Shown piece by piece: positions 1 to 64,000 of a DNA stretch of 64,000 nt (within the stretch, counting starts at the first letter, position 1; every line of letters begins with the position of its first letter). Location of the stretch: positions 103,517 through 167,516 of the forward strand of contig JACQHJ010000003.1 in NCBI GenBank assembly GCA_016199085.1. The letters are read 5' to 3'. A program made the position numbers and the translations under genes. The notes under the pieces are model-generated. The model was not told the origin of the DNA. It did no database searches and worked only from the letters and a program-made list of their open reading frames with translations. Origin of the DNA: Candidatus Levyibacteriota bacterium. Its GTDB lineage: Bacteria > Patescibacteriota > Microgenomatia > Levybacterales > UBA12049.

Positions 1-748
1 TATTTTTGATATTTAGAAAATTGTGCCTTATCTCAAAAGCGATAAATAATGACCAGCCTATTAAAAATCCGACAAAAACAACCAGATAGTTTTTAGCAAG
101 ATCTACAAAAGCTTTGTTTAATTTAGATTTATAAAGCACTGCAAATAACATATAGAAAAATATGACCGCTCCCAAAAAAAGCGCCAGATAATGAAGTTGC
201 ATTGCTATCCCTAAAAGAATTCCTGCAAGAAAGAAAAGCTTAAGGCTACTTCTTTTTATAGCTTCGTAAATTACAAATAGAGAAAGAAGCGAGAAAAACG
301 GGAAAGGATTAGGATTCCAGGAAGATCTTGAATAAGAAGCAATTAAGGGTGAAATTGCATATAAAGCGGATGCAAAGACCGCAATACGTTTATTAAAAAA
401 TATTGAGCTGACTTTATAGACAAGAAAAACTGTTGCTATACCAAATAATGCAACCATGACTGCAGGGCCTACCGGATCGTAGTTAAAAATCCACAGGAAT
501 GGAGCCATAAAATAGTAATAGATGGAGCCAAGGAAAAATCCTCCAACCGATGACGTAGGACCTAGAAGAGTCAGTTCTCCGTGTAGTATTTCATAGACTT
601 TTAAGACGTCTCTTCCCTCATCTCCCAAAAAAGTCATGTAATCTGCTATTTTATAAAGCCTGAAAAAAGAGGCCAACAATAGTATTGCGATTAACAAAAG
701 ATTATCTTTAGTGAAAAAAGATTTTAAAATCTTTTTAATGTTGTTCAT
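1..748 (-). CDS. GT-C family membrane glycosyltransferase (ArnT/PMT-like), 5' part only; C-terminus lies beyond the window edge
   Basis: Not in the ORF track because it has no stop inside the window. Hand translation of the minus strand from ATG at 748-746 gives MNNIKKILKSFFTKDNLLLIAILLLASFFRLYKIADMTFLGDEGRDVL... followed by several predicted TM helices. The first-loop acidic GDEGRD motif after TM1 is typical of GT-C (GT39/GT83). The ATG overlaps the stop of the upstream GT2-GtrA gene as ATGA. Confidence 0.6.
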   Translation of the reverse strand, partial: MNNIKKILKSFFTKDNLLLIAILLLASFFRLYKIADYMTFLGDEGRDVLKVYEILHGELTLLGPTSSVGGFFLGSIYYYFMAPFLWIFNYDPVGPAVMVALFGIATVFLVYKVSSIFFNKRIAVFASALYAISPLIASYSRSSWNPNPFPFFSLLSLFVIYEAIKRSSLKLFFLAGILLGIAMQLHYLALFLGAVIFFYMLFAVLYKSKLNKAFVDLAKNYLVVFVGFLIGWSLFIAFEIRHNFLNIKN

Positions 749-1872
749 TGATGAGGTTTTTTTCGCCAAATAACAAATCTATACATTGTGAAGTTATAAA
801 TCAAAAGCACTCCTGTTGCCAAGACAAAATAGACATACGGCAGGGGAAATTCTCTACCAAATAATATTTCTCCTAGCTGGATAAGTCCTGACTGGATAAA
901 AAATACACCTGTATTGGAAGTTGCGAAAAAAGCTGCCATTTTCTTAAAATACGATCCCGCGGTTCCTGACTTTTCTTTTTTAAAAGTCCAGAGATTATTT
1001 AAATTATAGTTTGAAAAAATAGCAAGCTGGGCTGATAACTGGTTTGAAACGCCAAGAGGAAGAGTTGAACCTACCAACACTCTGTAAACAATAAGTTGTA
1101 GTAAAAATCCAATGCCTCCAACAATTAAAAACTTGCCAAACGATCCGTGGATCAGCCTTACGGTAATAACAAATACGAGCGTTCTTATAATAGTTTCTAT
1201 TCCCGGTATTTTTGATTTACCCTTTGTTCTATCTTTTGCGTTAAATGGAACTTCAGTAACCTTAAATCCGTCTAAGACTGCGTTATATAAAAATCCTACC
1301 TGGAAAGTGTAACCAGTGAATTTATCAAGCTTTGCACGCTCTTTCAAAAACACTTCTTTTTTAATAGCCCTGTATCCCCCTGTCCAGTCATCAATTCCCT
1401 TTCTTCCGAATAAAAGCCTGATAAACATATTGCCGTAAACCGACATTATCTTTCTGTGCACTCCCCAATCCTCTGGAATTGATCCTCCCTGGCTGTAGCG
1501 AGTACCGACTACAAAATCAAAACCTTCGTCAATTTTTTCTAAAAATGCAGGGATTTTTGCAGGATCGTGGAAAAGATCGGCATCCATTTCAAACATGACG
1601 TCTGCATTCATTTTTTCAACTGCATAAGTCATTCCCCGAATATACGCTGCCCCCAAACCGTTTTTCTCTCCTTCGTTTATATCGATATTGTCATACTTTT
1701 TCATTAAATCCCTTACAATATCACCTGTTCCATCAGGAGATGAATCATCGGCTACAAGAATAGACATTTTGTGATTAGTAATTTTAGGGAAAATTTCCTG
1801 TTCCAAGATATCAATCAAGCGCTCGATATTCCCTTTCTCATTATATGTGGGCACAACAATAACTACATTCAT
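745..1872 (-). CDS. GT2 polyprenyl-phosphate glycosyltransferase (DPM1/ArnC-like) fused to a C-terminal GtrA-like membrane domain
   Basis: N-terminus VVIVVPTYNEKGNI ... DADLFHDP is the DPM1/ArnC-type GT2 signature. The C-terminal ~110 aa are hydrophobic and GtrA-like (FLIVGGIGFLLQLIVY...). Confidence 0.8.
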   Translation of the reverse strand: MNVVIVVPTYNEKGNIERLIDILEQEIFPKITNHKMSILVADDSSPDGTGDIVRDLMKKYDNIDINEGEKNGLGAAYIRGMTYAVEKMNADVMFEMDADLFHDPAKIPAFLEKIDEGFDFVVGTRYSQGGSIPEDWGVHRKIMSVYGNMFIRLLFGRKGIDDWTGGYRAIKKEVFLKERAKLDKFTGYTFQVGFLYNAVLDGFKVTEVPFNAKDRTKGKSKIPGIETIIRTLVFVITVRLIHGSFGKFLIVGGIGFLLQLIVYRVLVGSTLPLGVSNQLSAQLAIFSNYNLNNLWTFKKEKSGTAGSYFKKMAAFFATSNTGVFFIQSGLIQLGEILFGREFPLPYVYFVLATGVLLIYNFTMYRFVIWRKKPHQ

Positions 1873-1889
1873 CAGCTTAGTTAATTAAA

Positions 1890-2843
1890 TCACAAACTCC
1901 TGAAATATTCTATGGTTCTTTGCAGTCCGTCTTCCAGCTTAATGCGCGGCTCCCAATCCAAAAGTCTTTTTGCTTTTGAGACATCGGGTTTTCTTTTATG
2001 AGGATCATCAATGGGAAGACTCTCCGAAAGGACAATCTCTGAGTCTGAATTAGTAAGTTTTTTTATTAAATTGGCATATTCAAGGACGCTTAATTCCTCA
2101 GGAGATCCAAGGTTGACAATCTCACCTTTTGTATCGGGGCTAAACATAAGTTTTATTAAACCCTCTACCAAATCCTCTACAAAACACAGTGACCTTGTCT
2201 GGTTTCCGTCACCAAAAACAGTTAGAGGTCTTTTCTCCAAAGCTTGCGTTATAAATTCAACGATCATTCTTTTGTCTTCTTTCATCATTCCCGGTCCGTA
2301 AGTATTGAAAATCCTGGCAATTCTTGCGTCAACATTTTTGCTTCTGACAAAATACGCAACTATTGTCTCTCCGAATCTTTTTGATTCGTCATAGACAGAG
2401 CGCGGACCCGTCGTTGAAGTATTTCCCCTATATTCCTCCGTTTGCGGATGCTCTAAGGGATCTCCGTATATTTCAGAGCTTGAAGTAAATAAAAACTTTG
2501 CATTTTGTTTTTGACTAAATTCCAAAAGCCTCATCGTCCCTGTAGTATTGGCAAGCATGGTCTCCAAAGGAAGAGCGTGGTAGCTTATTTTACTATGATG
2601 ATTGGGCGATGCGGGAGATGCAAGGTGGAAAACAAAGTTAGCTTTAATCTTGTCTGGAAGCGGCTTTGTAATATCTCTGTTTATAAAAGAAAAGTTAGGA
2701 TTTTTCTCTAAATCTTTAATTTTGCCTTTAGAGCTGCTTATAAAGTTATCTATAGAGATTACTTTTAGATTTTTATCAAGAAGTGCTTTACAAAGATGTG
2801 CCCCGATAAAACCAGCTCCACCCGCTACTAAACAAGTATCCAT
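1890..2843 (-). CDS. uxs: UDP-glucuronate decarboxylase (UDP-xylose synthase)
   Basis: Rossmann GGAGFIGAHL at the N-terminus. Strong identity to UXS1 across the protein (SSSEIYGDP, RIARIFNTYGPGM, LTVFGDGNQTRSLCFVEDLVEGL, DDPHKRKPDVSKAKRLLDWEP). Confidence 0.8.
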   Translation of the reverse strand: MDTCLVAGGAGFIGAHLCKALLDKNLKVISIDNFISSSKGKIKDLEKNPNFSFINRDITKPLPDKIKANFVFHLASPASPNHHSKISYHALPLETMLANTTGTMRLLEFSQKQNAKFLFTSSSEIYGDPLEHPQTEEYRGNTSTTGPRSVYDESKRFGETIVAYFVRSKNVDARIARIFNTYGPGMMKEDKRMIVEFITQALEKRPLTVFGDGNQTRSLCFVEDLVEGLIKLMFSPDTKGEIVNLGSPEELSVLEYANLIKKLTNSDSEIVLSESLPIDDPHKRKPDVSKAKRLLDWEPRIKLEDGLQRTIEYFRSL

Positions 2844-2924
2844 AATTTCTACACTTAATTGTAGCCTAAAACCGCCCTTGTGAAAAGCATGAGTTTTTGG
2901 TAAAGTAATATTTGAACTTAATTT

Positions 2925-3935
2925 ATGTCTAAAAAAGCATTAATTATAGGCGTTTCTTCCCAGGACGGTTCATACCTGGCCGAACTGCTCCTTAGTAAAG
3001 GCTACGAGGTCACAGGAACCGTAAGACACACTACAAACTTCTACCAGGAAAACATCACTCACCTCTACGGAAAGATAGGAATTGAAGCTGCGGATTTAAT
3101 TGATCTTGAAAGCCTTGCCAATGCCGTCAGAAAAAGTAAACCCGATGAAGTCTATAATATTGCCGCACAAAGTATCCCTGCAGACAGCTGGACTCATCCT
3201 TTCTATACGGGTGAGGTAACAGCTTTGGGTGCCGTACGGGCAATGGAGGCAGTCAGGCACTTTGCTCCTGGTGCCAAATTCTATCAGGCAACGAGTAGGG
3301 AAATTTACGGCAATATCCAAGCTGAAGCTGCAACAGAAGACCTTTTGTGCGATGCCAATAACCCATACGGCATAGCCAAGGCCTATGCTCACATGATGGC
3401 ACGCTGCTATAGAGAATCTTTCGGTATGTTTGTCTGTGGAGGAATCCTCTTTAACCACGAAAGTCCAAGAAGAAGCTTGCATTTTGTAACCAGGAAAATA
3501 TCGGCTGCTGCAGCTTGTATTAAAAATGGAGTCAAAAATCCGCCCCTAAATGAGCTTGGAGAACCGTTGGTTGATAAAAATGGCAAGCTCCACCTTGGTA
3601 ACCTGGATTCAAAAAGAGACTGGGGCTATGCAAAGGAATATGTAGAGGCAATGTGGCTTATCGTCCAAAATTCTACTCCCAAAGATTATGTGATAGGAAC
3701 AAACAAGACATATTCCGTAAGAGAGGCATGTAAGATTGCCTTTGACCATGTTGGTCTTAACTGGGAAGATCACGTTGTCTCAAATGAAAAGCTACTTAGA
3801 CCTACCGAGATTAAGGAGCTAAAAGGAGATTATTCTCTTGCTAAAAAAGAGCTTGGATGGGAACCAAAGACCTCATTTGAGCAACTTATGAAAATAATGG
3901 TAGAAGCAGATCTCGAGAGATTTAAAATCCACTAA
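2925..3935 (+). CDS. gmd: GDP-mannose 4,6-dehydratase
   Basis: KKALIIGVSSQDGSYLAELLLSKGYEVTG and NLDSKRDWGYAKEYVEAMW are typical of Gmd. Confidence 0.9.
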   Translation: MSKKALIIGVSSQDGSYLAELLLSKGYEVTGTVRHTTNFYQENITHLYGKIGIEAADLIDLESLANAVRKSKPDEVYNIAAQSIPADSWTHPFYTGEVTALGAVRAMEAVRHFAPGAKFYQATSREIYGNIQAEAATEDLLCDANNPYGIAKAYAHMMARCYRESFGMFVCGGILFNHESPRRSLHFVTRKISAAAACIKNGVKNPPLNELGEPLVDKNGKLHLGNLDSKRDWGYAKEYVEAMWLIVQNSTPKDYVIGTNKTYSVREACKIAFDHVGLNWEDHVVSNEKLLRPTEIKELKGDYSLAKKELGWEPKTSFEQLMKIMVEADLERFKIH

Positions 3936-4888
3936 GAGGTTTGTCTCCAGTATTCAAGAATTTCCTTTAAGGTAGCATCCAATGGAATTTGCGGTTTCCA
4001 GCCTGTTAGAGAATTAATTTTTGTATTGTCACATAAAAGCTCTGGGTTATCGCTTGGACGAAGAAGGGCTGGGTCTACTTCAACCTTAATTTTGGAATCT
4101 GAAAAAGAGAGTAAAATATTTAAGACATCTGACATCTTGTATGATCTTCCAGAACCTATGTTATAAACCTCTCCCGAAATACCTTTTTCCATTAAAAGAA
4201 CATAAGCCTGCATCATATCTTTCACGTCTGTAAAGTCCCTTTTGGACTCAAGGTTTCCGACCGTAAGAACAGGTTCTCTTTTGCCTTTTTCGATTTCTGC
4301 AATTTTTTTGGCAAAAGCGCTCGTTGCAAACTGGTCTGTCTGACCGGGACCGATATGATTAAAAGGTCTGACTCTAACAATATCCATTGAATAAGCCATA
4401 AAATACTGAAGGCCTATAAAATCTTGGGTAAGTTTTGAAACTGCATAAGGACTAATTGGTCTTAACGCCGTATCTTCATCAATGGGAAGATCTTTTGCAT
4501 CCACTTTTCCGTAGACTTCTGCCGATGAAATAATCATAATCCTTGGTTTAAGATCCAAGCTTCTGACTGCTTCCAAAAGATTTAATTGGGAATTGATATT
4601 ATTGGTCATAACCACGCTTGGCTCGCTAAAACTTTGGGCAGAAGACGCTATTGCTGCCAAGTGATAAATCTGATCAGGCTTAACTTTAGTTAAAACCTCC
4701 AGTACTGCCTTACTATCCATTAGATCAAGCTGGAAAAGGTTTAAATTATTCTTTATATCTTCTATTAAACTGAGGTTTTTCCCTAAGTGGTATGTTCCAG
4801 CCACCTCTCCCTTTTTAGACATGGTGAGGTTTCGGGCAAGATAACTACCCGCAAATCCACTAATCCCTGTAATAAGGATTTTTCTCAT
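3932..4888 (-). CDS. rmd: GDP-4-dehydro-6-deoxy-D-mannose reductase (Rmd-like short-chain epimerase/reductase)
   Basis: ITGISGFAGSYLA, PYAVSKL, RVRPFNHIGPGQ and VGNLESKRDFTDVKD match the pattern of Pseudomonas Rmd. It is convergent with gmd. Confidence 0.65.
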   Translation of the reverse strand: MRKILITGISGFAGSYLARNLTMSKKGEVAGTYHLGKNLSLIEDIKNNLNLFQLDLMDSKAVLEVLTKVKPDQIYHLAAIASSAQSFSEPSVVMTNNINSQLNLLEAVRSLDLKPRIMIISSAEVYGKVDAKDLPIDEDTALRPISPYAVSKLTQDFIGLQYFMAYSMDIVRVRPFNHIGPGQTDQFATSAFAKKIAEIEKGKREPVLTVGNLESKRDFTDVKDMMQAYVLLMEKGISGEVYNIGSGRSYKMSDVLNILLSFSDSKIKVEVDPALLRPSDNPELLCDNTKINSLTGWKPQIPLDATLKEILEYWRQTS

Positions 4889-6180
4889 TATCTTCCAACT
4901 CCCTGATAGGTAATCTCGAGTCTTTTAACTTCCTGCGGATTATAAATGTTTCTTCCGTCAAGTATAACCGGTTTTTTCATTACCTCTTTTATTTTTGCAA
5001 GATCAAGCTGTTTAAATTCATTCCATTCTGTAAGAACTATTAAAAGATCAGCGTCTCTTGCAGCCGAATATGAATCTTCACAAAACTCTACACCTGAAAA
5101 GATTTTTTTGGCATTTTCCATTGCAACCGGATCATAGGCTTTTATTTTTGCGCCATCCTTTAAAAGAGCGTTGATTATGGGAATTGACGGAGCATCTCTC
5201 ATGTCATCGGTGTTAGGCTTAAATGACAGTCCCAAAACACCAATCGTTGCGCCTTTAACATTGTTTCCTAGAAGTTTTTTGGCTTTGACAACTATGTCAT
5301 CCATTGCATCTGAATTTATTTTATCCACGGCTTTTAAAAGTTCGAAGTCATAACCATAAGAGTCGGCAATTGAGATTAACGCTTTGACGTCTTTTGGGAA
5401 GCAGGAACCCCCAAAACCTGCGCCTGGGGAAAGGAACTGATTTCCGATTCTTGCGTCATAACCTATTCCTTCCAGCACCTTTAGTCCGTCAGCTTCTGAT
5501 GCCTCGCTAAGTTTTGCAATTGCGTTTGAAAAAGATATTTTTGTAGCCAAAAATGCATTGGCAGCGTATTTAATCATCTCAGCTGTTTCAATATTTGTTA
5601 AAACATAATTTCCGTCAATTGGCTCGTGGAGTTCTACTAATAATTCCCGGGCTTTTTGGCTGTCTGTTCCGATGACTATTCTATCGGGATGCAACGTGTC
5701 TGATATTGCCTGACCTTCTCTTAAAAATTCAGGGACAGAGCCAAGGTCGTATTCGGCCTTTTGGGGTTTTACCTTTTCTATAATTTCCCGTGTCTTTTTA
5801 TTTGTTCCGACAGGCACTGTGCTTTTTGTGACAACAACCGTATATCCGTCAAGATTCTTACCTATCTTTTCGGCGACTTCAAAGACAACAGAAAGATCTG
5901 CTTCTCCATTTTGTTTTGGAGGAGTACCAACGGCAATGAAGACCACTTTTGAGGAAGGAATCGCCTGGTCATAATTAAGAGTAAACAAAAGCCTTCCTGC
6001 GTTAACATTTCTTTGGACGATTTCCGAAAGACCCGGTTCGTAGATTGGGATTATGCCTTTTTTAAGGTTTTCTATTTTTTCCTTGGTGTGTCCTATTACC
6101 CAGACAGTGTTTCCAAGATCTGCAAAAACAGCTGCTGTGACCAATCCCACATATCCGTGCCCTACAAAAGTTATTGTCAT
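4888..6180 (-). CDS. ugd: UDP-glucose 6-dehydrogenase
   Basis: ITFVGHGYVGLVTAAVFADLGN and the catalytic GFGGSCFPKD motif. Confidence 0.9.
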   Translation of the reverse strand: MTITFVGHGYVGLVTAAVFADLGNTVWVIGHTKEKIENLKKGIIPIYEPGLSEIVQRNVNAGRLLFTLNYDQAIPSSKVVFIAVGTPPKQNGEADLSVVFEVAEKIGKNLDGYTVVVTKSTVPVGTNKKTREIIEKVKPQKAEYDLGSVPEFLREGQAISDTLHPDRIVIGTDSQKARELLVELHEPIDGNYVLTNIETAEMIKYAANAFLATKISFSNAIAKLSEASEADGLKVLEGIGYDARIGNQFLSPGAGFGGSCFPKDVKALISIADSYGYDFELLKAVDKINSDAMDDIVVKAKKLLGNNVKGATIGVLGLSFKPNTDDMRDAPSIPIINALLKDGAKIKAYDPVAMENAKKIFSGVEFCEDSYSAARDADLLIVLTEWNEFKQLDLAKIKEVMKKPVILDGRNIYNPQEVKRLEITYQGVGR

Positions 6181-7046
6181 AAGTTTTCCTTTATAATAGA
6201 AAGTCCTTCTTCAAGTGTATGCATTACTACGCCAAGCCTTCTTATTTTAGCATTGTTCAAAGCTGATGAAAAGGGCTCAGGGGGACGACCCACTAAAAAT
6301 TCTTTTCTCGTAGTTTTAGATACCAAGCCCTGATCAAGATTGAATGTCTTTGCGATTAATAAAACCGCATCATACATACTTATGATTTGACTTCCGACGG
6401 CGTGATACACGCCCGTTTCGTCTTTTTCAATTAAAGTGTCTATTGCCAAACCCAGATCGTCGATAAAGGTGGGGGTAACCAATCTGTCTTCTAAAACTGC
6501 AATTGGTTTTTTCTCGGATAGCCAAGTTTTAAAAAATCTTACAAAATCCGGCTTTTCAAATGAAGCCCTGTATGGATATGCGAGCCTTATAATTAACCAA
6601 GGCGTTTGAAGTTGATTAACTATCTTTTCCGCCTCATATTTAGTTTTTGCATAGAAACTCAAAGGGTTTGGTACTGATCTTTCGCTAAAACCACCCACTG
6701 GCATATCGTCTCCTCCCAAAACCAAATCCGTTGAGAAATAAATTAATTTTTTACTTAGTTTACTGCAGGCTTTTGCGACATTGTCTGTTCCGACTACATT
6801 TATTTTCCAAGACTGGCTTTTTTCTCCCAAATCTCTCTCTTTCTCTGCCTGCTTTACATCGGTATAAGCAGCAAGATGCAAAACTATGTCTGCATCAAAA
6901 GAAGATATTGCTTTTAAGACAGAGTCGTAATCAGTAATATCAGCTCCTGTTGATCTGCTGATGTTTTCAAAAGTGTGTTTTTCTTTAAGAAGATCTACTA
7001 TTCTTGAGCCTATCAGGCCATTTAAGCCTGTTCCTAAAATTTTCAT
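6177..7046 (-). CDS. rmlD: dTDP-4-dehydrorhamnose reductase
   Basis: MKILGTGLNGLIGSRIVDLL...ADITDYDSV is the RmlD N-terminal pattern. There is a 4-bp overlap with ugd. Confidence 0.75.
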   Translation of the reverse strand: MKILGTGLNGLIGSRIVDLLKEKHTFENISRSTGADITDYDSVLKAISSFDADIVLHLAAYTDVKQAEKERDLGEKSQSWKINVVGTDNVAKACSKLSKKLIYFSTDLVLGGDDMPVGGFSERSVPNPLSFYAKTKYEAEKIVNQLQTPWLIIRLAYPYRASFEKPDFVRFFKTWLSEKKPIAVLEDRLVTPTFIDDLGLAIDTLIEKDETGVYHAVGSQIISMYDAVLLIAKTFNLDQGLVSKTTRKEFLVGRPPEPFSSALNNAKIRRLGVVMHTLEEGLSIIKENL

Positions 7047-7067
7047 AAGAAAAAGTTTGGCAATACA

Positions 7068-8087
7068 CTAAAGACCGTCATTGCCAAATTGTTTAGCGTA
7101 GTAATCCTTAAATTCCCCTGATTTGATTTTCCTCCACCATTCTTCGTTTTCTCTGTACCAATCAATTGTAATCTTAAGACCGTCCTCAAAATTGTGTTTT
7201 GGTTCCCAACCAAGCTCTTTTCGTATCTTTGACCAGTCGATGTCATATCTGCGATCGTTTCCTGGCCTATCAGCGACCATTTGAATCAGATCCTCATCTT
7301 TACCCATTAAAGAAAGAATTTTTTTAACAGTATCAAGATTTGACATACCGCTTTTTAACCCTCCTACCAAATACGTCTCGCCTATTTTTCCTTTTTCCAA
7401 AATGAGTTCAATTGCCGATATATGGTCTTCGACAAATAACCAGTCCCTTTCATTTTTCCCGTCTCCATGAATTGGGATTTTTTTGTCCTCCAACGCATTA
7501 GTTATAGCAAGGGGAATAAGCTTTTCGGGATACATTGCGGGACCGAAATTATTCGAGCAGTTGCTGATTGTTATGGGAAGGTTATAGGTATAAAAATATG
7601 CCCTGACCAAGTGATCCGATCCTGCTTTTGTAGCAGAATAGGGACTTCTGGGATTGTATTTTGTTTCCTCGTTAAACTTATGATCTTTATCAAGTTCCAA
7701 TGTTCCGAAAACTTCATCTGTTGAAATATGATGGAATCTTTGAATTTTATGTTTTTTGGCAACTTCCAAAAGAGTATAGGTTCCAACCAAATTTGACTGG
7801 ATAAAAGGCCATGGATCCATGATCGATCTGTCAACGTGGGTTTCGGCTGCAAAATGGACAACAATGCCGACTCCGTTCATGATCTTTTCTACCAAGGGCA
7901 TGTCAGATATATCGCCTTTAACAAATTCATAATTGGGGCTGTCTATTACCTGCTGAAGATTTACAAGGCTTCCGGCATAAGTGAGGTTATCGAGGTTGAC
8001 AATATTGTCGTCGGGATGGTTTTTGATCCAATAGTTGATAAAGTGTGAGCCGATAAATCCTGCTCCGCCGGTGACCAAAAGCTTCAT
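7068..8087 (-). CDS. rmlB: dTDP-glucose 4,6-dehydratase
   Basis: MKLLVTGGAGFIGSHF and HFAAETHVDRS, with RmlB-like sequence throughout. Confidence 0.9.
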   Translation of the reverse strand: MKLLVTGGAGFIGSHFINYWIKNHPDDNIVNLDNLTYAGSLVNLQQVIDSPNYEFVKGDISDMPLVEKIMNGVGIVVHFAAETHVDRSIMDPWPFIQSNLVGTYTLLEVAKKHKIQRFHHISTDEVFGTLELDKDHKFNEETKYNPRSPYSATKAGSDHLVRAYFYTYNLPITISNCSNNFGPAMYPEKLIPLAITNALEDKKIPIHGDGKNERDWLFVEDHISAIELILEKGKIGETYLVGGLKSGMSNLDTVKKILSLMGKDEDLIQMVADRPGNDRRYDIDWSKIRKELGWEPKHNFEDGLKITIDWYRENEEWWRKIKSGEFKDYYAKQFGNDGL

Positions 8088-8116
8088 ATTTGTCTTTTAA
8101 TCTTAACATGTCTTGT

Positions 8117-8146
8117 TTGTAAACTCAACTTAGATTGTGCTATATT
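8117..8146 (+). promoter_or_regulatory. sigma70-like promoter (TTGTAA - 18 nt - TGcTATATT, extended -10) upstream of rmlC, in the divergent rmlB/rmlC intergenic region
   Basis: Read from sequence: ttgtaa at 8117-8122, and tgctatatt at 8138-8146. Confidence 0.4.
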
Positions 8147-8153
8147 AGCCTAT

Positions 8154-8783
8154 ATGGACACAAAATATAAGCTTGCTCTTTCCCCTTCCGATCCAGGTTT
8201 TCCAGAGATGATAGAAACGACAGAAATTCCAGGTCTTTTAATTTACAAAAGAGAAACACACGAAGACGAAAGAGGTTTTTTCCATGAAATAGTAGAGCTT
8301 AGAGACCTTGAAAAAGTTTTAGGAAAAAAAATAAGTGTTGTCCAAAGTAATCATGCAAGATCAAAACCCGGAGTTATCAGAGGATTCCACAGTGAGCCCT
8401 GGGAGAAAATCATTTACGTGGCAAAAGGCGAGGTTATGGCTGTAATCGTTGATTTTAGAATTGATTCTCCTGCTTTTGGAAAGGCTGTAAAGATTATGCT
8501 TGGAGACAAAAGCCGAAATACAATTTATCTTCCTTTGGGAATGGGAAATTCATTATGCGTAACAGGAAATGAGGATGCTGAATATCTCTATCTGATTACT
8601 AACTATTTTGAAGGAAAACCAACTCCAGCTGTTTATTACAAAGACCCTATGCTGACAAAACAATTTGGAGGATGGCCAGTAGAAAATCCGATAGTGAGCG
8701 CCAAAGATGAAAGTTATCCGACTCTTAAGGAAAAATTCGGGCAGGAGGTAGATTTTTCAAAATTCCCTTGGTTAAACGAATAA
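8154..8783 (+). CDS. rmlC: dTDP-4-dehydrorhamnose 3,5-epimerase
   Basis: MIETTEIPGLLIYKRETHEDERGFFHE aligns to the RmlC N-terminus (MMIVIKTAIPDVLILEPKVFGDERGFF). The true start is probably the internal ATG at about 8208, because the first 18 codons have no RmlC counterpart. Confidence 0.85.
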   Translation: MDTKYKLALSPSDPGFPEMIETTEIPGLLIYKRETHEDERGFFHEIVELRDLEKVLGKKISVVQSNHARSKPGVIRGFHSEPWEKIIYVAKGEVMAVIVDFRIDSPAFGKAVKIMLGDKSRNTIYLPLGMGNSLCVTGNEDAEYLYLITNYFEGKPTPAVYYKDPMLTKQFGGWPVENPIVSAKDESYPTLKEKFGQEVDFSKFPWLNE

Positions 8784-9728
8784 CTACTCTGAAACTTTTA
8801 ATCCCAAAGTCGTTCTTTTCTCTAAAAATCCTATTGCCTTATCGACAATCCAATAGATAATAAATGGATATTTGTTTTTATAGTTTTTCTTATAAAAAAT
8901 CCTCATGGCACTAAATCTTTCCTTTTGAAGTCTTTTTTTGGTTTCAATGTTTGCCGTTGTTAACTCTTGGGTCTTTTTCTTGATACCGCTTGAGGCTCCT
9001 CCGATATGCATAATATTTGAAGTTCCAGCATAATAAATTTTATATCCTAATTTTTTAATATCCAGACAAAATTGCAGATCCTCACCGTAGAAAAAATAGT
9101 CCTCATCCCACCAGCCGACTTTTTCTCCAACCTCTTTCGGCATCATCATAAATGCCCCCTCTATCGCATCTACTTCATGGATGCTGTCAAAATCTTCCCA
9201 ACCCCTAGTGTATCCTGCAAAAATTCTGCTTTTAGGAAACAGTCTTTGGAGTCCCGAGAAATAACAAAGCGCATTCCAAGGAGTCGGAAAACCCCTGTGG
9301 CAATTAAAATCAATCTCTCCGTCTTTATTTATCAGCTTACAAGAAACAGCTCCTACATTTGGATTTTTGTCAAGAAATGAAATCATTTTATTAAGTGTTT
9401 CCTTATAAACAATCGTATCCGGATTTAGAAACAAAACGTATTTTCCCTTTGTATAGGCAACTCCCTTGTTGTTACCCTTGGAAAAACCTAAGTTCCCCCC
9501 GTTATCTATTATCTGAAATGTTTTTATAGATGTAGTTTCTTTATATTTTTTAAAAAACTCCAAGCTGCCGTCGGTTGAGCTATTATCCGCTACGATTACC
9601 TCGTACTCTCCTGATTTAACTTCATCGGAATAGTTTTCTTCAATCGATTTAACCGCATCTAGGGTTATTTCCTTGGTGTTGTAGGTCAAAATTATTATTG
9701 AAAGGGTAGGTCTTAAGTCTTTTTGCAT
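8784..9728 (-). CDS. Family 2 glycosyltransferase
   Basis: LSIIILTYNTKEITLDAVKSI...VIVADNSSTDGS is a GT2 signature. Confidence 0.8.
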   Translation of the reverse strand: MQKDLRPTLSIIILTYNTKEITLDAVKSIEENYSDEVKSGEYEVIVADNSSTDGSLEFFKKYKETTSIKTFQIIDNGGNLGFSKGNNKGVAYTKGKYVLFLNPDTIVYKETLNKMISFLDKNPNVGAVSCKLINKDGEIDFNCHRGFPTPWNALCYFSGLQRLFPKSRIFAGYTRGWEDFDSIHEVDAIEGAFMMMPKEVGEKVGWWDEDYFFYGEDLQFCLDIKKLGYKIYYAGTSNIMHIGGASSGIKKKTQELTTANIETKKRLQKERFSAMRIFYKKNYKNKYPFIIYWIVDKAIGFLEKRTTLGLKVSE

Positions 9729-9732
9729 ATCA

Positions 9733-10611
9733 TTAAATTCCTTTTACAGCTTGTTTATATGTATCTTTTAAATAATTATTGTTTAAAAGTATGCCGACAA
9801 GAATTAAAACATAGGCTTTTGTAAAAAGTAAAACTTTTAGAATTAGATATTCGGGATATGATTTATGTTTTTTGTAAAAATACAAAAGGTTTTTATAGAT
9901 ATTAACAATTGCAAAAGTCCTATTGGTACTGCCGTGTTCCTCGTGCAAAACATTTGTAAAAGGATAAAAATAGGTTAAGAATCCTTTTTGTTTTGCTCTA
10001 AAACAAAGCTCCATATCCTCCGTATACATAAAAATGTTTTCATCGAAACCATTCAGCTTCTCAAAAACATCTCTTCGTATCATAAATAACCCTCCTTTTA
10101 CCCAGTCTACTTTTTTAATTTCCCTGGGACTTTTATCAACCATTCCCAGCCTTTGTAAGCCGGCTAAAAGCATTGTCACCGAAAAAAGATTATAAAAACT
10201 TCCGCTACTTATTTGCAAAGATTCGTCCATATTTTTTAATTGTCCACCTAAAATCGAAACTTTTTGGTTTTTATTCAGATAATTAACCATTTCCAAAAGA
10301 CTTTTGTCTTTAACAACCGTATCGTTATTTAAAAATAACAAATATTCTCCCTCTGCCCCTTTAGCTCCGATATTGCATCCTTTTCCAAAACCATAATTTT
10401 GATCATTTTCAATTACCTTTGAATTTTTATATTTTTTGCTCTCAACTTCTTTTTTAATTTCGTCTGCTTCTTTGCCAGATGCATTATCAACCACGATAAC
10501 TTCCATTAGATTCTTTTCAAATTCGTCCCTAAATTGATCATATAAGGACTTAAGGCACGAAAGGGTTAATTCCTTCTTTTTGTAATTTAACGTAATGATT
10601 GAAATAAGCAT
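9733..10611 (-). CDS. Family 2 glycosyltransferase
   Basis: ISIITLNYKKKELTLSCLKSL...VIVVDNASG and FLNNDT are GT2 motifs. Confidence 0.8.
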   Translation of the reverse strand: MLISIITLNYKKKELTLSCLKSLYDQFRDEFEKNLMEVIVVDNASGKEADEIKKEVESKKYKNSKVIENDQNYGFGKGCNIGAKGAEGEYLLFLNNDTVVKDKSLLEMVNYLNKNQKVSILGGQLKNMDESLQISSGSFYNLFSVTMLLAGLQRLGMVDKSPREIKKVDWVKGGLFMIRRDVFEKLNGFDENIFMYTEDMELCFRAKQKGFLTYFYPFTNVLHEEHGSTNRTFAIVNIYKNLLYFYKKHKSYPEYLILKVLLFTKAYVLILVGILLNNNYLKDTYKQAVKGI

Positions 10612-10612
10612 T

Positions 10613-10879
10613 TTAAATACCCCCGGTGAAGATAAAAAATATTATTGAAAAACCAAGAAGACCAATTAGAAGATATTCGACAATAATTTTATTTGTCAGC
10701 TCGTGATTAAGTTTGTGATGTAAAATTCCCCAGAAAACATACGAGGCAATTGTTAAAACTATTATCAGTATCTGTAAATTTGTGTTGGGAGATGCAAAAA
10801 CCGTAGCCAGTAAGCCAATACTAAAAATTATCAAAAGCAGTAAATAGTAATTAAGATGTTTTAAAAATTTCTTTATCAT
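10613..10879 (-). CDS. Small 3-TM membrane protein of unknown function (possibly a DUF2304-like GT2 companion)
   Basis: 88 aa and almost entirely hydrophobic. Sits immediately upstream of the two GT2 genes. Confidence 0.4.
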   Translation of the reverse strand: MIKKFLKHLNYYLLLLIIFSIGLLATVFASPNTNLQILIIVLTIASYVFWGILHHKLNHELTNKIIVEYLLIGLLGFSIIFFIFTGGI

Positions 10880-10880
10880 T

Positions 10881-11825
10881 TTAGACTATATATCCTTTAA
10901 TAATTACCAATATCAAAGCAAGAATAAGTCCTAAAAACATTATGTGATCCAAGTTGTGACCTACAAACCTTAGTATCTTTTTTCTTTCAATTATTATCAT
11001 ATCTAGAATAAAGACAAACATAAATATAGTGATTGCAACGGAGGCTAGATTTGAGGAAAATGTTTCCGCGTTAATAAGCGGTTTTATCTTGGGATTTACA
11101 TTACTTGCAACAGTTTCGGTATTGGTCTTTTCTTGGGCCAAAGGAGATGACTCCTCTTCAACCAAAGCCTGGGCTTTGGGAACTTGGGCAAAAGATTCCT
11201 CTGTTGATCCGGTTGCAACCTCTTTAACTGTTTCCTCTTGAGTCTTACTCGGTGCTGCAGCAAGAGTTGTGCTACCAAACATCTCTACAACCACAACAGT
11301 ATCTTCTCCGTTTAAGTTTCCAGTTACGACGGCAAAGCCTACATTATTATAATTTGGGGAAAGAATATTGTCCTTATGTGATTGACTTGCCATCCAGGCA
11401 TTAATTACGTCGGAGGTGTTAGTATATCCCCTAGCCAAATTTTCCCCTGCAAAGGTATAATTGTAGCCAGCTCCTCTAATAAAAACCCAGGGAGTGGCAC
11501 CATCTGGAGCTATATGAGCCCAGTATCCTTTGGCAAGCATATCGCTTCCCTTATTAGCTGCTGCCGTATTTAGTCTCCCATCTAAACTCAACGGGGGAAG
11601 ACCGCTTTCTTGTCTTTTTTGATTAGTCAATATAAGCAGTTGATCTATGGAGACATCAGAAGATATACCCAAAATCTCCGGGTAGTTAGTCTTTGCAAAA
11701 GACATCAAAAGACCTGCTGAGAAAAAGAAAAGCGTTAGAAGCAAAAGAATCTTTGGATGAAGCAATCTTGGCCTGTAATTATTTGAAGTTTGAGGAGTAA
11801 AAAAATGATAAATAAAGCTAACCAT
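10881..11825 (-). CDS. CAP (SCP/PR-1/YkwD-like) domain protein with N- and C-terminal membrane anchors
   Basis: GYWAHIAPDG...FAGENLARGY...AWMASQSHKDNIL...VGFAV is the CAP-domain core. Confidence 0.7.
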   Translation of the reverse strand: MVSFIYHFFTPQTSNNYRPRLLHPKILLLLTLFFFSAGLLMSFAKTNYPEILGISSDVSIDQLLILTNQKRQESGLPPLSLDGRLNTAAANKGSDMLAKGYWAHIAPDGATPWVFIRGAGYNYTFAGENLARGYTNTSDVINAWMASQSHKDNILSPNYNNVGFAVVTGNLNGEDTVVVVEMFGSTTLAAAPSKTQEETVKEVATGSTEESFAQVPKAQALVEEESSPLAQEKTNTETVASNVNPKIKPLINAETFSSNLASVAITIFMFVFILDMIIIERKKILRFVGHNLDHIMFLGLILALILVIIKGYIV

Positions 11826-11828
11826 ATT

Positions 11829-12146
11829 TTAATTATATACTGGCTCTTCCATTTCTCCAACTTTTCTTTCATTAACAGGAATTTTAAGCAAATATGAAAG
11901 AGTGTTTGCGATAGCTATTCCAACCCTAAGCCCAGTAAACGAACCAGGGCCTTTGTTTACTTCAATTTTTGATAAATCTTTTGGGGAAAGATTATTATCT
12001 TTTAATACTTTTTCTATTAATAAAAGGCACGTTTGGGATTTTAATTTCTTAGAATCTGAAACTACTATATTTCTCTTTCCGCCAGTTTCAATTCCAATCT
12101 TTACTTTCTTATTGCTTGAAGTATCAATAATCAAAATATTGCCCAT
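11829..12146 (-). CDS. tsaB: tRNA t6A biosynthesis protein TsaB (YeaZ) with the N-terminal half only (105 aa)
   Basis: ILIIDTSSNK...GPGSFTGLRVGIAIANTL is the TsaB N-terminal motif. The CAP gene follows immediately, so the short length is native and not a frameshift. Confidence 0.7.
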   Translation of the reverse strand: MGNILIIDTSSNKKVKIGIETGGKRNIVVSDSKKLKSQTCLLLIEKVLKDNNLSPKDLSKIEVNKGPGSFTGLRVGIAIANTLSYLLKIPVNERKVGEMEEPVYN

Positions 12147-12148
12147 AC

Positions 12149-12730
12149 TTATATCTTAAGCTCTACAGCGCCTTTTCGCAAAATTTGCCAGGGGGTTTTG
12201 GTACAGTCGACAACAGTCGAGGCATTTTTTATGCTACATTCTCCCTCCAAGACAAAATCTACCGATTGAACAAGATATTTATTCAGCATATTTTTTGAGT
12301 AAGGAGTTTGTTCACCATGTATATTTGCGGAAGGACCAAGGATGGGAACGCCGGTTTTTTCAATAATCTCAAGTATTTGCTTATCATTGGGCATTCTGAT
12401 TCCGATATTGCCTCCCCCTCCCCTGACTAAAGACGGAACGAGATCTTTTCTTGCTTTTAAAACAATTGTTAGGGCTCCTGGCCAGTATTTCTTAATTAAT
12501 TTTTCTTCAACATTTGCTTCCAAACTCTCCCAATATTTTTTTGCCATTTCTATACTTGATACTAAAACAGGAGTCGCCATACGAATAGGTCTTTGACGAA
12601 GATTAAATAAGCGCTCTATTGCATCGATTCTATCTATTCTACAACCAATACCAAAAGCAGTATCTGTTGGAAAAATTATTATTCCACCACTATTTAAAAT
12701 CTGTACAGCCTTATCAATATCGCTATTCAT
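12149..12730 (-). CDS. tsaC: L-threonylcarbamoyladenylate synthase TsaC/YrdC
   Basis: IIIFPTDTAFGIGC and RPIRMATPVLV are YrdC-fold signatures. Confidence 0.85.
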   Translation of the reverse strand: MNSDIDKAVQILNSGGIIIFPTDTAFGIGCRIDRIDAIERLFNLRQRPIRMATPVLVSSIEMAKKYWESLEANVEEKLIKKYWPGALTIVLKARKDLVPSLVRGGGGNIGIRMPNDKQILEIIEKTGVPILGPSANIHGEQTPYSKNMLNKYLVQSVDFVLEGECSIKNASTVVDCTKTPWQILRKGAVELKI

Positions 12731-13154
12731 GGCTTTCCATTGTTATCTTTCTTGTATTATCATCTACATATTCAAATCTTAAATCAATTCTTTTTAGGGG
12801 TAACAAATCCAAAAGCTTTTCCGCCCATTCGATTGCAACTATATTTTTGTCATCCGACAATATCTCGTCTATGCCAATACCCAACAAATCTTCCCTTGTT
12901 TTTGTCCTGTAAAGATCAATGTGATAGAAATTTAAATCATTGAAATCGTAATGCCTTGCAATAATAAAGGTGGGTGAAATTATCCTTCTTGCAATTCCAA
13001 GTCCTTTTGCAAGTCCTTGAATAAAACTCGTTTTACCGCTTCCCAATTGTCCATAGAAACATAAAATGTCACCTGATTTAATAGTTTTTGCAAAATCAAA
13101 AGCAACATTTTGGGTTTCTTTTAGACTTTGCGTTGTAATAATTTTAGAATACAT
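12723..13154 (-). CDS. tsaE: tRNA t6A ATPase TsaE (YjeE)
   Basis: Walker A GQLGSGKTSF and the SPTF motif. Confidence 0.85.
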   Translation of the reverse strand: MYSKIITTQSLKETQNVAFDFAKTIKSGDILCFYGQLGSGKTSFIQGLAKGLGIARRIISPTFIIARHYDFNDLNFYHIDLYRTKTREDLLGIGIDEILSDDKNIVAIEWAEKLLDLLPLKRIDLRFEYVDDNTRKITMESHE

Positions 13155-13187
13155 TGTCTTTAGAATTTTTATATGACCAGAAAAATA

Positions 13188-14015
13188 CTATACCACAAAG
13201 GGAGAGAAAAAGACTCCAAGGGCAATAAAAATTACCCCAATTTTATTATCACTACTTGCTCCTTCTACATATGTGACAACACCTTTGTCTTCATCGGGTT
13301 TATCCATATCTCCAAGAACTGACTGATCTAAAGCTGGCGTTGAATAACTAGTAGGAGGCGTAACTGTAGTAGTAGTCGACAAAGCAGGAGTTGGGGTTTT
13401 AGAAGGAGTAGGGAGAGGAGTTACCGTAGAAGTTGGTTTAATTGTAGGAGTGGGAGTTGGAGACTTTGTTGGAGTTAGTGTTTGAGTCGGAGTTGGTGAA
13501 TTGGTTGGAGATGGAGTAAGCGTTGGCGTAGGCGCAACAACTGCAATTATCACCGGTTCACATGCAGTGCTTTCCTCAGTGCACCACTTTGGATCTATTC
13601 CAGTTGCAGTATATCTTCCAAGTTTAAAACTATAATTCCCACTCCCTTTAAAACTCGCGTCTTGAGTATCTAATTTAAACTCGATAGAGCCACTCCATTG
13701 CCCATTTGGATCCATTGTAACTTGATAATACTTTGCCTTATCTCCTTCATCATCATTGTGCCATTCACCAAAGTTATTCTTTGTATAACCAAGATAAGAA
13801 GGAGGAGGATCTGAGTGCGAAAATACTCCTTTAATATAATAAACATTTCCTGAAGAGTTGTTTATTTCAAGATTAATATTTACAAAAAATGTATCAGTTT
13901 CATTAAGAGTAGTTGGGGCTCCCGAAAAGGTAAAAGTGGCTGCCGAGACTGTATTTACTATTGTTAAATAAATTAACAATAGTGCAAAAGCAATTAAAAT
14001 ATTTATTGCTTTCAT
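13188..14015 (-). CDS. Secreted/surface protein with a Thr/Pro-rich linker and a C-terminal hydrophobic anchor
   Basis: Signal-like N-terminus, then a PTPTLTPSPTNSPTPTQTLTPTKSPTPTPT... run, ending in a C-terminal TM segment. Confidence 0.5.
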   Translation of the reverse strand: MKAINILIAFALLLIYLTIVNTVSAATFTFSGAPTTLNETDTFFVNINLEINNSSGNVYYIKGVFSHSDPPPSYLGYTKNNFGEWHNDDEGDKAKYYQVTMDPNGQWSGSIEFKLDTQDASFKGSGNYSFKLGRYTATGIDPKWCTEESTACEPVIIAVVAPTPTLTPSPTNSPTPTQTLTPTKSPTPTPTIKPTSTVTPLPTPSKTPTPALSTTTTVTPPTSYSTPALDQSVLGDMDKPDEDKGVVTYVEGASSDNKIGVIFIALGVFFSPFVV

Positions 14016-14037
14016 TAATAATAAATTCTAGTAAAAA

Positions 14038-15273
14038 TCACTTTATCTCTATTTTCTCTATTGAGTTTATGTTCGAAACAGAGTAGTGATCTGTAAATTT
14101 TATATGATGTCCGTTGGGCACAAAAGGATCGTACATTGTATAATCTCCGTTAGATCCGCTTACAAAGACGACAAAATGATCAGGTCCTCTTCCAATTCCT
14201 ATAATAACTGGTCTTCCGGCACTTAACTCACCATCTATGGTTGCGTATACCCTCTCCAATGTCATTCCATCTGCGCTTATTCTCTTATTTAGATATGCCG
14301 GATAATATGAGGCAAAGTTTGAAGAATTTGAATTTATAGTTTGAGGGGTTACGCCCTTTTTGCCTAAATGAGTATAAACCATAGCCATGGCAGTAACCAA
14401 ACAACCATCCGATGCGAGAGTATACTGAGTACCATTTAGAGAATTGTTGCCCCACTGGCTGTCTCTTTGATTGTAATAGCAACCCCAATCATCACAATAT
14501 GTCTGTCCTGAGAGGATTGATGCTCCACCCTGGCTTGTTACGAATCTTTGAAAACCGGCTAGTTGGGCTTTTGCTTGAGCAAGAAGTCTTTGATAATTTG
14601 CTTCTGAGCCTTGAGTTTCTGTCAGAAGCCTTTGTTTTGCTTGTTTATCTTGTTCTAACTTATTATCATATTCTTCTAGCTGGATCTTTAAGCTTTCCAC
14701 TTTTTTCTTTTCATCTTCAAATATCTCTTTTTGATTTGCATAATCTACCTTTGCCTGCTGGGTCTGATAAATAAGTTGTTTATCATGAGCTTGAGCTCTT
14801 TTTAAATAGTTAAGTCTTGAGAAGAAATCCGAAGCATCGGAGGAAGTAAGAAGGATTTGCAATGGCTGTATTGTTCCAACCTCGTAAGTTGCAACCATTC
14901 TATTAAGCAAAACTTCGACCAATTCGTTCAATGACCTTTCAAGACCCGATATTTTTTTAGTTGTAGTATCAATATCCAAAGTAATATCAGTAATCTGTTC
15001 CTGAGTTGAGGCAATTTGATACTCAGTTAATTTAATCTGATTATCCATAACTGCAATCTGTGAAGACAGAGTGTTTGCCTGACTCTTTAATTCATTAATC
15101 TTGCTTGTGTACTCGCTAATTTTATTTTGTAAATCTTGGTTAGCTGGAGAAGTTGTTGGAGTTGGCGTAGGGCTTGATTGGGCAAGAGAAAAACCTTTAG
15201 TAAAAATTAAGACCAGAAAAATGATTAAAAATATTATTGTTTTTTTTAAAAAATTCATAGAACATAAAGTCAT
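14038..15273 (-). CDS. PcsB/EnvC-like coiled-coil protein with a C-terminal papain-like (Peptidase_C39-like) cysteine peptidase domain, the putative FtsEX-regulated cell-wall hydrolase
   Basis: Signal peptide, then about 200 aa of heptad-rich Q/E/K sequence. The C-terminal domain carries the Q...C...H...D pattern (YYNQRDSQWGN, SDGCLVTAMAMV, GPDHFVVFV, DYTMYDP). It lies immediately downstream of ftsX. The start may be the internal MNFLKK at about 15258. Confidence 0.65.
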   Translation of the reverse strand: MTLCSMNFLKKTIIFLIIFLVLIFTKGFSLAQSSPTPTPTTSPANQDLQNKISEYTSKINELKSQANTLSSQIAVMDNQIKLTEYQIASTQEQITDITLDIDTTTKKISGLERSLNELVEVLLNRMVATYEVGTIQPLQILLTSSDASDFFSRLNYLKRAQAHDKQLIYQTQQAKVDYANQKEIFEDEKKKVESLKIQLEEYDNKLEQDKQAKQRLLTETQGSEANYQRLLAQAKAQLAGFQRFVTSQGGASILSGQTYCDDWGCYYNQRDSQWGNNSLNGTQYTLASDGCLVTAMAMVYTHLGKKGVTPQTINSNSSNFASYYPAYLNKRISADGMTLERVYATIDGELSAGRPVIIGIGRGPDHFVVFVSGSNGDYTMYDPFVPNGHHIKFTDHYSVSNINSIEKIEIK

Positions 15274-16136
15274 TTAAGATATCTTAAAACAGCCAAAAAG
15301 CTTGAGATAATACCAAGTAATGCAGCAAGCAATAATTCAAGTCCTAAAAGCATAAGTAAATCCATAGCTGGAACCGGGATAATGGGAATTCCTTTTAGGA
15401 AAGACTCTAGAAATGGAGTTGCATATAAAAGCGTGGCCGTTGAAATAGACCAACCAATTACTGCACCAATCATTCCGTAAAATATTCCTTCTATGATAAA
15501 AGGCCATCTTATATACCAATTGGTTGCTCCGATAAGCTTCATTATCTCAATATCTTCCTTTTTATGAGAGATCTTTATTCCAATTATTGTAACCATAATA
15601 AAGACTGAGACAAGTGATAAGAGAACTATTAAGGCAATGCCGATTTTTCTGATTGCATTAGTCCAGGAAGTTAATGCTGAAACAACATCCTTTTGATAGA
15701 TTACTTCTGAAACAATCGGAGATTTTTTAAGTGTATCTGAAATGGGTGCCAAATCTTCGATTTTAATTGCGGATATTTCAAAAGATGCAGGCAGGACGTC
15801 TGCCGTTACCAAATCAAGCAAAAGAGGATCGTCTTTATTCTGCTCTTTATAAATGCTTAAAGCCTGTTCTTTGGAAACATATTTAATTGACGCAATTTTA
15901 CCACTCGTTGAAAGCTGGTTTTCAAGCGCATTAATATCAGCTTGGGGTGCATCGTTTTTGAAAAAAGCGGTAACCTGAGGTTTTGATTCAAAAAAATTAA
16001 CTATTTTTGAAGATCCTACAAGTATAAATGTAAAAAAGGAAACGACCAAGAAAGTTAAGGTCATAATTAGAATTGCAGCAAAAGCCTGATAAGGCGACCT
16101 TCTGATATTTCTCCAAGCTGTGCTAAAGAATTTCAT
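15270..16136 (-). CDS. ftsX: Cell division permease FtsX
   Basis: Four-TM FtsX topology with a large extracytoplasmic loop. The 4-bp overlap with ftsE gives operon context. Confidence 0.85.
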   Translation of the reverse strand: MKFFSTAWRNIRRSPYQAFAAILIMTLTFLVVSFFTFILVGSSKIVNFFESKPQVTAFFKNDAPQADINALENQLSTSGKIASIKYVSKEQALSIYKEQNKDDPLLLDLVTADVLPASFEISAIKIEDLAPISDTLKKSPIVSEVIYQKDVVSALTSWTNAIRKIGIALIVLLSLVSVFIMVTIIGIKISHKKEDIEIMKLIGATNWYIRWPFIIEGIFYGMIGAVIGWSISTATLLYATPFLESFLKGIPIIPVPAMDLLMLLGLELLLAALLGIISSFLAVLRYLK

Positions 16137-16939
16137 TCTTTCTTTTCCTCCTTTTGGCTTTTTTCATCTTTTTCTTGGCCTTCTTGATCTTTTTGTTCAA
16201 CATGTTCTTCATGTTTTTTCTCTTTCTCTTCGTGTTTCTCCTCATGCTTTTCTTCGTGCTTTTTCTCCTCATGATGGCCTTTTTCTTCCTTTATAACTCT
16301 TCCCTTATCCAAATGAACAACTCTTTTGTTCATGCTTTTGACTATGTCAACATTATGCGTTGCCATAATAACCGTAGTTCCCATTTTATTAATGTCTGAT
16401 AATATCTTTACTATTTCCCAGGAAGTGGCTGCATCAAGGTTTCCCGTTGGCTCATCGGCAAGAAGAATCTCTGGGGAAAGGATTAATGCTCTTGCTATGG
16501 CTGTTCTTTGCAGCTCTCCTCCTGAAAGCTGAATCGGGAATTTGTCTTTGTGTTCCAATAAACCCACTTGTCTTAATATTTCTTCTACTCTTTGTGATAC
16601 TTTTTTTGCATTTTCTCCGGAGACTTCAAGGGGTAGAACTACGTTTTCAAAAATAGTCCTATCTGCCAAAAGCTTTAAATCCTGGAAAACAACGCCTATT
16701 TTTTTTCTAAAAGAAGAGAGCTTTCCTTTGGAGAGCTTAACAACATCAAATTCATTGATGAAAATGCTTCCCTCAGAGGGTAAAGTATCTCTTATTAAAA
16801 GTCTAAAGAGAGTTGTTTTACCGCTACCTGTTGGACCTACCAAAAAAATAAATTCTCCTTTATCAACTAAAAGAGAAACTTCGGAAAGCGCAAGAGTTCC
16901 TGTTGCAAATTTTTTAGATACTTTATCAAGTTTTATCAT
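16133..16939 (-). CDS. ftsE: Cell division ATP-binding protein FtsE with a roughly 45-aa His/Glu/Lys-rich C-terminal tail
   Basis: Walker A GPTGSGKTT, ABC signature LSGGELQR, Walker B LLADEPTGNLD. The tail reads HHEEKKHEEKHEEKHEEKEKKHEEH. Confidence 0.9.
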   Translation of the reverse strand: MIKLDKVSKKFATGTLALSEVSLLVDKGEFIFLVGPTGSGKTTLFRLLIRDTLPSEGSIFINEFDVVKLSKGKLSSFRKKIGVVFQDLKLLADRTIFENVVLPLEVSGENAKKVSQRVEEILRQVGLLEHKDKFPIQLSGGELQRTAIARALILSPEILLADEPTGNLDAATSWEIVKILSDINKMGTTVIMATHNVDIVKSMNKRVVHLDKGRVIKEEKGHHEEKKHEEKHEEKHEEKEKKHEEHVEQKDQEGQEKDEKSQKEEKKE

Positions 16940-17418
16940 TACAAAACCTCAACTCTTCCTACATCCATTAACCATCCTGCGTGTTGAGCTTTTTGTGTTT
17001 CTCCCCAGACCTTTATTTTCCTACTGACAAACTGTGATAAATCAACAATTGAGGAAGTAAGGTAAACGTTTTGGCTTTCTCCACCGGGTCTTTCCAGATG
17101 AAATGCACCTTCGCCGTCTATCCCGCCTTCTTTTAATGTTCCCTCAACAACGTCTTTGAAAGTTTTAGTATCTTTTGATCCAACGATAGTTCCTTTAGGT
17201 GCGGAAGATAAATTCAAGATATTATTTGTTTTTGATCCAGAAGTTTGGCCACCAATACTGCCGGAAAGGAAGAATCCGGTCATTATTCCCAAAACTACGA
17301 CTAAAATTAAAGCACCTACTATTTTAGGAGAGTATTTTGATTTCATAGCATTTTTATCGAAGTTTTTGATCAAAGGTTGATCTGTAATTCTTTCTTGCTC
17401 GTTTTTTTCTGTCTCCAT
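16939..17418 (-). CDS. Single-pass membrane protein of unknown function, first gene of the predicted ftsEX operon
   Basis: 159 aa with one TM (IVGALILVVVLGIMTGFFL) and an extracytoplasmic domain. ATGA overlap with ftsE. Confidence 0.4.
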   Translation of the reverse strand: METEKNEQERITDQPLIKNFDKNAMKSKYSPKIVGALILVVVLGIMTGFFLSGSIGGQTSGSKTNNILNLSSAPKGTIVGSKDTKTFKDVVEGTLKEGGIDGEGAFHLERPGGESQNVYLTSSIVDLSQFVSRKIKVWGETQKAQHAGWLMDVGRVEVL

Positions 17419-17474
17419 TAACTTTAAATCACCTCCTCATCTAGTAAACCATATTTCAAGGCTTTTAGCAACCT

Positions 17475-18476
17475 TTAAAGGAGTCTTAGTTCCTCTTCAA
17501 TGAAGCTATCTATCTCTCCATTTAAGACAGATTCCGTATTTGAGGTCTCAAAATTGGTTCTTAAGTCTTTTACCATTTTATAAGGATGCAAAACATATGA
17601 TCTTATCTGGTTTCCCCAGCCTGGAGTCTTATACCCGCCCTTAAGGCTTTGCTCATGCTTTTTCCTCTCTTCTTCCTGTAGAAACCAAAGCTTGGCACGA
17701 AGCATTTTTAAGGCATATTCCCTGTTTTGGCCCTGATAGCGTTCACTTTGGGCCGTAACTATGATTCCCGTTGGCTTATGAGTTAGTCTTACCGCAGTTG
17801 ATACTTTATTTACGTTTTGGCCGCCATGGCCTCCGCTTCTGAAAAAATCCCACTCCAAATCGTCGTCTTTTATCTCAAGTTTTCCCTCCTCAATGTCTGG
17901 CAATACTTCAACCAAAGCAAAAGAGGTTTGCCTTAGCTTATCCGCGTTAAAAGGAGATTGCCTGACAAGCCTATGGACCCCTGCTTCGTGTTTTAGGAAG
18001 CCGTAGGCATATGGACCGTCAACTTGGATGGTTATGCTCTTTAAACCGGCTTCTTCACCTGGTGTTTGTTCAATTATCTCCTGCTTGAAGTCGCGTCTTT
18101 CAAAAAACCTCGAGTACATTCTATAAAGCATGTTCGTCCAGTCCATTGCCTCAACTCCTCCCTGGCCTGAATGCAAAGCCAAAATTGCCGAACCTTTATC
18201 AAAATCGCCTGAGAAGTAAAGTAAATTCTCAAATTCTTTAACCAAAGTCTTTGCCTCATCAAGACTTCCTGTTTCCAAAAGTTCTAAAAGCGTCTCTGCT
18301 TTTTTTATCTCTTCGGAAAGTCCTGCTAGTTCTTTCATTCTTGAAGAAGCCGATCTTTGATCTTTCCAAAAGTCAGGATGGGAACTTTGGACCTCAATTT
18401 CTCTAACCATCTTTCTCTTTTGGTCAATATTAAATTTTTCTAAGGCTTTTTGTGCTCTTATCTTTAAATCTTCCAT
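17475..18476 (-). CDS. prfB: Peptide chain release factor 2
   Basis: SPF tripeptide (RQSPFNADK) and [21 protein letters not shown]. It is a single frame, with no +1 frameshift site. Confidence 0.9.
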
Positions 18477-18479
18477 AAA

Positions 18480-19751
18480 TTAAAATACTTTTAAAAATGA
18501 CAGAATTACTGCTACCGAGGCTATAGCCATAATAACGGTAATTAGCCACCCCATTATATTCGAAACTTTTGGGTTTGTCCTGCCATTCATAATCTGTTTA
18601 TTATTGGAAATTTTCATAATAAGAATTAGAAGGATTGGCGCACATACTCCGTTTAAAATGGCAGAGTAATAAAGTATCTGGAATGGCTTAATTGGCAAAA
18701 ACCCTATCAAAAGTCCAAGCAAGGTTGCAAGTGCAATGACAAAATAAAAAGTTTTGGCTTTTGAAAACCTCTCATTAAGTCCCGTTCTCCAGCCAAAGCT
18801 TTCAGAAAGCGCATATGATGCACTTCCGGCTAAGATCGGTACTGCCAAAAGTCCAGTGCCTATAATTCCTGCAGCAAAAAGAAGGAAAGCAAAATCCCCC
18901 GCAATAGGTTTTAGGGCCAATGCTGCCTGATCGGCTGTTTCAATACTTAGTATTCCGTTTAAATGAAGCGTTGAGGCTGTTGTGATGATAATAAAAAACA
19001 TGACAATATTTGAAAAAAACATGCCAATTACGGTATCAAGCCTTAACTGACTAATATCTTTTCCTGTTATATGCGGCTTTCCTCTTCCCATACTTGCAAT
19101 TTTATGATGCTCTATCTCTTCCTCAACCTCTTCATCAGCCTGCCAGAAAAAAAGATATGGGGAAATAGTTGTACCTAAGATGGCTACGATATTAAAAAGA
19201 TACTCTTTGGAAAAATAAACAGTAGGTAGAACAGTTGATTTAAGAACATTTATCCACTCCTGTTTTATTATTATTGCGGCAAAGATATATGAAAAAAGAG
19301 CAAATGTAAGATATTTAAGAAGACGGGCATAAACTGCGTAAGAAACAAAAACCTCTAGGGTAATTGTCGTAACAGTTAAAACAATCAGCCAAAAGACATA
19401 AGGGATATCAAATATTAGTTTTGCCGATGCCGCCATTGCCGATAAATCAGCGGCGATGTTTATAGTATTGGCAAAAAACAAAACAAATACTGCTCCATAT
19501 AAAATCCATTTTGAATAGTATCTTCTAATAATCCCAGAAAGACCCATTCCGGTAGCAAGACCGATGCGACCACAAATCTCCTGAATGACGGTCATAAAAG
19601 GAAATGTGAAAAGTGCGGTCCAGGCCTGGGAATAGCCAAACATTGCTCCTGTTTGGGAATATGCTGCTATACCTGAGGGATCGTCGTCTGCGGCACCTGT
19701 GATAAACCCAGGACCTAAAACTTTTAATAGCTTTTTCAATTTTTCTTTCAT
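18480..19751 (-). CDS. mntH: NRAMP-family divalent metal (Mn2+/Fe2+) transporter
   Basis: GPGFITGAADDDPSGIAAYSQTGAMFGY is the Nramp signature. Multi-TM protein. Confidence 0.85.
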   Translation of the reverse strand: MKEKLKKLLKVLGPGFITGAADDDPSGIAAYSQTGAMFGYSQAWTALFTFPFMTVIQEICGRIGLATGMGLSGIIRRYYSKWILYGAVFVLFFANTINIAADLSAMAASAKLIFDIPYVFWLIVLTVTTITLEVFVSYAVYARLLKYLTFALFSYIFAAIIIKQEWINVLKSTVLPTVYFSKEYLFNIVAILGTTISPYLFFWQADEEVEEEIEHHKIASMGRGKPHITGKDISQLRLDTVIGMFFSNIVMFFIIITTASTLHLNGILSIETADQAALALKPIAGDFAFLLFAAGIIGTGLLAVPILAGSASYALSESFGWRTGLNERFSKAKTFYFVIALATLLGLLIGFLPIKPFQILYYSAILNGVCAPILLILIMKISNNKQIMNGRTNPKVSNIMGWLITVIMAIASVAVILSFLKVF

Positions 19752-20126
19752 TTAAAGCCCACTACAAATCCTCTCGCATGTGCTTTTCAACTGGCTTTTA
19801 GGAAGATCCTTGAGAGACTTTAAATCATTAATTAGTTTCTGAACCTGGGGGGAAGAACTGGCAATTTCTGCAACATCTAAGCTTTCCGCCTGAGTTTTTA
19901 AGTTATTAACATTTTCGGAAATACTTTGCTTAATATTACTTGAGAACTCAGCTGTGTTTAAGCCTTTTACGTTTTCTTTTGGTTTTTGGGCAGGAGGTTT
20001 ATAATCCGGTGGAAAAACTGAATTTTTAACCTGAATTGCTGTTACTATGACAAGAACTGCGATAACTATTGTGGCTATTATTTTCTTCTTATCCCAGGCG
20101 ATTTCTTCTTTTTCTATCTTTCTCAT
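19752..20126 (-). CDS. Hypothetical membrane-anchored protein
   Basis: 124 aa with an N-terminal TM. Abuts mntH. Confidence 0.35.
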   Translation of the reverse strand: MRKIEKEEIAWDKKKIIATIVIAVLVIVTAIQVKNSVFPPDYKPPAQKPKENVKGLNTAEFSSNIKQSISENVNNLKTQAESLDVAEIASSSPQVQKLINDLKSLKDLPKSQLKSTCERICSGL

Positions 20127-20169
20127 GCAATAATTGTAGGCAATTTAGACCCTCTTTGCAAACAAAATA

Positions 20170-20961
20170 ATGGTATATAATATTCCTATGGACTTTTTAC
20201 AGGCGATTATTTTGTCTGTTGTTGAGGGAATTACAGAATTTCTGCCAATATCTTCAACCGGACACCTTATTTTAGCCTCAAATCTTCTAAATATTCCCCA
20301 GACTGAGTTTGTCAAAGATTTTGAAATAGTAATCCAGCTTGGAGCAATACTTTCCATAGTTTTCTTGTATTTTGGGCGCTTTATGCAAAGCAGTCAGATT
20401 TGGAAAAAGATTTTAGCAGCTTTCATACCGACCGCTGTTGTCGGATTTATTCTTTTTAAGTTTATAAAAGAGTTTCTTTTAGGAAATCTTTATATAACTC
20501 TTTTTGCCTTATTCGTTGGAGGTATTTTATTAATTCTCTTAGAACTTTTGTATAAAGAAAAGGAACACCATGTAGATTCTATAGAGGAAATTCCGCTTAG
20601 AAATGCCTTTTTAATAGGACTATTTCAGGCAATCGCCGTAATACCAGGAGTCTCAAGATCAGCATCGACAATTGTTACAGCGCTTTTCCTTGGAACTAAG
20701 AGAAAAGCAGCGGCGGAGTTTTCTTTCTTACTTGCAGTTCCGACAATGCTTGCTGCAACTTTACTTGATATAACAAAAAGTAATTTTTCTTTTAACGAAG
20801 GCCAGTGGACGATTTTGGCAACAGGATTTGTAGGATCATTTATCGTAGCTGTTATCGTAGTTAAGCTTTTCTTAAGATACTTACAAAACCATAGCTTTAT
20901 TTCTTTTGGAATTTATAGAATTGTCGTAAGTTTAATATTTTGGTATATTCTTATCAAATGA
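20170..20961 (+). CDS. uppP: Undecaprenyl-diphosphatase
   Basis: VVEGITEFLPISSTGHL and PGVSRSASTI are BacA/UppP motifs. Confidence 0.9.
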   Translation: MVYNIPMDFLQAIILSVVEGITEFLPISSTGHLILASNLLNIPQTEFVKDFEIVIQLGAILSIVFLYFGRFMQSSQIWKKILAAFIPTAVVGFILFKFIKEFLLGNLYITLFALFVGGILLILLELLYKEKEHHVDSIEEIPLRNAFLIGLFQAIAVIPGVSRSASTIVTALFLGTKRKAAAEFSFLLAVPTMLAATLLDITKSNFSFNEGQWTILATGFVGSFIVAVIVVKLFLRYLQNHSFISFGIYRIVVSLIFWYILIK

Positions 20962-21260
20962 ACACGTTTGAAAGCATATATGACATTGTTGCAAAAATCC
21001 CCAAAGGAAAAGTGACTACTTATGGTGCAATTTCCAAACTCTTGTCAATTGACCCAAGAGTTGTTGGTTTTGCGCTGCATGCCAATAAAGATCCCGAAAA
21101 TATCCCCTGTCACAGGGTCATAAATTCAAAAGGTAAAATTTCTGCGGGTTTTGCATTTGGAGGACCAGATATTCAACAGCAAATGCTTGAAAAAGAAGGA
21201 GTAGAATTTGATAAGGGAAAAGGGGTAGATTTAAATAAGTTTGGCTATTTTTTATCCTGA
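20940..21260 (+). CDS. Methylated-DNA-protein-cysteine methyltransferase (MGMT/Ogt) DNA-binding and active-site domain only
   Basis: TYGAISKLL...IPCHRVINSKGKISAGF carries the PCHRV active-site motif. At 106 aa it lacks the N-terminal domain. Overlaps uppP by 22 nt. Confidence 0.7.
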   Translation: MVYSYQMNTFESIYDIVAKIPKGKVTTYGAISKLLSIDPRVVGFALHANKDPENIPCHRVINSKGKISAGFAFGGPDIQQQMLEKEGVEFDKGKGVDLNKFGYFLS

Positions 21261-21586
21261 TTTTCCTTAACCTTTTTAACGTCTTCCAATAATTCTTTAG
21301 TCACCCTATCAATTTCTTTTTTGAGTTTTTCCTCAATATCGTTAACTTTTGTCTTTAGATGAGAAAGAGTTTGTTCATGATTTTCCAAAGCTAAGTTTTT
21401 CAAAAATGTCTTTTTATCTTCTTCGCTTAACTGACTTAGAGTCTTTGAGACAACGGTGCTATGAATATTTGCTTCGACTAAGGAAAGTAGATGGACTCTT
21501 TCCTCACTTGTCACATCAAGGGAAGCTAACTCCAAAGTAATATGGGTAGTTTCTACTAAATGTGAATAAAAATGTTTTGTTTTCAT
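21245..21586 (-). CDS. Hypothetical coiled-coil protein
   Basis: 113 aa, charged and helical. No recognisable motif. Confidence 0.3.
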   Translation of the reverse strand: MKTKHFYSHLVETTHITLELASLDVTSEERVHLLSLVEANIHSTVVSKTLSQLSEEDKKTFLKNLALENHEQTLSHLKTKVNDIEEKLKKEIDRVTKELLEDVKKVKENQDKK

Positions 21587-21593
21587 ATGCTTA

Positions 21594-22466
21594 TTATAAA
21601 CTAACTGGTCCCAAAGGTACCTTATTTTCCGGATCGTCTACGAAAAAGTACAAAACAGGACCTTTTCCTCTTCCGTCTACTCTTTCTAAATACCTCATTA
21701 CTTCGGGAGACCCTCCCAGTTGCTTACCCGTCCAGGCAGCGGGACCTGAATCACCGATTACGGCAACGACTGCTTTACCGTTTTGGGGATTAACAACCAG
21801 CATTTTCCTGTATTTATAAAAATCCATATATTCTTTTGTCTTTTCGTTAAATCCGGGAGAAAGAAAAGTCTGTACCGCAATGTAATATTTTTCTCTTAAA
21901 TTATCCTCCCCAGTCATCTCTGACCTTGAATTGGCAAAATACCTGAATGCTCCAAGACCCGGAGCCATGCCATAGCTACCAAATTCCAAAGCTTCCTGTG
22001 GGGTATCAAAGTGCATAAACATATTGTCACCCGGAAATCTAGCCAAATGCTGCTCCTGACCAATATAGCCATATTGGGAATTTAGTCTTTTACCTGAAAG
22101 CTGTGCAATCGCATTGATACCAAACGTTCTTGCAAATACCTCAGAGACTTTACTTTCCTCATCCGTCGTTAACGGTCTTACGTCAGGAGGCAAGACGCTT
22201 TTTAGATCGTAGACTAAAAAAACTCGCTTATCCACAGGCTGGGGATTTGTCACCTCTGCCGAAAAAGAAGCTGGAATCTGCGGGATTATGGGAGATGTTA
22301 ATAAGAAAAGCCCGGTAATTGAGCCAACGGCTAATTGCTTTGAATTATTCTCCAGCCAATCAAAAGCTTCTTTGTGTTTATCAAATATTTCCTTTTGAAG
22401 ATTACTATGCTTTTGACCCCACTTTTGCAAAAGCTTTTGATAATGAATACTTTTACCCTGAAGCAT
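21594..22466 (-). CDS. Membrane-anchored protein with a C-terminal RlpA-like double-psi beta-barrel (DPBB) domain
   Basis: LVVNPQNGKAVVAVIGDSGPAAWTGKQLGGSPEVMRYL resembles the RlpA DPBB core (...TNLENGRSVVVRVNDRGPF...IDLSRAAA). Confidence 0.5.
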   Translation of the reverse strand: MLQGKSIHYQKLLQKWGQKHSNLQKEIFDKHKEAFDWLENNSKQLAVGSITGLFLLTSPIIPQIPASFSAEVTNPQPVDKRVFLVYDLKSVLPPDVRPLTTDEESKVSEVFARTFGINAIAQLSGKRLNSQYGYIGQEQHLARFPGDNMFMHFDTPQEALEFGSYGMAPGLGAFRYFANSRSEMTGEDNLREKYYIAVQTFLSPGFNEKTKEYMDFYKYRKMLVVNPQNGKAVVAVIGDSGPAAWTGKQLGGSPEVMRYLERVDGRGKGPVLYFFVDDPENKVPLGPVSL

Positions 22467-22489
22467 ACTTAAATCATAACAAATTTAGT

Positions 22490-24235
22490 CTACTTAACAA
22501 AACTGTAGATAAAAGTCTGCCCAAAGTTTTCAAAAAACAAAAGATTTGGATTATTATTTAACCGCCTTATTACGTAATCTCCGTCACCTAAAAGATAATG
22601 CTTATTTTTACTCAAAGCGTTGTATTCGTCCCTATTGACAACTATAAAGTTAACTCCCATTCCTTTTATTTTTGCCAAAGATTCATCGCTTGGAAAGTTT
22701 TTAAATAAAAACAGTACGTCTTCCTGCCATTTTTTTGGTGAAAAACCGCTGTAGCCGTTAACGACTTTTCTAAAGCTTTTTGTATAGAAATATTCCCTTT
22801 CAAGCTCAATATATGAATTAGGACTGTTCCAGTTATAGATTGGCATGATAATAAACTTTGAATCTTTAGAAGTTGTATTCATCCATCCATAAACACTTGG
22901 GAAATTATTTTTTGCTAAAACAGGATAAAATCTCATGGGAAAATTATATTCTGCAACTATACCTACAATTAAAATCAGGTAAATCACCCAAGACTTTTTA
23001 AAGTTTTTTAATATCAAAGGAAGAATTAGGGCAATTAAGATAGCCATACAAAAGATAAAAAGCATTTCCCATCTGGCTGAATTTCTAAAACCGTTAAAGC
23101 CTGGAATTATGTAATAAAAAAGTGCATAAGGCAAAATAACGGGAAACGGACTATGAATTGTCTGCCTAGCTAAATGAAGAGCAGGACCAAGGCTTAATAT
23201 AATACCTAAAATACCTGTTGTTAAAAAGCTTTTTTCAAAAATACCAATTTTTTGAAATCTTTTGATGCAATAAAAAATGACAAAGATAGATACCAAGCTA
23301 AATACCAAGCCTATATATCCTGGCTTTAACTCGTCGGTTCTTGAATACTTTTGAGCATTCGATATATTTAAAAGTAAAGGTTCTAGGATAGTGTGCTCGC
23401 TTGGGTAAATTAAGTCTTCGGGTTGAAGCGCAAAGTGAATAGAATCTCTGATATCCCTTTGTGCTTCGTATTCTTTATTAACATCCAAATACGGTTTTGC
23501 AATTATAAAACAAAGTATTAAGACCGAAAAGATAAGCAAAGCCGTTTTCCTATTAATAAGTTTTTTAATAATTTTTCTATCTTTAAAGTAAAGAAAAAGT
23601 AAATATATACAAAAAAAGAATAATAAAAAGTATGCAGGCAAAAAACTGTTATAAAACTGCAGGACAAAGAAAACCAAGGATAAAAAAAGAAAACGCACTT
23701 TAAAGTTTTTGGTAAAGATAATAAAAAACAAAATTGAAAGCGGAATCCATTGGATAGAAAGCATTTGTAAATGGGTTTTCTTATCCAAAAATGCCGGTGA
23801 GAAAATTATAAGTAATCCCGAGACTATTGCTGCCCAAAAATTCTTGGTTAAATAGAAAGATAATAGAAAGGTAAAAAAACCAACCATAAAGATTGAGGAA
23901 ATAAAAGTAAAATTAACGACTGCAATAGGTTGATTAATTAACCAAAGAGGAATAATGGAAAAAACAGCTGAAGTAATAAAAGTTTCTGAATATGCAAGAG
24001 AATTTATATAAGGAAAATAGATGTTGGCATTAAACAAGGACAAAGGATCGGTAAATAAAGAGTGGATTACCCAATTCATTATCCAAGCCTCAAGATATTG
24101 ATCACCGTAACCCGTCGTAAGCTTTCCCAAATTAAAAATAAGAGGATAGGTAATATAAATTGCACTAAGAAGAAAAATTGCAACTGCAATTATAACCTTA
24201 GAATGTTTTTGGATAAATTCTTTTAACCAAGACAT
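22490..24235 (-). CDS. Large polytopic membrane protein (GT-C-like; possible glycosyltransferase/YfhO-like), function unknown
   Basis: More than 10 predicted TMs with a soluble C-terminal domain. The start is trimmed to the internal MSWLKEF to avoid a 70-nt overlap with serC. Confidence 0.45.
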   Translation of the reverse strand: MSWLKEFIQKHSKVIIAVAIFLLSAIYITYPLIFNLGKLTTGYGDQYLEAWIMNWVIHSLFTDPLSLFNANIYFPYINSLAYSETFITSAVFSIIPLWLINQPIAVVNFTFISSIFMVGFFTFLLSFYLTKNFWAAIVSGLLIIFSPAFLDKKTHLQMLSIQWIPLSILFFIIFTKNFKVRFLFLSLVFFVLQFYNSFLPAYFLLFFFCIYLLFLYFKDRKIIKKLINRKTALLIFSVLILCFIIAKPYLDVNKEYEAQRDIRDSIHFALQPEDLIYPSEHTILEPLLLNISNAQKYSRTDELKPGYIGLVFSLVSIFVIFYCIKRFQKIGIFEKSFLTTGILGIILSLGPALHLARQTIHSPFPVILPYALFYYIIPGFNGFRNSARWEMLFIFCMAILIALILPLILKNFKKSWVIYLILIVGIVAEYNFPMRFYPVLAKNNFPSVYGWMNTTSKDSKFIIMPIYNWNSPNSYIELEREYFYTKSFRKVVNGYSGFSPKKWQEDVLFLFKNFPSDESLAKIKGMGVNFIVVNRDEYNALSKNKHYLLGDGDYVIRRLNNNPNLLFFENFGQTFIYSFVK

Positions 24236-24242
24236 TGAATAT

Positions 24243-25328
24243 TTAGGCAAATTCGGACAGTATCTTAATAAGAGTTTTAACTTGCAAAAGAGTATGTGCG
24301 GGAAAATTTCCAATCCTTACTTGTTTTTGTTTATTTTCACCATATCCGCTTCCTAAAATTATTCCTCTTTTTCTGCAAAAGGAAATTAAATCAAGTGAAT
24401 TTCCCTTGATCTTTGCTACAATTGTTGTCTTGGAACGAAGGCTCTTTTCGTTCACCAATGGAGATAAAATCTTACTTTTATCTAAAAAGCCATAAAGAAT
24501 ATCTGCTTTTTTAATTGTTTCTTTTCTTAATCTTTGTATCCCATATTTTCCCATATCTTTTAATACCCCATTTAAAAGAAATATCGCCAACACATTGGGT
24601 GTCTCTGGAGTTTCAGATTTTAAACTATATGAATAAAGAGTTGGGAGGTTGTGATATGAACCGATATCTTTTCCCAAATCCAAAAGTTTTTGGGATTTTT
24701 TTAGTGCTTTATCGCTTATTACGAGCACTCCAAGGCCTGCAGGTAATCCAAAACCTTTCTGAACTGAGAAAAATACATTATCAAGATATTTATATTCTAA
24801 GTCCCCAAAAGGAACTCCTGATACAAAGTCTACGGCAATGAGTAAGTTTTTATTTTTTCTTTTAAGATCATAAATTTTATCCATTGGAAAAACTATTCCG
24901 CTACTGGTATCGTTTTGGGTAACACATAAAAGCTCTATTTTGGAAAGATCAATTTCTTTTAATTTGTCTTCATCCAGCCCTTTTCCAAATTCTGCGGAAA
25001 TTTTGACTGGTTTTTTCCCCAAGTCTTTTGCTATATTAAAAAACTTTTCTCCAAAAGCTCCCGTTATAAGATGCAAGCTATTTTCCAAAACCAGATTATT
25101 AATACTTATTTCCATTCCTTCAGTTCCTGAAGAGATGAAAAATACATGAAAGTCTTGAGGGATATTCAAAAGTTTCTTAAGTAAAGCTACATTTTCCAAA
25201 AACAGTTGGTGAAAGAAATCACCCCTGTGGGAAATAGATAACACATCCTCATTAACTGCCTTTAATAAATGTTTTTGTACGCTTTTATAGTTTTGCGAAG
25301 GCCCTACCGTAAAAAAAACTTTTTTCAT
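24243..25328 (-). CDS. serC: Phosphoserine aminotransferase
   Basis: FTVGPS...SISHRGDFF...FHVFF and the PLP-lysine region QKGFGLPAGLGVLVI align to E. coli SerC. Confidence 0.8.
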   Translation of the reverse strand: MKKVFFTVGPSQNYKSVQKHLLKAVNEDVLSISHRGDFFHQLFLENVALLKKLLNIPQDFHVFFISSGTEGMEISINNLVLENSLHLITGAFGEKFFNIAKDLGKKPVKISAEFGKGLDEDKLKEIDLSKIELLCVTQNDTSSGIVFPMDKIYDLKRKNKNLLIAVDFVSGVPFGDLEYKYLDNVFFSVQKGFGLPAGLGVLVISDKALKKSQKLLDLGKDIGSYHNLPTLYSYSLKSETPETPNVLAIFLLNGVLKDMGKYGIQRLRKETIKKADILYGFLDKSKILSPLVNEKSLRSKTTIVAKIKGNSLDLISFCRKRGIILGSGYGENKQKQVRIGNFPAHTLLQVKTLIKILSEFA

Positions 25329-25329
25329 G

Positions 25330-27222
25330 TTAATAAAGTAATCTAAATTTTATTGTTTCTTCAATATTTTTAAGCTTAGTTTGTAAGTCATTTGAATATT
25401 CTTTGTTGATATCGGTAATTACACACCCAATTATATCATTTGTGCCTAAGATTTGGTTTTCAATATTTGCACCCGTTTCGGAAAGAGCTGTATTTATCTT
25501 TGCCAAAACCCCAGGAACATTTTTATGTATATGTATGAGTCTGTGAATTTTTTGCATTTGAGAAAGATTAAGGTTTGGAAAATTAACCGACAAAGTAGTA
25601 TTTCCAAGATCGATAAAATCTATCAGTTTTTTACCAACAAACTCTCCGATATCTTCTTGTGCTTCCTCCGTGCTTCCTCCGATGTGAGGAGTAAGAATAA
25701 CATTGGGTAAATTTCTAAGAAGGGAGTTAAATTTTTCACCATTGCCGTTTGGCTCATTGGGAAAAACATCCACGGCAGCACCCTTAATTTTTCCATTAAC
25801 AATATATTTATGCAAAGCTTGAATATCTACTATAAATCCCCTGCTCAAATTTAAGAATATCACTCCGTCCTTCATTTGCTTAAATTCTTTTTCACCAATT
25901 AAGTTTTGATTTGATTTTCTCCCATCTACATGTATCGCTATAACATCACTTATTTGTAAAAGCTCCAAAAGAGTCTGACATTTTCTTACGTTTCCAACTG
26001 CCAATTTCTCAACTATGTCATAAAAATAAACTTCCATACCTAAAGCTTGGGCGATAATTCCAAGTTGTGTACCTATATTTCCGTAGCCGACTATTCCCAA
26101 ACGTTTTCCCCTTACTTCATGACTTCCCTTTGCCGACTTATCCCAAACTCCACTATGTAACTTGTTACTTTTTTCAATTACGTTTCTAAAAAGAACTATT
26201 ATTTCCGCAATCGTAAGCTCGACTACGCTTTTGGTATTACTGTAAGGCGCATTAAAAACAACTATCCCTTTTTTCGTACATTCCAAAAGATCAATCTTAT
26301 CAGTACCTATACAAAACGCGCCTATGGCAATTAGTTTCGGGGCATTTTCTAAGACTTTTTTTGAAACAGCGGTCTTTGATCTGACACCAAGTATTGAAAC
26401 ATCTTTAATTTTTTCTATCAATGTTTTTTCATCCAAAGCATTTTCCAATAACTCGACAGTATATCCCTGGTCTTTAAATTTCTTAACTGCAGATTTATCT
26501 ATATTTTCAGTTAATAAAACCTTCATCTTGCTTTTTGGATAAGACAGAGCCCTTGGAAGACCGAGGGAAAACAAAAATTCATCAAAACTGTTAACTGTTA
26601 AATCAGCTTTTTTAACTACGTTTTCTCTTGTTACATTTTCGCAAAAGGCAACAAATTTTACTTTTTTATCTAATTTCTTTATCTCAAAATCCGTATATCC
26701 GTCTCCTAAAACAAATACATTTCCTTCTAAATGCAATGATTTTACGGCTCTTGCCTTACCGTTTTCTTGAGATAAAATATTTTTCTTATCAAATCCCAAT
26801 ACCTTATTGTTTTTTATAATGAAACTATTAGAAAGAATATGGTTTTCCAAAACACCAAACCTTTTTACAACAGGGTAAATATATTCTTTAAATCCTCCTG
26901 AAATAATATAAATACTATTTCTATTTTCCTTAAAAAACTCCTTGTTTCTTTCAATGGAAGGTGTAATTTTTGCTTTAAGATGTTTTATTAGTTTTTCTAT
27001 ATCTTTTTTTTCTATTTTTAGAAGAGACAATCTTTTTGATAAAGACTTTGAAAACTTTATTTTCCCTTCCATACCTAAGGCGGTAGTTTTCTTAATTTCC
27101 GAAGTAATTCTGTCTTTATTTAAATTACCCTTAAGAACAATCTCTGAGAGTTCGTCGATTGCCTCAGTTTGAATAAAAGTGCTGTCAAAATCAATTATGT
27201 AATAGTTTTTCATTTTTACCAT
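25330..27222 (-). CDS. serA: Fusion protein: N-terminal HAD phosphoserine phosphatase (SerB-like) + D-3-phosphoglycerate dehydrogenase (SerA) + C-terminal ACT domain
   Basis: N-terminal IIDFDSTF (DxDxT) HAD motif. The central 2-hydroxyacid dehydrogenase has GIVGYGNIGTQ and GAFCIGTDKIDL. The C-terminus ends in an ACT-like segment. Confidence 0.75.
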   Translation of the reverse strand: MVKMKNYYIIDFDSTFIQTEAIDELSEIVLKGNLNKDRITSEIKKTTALGMEGKIKFSKSLSKRLSLLKIEKKDIEKLIKHLKAKITPSIERNKEFFKENRNSIYIISGGFKEYIYPVVKRFGVLENHILSNSFIIKNNKVLGFDKKNILSQENGKARAVKSLHLEGNVFVLGDGYTDFEIKKLDKKVKFVAFCENVTRENVVKKADLTVNSFDEFLFSLGLPRALSYPKSKMKVLLTENIDKSAVKKFKDQGYTVELLENALDEKTLIEKIKDVSILGVRSKTAVSKKVLENAPKLIAIGAFCIGTDKIDLLECTKKGIVVFNAPYSNTKSVVELTIAEIIVLFRNVIEKSNKLHSGVWDKSAKGSHEVRGKRLGIVGYGNIGTQLGIIAQALGMEVYFYDIVEKLAVGNVRKCQTLLELLQISDVIAIHVDGRKSNQNLIGEKEFKQMKDGVIFLNLSRGFIVDIQALHKYIVNGKIKGAAVDVFPNEPNGNGEKFNSLLRNLPNVILTPHIGGSTEEAQEDIGEFVGKKLIDFIDLGNTTLSVNFPNLNLSQMQKIHRLIHIHKNVPGVLAKINTALSETGANIENQILGTNDIIGCVITDINKEYSNDLQTKLKNIEETIKFRLLY

Positions 27223-27223
27223 T

Positions 27224-27245
27224 AAAAAACCTCCCTTTTGGGAGG
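27224..27245 (-). terminator. Rho-independent terminator after secA (cctccc-tttt-gggagg + U6 on the minus strand), abutting the serB/serA start
   Basis: Hairpin and T-run read directly from sequence. Confidence 0.55.
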
Positions 27246-27395
27246 TTCTGTTTGTTATTTACTTTCTTCTACAACACCATAAACCTCCCAAAGTTCAAAT
27301 CGGAACTTGAGGAAGGTGAAAAATTATTGTTAACGTCAACTCTGCTATTCATGTTTTTATTATACAAAATTAACTGCTTATGTCAACAAAGAATC

Positions 27396-30077
27396 TTAAT
27401 TCGGCCAGTGGCACTTTTTATATTTTTTTCCGCTTCCACACCAACACGGATCATTTCTTCCAAGTTTTTTCTTTGCAAGTTTTTTCTGGTCATCGGAAAC
27501 CTCTTTATTTATATTTTCTCCTGCAGGTTTCTCACTAACGCCTGGTTTATTAAGTGGATTTTCTACTGGAGGATTATTATGAACATGAATCTTATAAATT
27601 CTATGAACCATTTCGTCGTCAACAGCGTTTATTAATTGTTCAAACATTGTATACGCTTCATTTTTGTACTCAACTAAAGGATCTTTCTGGCCGTATCCAC
27701 GAAGACCGATTCCCTGTCTTAAATTATCTATTGCATCCAAATGATCAACCCAAAGATTGTCAATTACGGAAAGTGAAACAAATTTTTCAAGCTGCCTCAT
27801 CAAATCCTCACCCATTTCTTGTTCCCGTTTTTGATAAAGATCGTTTGCAATATTGGTTAAGAAAGAAATTTTGTCTTCAATACCCCGTAGTTGTTCAAGC
27901 TGGATTGCAATTTGTTTTAATGACTCTTCATCAAAAGGAATAATTGTCCCAAACTGCTCAGCAATCTTATCAGACGGAGATTTTCCTTCCTCAAAACTTT
28001 CTGAATACATTGTAACCAAGGCCGAAATACTGGCGTGTATTTTTTCAATTAAATCTTGCCTTAAATCTTTTGACTTTTCGTCAGTTTCCAAGACCGCTCT
28101 TCTTCTTTGATAAATAATTTCCCTTTGCTTATTTAAGACGTCGTCATAATCGACCAAGTGTTTTCTGATATCAAAATTATATCCCTCAACCTTAACTTGA
28201 GCCTGCTCTATTGCTCTTGAAACAAGCGGATGCGATAGGGGTACGGCTTCAGGCATATTAAATTTCGTCATTAACCCCGAGATCGTGTCACCGCCAAAAA
28301 GCCTCATGATTTCATCATCCAAGCCTACAAAAAACTGTGAAAGTCCTGGATCACCTTGTCTTCCGGATCTTCCTCTTAGCTGGTTATCAATTCTTCTTGA
28401 TTCGTGTCTTTCAGTTCCGATTACATATAGTCCACCCAAATCTACAACCTCTTTGTGTTTTTGCTCCCAGTCTTTCCATTTACTAGATGTTTTATCATCA
28501 GTTCCATCAGATTTTTTAGGGGGCTGACCTCCAAGGATAATATCAACACCGCGTCCTGCCATATTGGTTGCAACAGTAACCGCACCTTTTTCTCCAGCTT
28601 TTGCAATGATTTCTGCTTCTCTTTCATGGTTTTTGGCATTTAAGACTTCGTGTTTAATACCTTTTCTTTTTAAGAGCTGGCTTACTATCTCATTTTTATC
28701 AATTGAGGTTGTGCCAACCAAAACAGGCTGTCCTCTTTTATTGGCTTTTTCAATCTCAGCTGCAACCGCGGTATATTTGGCATTTTTTGTTTTATAGATA
28801 GCATCTGACATGTCATTTCGTACCATGTCTCTGTGAGTCGGGATGACAACTACATCCAGCTTATATATCTTATTGAACTCTTCCGCTTCTGTGACTGCCG
28901 TTCCAGTCATACCGGCAAGACGCTCATACATCCTAAAATAGTTTTGCAAAGAAACGGTAGCAAGAGTTTTGGATTCTCTCTGTATGGCAACGCCTTCTTT
29001 GGCTTCAATTGCCTGATGGAGTCCTTCAGAAAGCCTTCTTCCAATCATAAGCCTTCCCGTAAACTCGTCAACCAAGATTACTTCTCCTTCTTTGACAATA
29101 TAATCTTTTTCTTTGTGGAAAAGCGTCCTTGCCTTTAGCGCTGCTTCCAAATGATAAACAGTATCAAAATCCCTTTCGTATATATTGGCAATTCCGTAGA
29201 GTTTTTCTATCTTTCCGATTCCATGATCTGTTAAATGGGCTGTTCGCAGTTTCTCATCAATCTTATAATCAGTTTCGGAACTTAACTTATCAACGAGCCT
29301 TGCGTATTCATAATACTTCTGGGTTGGTTCTTCATCGGGAGCTGAAATTATATGCGGAGTCCTTGCCTCATCAATTAATACTGAGTCAACCTCATCGACA
29401 ATTGCAAAGTAAAAACCCCGCTGCACCAAAGAAGCCTTGTCTTGTGCCATATTATCTCTTAGATAATCAAAGCCAAACTCGGAGTTTATGCCATAGACAA
29501 TATCTGCCTCGTATGCTGTCTTTCTGTCAATTTCTTTTAGGTGCAAAAGTCTGACGTCCGTTGCTTCTTTGTTGACAAACTTTGGGTCAAAAAGAAAAGA
29601 CTGTTCGCTAATAAGAGAAGAAACAGTCATTCCCAGGAAATCAAAGATCGGACCCATCCAACCCGCATCTCTTCTTGCTAGATAATCGTTGACCGTAACC
29701 AAGTGGACATTTTTGCCTGTCAATGCATGAAGAAAAAGGGCGGGAGTTGCAGACAATGTTTTTCCTTCCCCTGTTTTTTGCTCTGCAATCTTTCCGCTAG
29801 CCAAAACAGCTGCAGCTATAAGCTGGACGTCAAAATGCCGTAGTCCCACAGTTCTTACGGCTGCTTCCCGAACAAGCGCAAAAGCTTCCGGCATGATTTG
29901 CTCAAGGGGCTCACCGTCCTCAACTCTTTCTCTAAATTCTGCTGTTTTTTTGGGAAAGTCCGTAGCTTTTAATTTTTTATACTTTTCCTCTAAACTATTT
30001 ATTCTTTCAATAGCTGCCTGTAGTTTATTAATCTCTTTTTCGTTTGAGTCAAAAAGCTTACCAAAGATATTTAGCAT
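27396..30077 (-). CDS. secA: Preprotein translocase ATPase SecA with a C-terminal zinc-binding motif
   Basis: SecA motifs throughout, and a C-terminal CWCGSGKKYKKCH. The start is set at the ATG (MLNIFGKLF); the ORF-track start is a TTG 30 nt upstream. Confidence 0.9.
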   Translation of the reverse strand: MLNIFGKLFDSNEKEINKLQAAIERINSLEEKYKKLKATDFPKKTAEFRERVEDGEPLEQIMPEAFALVREAAVRTVGLRHFDVQLIAAAVLASGKIAEQKTGEGKTLSATPALFLHALTGKNVHLVTVNDYLARRDAGWMGPIFDFLGMTVSSLISEQSFLFDPKFVNKEATDVRLLHLKEIDRKTAYEADIVYGINSEFGFDYLRDNMAQDKASLVQRGFYFAIVDEVDSVLIDEARTPHIISAPDEEPTQKYYEYARLVDKLSSETDYKIDEKLRTAHLTDHGIGKIEKLYGIANIYERDFDTVYHLEAALKARTLFHKEKDYIVKEGEVILVDEFTGRLMIGRRLSEGLHQAIEAKEGVAIQRESKTLATVSLQNYFRMYERLAGMTGTAVTEAEEFNKIYKLDVVVIPTHRDMVRNDMSDAIYKTKNAKYTAVAAEIEKANKRGQPVLVGTTSIDKNEIVSQLLKRKGIKHEVLNAKNHEREAEIIAKAGEKGAVTVATNMAGRGVDIILGGQPPKKSDGTDDKTSSKWKDWEQKHKEVVDLGGLYVIGTERHESRRIDNQLRGRSGRQGDPGLSQFFVGLDDEIMRLFGGDTISGLMTKFNMPEAVPLSHPLVSRAIEQAQVKVEGYNFDIRKHLVDYDDVLNKQREIIYQRRRAVLETDEKSKDLRQDLIEKIHASISALVTMYSESFEEGKSPSDKIAEQFGTIIPFDEESLKQIAIQLEQLRGIEDKISFLTNIANDLYQKREQEMGEDLMRQLEKFVSLSVIDNLWVDHLDAIDNLRQGIGLRGYGQKDPLVEYKNEAYTMFEQLINAVDDEMVHRIYKIHVHNNPPVENPLNKPGVSEKPAGENINKEVSDDQKKLAKKKLGRNDPCWCGSGKKYKKCHWPN

Positions 30078-30105
30078 ACAACCTATCTTAGCATAAATCA
30101 GCCTC

Positions 30106-30136
30106 AAAAAAAATCCCTCACCGTAAAGATGAGGGA
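30106..30136 (-). terminator. Rho-independent terminator after serS (tccctca-loop-tgaggga + U8 on the minus strand)
   Basis: 7-bp GC-rich stem and a U8 tract read from sequence, 29 nt upstream of the secA ATG. Confidence 0.6.
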
Positions 30137-30378
30137 TACCAATTGATCAACTGGTAATAATTGGTAATGCTCCAAATTGCTTACCAACTATTTCTTCTTC
30201 TTTCTTTTCTTTGCCATTGTTAATTCACCTCCCTTTCGGTTTATAAATTATTTTTACTATTAACCAGTAATTAAGTTTATATTGTAATATTTTTTCTTTA
30301 ATGTCAAGAAATTTTCTTTGCTTCAAAATACGCGGTTTTAATTGATTTAGCAATTAAAATTAGTGAGGCTAATTTTTA

Positions 30379-31602
30379 CTATTTTATTACACTTTTACCC
30401 AAAATTTCTTGTAAAACTTCGGGGACTTTTATTGACCCATCAGCTTGTTGGAAGTTTTCTAAAATTGCAATGATTGGTCTTGTAGAAAAAGCAGTACCGT
30501 TTAGGATGCTTACAAACTTTCTTTCGTTATCTTCTTGGTATCTAATATTTAGCCTTCTTGCTTGGAAATCAGTTGTTGTAGAAGTTGATGTAACTTCCCT
30601 GTATTTTCCCTCAGATGGAACCCATGCCTCCAGGTCATACTTTCTGGCAGCAGGATATCCCAAATCTCCGCTACACATTTTTACGACTTGGTATGGGATA
30701 CCTAATGCCTGAAGTAACTTTTCTTCTATTGATAAAAGATATTCGTGTTCCTTATCATCTTCTCCCTCTTTTGTATAAGAAACCATCTCAACTTTGTCAA
30801 ACTGATGAACTCTTAAAATTCCCCTTGTATCTTTTCCATAGCTTCCGGCTTCTCTTCTAAAACACGTTGAAAAACCAACGTATCTTTTGGGTAAATCTTT
30901 TGCATTTAAGACTTCGTCTTTGTGCATTGCAACAATTGATTGTTCGCTTGTTCCGACCAAAACCAAATCGTCTTTATCAAAAATGTACATATCTTCATCT
31001 CCACCGTTTTCCATGTAACCCAGTCCTTTCATAATCTCTGTCTTGATTAAAACCGGTGGTATAAGAGGAATAAACCCTTCTTTAAGTAAAATGTCAAAAG
31101 CAAGCTGTCTTAGCGCAAATTCCAAAAGTGCTCCGTCATTTTTCAGAAAATAAAATCTGGCGCCTGATATTTTGGAAGCTCTGACTACGTCAATAATATC
31201 CAGACTTTCTCCTAAGGTAAGATGATCTTTTGGAGTAAAATCAAATTTAGTAGGCTCTCCTACTTTTCTTAAGACTTCATTATCTTCCTCGTTTTTACCA
31301 ACCTTAACATCGTCTTTTGCCGGATTTGGGACTTTTAAAAGATAAATATTTAGTTCTTCCCTGACTGCGTTTAAGGCATGCTCATGTTTTTCCAGTTTTA
31401 TCTTAATGTCTTTGCCTTTTTCAATGTTTTTTTCTTTTGCAACTTTGTTTCTTTCCTCTCGAAGTGACTGAACCATGGTATCCAAGCCTCTAAGTTTATT
31501 ATCAAGCTCCAGGATATGTTCAACATTAATCTCTATACCCTTATCATTGGCTTTCTTTTGAATCTTTTCAGGGTTTTCTCTAATTTGTTTTATATCAAGC
31601 AT
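30379..31602 (-). CDS. serS: Seryl-tRNA synthetase
   Basis: N-terminal coiled-coil arm and a class II core (FRREAGS motif 2-like, GTAFSTRP). Confidence 0.9.
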   Translation of the reverse strand: MLDIKQIRENPEKIQKKANDKGIEINVEHILELDNKLRGLDTMVQSLREERNKVAKEKNIEKGKDIKIKLEKHEHALNAVREELNIYLLKVPNPAKDDVKVGKNEEDNEVLRKVGEPTKFDFTPKDHLTLGESLDIIDVVRASKISGARFYFLKNDGALLEFALRQLAFDILLKEGFIPLIPPVLIKTEIMKGLGYMENGGDEDMYIFDKDDLVLVGTSEQSIVAMHKDEVLNAKDLPKRYVGFSTCFRREAGSYGKDTRGILRVHQFDKVEMVSYTKEGEDDKEHEYLLSIEEKLLQALGIPYQVVKMCSGDLGYPAARKYDLEAWVPSEGKYREVTSTSTTTDFQARRLNIRYQEDNERKFVSILNGTAFSTRPIIAILENFQQADGSIKVPEVLQEILGKSVIK

Positions 31603-32200
31603 ATTTTTTAATAAATCGTTTTAGTTTCTGACTGGCAATGTATCTATGATTATATAACCTTTGCTCAGCTTTTGAAAGTTGGTTCTCATAAAAAAACTTT
31701 TTGATTTTGACAAGATAGAAAAATGACCTGAAAGGATACCCTTTCATAAAACTTTCCTTTGGTGTTTTAGAGATTATTCCGTTGACTTTACCCTTAACAC
31801 TAAAGACCTTTCCGCTTGGAAGCGCAAGCGAGACCACTGTCACAAATCTTGCTTTCCTATTATTATCGGGTAATGTTTTAGAAAGTTTATGCATATGGTT
31901 TATTAATTCTTCATCAGTTGAGTGGTGTCCGAGCCATCTTCTTGTTCTTACCCCGGGTGCATTTCCTAAAGCGCTGATTTCAATTCCACCGTCATCGGCA
32001 ATTGTTGGAAGATTTGCAATTTTTGCAAAAAATAAAGCTTTTTTCTGTGAGTTCTCTATATAAGTTTTCCCGTCTTCCTCGATATCTTTATCAATTCCCA
32101 AGTCTTTGAGTGAAACAAATTTAAAGGAAAGATCTTTTAGAAAATCTTTAAATTCATTGACCTTAGCAGGGTTTTTGGTTGCGATAAGAAGCTTTTTCAT
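31595..32200 (-). CDS. rdgB: Non-canonical purine NTP pyrophosphatase (RdgB/Ham1 family)
   Basis: LIATKNPAKVNEF, IADDGGIEISALGNAPGV, KGYPFRSFF and NHRYIA correspond to the RdgB motifs. Confidence 0.8.
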   Translation of the reverse strand: MKKLLIATKNPAKVNEFKDFLKDLSFKFVSLKDLGIDKDIEEDGKTYIENSQKKALFFAKIANLPTIADDGGIEISALGNAPGVRTRRWLGHHSTDEELINHMHKLSKTLPDNNRKARFVTVVSLALPSGKVFSVKGKVNGIISKTPKESFMKGYPFRSFFYLVKIKKFFYENQLSKAEQRLYNHRYIASQKLKRFIKKYA

Positions 32201-32426
32201 TTCAAAATTATATCATTTTTATTTTTGGAAAATTATGCTAATATATGTGCGCTTATGCAGGAAAGAAAGACCCACTCAGTAAATTCCCCTGGTGTAACAT
32301 CGGGGCAGGCAGCTACCCTTGACGCCTGGTTTGATACTATAGGCAAAAGTAATCTTATAATGACTCGGCTTTGCCAAAGAAGAGCGCAGCAAAGAAGGTT
32401 TGGACTAGTAAGAAGAGATTCTAGGA

Positions 32427-33953
32427 CTAGACGTCGCTAAATCTTTTTTTGACAAATTCTTTATCCAAGGAAAGTATTAACCAGGCCGCTTTTGGACCAT
32501 AATCTTTTCCAAGTAAAGATAAATAGATTGCCGCAAAAGTTTCTTTGCCGTTTAATCCCAAACTTTTCCCAATATCATAAATTTTTATTTGAAAATCCTC
32601 GGGACTCCGTTTATTATCGATCTCATTTGCAATTTGACGCAGAGCTTTTCTTTGATTATCCGATAGCTCTTTTGCTTTTTGAGGTATGTTTTTTTGTACA
32701 GTGAATTTTTCGTTTTCTGGTGCATATTTTTCTATCCAGTTTCTGGCATAAGTTGCCCAATCTTCCAAATTATTTTTTTTAATTTCAGGCTCCATATTTG
32801 GCATCTGGACCCACTGGGCCAAAACGGAAAATCTAACTGAGGGCGGATGTTTAATTTGATCACCAATTTGGGAAAGTTCAAAAATTCGGGCTATGTCGCT
32901 TCCATCTTTTTTAAAGTATGCATCAGCGGCTTTTTGATAGTCGTCAAACAGATTGGCAATTGTGTTTGGCTCCGAAGGATCAAAGTTAATTTGCGTATTT
33001 ACTTTAATTCTAACTATCAGAAACCTAATTAGCTCGGGGGGCAATATCTCAAGCATGTCTGACGCAGCAATTCCCACCCCTCTTGAAGAAGACATTTTCC
33101 TTCCACCTATCAATATCCACTCATAGGGAATTGGGAAAGGAACTGGATAATTAAGAACTCTTTTTGCTACTTCACTTGCCAGGTCATGCGAGCCGCCTTT
33201 TGACATATGGTCTTTTCCGGCTCCTTCAATAGTTACTCCAATCGCTTTCCATTTTACCGGCCACTCAACTTTCCATGGCATTTTTCCGACAATCTTGCCA
33301 TCACCGCTAAAAGGCGAGGCTTTACCTTTTTCACCGCAACCTTTTGTCCATTTAACTTTATCGACAACACATTCAAAGGTTACAAGCTTTCCATCCCAGT
33401 CTATAACCTGGGTTGTTGAAACTTTGCCGCAATTTGGACAATATAGTTGGAATGGATACCAATCATCCGGCAGTTTTTTGTCATACATTTCCTCATATAT
33501 TTTCCTGACTTTACTGGCATTATCCAAAACATCTTTAATCATCGGATTCATAAGTCCATTTGTGTATAAATCTTTGGTCCAGATAATTTCCGGTGTACTT
33601 CCGATTGCGTTAAATACTTTTTGGAAATCAGCGGCATAATACCTTGCATAATTTTCATATCCCTCAACAGGAGATGGGATTTTAAAAAGAGGCATACCCA
33701 AAAAAGGCTCAAATTTCTCTCTGTCTAAATATGAAGGGACATCATCCATTGGATCGTGATCTTCAAACACATAGGTATATTTTGCTTTTTCCCCTCTACT
33801 AAGAAGGGCTTTATAGATAAGATCATGAATTACTACTCCTCTTAAAGCACCAACATGAACCCTGCCTGAGGGAGTTTTCATGTCATCCACCCAGTATGGC
33901 TTATATTTTCCTGATTTAACAATTTGTTCTACTATTTGATCAACCCAAAACAT
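32427..33953 (-). CDS. lysS: Class I (archaeal-type) lysyl-tRNA synthetase
   Basis: HIGH-like GRVHVGALRG and KMSKS-like GRKMSSSRG. 508 aa with no class II motifs. Confidence 0.85.
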   Translation of the reverse strand: MFWVDQIVEQIVKSGKYKPYWVDDMKTPSGRVHVGALRGVVIHDLIYKALLSRGEKAKYTYVFEDHDPMDDVPSYLDREKFEPFLGMPLFKIPSPVEGYENYARYYAADFQKVFNAIGSTPEIIWTKDLYTNGLMNPMIKDVLDNASKVRKIYEEMYDKKLPDDWYPFQLYCPNCGKVSTTQVIDWDGKLVTFECVVDKVKWTKGCGEKGKASPFSGDGKIVGKMPWKVEWPVKWKAIGVTIEGAGKDHMSKGGSHDLASEVAKRVLNYPVPFPIPYEWILIGGRKMSSSRGVGIAASDMLEILPPELIRFLIVRIKVNTQINFDPSEPNTIANLFDDYQKAADAYFKKDGSDIARIFELSQIGDQIKHPPSVRFSVLAQWVQMPNMEPEIKKNNLEDWATYARNWIEKYAPENEKFTVQKNIPQKAKELSDNQRKALRQIANEIDNKRSPEDFQIKIYDIGKSLGLNGKETFAAIYLSLLGKDYGPKAAWLILSLDKEFVKKRFSDV

Positions 33954-33990
33954 ATGACTATTATATTGCTTTTTAACCCAAACAAAAAGC

Positions 33991-35037
33991 CTAAATAAGC
34001 TTTTTAGCCTTTAGAAGCTCCGCGTTTAGTATAGCTGCTCCTGCTGCGCCACGTATAGTATTGTGGACCAAGAGAGTAAATTTAATATCAAAGATAGCCG
34101 ATTGCCTAATTCTCCCAACGCTTACAGACATACCGTTATTTATATCTCTGTCTAGAACCGGCTGAGGCCTGTCCTCTTCCGTTCTGACAATAATAGGATC
34201 AGCCGGAGCAGAGGGAAGATTAAGTTTTTGCGGAAGACCTTTGAAGCTTTTGAATGCTTTCACAACGTCTTCAATTGCCGGTTTTTTAATAAGCTCAACT
34301 GTTACCGATTCCAGATGTCCGTCTCTGACTGCGACCCTGTTGCAGTGAGCACTGATTATCATTTTTGCATTGTTTATTTTTCCGCTTCCAACGCTTCCTA
34401 AAAGCTTAAGCGGTTCTGTTTCTACTTTTTCTTCTTCATCTCCAATATATGGAACAACATTATCAACTGCATCAAGGGAGGCAACTCCCGGATATCCTGC
34501 GCCTGATAATGCCTGCATAGAAACAACAGAAACTCTACTTATCCCAAATGCGTCCTGCAAGGGCTTTAAGGCAAGGGTTAAGCCGATAGTCGTACAATTT
34601 GGGTTTGTGACAATAAAACCTTTGCCTTTAAATCTAGTTTTTTGGATATTTATTAAATCCAGATGCTCTGGATTTACTTCTGGGATTAAAAGTGGAACAT
34701 CGCTGTCCATTCTATGGTTTTTGGAATTACTGATAACTATGTATCCTTTTTTGGCAAATTCTTCCTCGATTGGGCCTGCCACTGATGAATCAAGAGCCGA
34801 AAACACAACCCGAGCATTAAAATCAGGAACACATAGCCTAACTTTTAATTTAGCAATGTCTTTTGGAATCCTTGGGGAGACTTTCCAGTTGACAATCTCC
34901 TCGTATCTTTTGCCAAGGCTTTTCTCTGAAGCACAAACAAACTTTACCTCAAACCACGGATGACCTTCCAGAAGTTGTACAAACCTCTGGCCGACGTTTC
35001 CGGTTGCTCCCAAAATTCCTACAGGTATTTTTCTCAT
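33991..35037 (-). CDS. asd: Aspartate-semialdehyde dehydrogenase
   Basis: GILGATGNVGQRF and the active-site Cys in SAHCNRV. Confidence 0.9.
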   Translation of the reverse strand: MRKIPVGILGATGNVGQRFVQLLEGHPWFEVKFVCASEKSLGKRYEEIVNWKVSPRIPKDIAKLKVRLCVPDFNARVVFSALDSSVAGPIEEEFAKKGYIVISNSKNHRMDSDVPLLIPEVNPEHLDLINIQKTRFKGKGFIVTNPNCTTIGLTLALKPLQDAFGISRVSVVSMQALSGAGYPGVASLDAVDNVVPYIGDEEEKVETEPLKLLGSVGSGKINNAKMIISAHCNRVAVRDGHLESVTVELIKKPAIEDVVKAFKSFKGLPQKLNLPSAPADPIIVRTEEDRPQPVLDRDINNGMSVSVGRIRQSAIFDIKFTLLVHNTIRGAAGAAILNAELLKAKKLI

Positions 35038-35918
35038 ATTAATTCCATCCTTTTTAAAATATCTTTTAGAACTAATTTATTTTTCTCTTCCATAGGAACC
35101 AAAGGCAATCTGAAAACTTCCTCAATTTTTCCCATTAAAGACAGTGCTGTTTTGACAGGAAGTGGATTTGTCTCAATGAAATTTGCATTCATCAGTTCCA
35201 TTAATTTGTAATGAAGGACTTTTGCTTTTGCAAAATCTCCGTTTAATCCATATTGAATCAATTTTGCAAAATCTCTTGGAACCTCATTTGAAACAACGGA
35301 TATGCATCCGTGTCCACCGACACTAAGCAAGGGAAGCGTAAAAAGATCGTCTCCTGATAAAACACTAAAGTTGGATGGTGCTTTTTTAACTATCTCCATC
35401 ATTTGTCCCAAATTTCCTGAAGCTTCTTTTACTCCAATAATGTGATCAACTGCATTTGCAATTTTTAATGTCATATCCGAAGTTAAGTTAAGACCAGTAC
35501 GACCCGGGACATTATATACAACAATTGGCAAATCAACTGCTTTTGCGATTGCTTTATAGTGAGCGATAAGTCCGTTGATTGTTGGTTTATTGTAATAAGG
35601 CGTTACGTGTAAAAGCGCATTTGCTCCCGCCTGTTTTGCCAAAAGAGAAAAATGAACCGCTTTTAACGTATCGTTACTTCCTGCACCTGCGATTACCGGC
35701 ACTCTGCCCCTTACCTCTTCAACCACGGTTTTGACAACCAATTGGTATTCTTCGCTGTTCATAGTTGCCGCTTCACCTGTTGATCCACAAGGAACCAGAC
35801 CGTTAATACCTTCGCTCAACTGGAATTTAACCAATTTTCTAAGTGCTTCAACATCAATTGACCCATCCCTTTTAAAAGGAGTTGCCAAAGCTGTTATGGC
35901 ACCGGTTAGTTTTTTCAT
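35034..35918 (-). CDS. dapA: 4-hydroxy-tetrahydrodipicolinate synthase
   Basis: ALATPF...GLVPCGSTGEAATM and Schiff-base lysine in IGVKEASG. Confidence 0.9.
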   Translation of the reverse strand: MKKLTGAITALATPFKRDGSIDVEALRKLVKFQLSEGINGLVPCGSTGEAATMNSEEYQLVVKTVVEEVRGRVPVIAGAGSNDTLKAVHFSLLAKQAGANALLHVTPYYNKPTINGLIAHYKAIAKAVDLPIVVYNVPGRTGLNLTSDMTLKIANAVDHIIGVKEASGNLGQMMEIVKKAPSNFSVLSGDDLFTLPLLSVGGHGCISVVSNEVPRDFAKLIQYGLNGDFAKAKVLHYKLMELMNANFIETNPLPVKTALSLMGKIEEVFRLPLVPMEEKNKLVLKDILKRMELI

Positions 35919-36658
35919 TTGTTACTCACCCCCAAAGTTTTAATAAAAATATCATTAAAGTTATAAAAACCTTTTTTTGACAAAATAAAGTTTGCTGCCA
36001 AAAGTGCTCCTTTTGCAAAACCTTTCCTGTTCCAAGCCTGATGAGTCAGTCTTATCTCATCGGAGGGGCTGTCAAAAACAATTTCATGCTGTCCGAAATT
36101 TCTTCCGCCTCTGACTGATGCAAAGTGTAGCTCATTTTTCCCTATCAATCCCTGTACTCTTTCTATCTGCAGTTTTGTTTTAGAAGGAAAGTTTTTCATA
36201 ATTATTTCCGCAAGTTTTCTTGCTGTACCGCTTGGACTGTCTTTTTTTCCGCTGTGATGCGTTTCAATGCCAAAGACGTCATAATCATATTTTGTCAAAA
36301 GCAGACAAGCATGGGAAACTATCGAGAAAAAAATGTTTGCACCGACTGAGAAGTTCTGCCCATAAATTAAACTGCCGTTATGTTGTTGAACAATTTTTTG
36401 CACTTTTTTGACATTGTCGTACCAACCAGTTGTTCCAACGACCATCGGTTTTTTTAGTCGCATTACTTGTCTTATATTATCAACAACAATCTCAAAAGAA
36501 CTAAAATCAATTACAACATCAGCATTTCTTATTCCTTCCAGATCAAGTTTTTCATTTCTGCTTTTGAAACTTATGGAAACAACTAAGTGGCCGTTCTCTT
36601 TTACAAGAGACTCTATTTCCTGTCCCATATTTCCGTATCCTATTAAGGCAATTTTCAC
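35915..36658 (-). CDS. dapB: 4-hydroxy-tetrahydrodipicolinate reductase
   Basis: MKIALIGYGNMGQ and the DapB core. ATGA overlaps on both sides. Confidence 0.85.
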   Translation of the reverse strand: MKIALIGYGNMGQEIESLVKENGHLVVSISFKSRNEKLDLEGIRNADVVIDFSSFEIVVDNIRQVMRLKKPMVVGTTGWYDNVKKVQKIVQQHNGSLIYGQNFSVGANIFFSIVSHACLLLTKYDYDVFGIETHHSGKKDSPSGTARKLAEIIMKNFPSKTKLQIERVQGLIGKNELHFASVRGGRNFGQHEIVFDSPSDEIRLTHQAWNRKGFAKGALLAANFILSKKGFYNFNDIFIKTLGVSNK

Positions 36659-37989
36659 AGTGCTTCTCCTTTACCGATCAGTGCTTTATGCAATAAGCTA
36701 ACACTTTGATCAACGTGAATTGAAGGCAAAACCAAGCTGATGTTAATATCCGACGCTCCAAGGGATATCATTCTGACACTAATATCTGATCTATCGAGAA
36801 TTGAAAATATTTGTTTAAGAATATTTTTAACATCAACAATTTTTTCTCCAATTAAAGAAACCATACCCAGTTCTTTGGTTGTTGAAATTGTTGAAAATTC
36901 TTTTAGCTCTTTTATTGCCTGTTCTAAATTTTCATTGTTATCCAAGGAAGCTGAAATACTTACTTCCGAAACGCTGACAAGGTCGATTGAAATATTATAT
37001 TTTGAAAAAATTGAAAAAACTTTTGCCAAAAATCCTTTATTTAATAACATATCTGTTGAGTAAATTGTAACCAAGGTAATTTTTCTTTTGGAAGCAATTG
37101 CAACAATGTGGCTTTTATCTAAATTGGTATTTTTGATAACTGTGCCTTTTGCTTTTGGATTAAAAGTATTTAAAACCCTGACTGGAATTCCACTAGATAC
37201 AGCAGGACGAATAGTTCTTGGATGAAGAACTCTTGCTCCAAATGCAGCAAGCTCAGAAGCTTCTTTATATGAAACGACTTTTAAAACTTTTGCTTGTTTG
37301 ATAAGTTTTGGATCTGATGTGAAAATTCCATCTACGTCTGTCCAAATCTGGATTTCATCTGCGTGAAGACTAAATCCAAGTATGGCAGCTGTATAATCAG
37401 ATCCTCCTCTTCCAAGAGTCGTCGTTTTATTCTGTTTTGTACTACCAATAAAACCAGTAACGACTGGGATAATTCCTTTTTTAATAAGAGGTGTCAGTGT
37501 ATTTTTTGTTTTTTGCTCTGTTTCTCTTGGCAAAAACTCTGCAGAACCAAAATGATCATTGGTTACAATTAAGGAAGTTGCAATTATTTGTTTTGCATTG
37601 ACTTTTGCATCGTTTAACATATGAGTGATTATTTTTGAAGAAATTATCTCCCCATATGAGATAATTTCATCTAAAATTTGAGATGTATTTTTTTTACTAA
37701 GAAGTTCATCAACAGATTCCAAGGACTCTAAAAGGTAATCTTTTAAATCGTTTGGTACGCTTTCATAATAATCCCTTATTAAGTTTAAGTGCAGATTTTC
37801 TATCTGTTTAAAAATAGTATTTTTATTTGCATTTACTTTTGTTAAAGACAAAAGCAGATCTGTTATCCCTGATATTGCCGAAACAACAACAATGGGATTT
37901 TTAGACCTTTGTGTTCTTACAATCTCAACAATTGTTTTTAAACTTTTTTTTGTACTTACGGATGTTCCTCCGAATTTTAGAATAATCAT
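36655..37989 (-). CDS. lysC: Aspartate kinase with tandem C-terminal ACT domains
   Basis: IILKFGGTSV and the Asp kinase core plus ACT repeats. Confidence 0.9.
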   Translation of the reverse strand: MIILKFGGTSVSTKKSLKTIVEIVRTQRSKNPIVVVSAISGITDLLLSLTKVNANKNTIFKQIENLHLNLIRDYYESVPNDLKDYLLESLESVDELLSKKNTSQILDEIISYGEIISSKIITHMLNDAKVNAKQIIATSLIVTNDHFGSAEFLPRETEQKTKNTLTPLIKKGIIPVVTGFIGSTKQNKTTTLGRGGSDYTAAILGFSLHADEIQIWTDVDGIFTSDPKLIKQAKVLKVVSYKEASELAAFGARVLHPRTIRPAVSSGIPVRVLNTFNPKAKGTVIKNTNLDKSHIVAIASKRKITLVTIYSTDMLLNKGFLAKVFSIFSKYNISIDLVSVSEVSISASLDNNENLEQAIKELKEFSTISTTKELGMVSLIGEKIVDVKNILKQIFSILDRSDISVRMISLGASDINISLVLPSIHVDQSVSLLHKALIGKGEAL

Positions 37990-39245
37990 ATCTGCCTCCC
38001 TAGCGTTCTAAAATCTATGGTTTTAAAATAATCATCAACAGTTTCAGCTCTTCGTATTAGTACTGCTTTCCCGTTTGGTTTTAATAGAAGCTCTGCTGAT
38101 CTTAATTTACCGTTGTAGTTAAAACCCATTGCGTGACCGTGTGCACCTGTATCGTGAATTACTAAAATATCTCCTATATCTACTTTCGGAAGTCTTCTGT
38201 CAATTGCGAATTTATCATTGTTTTCACATAAAGATCCTGTTACGTCATAAATCTTTGTTTTATCTTTTTTACTTTTTCCCATAACCGTAATATGATGGTA
38301 AGCGCCATACATGCCGGGCCTCATTAAATTAGCCATGCTTGCATCAAGTCCGACGTAATTTTTGTACGTATCTTTTTTATGCAAAACCGTTGTTACTAAA
38401 TACCCGTAAGGACCTGTTATCATACGGCCGTTTTCCATAAATAGTTTAAGAGGATGCAAATTGTTTTTTACAATTTTTTCTTTATAGATTCTTTCAATTT
38501 TTCTAGACAAAAGGCTTAGATCAACAGGTTTTTGATCTTCTCTGTACGGGATGCCTATCCCTCCGCCGATGTTTATAAATTCAAATGTAATTCCCAAGGT
38601 TTTATTTATTTCCAAAATCAAATCAAAAAGCATGTTTGCTGTATCGACAAAATACTGGGGATTTAATTCATTTGATGCAATCATCGTATGAAGTCCAAAT
38701 CTTTTTACTCCTTTTTGTTTCATAATTTTATAGGCTTTAAATAACTGGTCACGAGTTAATCCGTATTTTGCTTCTTCGGGTTTTCCTATAATTGCATTTC
38801 CTTTTCTAAGTTTTCCCGGGTTATATCTAAAGCAAATAATATCCGGTATTCCTGCATGCTCTTTTAAGAATTCAATGTGGGATATATCATCAAGATTGAT
38901 GATTGCCCCTAAATCTTTTGCTTTTATGTATTCTTTTGCAGCGGCATCGTTTGAGGTAAACATAATGTCTTCGCCTTTAAGCCCTACTTTTTGGGCTAAA
39001 ATAAGTTCAGCATAGGAACTGCAGTCTGCTCCAAAACCCTGTCTTTTCATTATTTCCAGAATATACGGATTGGGGAGTGCTTTAACCGCAAAATATTCCC
39101 TAAAGCCTTTATTCCAAGAAAAGGCTTTGTTTAGTTTTATAGCATTTTCTACAATAGCTTTCTCATCATAAATATGAAAAGGTGTTTCAAAATTTTTGAT
39201 AATTTCTACTATTTGTTTTTTTGTAAATGGCAATGTTTTTCTCAT
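37986..39245 (-). CDS. lysA: Diaminopimelate decarboxylase
   Basis: Fold-III PLP decarboxylase motifs (YAVKALPN, GGGIGIPY, GAHGHAMG). Confidence 0.85.
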   Translation of the reverse strand: MRKTLPFTKKQIVEIIKNFETPFHIYDEKAIVENAIKLNKAFSWNKGFREYFAVKALPNPYILEIMKRQGFGADCSSYAELILAQKVGLKGEDIMFTSNDAAAKEYIKAKDLGAIINLDDISHIEFLKEHAGIPDIICFRYNPGKLRKGNAIIGKPEEAKYGLTRDQLFKAYKIMKQKGVKRFGLHTMIASNELNPQYFVDTANMLFDLILEINKTLGITFEFINIGGGIGIPYREDQKPVDLSLLSRKIERIYKEKIVKNNLHPLKLFMENGRMITGPYGYLVTTVLHKKDTYKNYVGLDASMANLMRPGMYGAYHHITVMGKSKKDKTKIYDVTGSLCENNDKFAIDRRLPKVDIGDILVIHDTGAHGHAMGFNYNGKLRSAELLLKPNGKAVLIRRAETVDDYFKTIDFRTLGRQI

Positions 39246-40465
39246 ATTTTTAAATTCTCTTGAATACTTTTTATTGCTTGTTTTACGTTTTCTCTATGTC
39301 CAAAAGCGGATAATCTAAAATACCCCTCTCCTAAAAGTCCAAATCCCGCACCCGGAGTTCCGACGACACGGGCCTCATTTAATAATTTGTCAAAAAATTC
39401 CCAAGAACTTAAACCATTTGGTGTTTTAAGCCAAATGTAGGGAGCGTTTTTTCCTCCGAAGACTTTTAACCCCATTTTTTCAAGACCGACTCTAATAAGT
39501 CTTGCGTTTTCCATGTAATAATCAATAATTTCCCCAGACTCTCTTTGTCCTTTTTTAGACAGCACTGCAAGACCCCCTTCCTGGGCAATATTTGATGCGC
39601 CGTTAAACATCGTTGTCTGGCGTCTGTTCCACATTGCGTTAAGCTCGCCTTTTTTTGAATTTTGGGTAATAAGATCCATTGGCACAATTGTCCAACCAAG
39701 CCTAACTCCTGTAAAACCAGCCCATTTTGAAAAGCTTGAAATTTCTATGGCACATTTTCTAGCCCCTGGTATTTCGTAAATACTTCTTGGCAAATTTTTA
39801 TCTTTAATGAAAAAACTGTAAGCTGCATCAAAAATAATTATGGCTTTGTGTTTCAAAGCCCAGTTAACAAATCTTTTAAGCTGATCTCTGGTTGCAACCG
39901 CACCCGTCGGATTATTCGGACTGCAGATATAAATTAAATCTACTTTTTTATCTGGCAGTTTAGGAAAAAAACCGTTTTCTTCCAAAGAATCCAGATAAAC
40001 AATGTTTTTATATCTTCCGTTTTTAAACTCTCCACCCCGTCCTTGTATAACATTACTGTCAACGTAGACTGGATAAACAGGATCTGAAACTGCAACTACA
40101 TTATCGTTTCCGAAAATTGAACTGATATTTGCACTGTCTGTTTTTGCTCCATCACTTACAAAAATCTCTAAAGGATCTATTCTCACTCCCATATTTTTAT
40201 ACCAAGTAGAAAGTGCTGCTCTAAGTCTTGTATCACCCTGCTCATCGCCGTAACCCGTATAGGTATCTACATTTGCTAATTTAGATACACCTAAGCCTAA
40301 ACCATCTATTACGCTTTTAGGTAAAGCCTCTGTCGTGTTTCCAATACCAAGCCTTAAGACTTTTGCATCTTTGTTTTTTTCCAAAAACACTTTAGTCCTT
40401 TTTGCAATCTCTGAAAAAAGATATCCTGCCTGCAATGTTTTATAATTTTTATTTATTGTTGCCAT
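39242..40465 (-). CDS. dapL: LL-diaminopimelate aminotransferase
   Basis: N-terminus MATINKNYKTLQAGYLFSEIAKR matches DapL ([23 protein letters not shown]). PLP lysine in SFSKWAGFTGVRLGW. Confidence 0.85.
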   Translation of the reverse strand: MATINKNYKTLQAGYLFSEIAKRTKVFLEKNKDAKVLRLGIGNTTEALPKSVIDGLGLGVSKLANVDTYTGYGDEQGDTRLRAALSTWYKNMGVRIDPLEIFVSDGAKTDSANISSIFGNDNVVAVSDPVYPVYVDSNVIQGRGGEFKNGRYKNIVYLDSLEENGFFPKLPDKKVDLIYICSPNNPTGAVATRDQLKRFVNWALKHKAIIIFDAAYSFFIKDKNLPRSIYEIPGARKCAIEISSFSKWAGFTGVRLGWTIVPMDLITQNSKKGELNAMWNRRQTTMFNGASNIAQEGGLAVLSKKGQRESGEIIDYYMENARLIRVGLEKMGLKVFGGKNAPYIWLKTPNGLSSWEFFDKLLNEARVVGTPGAGFGLLGEGYFRLSAFGHRENVKQAIKSIQENLKI

Positions 40466-40491
40466 ATATTTTAAATATTGTTTTTCCCATT

Positions 40492-40513
40492 AAAAAAACC
40501 CTCTAATGAGGGG
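40492..40513 (-). terminator. Terminator/attenuator-like hairpin (ccctc-atta-gaggg + U7) in the 190-nt leader between kbl and dapL
   Basis: Read from sequence. Lies 30 nt upstream of the dapL ATG. Confidence 0.45.
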
Positions 40514-40654
40514 TGTCTTTCTACTTTGGGTCTAAATTTACGACAAGACAAAACCCCCCACAAAGGAGTCCTTCTTGCACTTATCTTCAAAATTTACAAA
40601 TAAATTTTTCATCTGTTTCGTAATTCTAGCATTAAATTATTTTTTTGTCAAAAC

Positions 40655-41848
40655 TTATTTTAAAACTTTCAGTTGCCTTCCTATTTTTTCAAAAGCCTTT
40701 ATTCCAAAATCCAAGTCCTCTTTGCTATGCGATGCCGACGGAATTACCCTAATTCTTGCCTTTCCTTTTGCTACCATCGGAAAAACTATTGGCGTTGCAA
40801 AAACATTTTCCTCAAACAATTTTGCACTAAATTCCCTTGCTAAATCTTCATCGGAAAGCATCACCGGAGTTATCGGAGTGACACTGATTCCTGTATCAAA
40901 ACCAAGGTTTTTGAAACTTTCTTTAATGTATCTTGTATTATCCCAAAGTTTTTTAACCAGTAAGTCATCTTCTTCAAGTATTTTGACTGCTTCAACTAAT
41001 GCGGCTGTATCAGCTATTGTTAATGCATTTGAAAACAAAAACTGCCTTGCATTTTGTTTATAAAAATCTATTAAAACCTTTTTACCTGTGATAAATCCTC
41101 CTAAAACACTGAATGCTTTGGATAAAGTTCCTACTTCTATGTCTATTTGTCCGTGAAGGTTAAAATGATCTACTATTCCTCTTCCGCCTTTTCCCAGCAC
41201 TCCTTCACCGTGCGCATCGTCAACCATTGTTAAAACACCATATTTTTTAGCCAAACTCACAATCTGGGGAACAGGAGCCAAATCTCCGTCCATTGAAAAA
41301 ACTCCATCGGTCACTACAAGAATCCTGGGAGCCTTTCCATCAGTCTTTGGGGTCTTGGCAACTTCTTTTGCCTCAATGATTTTTTCCTCCAAATCTTTTA
41401 CGTCTAAGTGTTTATAAATAAATTTTGTTTTTACCCCCGAGAGCCTTACTGCATCAATTATTGAGGCGTGGTTTAGTTCGTCTGAGATGACAATATCTTC
41501 TTTACCGATAATTGTTGCAATTGCAGCGCAGTTTGCCATATAACCGCCTGTTAATACAATGCAACTTTCTGCTTTTTTAAATCTTGCTAAACGCTCCTCC
41601 AGTTCTACATGGAGCTTATGTGTTCCGGCAAGAGTTCTGTAACCCGTACCGACACCGTATCGATCGACAGCTTCTTTAATGGCTTTTTTTAATCTGTCGT
41701 TGACCGATAGTCCAAGATAGTGGCTTGAGCAAAAATTAAGCTTTTTTACACCGTCAATAGTTAGATATGCACCCTCTGCCGATTCGACAACCTTAGGAGT
41801 CTTGCCTTTTATAACCATTTCTTCAAGTTGTTTATAAAAATCATCCAT
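40655..41848 (-). CDS. kbl: 2-amino-3-ketobutyrate CoA ligase (glycine C-acetyltransferase)
   Basis: Alpha-oxoamine synthase family with PLP lysine in [11 protein letters not shown]. Immediately follows tdh. Confidence 0.8.
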
Positions 41849-41851
41849 ATC

Positions 41852-42853
41852 TTAGGGAATCAAAAGTATCTTACCACACTCTCCGGATTTCATAACTTCC
41901 ATGGCCTTTTCAAATTCCGAAAGTTTAAATCTATGGGTAATGATTTTTGTTAAGTCAACTTTTTTTGATTTTAAAAGCTCTGAAACGTCTTCCCATGTTT
42001 CCCAGATTTTTCTGCCGAATACTCCTTTAACAGTCAATTCTTTGTCTATAAAATATTTTCCAAAGTTTAACGATATGTCTTTTTTGGGAATGCCAAATAT
42101 TATTACCGTTGCCTTAATCCTTGCGGCTTCAAAGGCAGTTTGTATGGCGATTTCGTTTCCAGACATTTCCAAAACCACATCCATCTTATTTAGGTATTTC
42201 TCGGGAAGCTTTTCATAAACTTCATCTGCTCCCATCTTTTTACCCAAAACTCTTCTATAGCTTCCTCTGTTTAAGGCAATTATCTTTTTGGCACCATATG
42301 CTTTCGCAGCGGCAACTGCGCAAAGACCGGTAGGACCAAGCCCCGTCACCAAAACCGTTTTACCTTTAACGTTTACCCTATGAATAACGTGCACGGCATT
42401 ACCAAGAGGCTCCTGTGAGCTCATTTCCTCTAAGGGTATTGTCTTATCATTTTTCCATGATGTTTTAATTGGGACAGTTGCATACTGGGCAAAACCTCCA
42501 TTTCTTCCAATTCCAAATAGCTGCATATTCTCACAGATGTGCTTATTGCCGATTTTACATTGATAACACCTACCACAAAAAATATGAGTCTCTGAAGAGA
42601 TTAAATCTCCGACTTTAATATTTTTACTTTTACCATTAATTTCTACGACTTCGCCGACAACTTCATGACCGACAATAATAGGAGGATTTATATGAGACTG
42701 GGCCCATGGAGTCCAGTCATAAATATTAACATCTGTTCCACAAATGGAAACGATTTTTACTTTTATTAAAAGCTCGTCTTTTTGAGGTTTAGGAACGGGA
42801 ACTTGCTTTAACCTAACACCCTTTGTCTTTTGTTCTTTAACTACGGCTAGCAT
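41852..42853 (-). CDS. tdh: L-threonine 3-dehydrogenase (Zn-dependent)
   Basis: LLIKVKIVSICGTDVNIYDW and GHEVVGEVV match E. coli Tdh. Confidence 0.85.
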   Translation of the reverse strand: MLAVVKEQKTKGVRLKQVPVPKPQKDELLIKVKIVSICGTDVNIYDWTPWAQSHINPPIIVGHEVVGEVVEINGKSKNIKVGDLISSETHIFCGRCYQCKIGNKHICENMQLFGIGRNGGFAQYATVPIKTSWKNDKTIPLEEMSSQEPLGNAVHVIHRVNVKGKTVLVTGLGPTGLCAVAAAKAYGAKKIIALNRGSYRRVLGKKMGADEVYEKLPEKYLNKMDVVLEMSGNEIAIQTAFEAARIKATVIIFGIPKKDISLNFGKYFIDKELTVKGVFGRKIWETWEDVSELLKSKKVDLTKIITHRFKLSEFEKAMEVMKSGECGKILLIP

Positions 42854-42859
42854 AATTTA

Positions 42860-44656
42860 TTAATCTTTAACCTCAATCGCGGAAACCATATCTTCATCGA
42901 GTCTTAAAAGACCTTCATCGAGTCTTTTCTGATCCAAGAAATGCGCAATGAAACCAACCGATCTTGATATGACAAACAAGGCATTGAAAAATTCCGTATC
43001 AATAAGTTCGCCAAGATCTTTATCCGAATATCCTTCTTTTTCTGAAAGAATATCCAATAATACAGCTGCTATTGCACCATCAACGTTTAATATCAAATTT
43101 GCTTTCTTTCCTGTTGTTACTTTTTCAACTTCTTTTGCAAAACCGGAAAAGCGCTTCTTTGAAAGCTTATGAGAAAAGTTTAAAATCTCAGAAACTCTTG
43201 GATCAGGCATATCCAAGCGGTATTTTTTGTGCCCTATTCCCGAGATATAAATTTTTTGCCTTACAAAATGCTCTACAAAATCGGCCGCATTCCAACCTTC
43301 GGTCACACCTTTTAACCAATTATCTGCAGCCTGGTTGATTGCTCCGCCAAAACGAGAACCAATCGTTAAAAGACCCGATGAAAGTGAAGATACGAGGTCT
43401 CTGCCTGCTCTGGAGGCAACGATAGTATTTAGGGCGCCGCTGACATAAGGACCGTGGTCAACAAGAAGCCTTAGTACAAAATCAACAAAGTCTTCAAGCT
43501 GCCTTGATTTTATTTTCTTGCCTAAAAAAAGCGATGCGACGATTGCGGCAAAGGAATTTTGCTTGGCAAATTTAAGCAAATCTTCATTTAAAATCTTGAC
43601 GTTTCCGTCTTCATCTTTTGAAATTGTCGTTGAGATGAGAGCTTTTTTCCTTTGTTCCATAGACCTTATTCTACTATAATCCGTTGTAGTTTTCACTCTT
43701 TCCAAGGGCGCGTTTGTTATTTGTCTAACAAATTCTGGAAAAGTCTCATAAACAGTTGCTCCTGCATTTTTCAAAGCTTCTTTTTTTGCCCTTGCCGTTT
43801 CGTTTTGATTTTTAGCCATTGCTTTTGCATGACCAAACTGAGGAGGTGTTTCAAAAATCTCCGAGATGCTTCCTGCAATAAAACAAAAAGTAGGTTTTGT
43901 TATTTTCTTTGTTTTAATTAAATCTGCAATCTCGTATTCATCAACTCCGCCAAGCTCTCCGAAATAAACGATTGCTTTAGTTTTACTGTCATTTTGGGCA
44001 GACATAAATGCATCGCTTGGTGTAGTTATTGGAAATCTGTCACCCCCAAAAGAAAGAGAAAAAGAAATATTCTTACCTGAATTTGCAACAATTCTTATTA
44101 ATTCTCCTGTCATTCCGCCTGAGGCGCTAAATACAGCTACGCTTCCGCTACTTAGAAGCGATGAATCAATTAATTGTCTTACGTCTATCCCGCCAATCGG
44201 ACCAAGCTTAAGTACCTCTGGGATAACCAAACCAACGCTTGACGGACCGATTATAAACTTATTTTTGTTCTTAGAAAATTCGTAAAGTTCAAGGGAATGT
44301 TTTTCGGGAACATTTTCCGCAAAGATTACTCCCCCCAAGAGAGAAGGCAACGATTCTAAAATCTCTTTTGTAGATGAAAGAACTCTTCTAGCTGAAGAAA
44401 GGTTAATAAAGAAAGACAAATTCTGTTTTTTTTCATCGGGGAGATCCTTAAATGAAGAAACAACAGGAATCAGTATCTCTTTTTTACCCCAAAAATATCT
44501 TTCGTAATTTCTTCCGCTTGCAATTATTAAGCTTATGCTGGGTTCCTTCTTGCCTACCAAATAATCAAAGTCCAAAATTGACTGAATTATCCCAGGATAA
44601 CTGCCTATCGTTACAATATTTCCTTTAGTCTGTCTAATTTTTTCTATATTAATCAT
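42860..44656 (-). CDS. aclA: ATP-citrate lyase large subunit (CoA-binding/SCS-alpha-like + citrate-synthase-like domains)
   Basis: Tracks the C-terminal two-thirds of human ACLY: QSILDFDY, FWGKKEILIPV, PQFGHAKA (catalytic His), DHGPYVSGALNTIVASRAGRDLVSSLSSGLLTIGSRFGGA, SGIGHKKY, LILNVDGA, GFIAHFLDQKRL. Confidence 0.85.
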   Translation of the reverse strand: MINIEKIRQTKGNIVTIGSYPGIIQSILDFDYLVGKKEPSISLIIASGRNYERYFWGKKEILIPVVSSFKDLPDEKKQNLSFFINLSSARRVLSSTKEILESLPSLLGGVIFAENVPEKHSLELYEFSKNKNKFIIGPSSVGLVIPEVLKLGPIGGIDVRQLIDSSLLSSGSVAVFSASGGMTGELIRIVANSGKNISFSLSFGGDRFPITTPSDAFMSAQNDSKTKAIVYFGELGGVDEYEIADLIKTKKITKPTFCFIAGSISEIFETPPQFGHAKAMAKNQNETARAKKEALKNAGATVYETFPEFVRQITNAPLERVKTTTDYSRIRSMEQRKKALISTTISKDEDGNVKILNEDLLKFAKQNSFAAIVASLFLGKKIKSRQLEDFVDFVLRLLVDHGPYVSGALNTIVASRAGRDLVSSLSSGLLTIGSRFGGAINQAADNWLKGVTEGWNAADFVEHFVRQKIYISGIGHKKYRLDMPDPRVSEILNFSHKLSKKRFSGFAKEVEKVTTGKKANLILNVDGAIAAVLLDILSEKEGYSDKDLGELIDTEFFNALFVISRSVGFIAHFLDQKRLDEGLLRLDEDMVSAIEVKD

Positions 44657-45831
44657 TTTTCTAAGTACTTAAGAGCAATTAAGACAATATCTGTTAAGAC
44701 CATTTTTGGGCCTTCGACTTTTCCAAGCAAATCCTCTTTCCCCAAAAAATTCCTCATCTCCAAAAGTCCTTCTTCCTGATGAGGCCCACCTCTTCTGACA
44801 AAAACCTTAACTTTTTGTTTTACTAAGTTTTTTTTAACTTCATCTAAGGCTTGTATTACGCCTTTGAACGTAATCCTGATATCGGTAAAGTTTGCGACTC
44901 CTCCCCCGATTATTAAAACTTTTTTCATGGCATTTGATTTCAGAAGAAGACTAAGTAAATTCTTGGTATAGATATATGTTTCCTCTTTATTTGGATTTCC
45001 GCTATACTCACCATAGTTTGCAAGCTCTTTTCCGAATCCCTGGTTTGCGACCTCGTCTGCTAAAACAATACTTGCTCCTCCTCCTGATAAAAGCATAAAA
45101 ATACTTCCATTAGGATTTAAAATATCAAGCCTAAATGCAGCCTGACTTTTTTGCGAAAGATTAAGAATACTTTCTTCCTCTTTTGTCTTTGTCCTTGCCT
45201 CTAGGATAAAATCAGATTCGTCAAATGCTCTCTTTACGAAAAACTGGGCTGTGCTATCTACTTCTACTGCAAGATCAAGAATATATATTCTATCTTTGAT
45301 TACAACCAAGGGGTTAATTTCCAAAAATGAAAAGTAATTTTGGTCAAAGAGGGAAAATATTTTTTCCAAAAAGTTTTTGTCAATTTCAAGATACCTTGCA
45401 ATTTCGTCAATATCTTTAACCGTTTTTACGATCTTTTTTTTGATGTTTTCTTTGTGTTTCTCTATATCTATTCCGCCAGCATTTGAATAAAGAAATAGCT
45501 TTCCTTCTCTCACCAAATCAATGGACAAATATTTTTCTTGGTCTTTCTCATGAGCAATATACTCTTCAATAAAAAGGGACGAAAAGCCTAGCTTTGTATA
45601 TGAATCGATGATCTTTTCTACTTCACTAGTTTTTTTATCTATTGCTACAAGTCCTTTTTTAAACCTTCCCTTTACTCCCTGATCAACTTTTATAACGTAT
45701 CTTTTATTTGGATCTAAGATGGGAATCTTATTGTTGGTTTTAGAAGAAATTGAGAAACAATCTGGAGGAAAATTAAGGATATTATAGACAAGCTGCTTAG
45801 CTTTATATTCGCTTATTTTTACTCTTGCCAT
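44653..45831 (-). CDS. aclB: ATP-citrate lyase small subunit (ATP-grasp)
   Basis: Aligns to the ACLY N-terminus: MARVKISEYKAKQLVY, FLEINPLVV.KD.IYILDLAVEVDSTA, SGGGASIV, ELANYGEYSGNP, IIGGGVANFTDI..TFKG, VRRGGPHQEEGL. Confidence 0.85.
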   Translation of the reverse strand: MARVKISEYKAKQLVYNILNFPPDCFSISSKTNNKIPILDPNKRYVIKVDQGVKGRFKKGLVAIDKKTSEVEKIIDSYTKLGFSSLFIEEYIAHEKDQEKYLSIDLVREGKLFLYSNAGGIDIEKHKENIKKKIVKTVKDIDEIARYLEIDKNFLEKIFSLFDQNYFSFLEINPLVVIKDRIYILDLAVEVDSTAQFFVKRAFDESDFILEARTKTKEEESILNLSQKSQAAFRLDILNPNGSIFMLLSGGGASIVLADEVANQGFGKELANYGEYSGNPNKEETYIYTKNLLSLLLKSNAMKKVLIIGGGVANFTDIRITFKGVIQALDEVKKNLVKQKVKVFVRRGGPHQEEGLLEMRNFLGKEDLLGKVEGPKMVLTDIVLIALKYLEK

Positions 45832-45872
45832 ATCTTACAGATTGTATCAAACCTGGCTTTAATTGTGGAGGT

Positions 45873-46346
45873 TTAGTGAACGGCAATTATCGTGTAGGCA
45901 ATTTTTCCCGCTGGCGCTTCAACCTCTACTTTTTCTCCTACTTTTTTACCCATTAAGGCTTTGCCAAGAGGGGATTCATGCGAAATCTTTTTCTCTTTAG
46001 GATCTGCTTCCCATTCTCCAACGACGGTAAACTCTTCTTTCTTTCCCTTAACGGTAACAAAGACCTTGGAGCCAAGCGATACGACGTGGCTTGAGCCATT
46101 GTGATGGTTTTCCTCAATAAGGGTTGCCTGGCTTATCAATTCCTCAAGCTCGCCCAGTCTTCCATCAATAAAAGAAAGCTCTTCTCTTGCAGCAACGTAT
46201 TCAGCGTTCTCAGAAAGATCGCCCATGCTTCGCGCTTGGGAAACTCTTTCTAAAACCAAAGGCCTTTTAGAAGTATTTAATTCTTCGTATTCCTTTTTTA
46301 ACTCTTGTAATCCTTCTTTTGTTAAATAAATTTTCTTACTATCCAT
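45873..46346 (-). CDS. greA: Transcription elongation factor GreA
   Basis: Coiled-coil N-terminal domain plus FKBP-like C-terminal domain (SHESPLGKALMGKKVGE). Confidence 0.9.
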   Translation of the reverse strand: MDSKKIYLTKEGLQELKKEYEELNTSKRPLVLERVSQARSMGDLSENAEYVAAREELSFIDGRLGELEELISQATLIEENHHNGSSHVVSLGSKVFVTVKGKKEEFTVVGEWEADPKEKKISHESPLGKALMGKKVGEKVEVEAPAGKIAYTIIAVH

Positions 46347-46354
46347 ATGCTTCT

Positions 46355-46387
46355 AAAATAAAATCCCTCAGAATGTACTTCGAGGGA
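46355..46387 (-). terminator. Terminator-like hairpin (tccctc-loop-gaggga + U-rich) downstream of the 46483..47340 gene, abutting the greA start
   Basis: Read from sequence. Confidence 0.4.
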
Positions 46388-46482
46388 ATAATCACTTAAA
46401 TAAATACAATTATTTGTCCAATGCATAATAACTAAAATCAAAAACTTTGTCAATGACCTCTAGTTAATAAATAGAGGATATT

Positions 46483-47340
46483 TTATGCATTTCGTTTTAA
46501 AAAGACATTTACCTTTTTTTCCGTATTTTGAGGGTGAAAAGCAAGGAAGTTATCCTCTACCGTTTCTATCGTCACATCGTTTTTCATATACTCCCATTGC
46601 AGTATCCTTGCAAACTTTTCAACTCTAGTGATATTTAGAAACCAAACCAAAATCTTATTGAAGAAATTATCCTCAGCGTTAAAAAATATTTTATAACCTT
46701 TGATACGTGTTTTAATATTTGGAAAGAAATTAAATACCCAATCATTTTGATTTAAAAAATCAAAATAACAATTTTGTCTTTGAAAGACCGGTAAAAGCTG
46801 TACAATTTCGTGAGCAATATAGATGCTTTGCCTTTTTTTGATAAATCCGATGCTTTCTTTTCCGATAATTAAGTTTAGACATATTTTGTCTTTTGTATTT
46901 ACTTGTCTTTTCTTTCTATAAACTCCAAAAAGACTAAGGAGCAAAACCAGCATAAGCCTCGTAAACCAAGTTAGATTATTTTTAGAGATCACAAAGATGT
47001 CAATATCTTCATCTAAACTTGAGTTTTTCATTGCTAGGCTGCCACTTATACCGATAAATTCTACTGTTGGCAAGAAAGATAACTTTTTAATAATTGGGAG
47101 AGCTTTTATTATTTTTTGACTACTTATTTTTTCCTTTTCTAATCTTTGATAGACATCTTTTCTATTTTTTAAATAATAAAAAGATTTGTAAGAAGAGATA
47201 TTTAACGTTTTTAAGTATTTGAAAAAATGTTCTTTGGTTTTATCTGTTTTTGTAAACTGCCAGATTTCTTCTTTAGTTAGTGGATAATTGAAAAAATTAA
47301 AGTAGGACAGTGTTTCTAAAATTCTTTTTTTACTGTCCAT
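46483..47340 (-). CDS. Nucleotidyltransferase-fold protein (Pol-beta/KNTase-like GS-x9-DxD motif), function unknown
   Basis: IGISGSLAMKNSSLDEDIDIFVI matches the minimal NTase pattern hG[GS]x9-13Dh[DE]h. The remainder is unrecognisable. Confidence 0.4.
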   Translation of the reverse strand: MDSKKRILETLSYFNFFNYPLTKEEIWQFTKTDKTKEHFFKYLKTLNISSYKSFYYLKNRKDVYQRLEKEKISSQKIIKALPIIKKLSFLPTVEFIGISGSLAMKNSSLDEDIDIFVISKNNLTWFTRLMLVLLLSLFGVYRKKRQVNTKDKICLNLIIGKESIGFIKKRQSIYIAHEIVQLLPVFQRQNCYFDFLNQNDWVFNFFPNIKTRIKGYKIFFNAEDNFFNKILVWFLNITRVEKFARILQWEYMKNDVTIETVEDNFLAFHPQNTEKKVNVFLKRNA

Positions 47341-48817
47341 ATTGAGAAAGCACTTGCGTCATTCCTTCGGTAAGAGTGTCAAATGCACTTTCGGTGGAGC
47401 CGGCATTATAAATAGAATTTATGGCGTTACCAAGGTATGTATTTAGCTGCTGGTTTAAACCGTTATCATAAGTTGCATCGACAAAAAATGATGAACCGGC
47501 AGTTGGAGCCTGAGTCAAAAATGGATATACTAGAGGATTCTCCGAAGCTGTAGCTGCAAGATCAACTCTAGCATAGGGTTCGCCAAATGTCCTTTCCTTA
47601 GATTGCTCAAGATACATTTTTTCTTCCGTTTCCCTTTGCGCAAGAAAACTTACAAACATCAAGGCTTCTTTCTGATGAGTGCTTTTAGCAGAAACCCCAG
47701 ACGCCCAATAGCTTGCCATATTAATAGATTGGTTTGGTAGCTGCGGGACAGTTGTTATTTCAAAATTGAGGTTTGGATTAAATGCCTTGATTGTAAAATA
47801 ATCCCAGGAATAACCAAAAAACATTGCCAGGTTCCCTTTCGAAAAAGCGAGGATTGATGGATCAAGTGTAATATCCCAAACGTTATTTACGTCTGTTGCA
47901 AAGGATGTATAAAAATTCAACGCCCCCAATGCCCTGTCTCTTGAAGACTCCATGTCGGCAAGGTCAACGCTGTTTTGTAAAAATAACAAGGAGACTATAT
48001 CCGAAGCGTGAGAAATGTTATCGAAAGTTCCCATTGCGGCTCCAGCAGTTTTTATCTTACCTTCTTCATCTTTAACAGTTAGTATTCTGGCAAAGTCTAC
48101 GAAATCATTCCAGGTCTTGGGATATACAAGTCCTGCAGAGCTAAAAATATCCTTATTAACATACATTGCAAGAGTGTCTATGCTCATTGGAACACCATAA
48201 ATTGCCCCGTTTTGTATCAGATCTTTCTGAACAACTGGATAAAAAGAGTTTAAATATTCATCTTTTGAGATTGTCTTACTTGGAAAAGGAAGCAAGATGG
48301 ACGAAAGCATCGGATACCAGCTGTTGTGAAACAGGAAAATGTCAGGACCATTTCCGTTATCTATTCTTGTCTGAAGAGTTTCCCTGTATTGTTTTACATC
48401 TTGTTTTTCATATTTCACTTTAATGCTTGGATTTTGTCTTTGAAAATCATCGATTACTGCCTTCATTGTTTTCTCGTCTTCCCAAAGACCCCAGAAGGTA
48501 AGTTCTCCGCCTGTTGCGGTATTGCTCTTTCCTCCAAACAGAGTATTAACTGCGAAAAATATTACCGAAACCACTATTAAAACTACGACTGCTCCGATTA
48601 ATATCCTAAGTAAACCTCTAACGGGAAGTTTTCTTTTGTTTTCATTTGACGGTTTTGGCTCTTGGGGAGCCGTAGGAGGTGGCCCACTAAGTGGTGGCGG
48701 AGGATTATCCGGCGGATTTTGAGGTAAGGGATTATTCAAAGGCTCTCTGCCCGGCAAAGGAGGCATTTGACCCCCTGGCGGTTGAGGACTTTGAAATACT
48801 GTTTGATCGTTTTCCAT
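47330..48817 (-). CDS. Extracellular solute-binding protein (ABC family 1-like), orphan, with a Pro-rich N-terminal region and a TM anchor
   Basis: The N-terminal 60 aa are P/Q/N-rich, then a TM, then an SBP-like fold (WGLWEDEK...YGVPMSIDTLAMYVNKD). No permease or ATPase genes are adjacent. Confidence 0.65.
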   Translation of the reverse strand: MENDQTVFQSPQPPGGQMPPLPGREPLNNPLPQNPPDNPPPPLSGPPPTAPQEPKPSNENKRKLPVRGLLRILIGAVVVLIVVSVIFFAVNTLFGGKSNTATGGELTFWGLWEDEKTMKAVIDDFQRQNPSIKVKYEKQDVKQYRETLQTRIDNGNGPDIFLFHNSWYPMLSSILLPFPSKTISKDEYLNSFYPVVQKDLIQNGAIYGVPMSIDTLAMYVNKDIFSSAGLVYPKTWNDFVDFARILTVKDEEGKIKTAGAAMGTFDNISHASDIVSLLFLQNSVDLADMESSRDRALGALNFYTSFATDVNNVWDITLDPSILAFSKGNLAMFFGYSWDYFTIKAFNPNLNFEITTVPQLPNQSINMASYWASGVSAKSTHQKEALMFVSFLAQRETEEKMYLEQSKERTFGEPYARVDLAATASENPLVYPFLTQAPTAGSSFFVDATYDNGLNQQLNTYLGNAINSIYNAGSTESAFDTLTEGMTQVLSQYGQ

Positions 48818-48856
48818 GAGCTTTTTATAGTATAATACAATATATAAAGCTACTCA

Positions 48857-50302
48857 ATGAAGACATCCTTTCAAAAGCTAAAAACCAAATTTCGTTTTAG
48901 GTATTCAAAGCGTCTTAAGAAAATAGTCGCCAATCTTTTCTGGTTTTTTACAGGAGCTTTCCTTTCATTAATTTTTTTAACAAGTCTTATCCTTTTTGTC
49001 TATCAAAAGATTTATGACAATAAAGTTTATCCAGGTATTTATGTAGGGAATAAGGATTTTGGAGGACAAACTAAAGAATATGTAAAAAACTATTACAAAG
49101 CAAAAAATAATCAAATAAGCGAATCTTCTTTTGTTTTTACTAGCGACTATGGAATAGCAACGATTTCAGCAAAGCAGATTGGCTTTGGCTATGAACCCGA
49201 TTTACTCGCCGAGCAAGCCTACTCCCTAGGTAAATCTACCAACCTTTTATCTAATATAAGCGTAATTGTCCAGGCATATTTTACAGGCATACATCTTTCT
49301 CCGACCTATGCTTTTTCAAGAGATGTGTTAGCCGAGAACCTAAAACCTATTAAGGAAAAAATAGATAAAAAACCCGTTGATGCCCAGTTTGCATTTAAAA
49401 ACGGAAGAGTTACGACCTTTAAACCATCAAGTAACGGTCAGGTTTTAGAGATAGATAAAATATTTAAGCTCGTTGAAGAAAAAACTCCGACAGTCATTTC
49501 ATCGGCAAAAACCGAGACAATTACAATACCTCTTCCTATTACCGTACTTTTCCCAAATATCACTACAGAAGAAGCAAATAATATGGGGATCAAGGAACTC
49601 ATAGGAAAAGGGGAGTCTACTTTTTTCCATTCAATCCCAGGGAGAGTTTATAATGTAAACCTGGCATCTTCAAGACTAGACGGAGTCCTGATAGCACCAG
49701 GCGAAGTGTTTTCTTTCAATAAAGCGCTTGGCGATGTATCAGCCTTCACGGGCTATAAGCAGGCATATATAATCCAAAACGGCAGAACGGTCCTAGGAGA
49801 CGGAGGAGGGGTTTGTCAGGTCTCTACAACCTTTTTCAGAGCTATTTTAGACGCAGGGCTTCCCATTGTTGAAAGACAAGCCCATGCATATAGAGTAGGC
49901 TATTACGAACAGGATTCACCCCCTGGAATTGATGCAACAATCTTTGTGCCAAGCGTTGATTTAAAGTTTAAAAACGATACTGGACACTATATTTTGGTTC
50001 AAAGAGAAATTGACCTTGCCAATTATTCCTTAAAATTCTATCTTTATGGAACAAGCGACGGAAGGAAAACTGAGATAGGAAAACCGGTAATATTAAGCCA
50101 GTCTCCTCCGCCTGAACCTTTATACCAGGATGATCCAAACTTACCCGTTGGTCAAGTTTCGCAAACAGACTTTGCGGCCTGGGGAGCAAATGTCTATTTT
50201 ACAAGAACCGTAACCAGAGACGGGAAAGTAATAATTTCCGATAAATTCACCTCCAACTACAGACCCTGGCAAGCAGTATTTTTAAGAGGCACCAAACAAT
50301 AA
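48857..50302 (+). CDS. VanW family protein
   Basis: N-terminal TM, then the VanW core (GYKQAYIIQNGRTVLGDGGGVCQVSTTFFRA). Confidence 0.75.
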   Translation: MKTSFQKLKTKFRFRYSKRLKKIVANLFWFFTGAFLSLIFLTSLILFVYQKIYDNKVYPGIYVGNKDFGGQTKEYVKNYYKAKNNQISESSFVFTSDYGIATISAKQIGFGYEPDLLAEQAYSLGKSTNLLSNISVIVQAYFTGIHLSPTYAFSRDVLAENLKPIKEKIDKKPVDAQFAFKNGRVTTFKPSSNGQVLEIDKIFKLVEEKTPTVISSAKTETITIPLPITVLFPNITTEEANNMGIKELIGKGESTFFHSIPGRVYNVNLASSRLDGVLIAPGEVFSFNKALGDVSAFTGYKQAYIIQNGRTVLGDGGGVCQVSTTFFRAILDAGLPIVERQAHAYRVGYYEQDSPPGIDATIFVPSVDLKFKNDTGHYILVQREIDLANYSLKFYLYGTSDGRKTEIGKPVILSQSPPPEPLYQDDPNLPVGQVSQTDFAAWGANVYFTRTVTRDGKVIISDKFTSNYRPWQAVFLRGTKQ

Positions 50303-50303
50303 A

Positions 50304-50789
50304 ATGGGCAAGGTCGTAACTTTAGAAAAAGCCATAGACTTGGCCAATGAAATAAAACAAACCGGTAGAACAATTGTTTTAGCGGGAGGATGTTTTGATA
50401 TTTTGCATATTGGACATATTAAGTTTTTAGAAAAAGCCAAGAAACAGGGAGACTTTCTTTTCATACTTTTGGAAAACGACGACTCCGTTAAGAAATTAAA
50501 AGGTGAGAATAGACCGATAAATTCACAAAGCGACAGGGCGCAGATTTTATCTGCCTTACAATCCGTTAATTTCGTCGTCTTACTTAATAAAATGGAGTCT
50601 GATAGTCAATACGATGACCTGATCCAAAAACTCAAACCCGATATTATCGCTGTTACTCAAAACGATTCCCAAGAAGTTCACGCAAAAAGACAGGCGAAAA
50701 ATATAAATGCAAAAGTGGTAAAAGTTACGGATAAGATTGAAGATCAGTCTACAACAAGACTTGCAAAATTAATTTCAGAAAATTTTTAA
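50304..50789 (+). CDS. Cytidylyltransferase-fold adenylyltransferase (HldC/RfaE domain II-like)
   Basis: TIVLAGGCFDILHIGHIKFLEKAKKQGDFLFILLENDDSVKKLKGENRPINS closely parallels HldE domain II (VFTNGCFDILHAGHVSYLE...RLKGDSRPVNP). Confidence 0.6.
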   Translation: MGKVVTLEKAIDLANEIKQTGRTIVLAGGCFDILHIGHIKFLEKAKKQGDFLFILLENDDSVKKLKGENRPINSQSDRAQILSALQSVNFVVLLNKMESDSQYDDLIQKLKPDIIAVTQNDSQEVHAKRQAKNINAKVVKVTDKIEDQSTTRLAKLISENF

Positions 50790-50791
50790 AT

Positions 50792-51241
50792 ATGAGACTA
50801 CTTTTTTTAGCTTTTGTCTTATTATCAACAATTTTCTTATCCTCAGTCATATTTATGTTTTTCTTCAATAATCAAAAGGCGTATGTTGTAATAAACGGGA
50901 AATATTTTAATACCGAAATTGCCAAAACAGATAAGCAAAAAGCAGTAGGACTTTCTAAATACAATAAAATAGAAAATAACTTCGGCATGCTTTTCCCATA
51001 TCAAACAGAAGATTATTATTCTTTTTGGATGAAAAATATGAAATTTCCAATAGACATTATTTATATTAGGAAAAATAAGATTTCTACAATCTTTAAAAAT
51101 GTAGACTTTCCTAAAAATCAGGAGGAAGAGCTAATTAAATATACCCCCGACGAACCCTCTGATCTTGTCTTTGAGATAAACGGTGGACTTTCCGATAAAT
51201 ATAACTTTAAGATAGGAAACAATGTTAAAATAGTTTATTGA
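50792..51241 (+). CDS. DUF192 (COG1430) family protein
   Basis: FGMLFPY...YSFWMKNMKFPIDIIYI matches the DUF192 motif (GLMF...WMKNT.IPLDIIF). Confidence 0.6.
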   Translation: MRLLFLAFVLLSTIFLSSVIFMFFFNNQKAYVVINGKYFNTEIAKTDKQKAVGLSKYNKIENNFGMLFPYQTEDYYSFWMKNMKFPIDIIYIRKNKISTIFKNVDFPKNQEEELIKYTPDEPSDLVFEINGGLSDKYNFKIGNNVKIVY

Positions 51242-51242
51242 A

Positions 51243-52268
51243 ATGATAATTTTAGGAATTGAGACAAGCTGCGATGAAACTTCTGCCGCAATCGTCACAA
51301 CAGGAAAAAACAGTCAGGAAGTAACTCTGCTTTCTAATGTTGTTGCCACTTCTCTTTCTTTACATACCAAAACTGGCGGAATAATTCCGGAAGTTGCAGC
51401 CAGAGAGCAGGTTAAATATATAATCCCAGTAATTGACGAAGCTTTGAAAAAAGCTTCCATCGATATTTCCGATATAGACACCATAGCCGTAACAACCGGA
51501 CCCGGACTAATAGGATCTCTTTTGGTAGGGGTGGAAACGGCGAAAACATTGAGCTTTACTTTGGGAAAACCAATTGTATCCGTAAATCATCTCTATGGAC
51601 ATATCTACGCTAACTTTATTAAAGATCCTCTAAGTAAAGACGTTATTGAATTTCCGGCTGTCTCCTTGGTTGTTTCGGGAGGACATACGGATTTAGTCTT
51701 AATAAAAAATCATAAGAATTTTGTCTGGCTTGGAGGAACAAGAGACGATGCCGCAGGAGAAGCATTTGATAAAGTAGGAAGATTACTTAATCTTCCTTAT
51801 CCAGCAGGACCTGTCATAGAAAAACTATCACAAAAAGGGGATAGTCAAAAATATAAATTTCCCCACCCATTGATTGACTCAGATGATTTTGACTTTAGTT
51901 TTAGCGGTTTAAAAACAGCAGTCCTTCGAGAAGTTTTAGACAGAAAACTTAGTAAAAGTGAAACAGTTGATATTTGTGCATCTTTTCAAAAAGCAATAAT
52001 TGATACTCTGATAGTAAAAACAATAAAAGCAGCTAGAAAATACAATGTTAAATCAATTCTTCTGGGTGGAGGCGTAGCTGCAAACCAAAAACTAAAAGAA
52101 AGCATTACTTTACAAATTAACGATAATTTAAGCGGTACTAAAATATTTATCCCTACAAAAAATCTTTGCACCGATAATGCCGCAATGATTGCTGCAGCAG
52201 GCTTTTTTAACTACAAAAAGTCTTCATGGAGAGATATAGACGCAAATCCTGAAAGCTACTTTATCTAG
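51243..52268 (+). CDS. tsaD: tRNA N6-adenosine threonylcarbamoyltransferase TsaD (Kae1/YgjD)
   Basis: ILGIETSCDETSAAIV and the metal-binding His pair HLYGHI. Confidence 0.9.
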   Translation: MIILGIETSCDETSAAIVTTGKNSQEVTLLSNVVATSLSLHTKTGGIIPEVAAREQVKYIIPVIDEALKKASIDISDIDTIAVTTGPGLIGSLLVGVETAKTLSFTLGKPIVSVNHLYGHIYANFIKDPLSKDVIEFPAVSLVVSGGHTDLVLIKNHKNFVWLGGTRDDAAGEAFDKVGRLLNLPYPAGPVIEKLSQKGDSQKYKFPHPLIDSDDFDFSFSGLKTAVLREVLDRKLSKSETVDICASFQKAIIDTLIVKTIKAARKYNVKSILLGGGVAANQKLKESITLQINDNLSGTKIFIPTKNLCTDNAAMIAAAGFFNYKKSSWRDIDANPESYFI

Positions 52269-52280
52269 ACTTGCGTCTAA

Positions 52281-53306
52281 ATGATAGAATATAAAATAAT
52301 GCAACTAGACCTGCTCATAATTGTATCTGTAATAATCATTGGTTTTGTCGTACTTTTAGTCCTAATTAACAGAAAGCTCTCGGATATTTCCCAAAACAAA
52401 ACCGACCAGGCGCTTTTGGAATGGCTTAAAACCATGCAAATATCTATCAACTCCTCCTCATCCCATATGGTCAAGACCCTACAGGAAAACTCAAAGCAGC
52501 TAAATGATAGACTTGAAAAAACAGCAAGCGTTATCCAGGACGTTGAAAGGGAAGTCGGACAAATGAGTGAAATAGGAAGAAACATGAAGGAACTGCAGGA
52601 CTTTCTAAAAAGTCCGAAACTAAGAGGAAATATCGGGGAACAAGTCTTAAAGGATCTAATCGCCCAGATGTTTCCCAAAAGCAGTTTCTATTTACAGTAC
52701 GCATTCAAATCCGGAGATAAAGTCGATGCGGCTATAAAAACAGACGCGGGAATCCTTTCTATAGACTCCAAATTCCCGATGGAGAATTTTGTCAAAATGA
52801 CTAAGTTTCCAACCAAAAGTGTTGAGTATTCTGCTTTCCAAAAGGAATTTATTAAAGATTTGAAAAAACATATAGAAGCAATCTCGCAAAAATACATTTT
52901 ACCATCCGAAGGAACAATGGATTTTGCCCTAATGTATATTCCAAGCGAATCAGTCTATTATGAAGTAGTCAATCTTCCTGAAGTACTAGACTATGCCAGA
53001 AAACTAAGAGTCTATCTTGTATCCCCTTCGACTCTATATGCACATTTACAGACAATACTACTCTCCTTTGAGGGAAAAAGAATCGAAAGCACATCTAAAG
53101 AACTTTTTGCCTTACTTAGAAATATTGTTATTGATTTTGAAAAGGTTGATGAAAATCTCTCTATACTTGGAAAACATATTAATAATTCCTATTCCCAATT
53201 TTCAAACGTTTCAAGCGGATTTGCAAACCTTGGCAATAAAATGAAATTGACAAAAAGTCTGGAATATAATAAAAAAGAAATTACACAAAATAAAGGGGGT
53301 GAATAA
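52281..53306 (+). CDS. rmuC: DNA recombination protein RmuC
   Basis: N-terminal TM plus coiled coil and the RmuC core (GNIGEQVLKDLIAQMFP...PDAAIKTDAGILSIDSKFP). Confidence 0.8.
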   Translation: MIEYKIMQLDLLIIVSVIIIGFVVLLVLINRKLSDISQNKTDQALLEWLKTMQISINSSSSHMVKTLQENSKQLNDRLEKTASVIQDVEREVGQMSEIGRNMKELQDFLKSPKLRGNIGEQVLKDLIAQMFPKSSFYLQYAFKSGDKVDAAIKTDAGILSIDSKFPMENFVKMTKFPTKSVEYSAFQKEFIKDLKKHIEAISQKYILPSEGTMDFALMYIPSESVYYEVVNLPEVLDYARKLRVYLVSPSTLYAHLQTILLSFEGKRIESTSKELFALLRNIVIDFEKVDENLSILGKHINNSYSQFSNVSSGFANLGNKMKLTKSLEYNKKEITQNKGGE

Positions 53307-53311
53307 AATTT

Positions 53312-53737
53312 ATGAATACAAAATTAATCGGTATTGTAGGAGTAGTCGTAGTCTTGGTCATTGCAGCAGTTGTAGTATTTAATACCAAAAGCGCAAATCA
53401 AAATAACACTTCTGGTGGTAACCCAAGCCCAACAGTCTTTGCTACGCCAACAGGAAACATTCAATCACAAACAACGAATGTTCAAGTATCAGCAAGTGGT
53501 TTTGAACCACAAGAAATTAAAATAAAGAAAGGTGCAAGAGTAGTCTGGACAAACACAAGCGGCGCAAAAGCTACCGTAAGCTCAGATGTTCATCCAACTC
53601 ATTTACTCTTCCCATTTTTAAATCTTGGAGCGTTTGAAGATAAGCAGAGTGTATCGGTAATCTTTGAAAAGCCAGGAACTTATACATATCACAATCATTT
53701 CAAACCAAGCCAAACAGGAACCGTGGTGGTAGAGTAA
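53312..53737 (+). CDS. Secreted cupredoxin-like domain protein lacking the canonical Cys ligand
   Basis: N-terminal TM/signal, then a cupredoxin-like beta pattern (EIKIKKGARVVWTNTS...HPTH...GTYTYHNHFKPSQTGTVVV). There is no Cys where the type-1 copper site would carry one. Confidence 0.5.
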   Translation: MNTKLIGIVGVVVVLVIAAVVVFNTKSANQNNTSGGNPSPTVFATPTGNIQSQTTNVQVSASGFEPQEIKIKKGARVVWTNTSGAKATVSSDVHPTHLLFPFLNLGAFEDKQSVSVIFEKPGTYTYHNHFKPSQTGTVVVE

Positions 53738-53768
53738 GGATAGATTTTGGCTGTGATACAATACCTGC

Positions 53769-56663
53769 ATGAAGGCGGGCATCAATTTAGATAAAAACCA
53801 GCTTAAAGCTGTAAAATTTGGTGGCGGACCCCTCCTTATTATCGCTGGAGCAGGAACAGGAAAAACAACTGTAATCACCGAACGCATAAAACATCTTGTT
53901 ATAGACAAAAATGTAACCACCTCCCAAATACTTGCTTTAACGTTTACTGAAAAAGCTGCGGCTGAGATGATCGAGCGGGTTGACCAGGCAATGCCCTATG
54001 GGTATACACAAACGTGGATCTCAACGTTTCATTCTTTTTGCGATCGGGTTTTAAGATCTGAAAGCATTCATATAGGACTAAATCCTTCATATAAACTGAT
54101 GACAGAAGCAGAAAGCATTCTGTTTCTAAAAACAAATCTTTTTAAATTTAAATTCAATTATTTCAGGCCTCTTGGAAATCCCAATAAATTCTTGGAAGCA
54201 ATCCTTCAGCATTTCTCAAGGCTTAAAGACGAAGACGTATTGCCAGACAAATATCTGGAGTTTATTAAAACAAACAAACAATTAAGAAAAGAAAACCAAG
54301 AATATAAAAAATATCTTGAATTATCCCAAGCTTTTCTAACCTATGAAAAACTGAAAGCAAAAGAGTCAGTCATGGATTTTTCAGACCTAATCTCAAATAC
54401 CTTAAAACTTTTTAGGACCAGGCCGAACATTTTAAAACAGTACCAGGAAATGTTTCGCTACATTTTAGTAGATGAATTCCAGGACACAAACTATGCCCAA
54501 AACGAACTGGCAATTTTGATTTCGGGTAAAAAACGAAACATAACTGTTGTAGGAGACGATGACCAGTCAATTTACAGATTTCGGGGAAGTTCGATTTCCA
54601 ATATTTTGCAATTTAAGAAAAGATTTCCTAAAACCAAAATAATAACCCTTACAAAAAACTTTCGCTCTACAAAAGAAATTTTGGAAAGATCATATAAACT
54701 TATCCAATTTAATAATCCCGATAGGTTGGAGGTAAAAGAGAAAATAAATAAAAAACTTATTTCTGCAAGAAACATAGACGGAAAAGAAACCGAACTTTTA
54801 TATAAGCCAAGGGTCGAAGATGAAGCAGAAGCAGTAGTAAATAAAATCAAAGAGGTCTATAAAGACGGGGAGAAATATGACTATAAAGACTTTGCCATTT
54901 TAGTTCGGGCAAATGACCACGCAGACAGTTTTATAAGAGCTTTGGAAAGATCAAAAATTCCCTATCAATTCCTAGGCCCAGGAAGACTTTTTCACCAGGA
55001 AGAGATAAAAGACCTAGTCGCCTATTTAAAAGTCTTATATAACTTTGATGATACGGCATCTTTATACAGAGTTTTGAATATGCCTGTGTTTGACTTTGAG
55101 TCTTTGAGTATCTCGGCAATTTTAAATTATATGAAAAGAAAAAATTATTCTCTTTTTGAAGCCCTGGAACATATTGACGATTTAGTCCTAAAACAAACTA
55201 CAAAAGATAAATTTAAATCCTTAACTAAAATGATAAAAAGACACATAAAACTTGTTCCAAAACAAACAGCAGGGCAAATTCTCTATTATTTTTTGGAAGA
55301 ATCGGGTCTTTTCAAAAGCATTCTGGAATATCAAACCCTCAAAGAAGAATTGATTGCTAAAAATATAGCAAAGTTTTTTGATAAGCTAAAAACCTATGAG
55401 GGAGAACACAAATCCGCAAGTGTTTTTGACGTTGTCGATTGGATAGATCTTTCAATGCAAATGGGTGAAAGCCCTTTGTCTTCCGAAACCGACTGGTCTG
55501 AAAATAATGCGGTAAATATTTTAACCGTTCATTCAAGCAAGGGTCTTGAATTTCCTATTGTCTTTTTGGTAAATCTTGTAGCTCAAAGGTTTCCAACGAG
55601 AGAAAGAGGAGAAAAGATACCGATTCCTCTTGCCCTGATTAAGGAAATACTTCCAAGTGGAGATTTCCATCTCCAGGAAGAAAGAAGGCTTTTTTATGTT
55701 GGTATGACAAGAGCAAAAGACCAGCTGTTTTTTTCTGCCGCTAACTTCTATGGGCAGGGGAAACAAAACAGAAAACTTTCTCCCTTTGTCTATGAAGCTC
55801 TTGGTGAAAGAGAAGTTGAGAATATCTTAAACAGGCAAAATCCTAACATCAACTTACAGCTTTCTTTTAACGGCTGGGCTCAAGGCCAAGAAAAGATTGA
55901 GGAAAAAAAGAGCAACAATCTTTTGATAGATTATATTTCCTATTCTCACCTGCAGACTTTTGCAACGTGTCCTTTGCATTACAAATTAAGATATCTTTTA
56001 AAAATCCCGGGAGCTCCTACGCCTTCTCAAAGTTTTGGAACGAGTATTCATCTAGTTCTAAGAGATTTCTATCAAAGCTGGATTATAGGAAAAAAGCTTA
56101 GCACTAAAGACTCCTCTAAACTTTTTACAACAAACTGGATAAACGAAGGATATTTTAGTAAGGAGCATGAGAAAAAAGCTTTGGCGAAAGCAAAACAAAT
56201 TGTAATTAAATATTTAAAAAAGAATTTTAATAAAGACCATCTTCCTATTGCGTTGGAACAGCCGTTTAAGTTTAACTTGGGTAATTTAAAGATCAGTGGA
56301 AGAATAGATAGAATTGATTTATTGGAAAATGGGAAAGTAGAAATAATAGATTATAAAACTGGACAAAACAAGCTAACGCAAAAGAGACTGGATGAAAGTG
56401 AGCAGTTAAGCCTTTATGCACTTGCCGCAAGAGAAATATTGGAGAAACCTTTTAATATAGATCCCAAGAATTTAATTCTTTCTTTTCACTATCTTGATAC
56501 AAATACCAAGCTTTCTACAAAAAGAACAAATATACAGCTTGACGAGGCAAAGAAAGAAGTTTTGAAAAAGGTAAAAGAAATAGAAAAAAGCGAGTTTGAA
56601 TGCTCAAGGTCAATTTACTGCAAAAATTGTGAGTATAAAATGCTTTGTTCAACATACCTCTAA
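53769..56663 (+). CDS. UvrD/PcrA-family SF1 helicase fused to a C-terminal PD-(D/E)XK (AddA/Cas4-like) nuclease domain with a terminal Cys cluster
   Basis: Walker A AGAGTGKTT; helicase motifs (VDEFQDTNYAQ, TVHSSKGLEFPIV, YVGMTRAK). The C-terminal ~250 aa has a PD-(D/E)XK-like GRIDRID...EIIDYK and terminal ...C.RS.YC.NC.....C. Confidence 0.8.
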   Translation: MKAGINLDKNQLKAVKFGGGPLLIIAGAGTGKTTVITERIKHLVIDKNVTTSQILALTFTEKAAAEMIERVDQAMPYGYTQTWISTFHSFCDRVLRSESIHIGLNPSYKLMTEAESILFLKTNLFKFKFNYFRPLGNPNKFLEAILQHFSRLKDEDVLPDKYLEFIKTNKQLRKENQEYKKYLELSQAFLTYEKLKAKESVMDFSDLISNTLKLFRTRPNILKQYQEMFRYILVDEFQDTNYAQNELAILISGKKRNITVVGDDDQSIYRFRGSSISNILQFKKRFPKTKIITLTKNFRSTKEILERSYKLIQFNNPDRLEVKEKINKKLISARNIDGKETELLYKPRVEDEAEAVVNKIKEVYKDGEKYDYKDFAILVRANDHADSFIRALERSKIPYQFLGPGRLFHQEEIKDLVAYLKVLYNFDDTASLYRVLNMPVFDFESLSISAILNYMKRKNYSLFEALEHIDDLVLKQTTKDKFKSLTKMIKRHIKLVPKQTAGQILYYFLEESGLFKSILEYQTLKEELIAKNIAKFFDKLKTYEGEHKSASVFDVVDWIDLSMQMGESPLSSETDWSENNAVNILTVHSSKGLEFPIVFLVNLVAQRFPTRERGEKIPIPLALIKEILPSGDFHLQEERRLFYVGMTRAKDQLFFSAANFYGQGKQNRKLSPFVYEALGEREVENILNRQNPNINLQLSFNGWAQGQEKIEEKKSNNLLIDYISYSHLQTFATCPLHYKLRYLLKIPGAPTPSQSFGTSIHLVLRDFYQSWIIGKKLSTKDSSKLFTTNWINEGYFSKEHEKKALAKAKQIVIKYLKKNFNKDHLPIALEQPFKFNLGNLKISGRIDRIDLLENGKVEIIDYKTGQNKLTQKRLDESEQLSLYALAAREILEKPFNIDPKNLILSFHYLDTNTKLSTKRTNIQLDEAKKEVLKKVKEIEKSEFECSRSIYCKNCEYKMLCSTYL

Positions 56664-56685
56664 AATGGCTTAATTTGCCTCTTTT

Positions 56686-56694
56686 TGGTATAAT
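56686..56694 (+). promoter_or_regulatory. Extended -10 promoter element (TGgTATAAT) positioned for an rnpB transcription start at about 56701-56704
   Basis: tggtataat read at 56686-56694, 9 nt upstream of the predicted P1 5' end. Confidence 0.5.
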
Positions 56695-56703
56695 ACACAT
56701 GTT

Positions 56704-57050
56704 CTTTGGAAGATGAGTTGCTAGTTCGATTTATTTCGGACAGGAAAGTCCAGACAGGTATAAGGCCAGGATTGGAACGTAAGTTCCGACTAGAAATAGC
56801 TAGTGTCTAAAACCTCACCCACATATGGTTTTAGAACAGATTATGAATTAACATAATCTGAGAGCAACAGAGACGAGTGGGAGTGAAACGGGCAATCCTA
56901 CCTGCTGTAACCTCCGAATGATGCGCTAAAAGAGCTTTATCTTGCATCGAAGTTTGAGGGCAGTTTCGAAAAGAAACCAAAAGTGACTAAATATCACATT
57001 TGAGACAGATTGCAACTTAGAAACAGAATCTGGCTTACTATCTTCCAAAG
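56704..57050 (+). ncRNA. rnpB: RNase P RNA (bacterial type A-like)
   Basis: An 11-bp P1 helix is formed by ctttggaagat (56704-56714) and atcttccaaag (57040-57050). The 5' P4/CR-I element is ggaaagtccagac (consensus GGAAAGUCCGGGC). The 3' CR-V element is acagaatctggcttac (consensus ACAGAAcCCGGCUUA). An internal gtgaaacgggcaatcctacc matches the conserved GUGAAA/GGG-type region. Length is about 347 nt. Confidence 0.75.
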
Positions 57051-57053
57051 AAC

Positions 57054-58097
57054 CTATTTATATTTTTCCTCTATTTCTTTGTCTTCAATAAGCTCCAGTG
57101 AATATTCAACAATTATTTTTAAGATACCAGCAATTGGAACAGCCAATAAAAGTCCTGTGATACCGGCAACATGTTCTCCCGCAATGACAGCAAACAATAT
57201 GACTAAAGGATGTAATTTTGTAATTCTTCCCATCACATGAGGATTAATCAGATAATCCTGGATTTGTCTGACAACCGTATAAGCAATAACCACTACTATT
57301 GCCGTCTGAAGCGGATCTAATCCAAAGTTTGAAGTACTCCCCATATATGCAACAACAGCCGCAACAGCTGCGGCAAGAATCGGCCCGATAATAGGAACTA
57401 TTTCGGCAAATCCTGAAAATATTGCAAGGATCAATGCGTATCTAACACCGATAATTGTTAAACAAATAAAAAGGATAAATGAGACAAGAATGACTAAAAA
57501 TATCTGACCTCTCAGGTAACTGCCGAGTATTGAATTTATTTTCTTAAGTAGAATATCTACTTCAATCTTGTATCTGTTGGGAACCAGATTTAAAAGTCTG
57601 TCAAACATTCCTCCTCCTTCTTTAAGAAAATAAAAGGCGGCAAACAGAAAGATAATAAATGTTATTATTCTTGAAAATATCTGTGGAACAAACGAATAAA
57701 TTGATGGAACCGAAACGCTTACTGATTTTTCTATCGAAGTTACCGCATCATTTAATGTTGGTCTCACCCACTGGGGAAGTGTATTAATTTGAGACTTGGC
57801 TGTTTTTGTAATTGTTGTTACCTGAGTCTTAAGCTGGGAAGATTCATCAATTACCCTTTTATATGAAACAAAGATCGTCCCTATTATTACCCCAACTATA
57901 AGTGTGTAAATGACTATTACTGATAACGTTCTTGGCACTTTAAATCTTTTATGAAGAATGTTAACAACGGGATTAAAAATGTAGGCAAATATAGCTGCGA
58001 AAATAAAAGGCGTTAAGATTTCCCTTTGTACGTAGAGAAAGAGAATTAACAAAAGACCAACTGCTAAAAAGAAAATGAACTTAAGTCTTAAAGTCAT
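57054..58097 (-). CDS. AI-2E family transporter (PerM/YhhT, UPF0118)
   Basis: 8-TM protein of typical AI-2E length with the family pattern (LLAVPIAGILKIIVE at the C-terminal end). Confidence 0.7.
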   Translation of the reverse strand: MTLRLKFIFFLAVGLLLILFLYVQREILTPFIFAAIFAYIFNPVVNILHKRFKVPRTLSVIVIYTLIVGVIIGTIFVSYKRVIDESSQLKTQVTTITKTAKSQINTLPQWVRPTLNDAVTSIEKSVSVSVPSIYSFVPQIFSRIITFIIFLFAAFYFLKEGGGMFDRLLNLVPNRYKIEVDILLKKINSILGSYLRGQIFLVILVSFILFICLTIIGVRYALILAIFSGFAEIVPIIGPILAAAVAAVVAYMGSTSNFGLDPLQTAIVVVIAYTVVRQIQDYLINPHVMGRITKLHPLVILFAVIAGEHVAGITGLLLAVPIAGILKIIVEYSLELIEDKEIEEKYK

Positions 58098-58128
58098 TAA
58101 GACTATTATAGCAAAAGTCTTTTATAAA

Positions 58129-58401
58129 TTATCTAACTGCTTTTTTAAGAGTCTTTCCCGGTGTAAATCCCGGAGCTTTTCTTGCTTCAATAGTAATTTT
58201 TTCTCCTGTTTTTGGATTTCTACCTGGTCTAGCTGCTCTTTTTCTGATACTAAATGTTCCAAAGCCTGTAATTACGACTTTTTCTCCTCTTTTAAGTGAA
58301 TCTCTAATACCGTTTAGAAATGCGGAAACAGAATCTCTAGCTGCTTTGTTGGTAAGATTTCCCTTTTTTGCTACTAACTCTACTAAATCTTTTTTGGTCA
58401 A
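58129..58401 (-). CDS. hup: DNA-binding protein HU
   Basis: MTKKDLVELVA...GFGTFSIRKRAARPGRNPKTGEKI is the HU signature. Confidence 0.9.
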   Translation of the reverse strand: MTKKDLVELVAKKGNLTNKAARDSVSAFLNGIRDSLKRGEKVVITGFGTFSIRKRAARPGRNPKTGEKITIEARKAPGFTPGKTLKKAVR

Positions 58402-58497
58402 ATTATTTCACCTCCCTGCCTTTTTGATTTAGGTTTACAATACAGTGTAATCAAGATGTTTGTCAAGAGGAAAATTGGAGAAAAATTGCGCAATCGG

Positions 58498-59022
58498 TTA
58501 TTTTTTAATTTTTTCCATTAATAAGTCACTGTATGAAACTTCTATTAGATCCTTTTCCTTAACATCAAATAGCTTAAGATACTTCTGGCATTGTATTAAT
58601 AACTTATCTTTCCCAATATTACCGTTTTTGTCTATTGCTTCAATTTCCATAAATGTCCCTAAATCCTTAACTGTATCTACGTGAAACTTTACATTTTCTA
58701 TGAAATAGATTTTTCTTTCTTTATCTACGATTACCAAAACTCCAAGTGCATTCATCAAAATATTTTTAAGTGGTGAGTTTGGAACTGTTTTGAGAAGAAT
58801 AATCTTTGATTTTTTAGGTCCTTTTTTATTTTCTCTCTCATAATAAATAAGATAATTTTCAATATTACCTTCACGTAATTTTAATCTTCCCCGAGCTACT
58901 TTAAAATATGTATCTATTTGATAATCTGTTCCTTTAAAATCCGCTTTGCATGACTTAAGAATTGACAAAATTGCCTTCGGATTACTACATCTTGCTTTAA
59001 TCTCAATATTTAAATGTTTCAT
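58498..59022 (-). CDS. CYTH-domain protein (CyaB-like class IV adenylyl cyclase / triphosphatase fold)
   Basis: N-terminal NIEIKARCSNP matches the CYTH EXEXK motif. Length is typical of CyaB. Confidence 0.65.
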   Translation of the reverse strand: MKHLNIEIKARCSNPKAILSILKSCKADFKGTDYQIDTYFKVARGRLKLREGNIENYLIYYERENKKGPKKSKIILLKTVPNSPLKNILMNALGVLVIVDKERKIYFIENVKFHVDTVKDLGTFMEIEAIDKNGNIGKDKLLIQCQKYLKLFDVKEKDLIEVSYSDLLMEKIKK

Positions 59023-59026
59023 AAGA

Positions 59027-60295
59027 TTATGAGGAATATTCTGAGGAAACAGCTCTAAATTCTCTAATTGCTGTAACCTTAATCTCTCCGGGAACTGCCA
59101 GGGCTTTACTTACTTCATCTCTTATTTTTGCAGCAAGAACCGTTGTTTCTTCATCACTTAAAGCTCCTGGATTTATTATAACTCGCAGTTCCCTACCTGC
59201 TTCAAAAGCATAAGCGTCTTCTACTCCGTCGAATTTCTTGGCGATTTCTTCCATTTGAGTAAGTCTTTTTGCATATTCTTCTATGTCTTCGTATCTTGCA
59301 CCTGGTCTTGCTCCTGAAATTGCATCTGCAATATGAACTATTACTGACTCAACTGAAGAAAATGGTTTATCTTCATGATGTTCTGCAACACAGTTTACAA
59401 TTGCTTCTGGAATATTGTGTTTTTTCAAAAACTCTACTCCCAAAGTTACATGACTTCCCTCTCCTTCAATTACTTTTCCAATGTCGTGGAATAAACAACC
59501 AAGCCTGACTATGTTTACGTCTGCTCCGATTTCTGCTGCAATGTGGACTCCGATTTTGGTGTCTTCTAATGTATGGACTATTAAATTTTGTCCAAACGAG
59601 GTTCTGAATTTAAATCTACCCAATACTGACAATATTTCCTTGGGAAGATTATAGACTCCTGCCTCATGAGCCAACTTTTCTCCTTCTTCAAACATTACTT
59701 TATCGACTTCCTGTTTTGTCTGAGTAACTATCTCTTCTATTCTGAAAGGCTGGATTCTTGTGTCTTTGATTAATTTCTCAAGGGCTCTTCTTGCAACTTC
59801 TCTTCTTACCTGGTCAAAAGATGAAAGCCTTATAATTCCCTCTTCATCTAGGTCAACGTCGACTCCTGTTGCCTGTTCGAAAGCTCTGATATTTCTTCCT
59901 TCTTTTCCGATTATCCTTCCCTTTACATCTTCATCGGTTATTTTAACAACAGAAACAGTGTATTCAGCAATGTAATCCAAGACTCCATGACGCATGCTTT
60001 CAACCAATATTTCCTGAGCTTTTCTATCTGCTGTTTTAGCAGCCTCTTCTTCTCTTTCCCGAATTATCTTTGCAACAGCAGCTACTTCCTTTTGCTCAAT
60101 GAGATCTAATAATTCTTTTTTTGCTTCCTGTGCCGTAAGGGAAGATGCTTTTTCCAAAAGCTCTTCCAGTTTGTCTTTTGTTGCCTGGAGTTTTTGTTTC
60201 TCTTTTTCTAATGCTTCTTTTTCGCTATCCAATTTCTCCTGTCTTTCAAGAAGTTTTTTTTCTAACTGGATTAAATCCTGATTGTTATCTGCCAT
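59027..60295 (-). CDS. rny: Ribonuclease Y (KH + HD domains), lacking the usual N-terminal TM anchor
   Basis: N-terminal coiled coil, a KH domain (VKITDEDVKGRIIGKEGRNIRAFEQATGVDV) and an HD domain (LFHDIGK). Confidence 0.8.
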   Translation of the reverse strand: MADNNQDLIQLEKKLLERQEKLDSEKEALEKEKQKLQATKDKLEELLEKASSLTAQEAKKELLDLIEQKEVAAVAKIIREREEEAAKTADRKAQEILVESMRHGVLDYIAEYTVSVVKITDEDVKGRIIGKEGRNIRAFEQATGVDVDLDEEGIIRLSSFDQVRREVARRALEKLIKDTRIQPFRIEEIVTQTKQEVDKVMFEEGEKLAHEAGVYNLPKEILSVLGRFKFRTSFGQNLIVHTLEDTKIGVHIAAEIGADVNIVRLGCLFHDIGKVIEGEGSHVTLGVEFLKKHNIPEAIVNCVAEHHEDKPFSSVESVIVHIADAISGARPGARYEDIEEYAKRLTQMEEIAKKFDGVEDAYAFEAGRELRVIINPGALSDEETTVLAAKIRDEVSKALAVPGEIKVTAIREFRAVSSEYSS

Positions 60296-60411
60296 AAGTG
60301 TTTAACAATAGAAGCTAGAGCTTTTATTTAAGCTCTTGTAAAGTGGATTATCGAAAAGATTAAATTTTTACTTTTCATATAACAACTTAGCTTTTTGCTC
60401 TATTGCTTGCT

Positions 60412-60933
60412 CTAATTATACCGATTTCGTATTAATTGGTCAACAACTTCTTTGATTGTATCCCAGTTAAATCCGCGGGAAGCAAGAAATCTAACGAGCT
60501 TTTCATATTGTTTTTGAGGTTCATCGTTTTTAAGTCTTGGCAATTTTTTCTTGGCAATTTTTTTTGCTTTATCCAGGTCACTTTCTGTCTCTACGGATTT
60601 ATCTTGTAATATTTCGTCAACAAGATCTTTATCTATTCCCTTTTGGGCAAGTTCTAATTTAATAAGTCTTTGTGCTTTAGGTCTAAATTTTGTTCTTTGT
60701 TCTATCCACCACTTGGAAAAATCAGTATCGTTTATGAAATTATGTTCCTTAAGGCTTTCAATAATTCTTTTAATAGTTAGATCATCTGCTTTTTTCTTAA
60801 TTAAATAGTCTCTGACTTCTTTTTCGCTTCGGGGTCTATACGACAGAAATTTATAGGATTTATTGAGGAGCTTTTCAAAATTATCCATTAAAGATTTACT
60901 CTTCTTTTGCTTCTTCCACTCCGACTTCAACAC
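60412..60933 (-). CDS. recX: RecA regulator RecX
   Basis: Immediately downstream of recA and overlapping it. The helical repeat protein has a RecX-like N-terminus ([20 protein letters not shown]). Confidence 0.75.
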
Positions 60934-61978
60934 GAGCAGGTGTAGTTTTACTTACGGTCATTATCTGCTCAACAATCTTTTTGGCAACATCTGGTTTTTC
61001 TTTTAAGAAAGCAATTGAGGCCTGTTTTCCCTGGCCAAGCATTAATTCACCGTATCTAAAGAATGCTCCGGATTTACTAATTATTCCCATATCTACTCCA
61101 ACATCCATTATTCCGCCTTCTCTTGAAATTCCGGTGTCTCCGTAGACGTCAAATTCTGCAATTCTAAAAGGAGAGGAAACTTTGTTTTTAACAATCTTTG
61201 CTCTATGTCTACTGCCTATTACCCTGTCTCCTTCTTTAAGGCTTTCAATTTTTCGAATATCTATTCTGACTGAGGAATAAAATTTTAAAGCAAGTCCTCC
61301 TGTTGTAGTCTCGGGATTTCCAAACATGATTCCAATTTTTTGTCTTAATTGGTTTGTAAAAATAACAACTGTTTTTGATTTGGAAATTACAGCCGTTAGC
61401 TTTCTTAAAGCCTGGGACATCAGTCTTGCCTGAAGACCCATGACAGCGTCTCCCATTTCACCCTCAATTTCAGCCCTTGGGACCAAAGCTGCAACGCTGT
61501 CAATAACTAAAACATCAACTCCACCCGATCTTATCAAGCTTTCTGCAATTTCCAAAGCCTGTTCTCCCGTATCCGGCTGGGAAATTAATAAATCATCAAG
61601 CTTTATTCCAATCCTTTCAGCCCACAGCGGATCAAGTGCATGTTCTGCGTCAATAAAGGCTGCAACGCCTCCGTGTTTTTGGGCTTGGGCAATAATTGAA
61701 AGACAGACTGTAGTTTTTCCGGAAGCTTCAGGACCGTAAATTTCGATGATTCTACCCCTTGGCACTCCCCCTACCCCGAGCGCTAAATCTAAGGGAAGAC
61801 AGCCTGTGGAGATAACCGAGATATCAAGTTTTTGCCCTATGTCTCCAAACCTCATAATGGAGCCCCTACCGTATTGTTTTTCGATTTGTTCCATTGCAAG
61901 CTTGACAGCTTCCATCTTTCCGGAGGGTTGGACTTGACCGTTGGGCATCGATTTGGTTGGATTTGCAGTGCGCGCCAT
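60896..61978 (-). CDS. recA: Recombinase RecA
   Basis: Walker [10 protein letters not shown], and [10 protein letters not shown]. Canonical RecA throughout. Confidence 0.95.
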
Positions 61979-62003
61979 AGCGTGTTTATTGTAACAACTT
62001 TTT

Positions 62004-62012
62004 GTTATAATG
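62004..62012 (+). promoter_or_regulatory. Extended -10-like element (TGtTATAAT) about 19 nt upstream of the tRNA-like gene
   Basis: tgttataat read from sequence at 62004-62012. Confidence 0.35.
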
Positions 62013-62030
62013 CAATATGTAAAACCGTTA

Positions 62031-62104
62031 CGGGGAATAGCTCAGATAGATAGAGCGCGCGCATGGGGTGCGTGAGGTCGCTGGGGCGGAACCAGTTTCC
62101 CCGA
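62031..62104 (+). tRNA. tRNA-Pro(GGG)-like gene with a non-canonical D-loop (no G18G19) and T-loop (GGCGGAA instead of TTCRANY); no encoded CCA
   Basis: Manual fold of 74 nt. Acceptor stem CGGGGAA/TTCCCCG (7 bp). U8, A9. D-stem GCTC/GAGC with loop AGATAGATA. Anticodon stem CGCGC/GCGTG with loop A-T-GGG-G-T (U33, anticodon GGG, G37). Variable loop AGGTC. T-stem GCTGG/CCAGT with loop GGCGGAA. Discriminator A. Confidence 0.5.
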
Positions 62105-62177
62105 CTAATGCGATAATCTATATTTAGAGTTTACAGTTGATTAGCTAACATCTCTTATTCTAACCTCCATTTTTATG

Positions 62178-62206
62178 TTGACAAACAAAGCATATTGCAG
62201 TATATT
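62178..62206 (+). promoter_or_regulatory. Near-consensus sigma70 promoter TTGACA-N17-TATATT driving the 62233 ORF
   Basis: ttgaca at 62178-62183, a 17-nt spacer, tatatt at 62201-62206. The ORF ATG lies 27 nt downstream. Confidence 0.55.
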
Positions 62207-62232
62207 ATGGCCGTACTGTCCAATATACCTTT

Positions 62233-62829
62233 ATGGCAGATACAGAAAAAGAGCATTCACAATCGTATACAGAATTAGTCGAAGCATTTAATCAAGCTGC
62301 TAACTCATCTAACGCATTAATCTCCCAAGCCGCCGATCTACAAACTGAAGCACGGGCAAGATTTGAAGAATTGGCAGCACTCCGGGGACGAATGCTTGAG
62401 GAAAAGCTTAGACAAAGAGGATTGACTGTTTGTTCTGAAACGCCTGGAAGACATGATGAAAATCCAGACAGACCCGAAGATAGATTAGGGGTATTCCCCC
62501 AAGGAGAAATGCGGTTACTTTACGAAGCTGTTACTGTATGGGCAGGCGGACATGGATATGAACACTTAGAAAGAGATCCTGTGCTCAAACAACTATGCCC
62601 CCAACACTTTCCTACTAAAGGACTCAATCTAGTGTGGCCATCAGGACATTCTTCAGCAAAATTTGACATTCGAAGTGAAGTCGTTGAACACGACGGAAGA
62701 CTAGTAACATTGGTAAATGAAATTGATGTAACCAGTTTGCCGCCTCTAAGAAGGGGTTACACTCCTGATATGTATCGACATTTTGGCATTCCTAACTTAC
62801 CAACAACTCCACTTATTACTATTAGATAG
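62233..62829 (+). CDS. Hypothetical protein of atypical composition (GC-richer, Arg/Glu-rich), likely horizontally acquired; function unknown
   Basis: 198-aa ORF whose codon and base composition differ visibly from all neighbours (many CGN/GCN/CCN codons). N-terminal helical, coiled-coil-like segment. No motif recognised. Flanked by the tRNA-like gene and the strong promoter. Confidence 0.5.
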   Translation: MADTEKEHSQSYTELVEAFNQAANSSNALISQAADLQTEARARFEELAALRGRMLEEKLRQRGLTVCSETPGRHDENPDRPEDRLGVFPQGEMRLLYEAVTVWAGGHGYEHLERDPVLKQLCPQHFPTKGLNLVWPSGHSSAKFDIRSEVVEHDGRLVTLVNEIDVTSLPPLRRGYTPDMYRHFGIPNLPTTPLITIR

Positions 62830-62914
62830 AGTCTGTTCAAGGCTTATCGCTTCTACCAGATACTGAAATTTAAATTGCTTTTTAGGCCTATTTTGGCTAT
62901 AATCAACTCTACTT

Positions 62915-63667
62915 ATGATTTCACTCAGCCGTAAAAAAATGGATATTTACAGTGCGTTCCCGACGCTTAAATCAATTCCAAAGGAAAGCTTTCCCCAGTT
63001 TATTTTCATAATTCCTGACGGAAACAGAAGATATGCAAGGGAAAATGGAAAGTCCGTTCTTTGGGGGCATAAAAAAGGGCTTGACGTATGTATTTATCTT
63101 CTAAGAAGTATGAGACCGCTTCCTGTAAAAGTTGTGGGATTTTGGGGATTTTCTTCTGATAACTGGAAGAGAAATGAAAGAGAGATAAAAGGACTCATGA
63201 GTCTTTTTGAGTTATTTCTTACTAAGTATGTTGGAGAATTAATGGAGAACAATTCCAGATTCCTTCATCTTGGAAGAAGAGATAGATTACCAAAAAGATT
63301 AGTAGATAAAATTATAGAGGTTGAACAAAAAACCAGCAAGAATACCGGACAAATTGTTTGTGCAGCTTTAGATTTTGGAGGCGAAGATCAAATGATTAGA
63401 ATATTAAATAAAGCAAGACAGCTAGATAAAAATATTGAAATAACACCAGAACTATTGCATTCCTTAAGAGATGGGAATGGCCTAGTTCCATCAGCAGATT
63501 TGATTATTAGAACTTCCGAAATTAGGACATCGGATTTAGGATGGATTAATGGTAAAAATACTGTGCTTTATTTTATTCCTGAAAAGTATTTTCCAGATAT
63601 GGATAATGGTGACGTAGTAAAAGGCATTGAATTTTTCTATCAAACTGAAAGAAGACAAGGTAAATAA
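62915..63667 (+). CDS. uppS: cis-Prenyltransferase (undecaprenyl diphosphate synthase family)
   Basis: FIIPDGNRRYA (cf. IIMDGNGRWA), FSSDNWKRNEREI and IRTSEIRTSD are UppS-family motifs. The start may be the internal MDIYSAF. Confidence 0.8.
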   Translation: MISLSRKKMDIYSAFPTLKSIPKESFPQFIFIIPDGNRRYARENGKSVLWGHKKGLDVCIYLLRSMRPLPVKVVGFWGFSSDNWKRNEREIKGLMSLFELFLTKYVGELMENNSRFLHLGRRDRLPKRLVDKIIEVEQKTSKNTGQIVCAALDFGGEDQMIRILNKARQLDKNIEITPELLHSLRDGNGLVPSADLIIRTSEIRTSDLGWINGKNTVLYFIPEKYFPDMDNGDVVKGIEFFYQTERRQGK

Positions 63668-63685
63668 CTACTCCTTTCTATTTAT

Positions 63686-64000
63686 ATGTATGACCTAAAA
63701 CAGTTTAAGGAGATATTTGACCCTATATTAAACAATTTTGTTGATAAAAAAACTGAAGGTTTCCAAAAAAATACAAACGATGTCTTTATAAAAGATTTCG
63801 TCTTGTATTCCAAAAACCTAATTACAGGTGGAGGCAAAAGAATTAGGCCATACATTACCTATCTTACCTACAAATCCTTCGGGGGTACAAATGAAAAAGA
63901 AATAATGAATATTCTTCTAAGTCTGGAACTTTTCCATAATTTTTGCCTTATTCATGATGATGTTATGGACAAAGGCAAAACTCGCCATGGGCAAACAACA
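63686..64000 (+). CDS. trans-Polyprenyl diphosphate synthase (IPPS family), 5' partial, continues beyond window
   Basis: First aspartate-rich motif LIHDDVMD (DDxxD), with upstream GGKRIRP. Translated by hand from ATG at 63686. The window ends mid-gene. Confidence 0.8.
   Translation, partial: MYDLKQFKEIFDPILNNFVDKKTEGFQKNTNDVFIKDFVLYSKNLITGGGKRIRPYITYLTYKSFGGTNEKEIMNILLSLELFHNFCLIHDDVMDKGKTRHGQTT

Follow-up and report, generated by a model that had tools for sequence, protein, structure and literature searches.

CPR (Patescibacteria) bacteria possess tiny genomes, and the routes by which they acquire genes are little known. This question is posed by one locus in the 64,000-nucleotide stretch of DNA analysed here, which is referred to as the window: a short reading frame of a Candidatus Levybacteria bacterium, ORF198, lies next to a tRNA-shaped sequence, and a first-pass annotation had regarded it as a horizontally acquired single-gene insertion, the orphan product of which was presumed to act in defence, as a toxin or against phages. 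Both the 198-aa frame and its setting, with recA (minus strand) and the tRNA-shaped sequence on one side and uppS and a polyprenyl synthetase gene (plus strand) on the other, were found as described (Table 1), and the wider neighbours recA, recX, rny and uppS are of non-prophage character. The protein is identical to the NCBI entry 'hypothetical protein HY344_02820 [Candidatus Levybacteria bacterium]'.

Table 1. Features of the recA-uppS region, with positions counted within the window
Feature	Position	Strand	Remarks
recA, left flank	60896..61978	-	Pfam RecA, E=1e-128; syntenic and conserved in relatives, 89-96% identical in L019-L022
Cloverleaf RNA gene	62031..62104	+	Derived from, or in place of, tRNA-Pro(GGG); relatives hold a canonical tRNA-Pro(GGG) here
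Sigma-70-type promoter, TTGACA-N17-TATATT	62178-62206	+	11/12 consensus match; pattern-level prediction
ORF198, 198 aa	62233-62829	+	Acidic 22-kDa protein, pI 5.6
N-terminal helix, residues 2-61	62236..62415	+	One long charged alpha-helix, poorly conserved, presumed coiled coil
Beta-rich globular domain, residues 62-198	62416..62826	+	AlphaFold2 model and family alignment
Candidate zinc site	62431..62607	+	Cys67 62431-62433, His74 62452-62454, Cys122 62596-62598, His125 62605-62607
uppS upstream region, TTGCTT-N17-TATAAT	62867..62914	+	Intact despite the insertion; close to identical in the relatives, with about 47/48 shared with L019
uppS (undecaprenyl-diphosphate synthase family), right flank	62915..63667	+	Pfam Prenyltransf, E=6e-41

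The additional 761 bp between recA and uppS

Four related genomes (L019, L020, L021 and L022) were recovered by a UppS-seeded scan. They share 89-96% RecA identity and 71-87% UppS identity with the window (71-91% for UppS over L018-L022), at a background DNA identity of 72-85% over the aligned flanks. In all four, the gap between recA and uppS amounts to 180-250 bp and holds only a canonical tRNA-Pro(GGG). Relative to these genomes, alignment and blastn mark 761 bp at 62106-62866 of the plus strand as extra sequence, and tblastn detected no homologue of ORF198 in L018-L023. The left junction (CCCCGAC/TAATGCG, the slash denoting the boundary) is situated directly 3' of the tRNA end, 1-2 nt past the discriminator base of the cloverleaf, which corresponds to the 3' end of tRNA-Pro(GGG) in the relatives; the right junction reads ...ATACTGA/AATTTAAATTGC at 62866/62867. 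Blastn similarity to the relatives stops at 62073 and restarts at 62867. Moreover, an independent Logan contig (L001) crosses both junctions in the order recA 5' end, cloverleaf, ORF and uppS start.

The insert comprises a TTGACA-N17-TATATT promoter and one gene, ORF198 being its sole ORF of at least 50 aa. No integrase or recombinase is encoded in or around it, and ORF198 lacks a recombinase domain. Direct repeats of the tRNA 3' end, which the first-pass annotation had proposed to look for as att sites, do not flank the insert, and the similarity between the tRNA 3' half and the right junction (62830-62866) is not significant (shuffle p 0.2-0.6). A 12-nt repeat, AACCAGTTTCCC/AACCAGTTTGCC, was considered as an att site and discarded, since it is located within the ORF and remains at chance level. 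A search of 62830-62914 yielded no terminator-like site. As a separate observation, a 14-nt inverted repeat at 62006-62019/62191-62204 is borderline.

At the level of sequence comparison, the interpretation of these 761 bp as a real and horizontally acquired single-gene insertion beside a tRNA is supported, with four close relatives devoid of them and composition adding weak support. In this latter respect, the foreign composition ascribed to ORF198 was confirmed in part. Among 60 ORFs of the window its arginine content (8.6%) is the highest and its lysine content (2.5%) the lowest, but its GC content of 0.425 (z = +1.8) ranks second of 60 and not first, compared with 0.432 for 2925-3935 and 0.424 for recA. 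The GC excess resides in codon positions 1 and 2 (GC1 0.583, GC2 0.432), whereas GC3 is native-like, its value of 0.261 falling short of the 0.300 average of the window (z = -0.8), and synonymous codon usage deviates mildly, ranking third from the bottom among 61 (z = -1.2). The native-like GC3 therefore suggests either a donor of similar composition or an old gain.

The predicted promoter, which had been correctly recognised in the first-pass annotation, constitutes the top match upstream of 61 window ORFs; its -10 element ends 26 nt ahead of the ATG, and a Shine-Dalgarno sequence is not evident. Counted in the region alone, such promoters show no excess over shuffles. The significance of the promoter derives instead from its conservation across homologous loci, given that, of 15 distinct loci, 12 have a perfect TTGACA paired with a good -10 element upstream of the family gene, even where another gene directly precedes it.

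The cloverleaf at the tRNA-Pro(GGG) position

The minimum free energy fold of 62031..62104 is a cloverleaf (-30.9 kcal/mol) that agrees with the canonical tRNA-Pro(GGG) of L019-L022 in position, strand, 7/4/5/5-bp architecture, anticodon loop (AUGGGGU) and discriminator A, and that has a near-identical anticodon stem. All 21 base pairs of the relatives' tRNA-Pro are kept, five of which are changed on both sides in a compensatory manner. As regards the loops, the D loop (AGATAGATA) consists of 9 nt and misses the GG pair, the T loop reads GGCGGAA as opposed to TTCAATT in the relatives, and the variable loop contains 5 nt compared with 4 in the canonical tRNA. Overall, 48-50 of 74 positions are identical to the tRNAs of the relatives, which agree among themselves at 61-71 of 71, and the spacers flanking the cloverleaf are 74-100% identical to those of the relatives. 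The retention of all helices along with the loss of the elbow nucleotides forms a pattern that would not be expected from simple decay. The designation as a tRNA-like gene holds for the cloverleaf shape with its 21/21 pairs, although a tRNA is called neither by ARAGORN (down to -ps80) nor by Rfam (RF00005; E<=10). In two other loci with a tRNA next to the family gene, L012 and L008, no cloverleaf occurs between the two; therefore, members of the family are not as a rule accompanied by a remodelled tRNA.

The ORF198 family, its loci and its predicted structure

The description of ORF198 as an orphan had to be abandoned. In a full HMMER scan of a search space of about 15 billion proteins, 63 further clusters were obtained at E<=1e-3, giving a family of 64 clusters at 50% identity including ORF198. 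All 63 are 114-268 aa long and match over their full length, nearly all members are metagenomic singletons, and the nearest homologue of ORF198 anywhere is 44-48% identical. A word-indexed homology search returned one protein with a single query and five with a 38-sequence alignment, so that the family emerged only by HMMER; P0023 used as a single query gave no match among genome contigs. The metagenome scan relied on one C-terminal motif, [YH]FG[IL]P[DE]LP, and has therefore sampled one subgroup. On the basis of one named genome, one insertion-bearing 16S gene and a look at the neighbourhoods, the family seems, to date, to be confined to CPR-like genomes.

In agreement with the first-pass annotation, no domain was recognised in ORF198 by Pfam, NCBIfam, PHROG or PADLOC. 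The best match of ORF198 in PADLOC-DB 2.0 has an E-value of 0.075, and the 64 members gave two single marginal coiled-coil matches there and none in PHROG. At the sensitivity available, tblastn found no homologues in INPHARED phages or PLSDB plasmids, and IMG/VR produced no match to the C-terminal motif, the ORF198 protein or the aberrant T-arm sequence. Taken together, the family is rare but coherent and devoid of annotation in any library searched.

A tRNA gene lies within 400 bp of the family gene in 4 of 16 distinct contexts, namely the window, L012, L008 and L011. In L012 the 3' end of tRNA-Gln is duplicated perfectly over 20 nt, and L008 contains a degenerate duplicate. In one subgroup (L014, L015 and L030), the family gene lies between two small genes, with a T2SSE ATPase gene beyond the first and the gene of an RRM protein beyond the second; judged by gene order, this conserved neighbourhood looks like that of a vertically inherited resident gene and not of a roaming cassette.

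The AlphaFold2 prediction reached a pLDDT of only 47.5 when based on one sequence, but 94.5 (pTM 0.80) once the alignment of 64 sequences was supplied. The conserved residues of the N-terminal helix are only A40, R51, L55 and L59, close to its C-terminal end. The globular domain is predicted to contain strands at residues 64-66, 87-89, 94-106, 109-121, 133-136, 144-153 and 156-159, and carries the family motifs LGxFP, MRLxY, SEVxxxDGxL, DxT and a C-terminal Y..FG(L/I)PxLPxxP. Conversely, GHGYEH and WPSGHSS, which had been highlighted previously, are not family motifs, as GGHGYEH is common only to ORF198 and its closest homologue, P0003. The candidate zinc ligands fall inside the motifs GLxVCS and LCPxHFP: C67 is conserved in 62 of 62 sequences, C122 in 64 of 64 and H125 in 60 of 64 (Cys or Asp in the remainder), and a His follows the first Cys at a distance of 2-9 residues in 57 of 64. 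In the model, the ligand Cys positions follow strands 64-66 and 109-121, which places two pairs at strand ends. We infer from the alignment and the model that ORF198 is a zinc-site protein. Apart from these four metal-ligand-type residues, the conserved positions of the family are hydrophobic or Gly/Pro and include no catalytic set. An acidic character is common to both domains (median pI in the family, about 5.7), and neither sequence nor fold matches a nuclease with its catalytic residues (HNH, His-Cys box, GIY-YIG, LAGLIDADG or PD-(D/E)XK).

ORF198 and its family have no significant PDB match by sequence or fold, and Foldseek retrieved no significant match for the ORF198 model in PDB or BFVD. 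The confident model without such a match therefore marks a candidate new fold, and the gene retains its place as the best candidate in the window for an undescribed function. The likeness to YabA, DksA/TraR, the coiled-coil-FYVE protein EEA1 and the coiled-coil-MYND protein BS69 is limited to the helix and is one of layout, not of common descent; neither the beta-rich domain of 137 residues nor the C...H...CPxH ligand pattern of ORF198 matches any of them.

Origin and possible role of the unit

Our preferred reading, to which we assign a probability of roughly 0.55 as a whole, is that an accessory single-gene unit was gained at the 3' end of tRNA-Pro(GGG), that the tRNA was remodelled and that the gene encodes a binding protein of a rare CPR family. 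The segment 62106-62866 would constitute an accessory transcription unit, composed of a near-consensus promoter and ORF198, which the Candidatus Levybacteria lineage would have acquired exactly at the tRNA-Pro(GGG) 3' end between recA and uppS. Alongside or after this gain, the canonical tRNA would have been swapped for a divergent cloverleaf without D- and T-loop elbow nucleotides, and the whole unit of difference would therefore extend from about 62031/62074 to 62866. The unit probably entered by integrating at the tRNA, after which the remainder of the element was lost, or else it was obtained through homologous exchange from a donor whose allele already bore the tRNA-like sequence and the gene; the sequence fits both routes. 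Members of the family would be independently promoted and usually monocistronic, each in a different neighbourhood, with a tRNA nearby more often than expected. As far as sequence and predicted monomer allow, the protein may be cytoplasmic and dimerise via its 60-residue N-terminal helix, with a beta-rich domain held by a putative Cys-His/Cys-x2-His zinc site, and would act by binding a partner, either protein or nucleic acid, and not by catalysis. Its role may be that of an accessory factor which the cell can dispense with, perhaps one engaged in genetic conflict.

Genomic islands, as a standard, occur sporadically, deviate in composition and prefer tRNA genes (PMC9580842). The unit resembles tRNA-linked islands and islets in being sporadic among close relatives, located exactly at a tRNA 3' end and perhaps mildly deviant in composition, and the tRNA 3' end is duplicated at two other family loci. 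It differs from them in comprising only 761 bp and one gene, without integrase or att direct repeats, and in that the tRNA of the window is altered in both its 5' and 3' halves and not just 3' of a crossover. The morons of temperate phages are reportedly independent promoter-gene(-terminator) units inserted between two genes which are direct neighbours in related genomes. The ORF198 unit likewise has its own strong promoter, separates genes adjacent in the relatives and is perhaps unlike its flanks in composition; however, it resides in a chromosomal housekeeping region, and neither a terminator nor, at the sensitivity available, a homologue in phage collections was found.

Against this background, the suggested role as defence, toxin or anti-phage cargo, with ORF198 as the effector of one-gene immunity or abortive infection at a tRNA-linked hotspot, finds no positive support and appears unlikely. 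The sporadic presence of the gene beside a tRNA is in line with it, as are the rarity and fast evolution of the family, the tandem paralogue pair in L006 and the location of other members near a PIN/RHH pair, HNH, Fic and ParE/Phd genes and tRNA clusters. However, no PADLOC model fits the 64 members beyond the single marginal coiled-coil matches, PHROG lends no support, homologues were found, at the sensitivity available, in neither phage, plasmid nor IMG/VR collections, and the 761 bp include no partner or immunity gene; moreover, catalytic-looking residues are missing among the conserved positions, the promoter pattern indicates strong and apparently constitutive expression, and the neighbours of the family are mostly housekeeping genes. 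It is unlikely, too, that ORF198 is a lineage-specific resident CPR factor, acting for instance with a PilB-like T2SSE ATPase or with HIT/NUDIX hydrolases, and that the window presents a gene-order variant. In its favour, three lineages of the subgroup (L012, L015 and L030) have a T2SSE ATPase no further than about 1.1 kb away, the divergent neighbour of the family gene is a HIT gene in L008 and L011 and a NUDIX gene in L033, and L017 has a HIT gene in the vicinity; in addition, codon position 3 is native in composition, and a strong promoter would suit an abundant protein. This is opposed by the lack of ORF198 in four close relatives which retain every neighbouring gene, by the lack of a neighbour common to the whole family and by its scarcity, with 64 clusters, nearly all singletons, in about 15 billion proteins.

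Precise loss of the gene in the relatives from an ancestral order recA-tRNA-ORF198-uppS is quite improbable: the identical junction is found in all four genomes lacking it, including the more distant L022 (UppS 71%), their tRNA is canonical and mutually conserved with that of the window being the aberrant one, and the nearest homologue is only 44-48% identical, even though the insert is free of flanking repeats and integrase and has a native GC3. We regard as decidedly improbable a single mobile module made up of two parts, the cloverleaf and ORF198, in which a hitherto undescribed zinc-site protein of new fold would spread between CPR genomes by tRNA targeting and leave behind a structurally intact but elbow-less tRNA as immune target or RNA partner. 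A free-standing selfish gene akin to homing endonucleases would cut the tRNA-Pro region and be copied during repair, and the remodelled tRNA would be its co-converted, cleavage-immune target. A single self-promoted gene that either occupies or is missing from one exact intergenic position, with no repeats around it, is compatible with this, and so are the burst of changes confined to the adjoining conserved tRNA gene, the Cys/His metal-site motifs, which recall HNH and His-Cys-box nucleases, and the adjacency of family members to conserved targets (tRNAs, recA, a helicase-nuclease). Still, we consider homing highly improbable in view of the acidity of both domains, which is unusual for a DNA-binding nuclease, the lack of conserved catalytic His/Asn/Asp besides the four presumed ligands, the lack of any Pfam or fold match to a nuclease and the stable synteny in one subgroup. 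Finally, the source is a metagenome-assembled genome and just one sample has yielded the exact protein, which might raise the suspicion of a chimeric assembly or a chance non-coding ORF; such an artefact is effectively refuted by the independent Logan assembly of the same arrangement, by 63 homologous clusters with conserved motifs and lengths and by a co-evolution signal sufficient for the pLDDT of 94.5.

The locus, for which we favour the gain of an accessory unit at tRNA-Pro(GGG), changes no general concept yet, and its value is that of a concrete and tractable lead. The ORF198 family, as a candidate new fold, provides a defined target for structural and functional work, and a cloverleaf without elbow nucleotides raises the question of whether it is still a tRNA, a by-product of insertion or the partner of the protein. 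If true, a two-part module of cloverleaf and ORF198 would represent a novel type of element, selfish or engaged in conflict, that is directed at tRNAs and can do without an integrase. For the biology of CPR (Patescibacteria), the locus offers a clean, base-resolved case of probably recent gene gain in one of their genomes.

A single-gene insertion beside a remodelled tRNA

A UppS-seeded scan of GTDB species representatives returned nine loci, four of which (L019, L020, L021 and L022) share the recA-uppS neighbourhood of the window, with identities of 89-96% for RecA, 71-87% for UppS and a background DNA identity of 72-85% across the aligned flanks. In all four relatives, the recA-uppS gap measures 180-250 bp with a canonical tRNA-Pro(GGG) as its sole content, and no relative of ORF198, the 198-aa reading frame under study, was found in them by tblastn. 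Alignment of the locus (A5) and blastn define the left junction of the extra DNA immediately 3' of the tRNA end and the right junction directly in front of the uppS promoter region (62867-62914), which is about 47/48 identical to L019. The intervening 761 bp consist of a promoter, ORF198 and a 37-bp trailer. The first-pass annotation had proposed a single-gene insertion beside a tRNA, and this claim is now well supported by the four loci devoid of the 761 bp: at the 3' end of a tRNA, the window carries one inserted gene with a promoter of its own. The recA 5' end, cloverleaf, ORF and uppS start are reproduced in an independent Logan contig from SRR12113385, and the product is identical to NCBI 'hypothetical protein HY344_02820 [Candidatus Levybacteria bacterium]', encoded on a contig of 182 kb.

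Features of the ORF198 locus (window positions)
Feature	Position	Strand	Remark
AI-2E transporter, HU, CYTH-domain protein, RNase Y, RecX, RecA		-	neighbours of ORF198
CYTH-domain gene	58498-59022	-	in HU-RNase Y spacer
Inverted repeat, 14 nt	62006-62019 / 62191-62204		TATAATGCAATATG / CATATTGCAGTATA
Cloverleaf, 74 nt	62031-62104	+	at place of relatives' tRNA-Pro(GGG); anticodon loop identical to theirs
Left junction	62105/62106		CCCCGAC / TAATGCG
Promoter-like TTGACA-N17-TATATT	62178-62206	+	11/12 consensus positions matched
ORF198	62233-62829	+	198 aa
Right junction	62866/62867		ATACTGA / AATTTAAATTGC
UppS, polyprenyl synthetase		+	downstream of ORF198

The tRNA adjoining the insertion is remodelled. 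The sequence described earlier as a tRNA-like gene is called neither by ARAGORN (down to -ps80) nor by Rfam (E<=10), compared with scores of 45-72 bits for the ordinary tRNAs of related loci. It is the only tRNA-shaped sequence in the 64-kb window (1-64000), in which ARAGORN detects no tRNA and no Rfam family reaches its gathering threshold. The D loop (AGATAGATA) is devoid of GG, the T loop reads GGCGGAA versus TTCAATT in the relatives, and the variable loop comprises 5 nt. Identity to the relatives' tRNAs amounts to 48-50 of 74 positions, versus 61-71/71 among those tRNAs themselves, and the spacers on either side match those of the relatives at 74-81% (left) and about 98% (right) of positions. 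All 21 stem pairs are kept, five of them with both sides changed. Since random decay at such divergence would not spare all helices, the cloverleaf is either an RNA whose secondary structure remains under selection or a foreign tRNA-like copy that the cassette brought along. The blastn similarity to the relatives stops at position 62073, which lies on the anticodon stem's 3' side, and a crossover at this position would fit its end; the D arm is also divergent, however, and thus a simple integrase crossover is not enough to account for all changes. The gene might have entered with a larger element that integrated and then eroded, or by homologous exchange with a donor allele already holding cloverleaf and gene.

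Several further observations concern the same region. The arms of the inverted repeat, which are 93% complementary and by our estimate borderline with respect to chance, lie in the spacer 5' of the cloverleaf and in the ORF198 promoter spacer, respectively. In L022, the recA-tRNA spacer is longer by some 70 nt (~1300-1400) 5' of tRNA-Pro(GGG), a stretch that is missing in the window and the other relatives. A second indel concerns the HU-RNase Y spacer: the window holds the CYTH-domain gene, HU directly adjoins RNase Y in L019 (1792-1857), and L021 (322-1846) carries three other genes instead, which encode HIT, a kinase-like P-loop protein and an acetyltransferase of the GNAT type; given these different contents, the spacer constitutes another variable hotspot in these genomes. 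L020 is labelled 'Patescibacteria group bacterium', while L019, L021, L022 and L018, a locus from the same scan, are labelled 'uncultured Gammaproteobacteria bacterium', which looks wrong in view of their full synteny with the Levybacteria locus and protein identities of 71-96% to it.

Composition and promoter of ORF198

ORF198 had been described as GC-richer than every other gene, yet its GC content of 0.425 (window 0.361; z = +1.8) ranks 2/60 among the ORFs, and that of the adjoining recA is 0.424. The excess sits in codon positions 1 (0.583) and 2 (0.432), GC3 lies below the mean (0.261 versus 0.300; z = -0.8), and the leave-one-out synonymous-codon score yields z = -1.2 (rank 3/61 in atypicality). 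The amino-acid make-up is unusual relative to the genome, being poor in Lys (2.5% versus 9.2%) and Ile (3% versus 8.6%) and rich in Arg (8.6% versus 3.8%), Pro (7.1% versus 3.7%) and His (4.1% versus 1.6%). Hence, 'compositionally foreign' is true of the protein but weakly so of its codon choice, and the composition argument for a foreign origin is weaker than first claimed.

The claimed sigma70 promoter is present as a promoter-like site and constitutes the top match among the upstream regions of 61 window ORFs; a perfect -35 hexamer recurs there only in front of HU. The count of promoter-like sites around ORF198 is not above that in shuffles of the local region, and no Shine-Dalgarno-like sequence occurs 5' of the gene (62207-62232).

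A rare protein family with a conserved Cys/His site

A word-indexed search with ORF198 retrieved solely ORF198 itself. The designation as an orphan is nevertheless overturned by a full HMMER search through 1.84 billion cluster representatives (E<=1e-3), which recovered 63 other clusters with full-length matches (114-268 aa, mostly 170-220); the 20 family clusters looked up are all single-member and stem mostly from Logan metagenome assemblies. The protein alignments (A1, A3) reveal the family motifs GLxVCS, LGxFP, MRLxY, LCPxHFP, SEVxxxDGxL, DxT and a C-terminal Y..FG(L/I)PxLPxxP, whereas GHGYEH and WPSGHSS, previously singled out, are lineage-specific. Cys67 is found in 62/62 sequences, Cys122 in 64/64, His125 in 60/64 (Cys or Asp in the remainder), and a His follows the first Cys by 2-9 residues in 57/64, a pattern that marks a candidate four-ligand metal site, most likely for zinc. 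The remaining conserved positions are hydrophobic, Gly or Pro, polar ones being few (R51, R94, S148, E149, D165 and T167, each 65-80% conserved), and no catalytic constellation emerges from conservation across the 64 sequences.

AlphaFold2 modelling reached a pLDDT of 47.5 from the single sequence and of 94.5 (pTM 0.80) from the 64-sequence alignment. The model comprises a helix (residues 2-61), strands 64-66, 87-89, 94-106, 109-121, 133-136, 144-153 and 156-159 and a short helix (178-183), with both invariant Cys residues at strand ends. In agreement with the earlier statement that no domain is recognisable, Foldseek against PDB and BFVD returned nothing at E<=0.001, and neither profile searches against PDB sequences nor Pfam, PADLOC and PHROGs scans with each of the 64 members yielded anything consistent; the predicted beta domain may be a new fold. 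YabA, DksA, EEA1-FYVE and BS69-MYND share with ORF198 only the layout of a long helix plus a Cys/His domain, and homology to them is not detectable. The protein family of ORF198 is real, rare and unannotated, and has a structure predicted with confidence as well as a Cys/His site; we infer that the protein dimerises through a coiled coil, binds zinc and acts as a binding factor rather than as an enzyme.

Genomic contexts and competing readings

In the 16 distinct contexts recovered, the family gene is nearly always a stand-alone unit. In 12/15 loci, the start is preceded at 40-131 bp by a perfect TTGACA and a good -10; in two of these loci, the gene directly follows an AddA-like helicase-nuclease (promoter TTGACA-16-TATAAT). 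In several homologous loci (L012, L014, L027 and L029), the -10 ends about 12 nt before the ATG, which implies leaderless or nearly leaderless mRNAs. In L006, the paralogues P0035 (1899-2483) and P0036 (2480-3076) stand in tandem, the stop codon of the first overlapping the start codon of the second, directly 3' of a UvrD-helicase/PD-(D/E)XK (AddA-like) gene; in L002-L005, this helicase-nuclease is followed by the related member P0027, and L003 has RmuC upstream.

The expectation of homologues beside tRNA genes holds for 4/16 contexts (window, L012, L008 and L011; tRNA <400 bp away) but not for the others; by our binomial estimate, at one tRNA per 14-22 kb, the chance of at least four is about 0.004-0.02. 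In L012, a tRNA-Gln precedes the family gene P0028, and the 3' end of this tRNA recurs as a perfect 20-nt direct repeat (CGAATCCCTGCTCCGCAGCC; 5686-5705 and 5772-5791) 86 bp beyond the tRNA and about 210 bp ahead of P0028, which looks like an att-type scar of integration at that tRNA. L008 features tRNA-Pro(UGG) downstream of the gene and a degenerate duplication (8839-8857 / 8911-8929) weaker than that of L012, and in L011 a tRNA lies 20 bp downstream. The sequences between tRNA and family gene in L012 and L008 are not cloverleaves. The 16S rRNA gene of L012 (9016-11012) spans 1997 nt versus a 1533-nt model and thus contains some 460 nt of inserted sequence, a feature typical of CPR bacteria. 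A LAGLIDADG endonuclease ORF (11297-11791) lies just downstream of it.

Loss of the gene in the relatives would require four precise deletions, and gain in the window lineage is more parsimonious because the gene is missing from the more distant L022 as well and the closest homologue anywhere reaches only 44-48% identity. A homing-type nuclease would neatly explain the tRNA changes, but the acidic pI (both protein halves are acidic; family median about 5.7), the missing catalytic residues and the absence of similarity to any nuclease argue against it. The defence, toxin or anti-phage function first suggested is unsupported, the PADLOC and PHROGs scans having offered nothing consistent. A rival reading is a resident lineage-specific factor tied to the pilus ATPase or to nucleotide hydrolases: in one subgroup, three lineages have a PilB-like T2SSE ATPase no more than about 1.1 kb away, a HIT hydrolase adjoins divergently in two lineages and is near in a third, and a NUDIX neighbour occurs in one. 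TPR proteins and Fic recur as well, and no neighbour is common to all 16 contexts. We infer for ORF198 an accessory status, possibly conflict-related.

As a genomic event, the gained insertion resembles a tRNA-linked genomic islet, and its unit a phage 'moron', i.e., an autonomous transcription unit between genes adjacent in relatives. It departs from a genomic island in att repeats and integrase: the direct repeats of the tRNA 3' end that had been envisaged are absent, the right junction showing no significant match to the tRNA 3' half, and the 761 bp encode no integrase. From a moron it differs in phage setting and terminator, no terminator-like site being present in the insert. Taken together, the first observation of the locus was largely right, and the insertion resembles a known kind of genomic event and carries an undescribed protein family.
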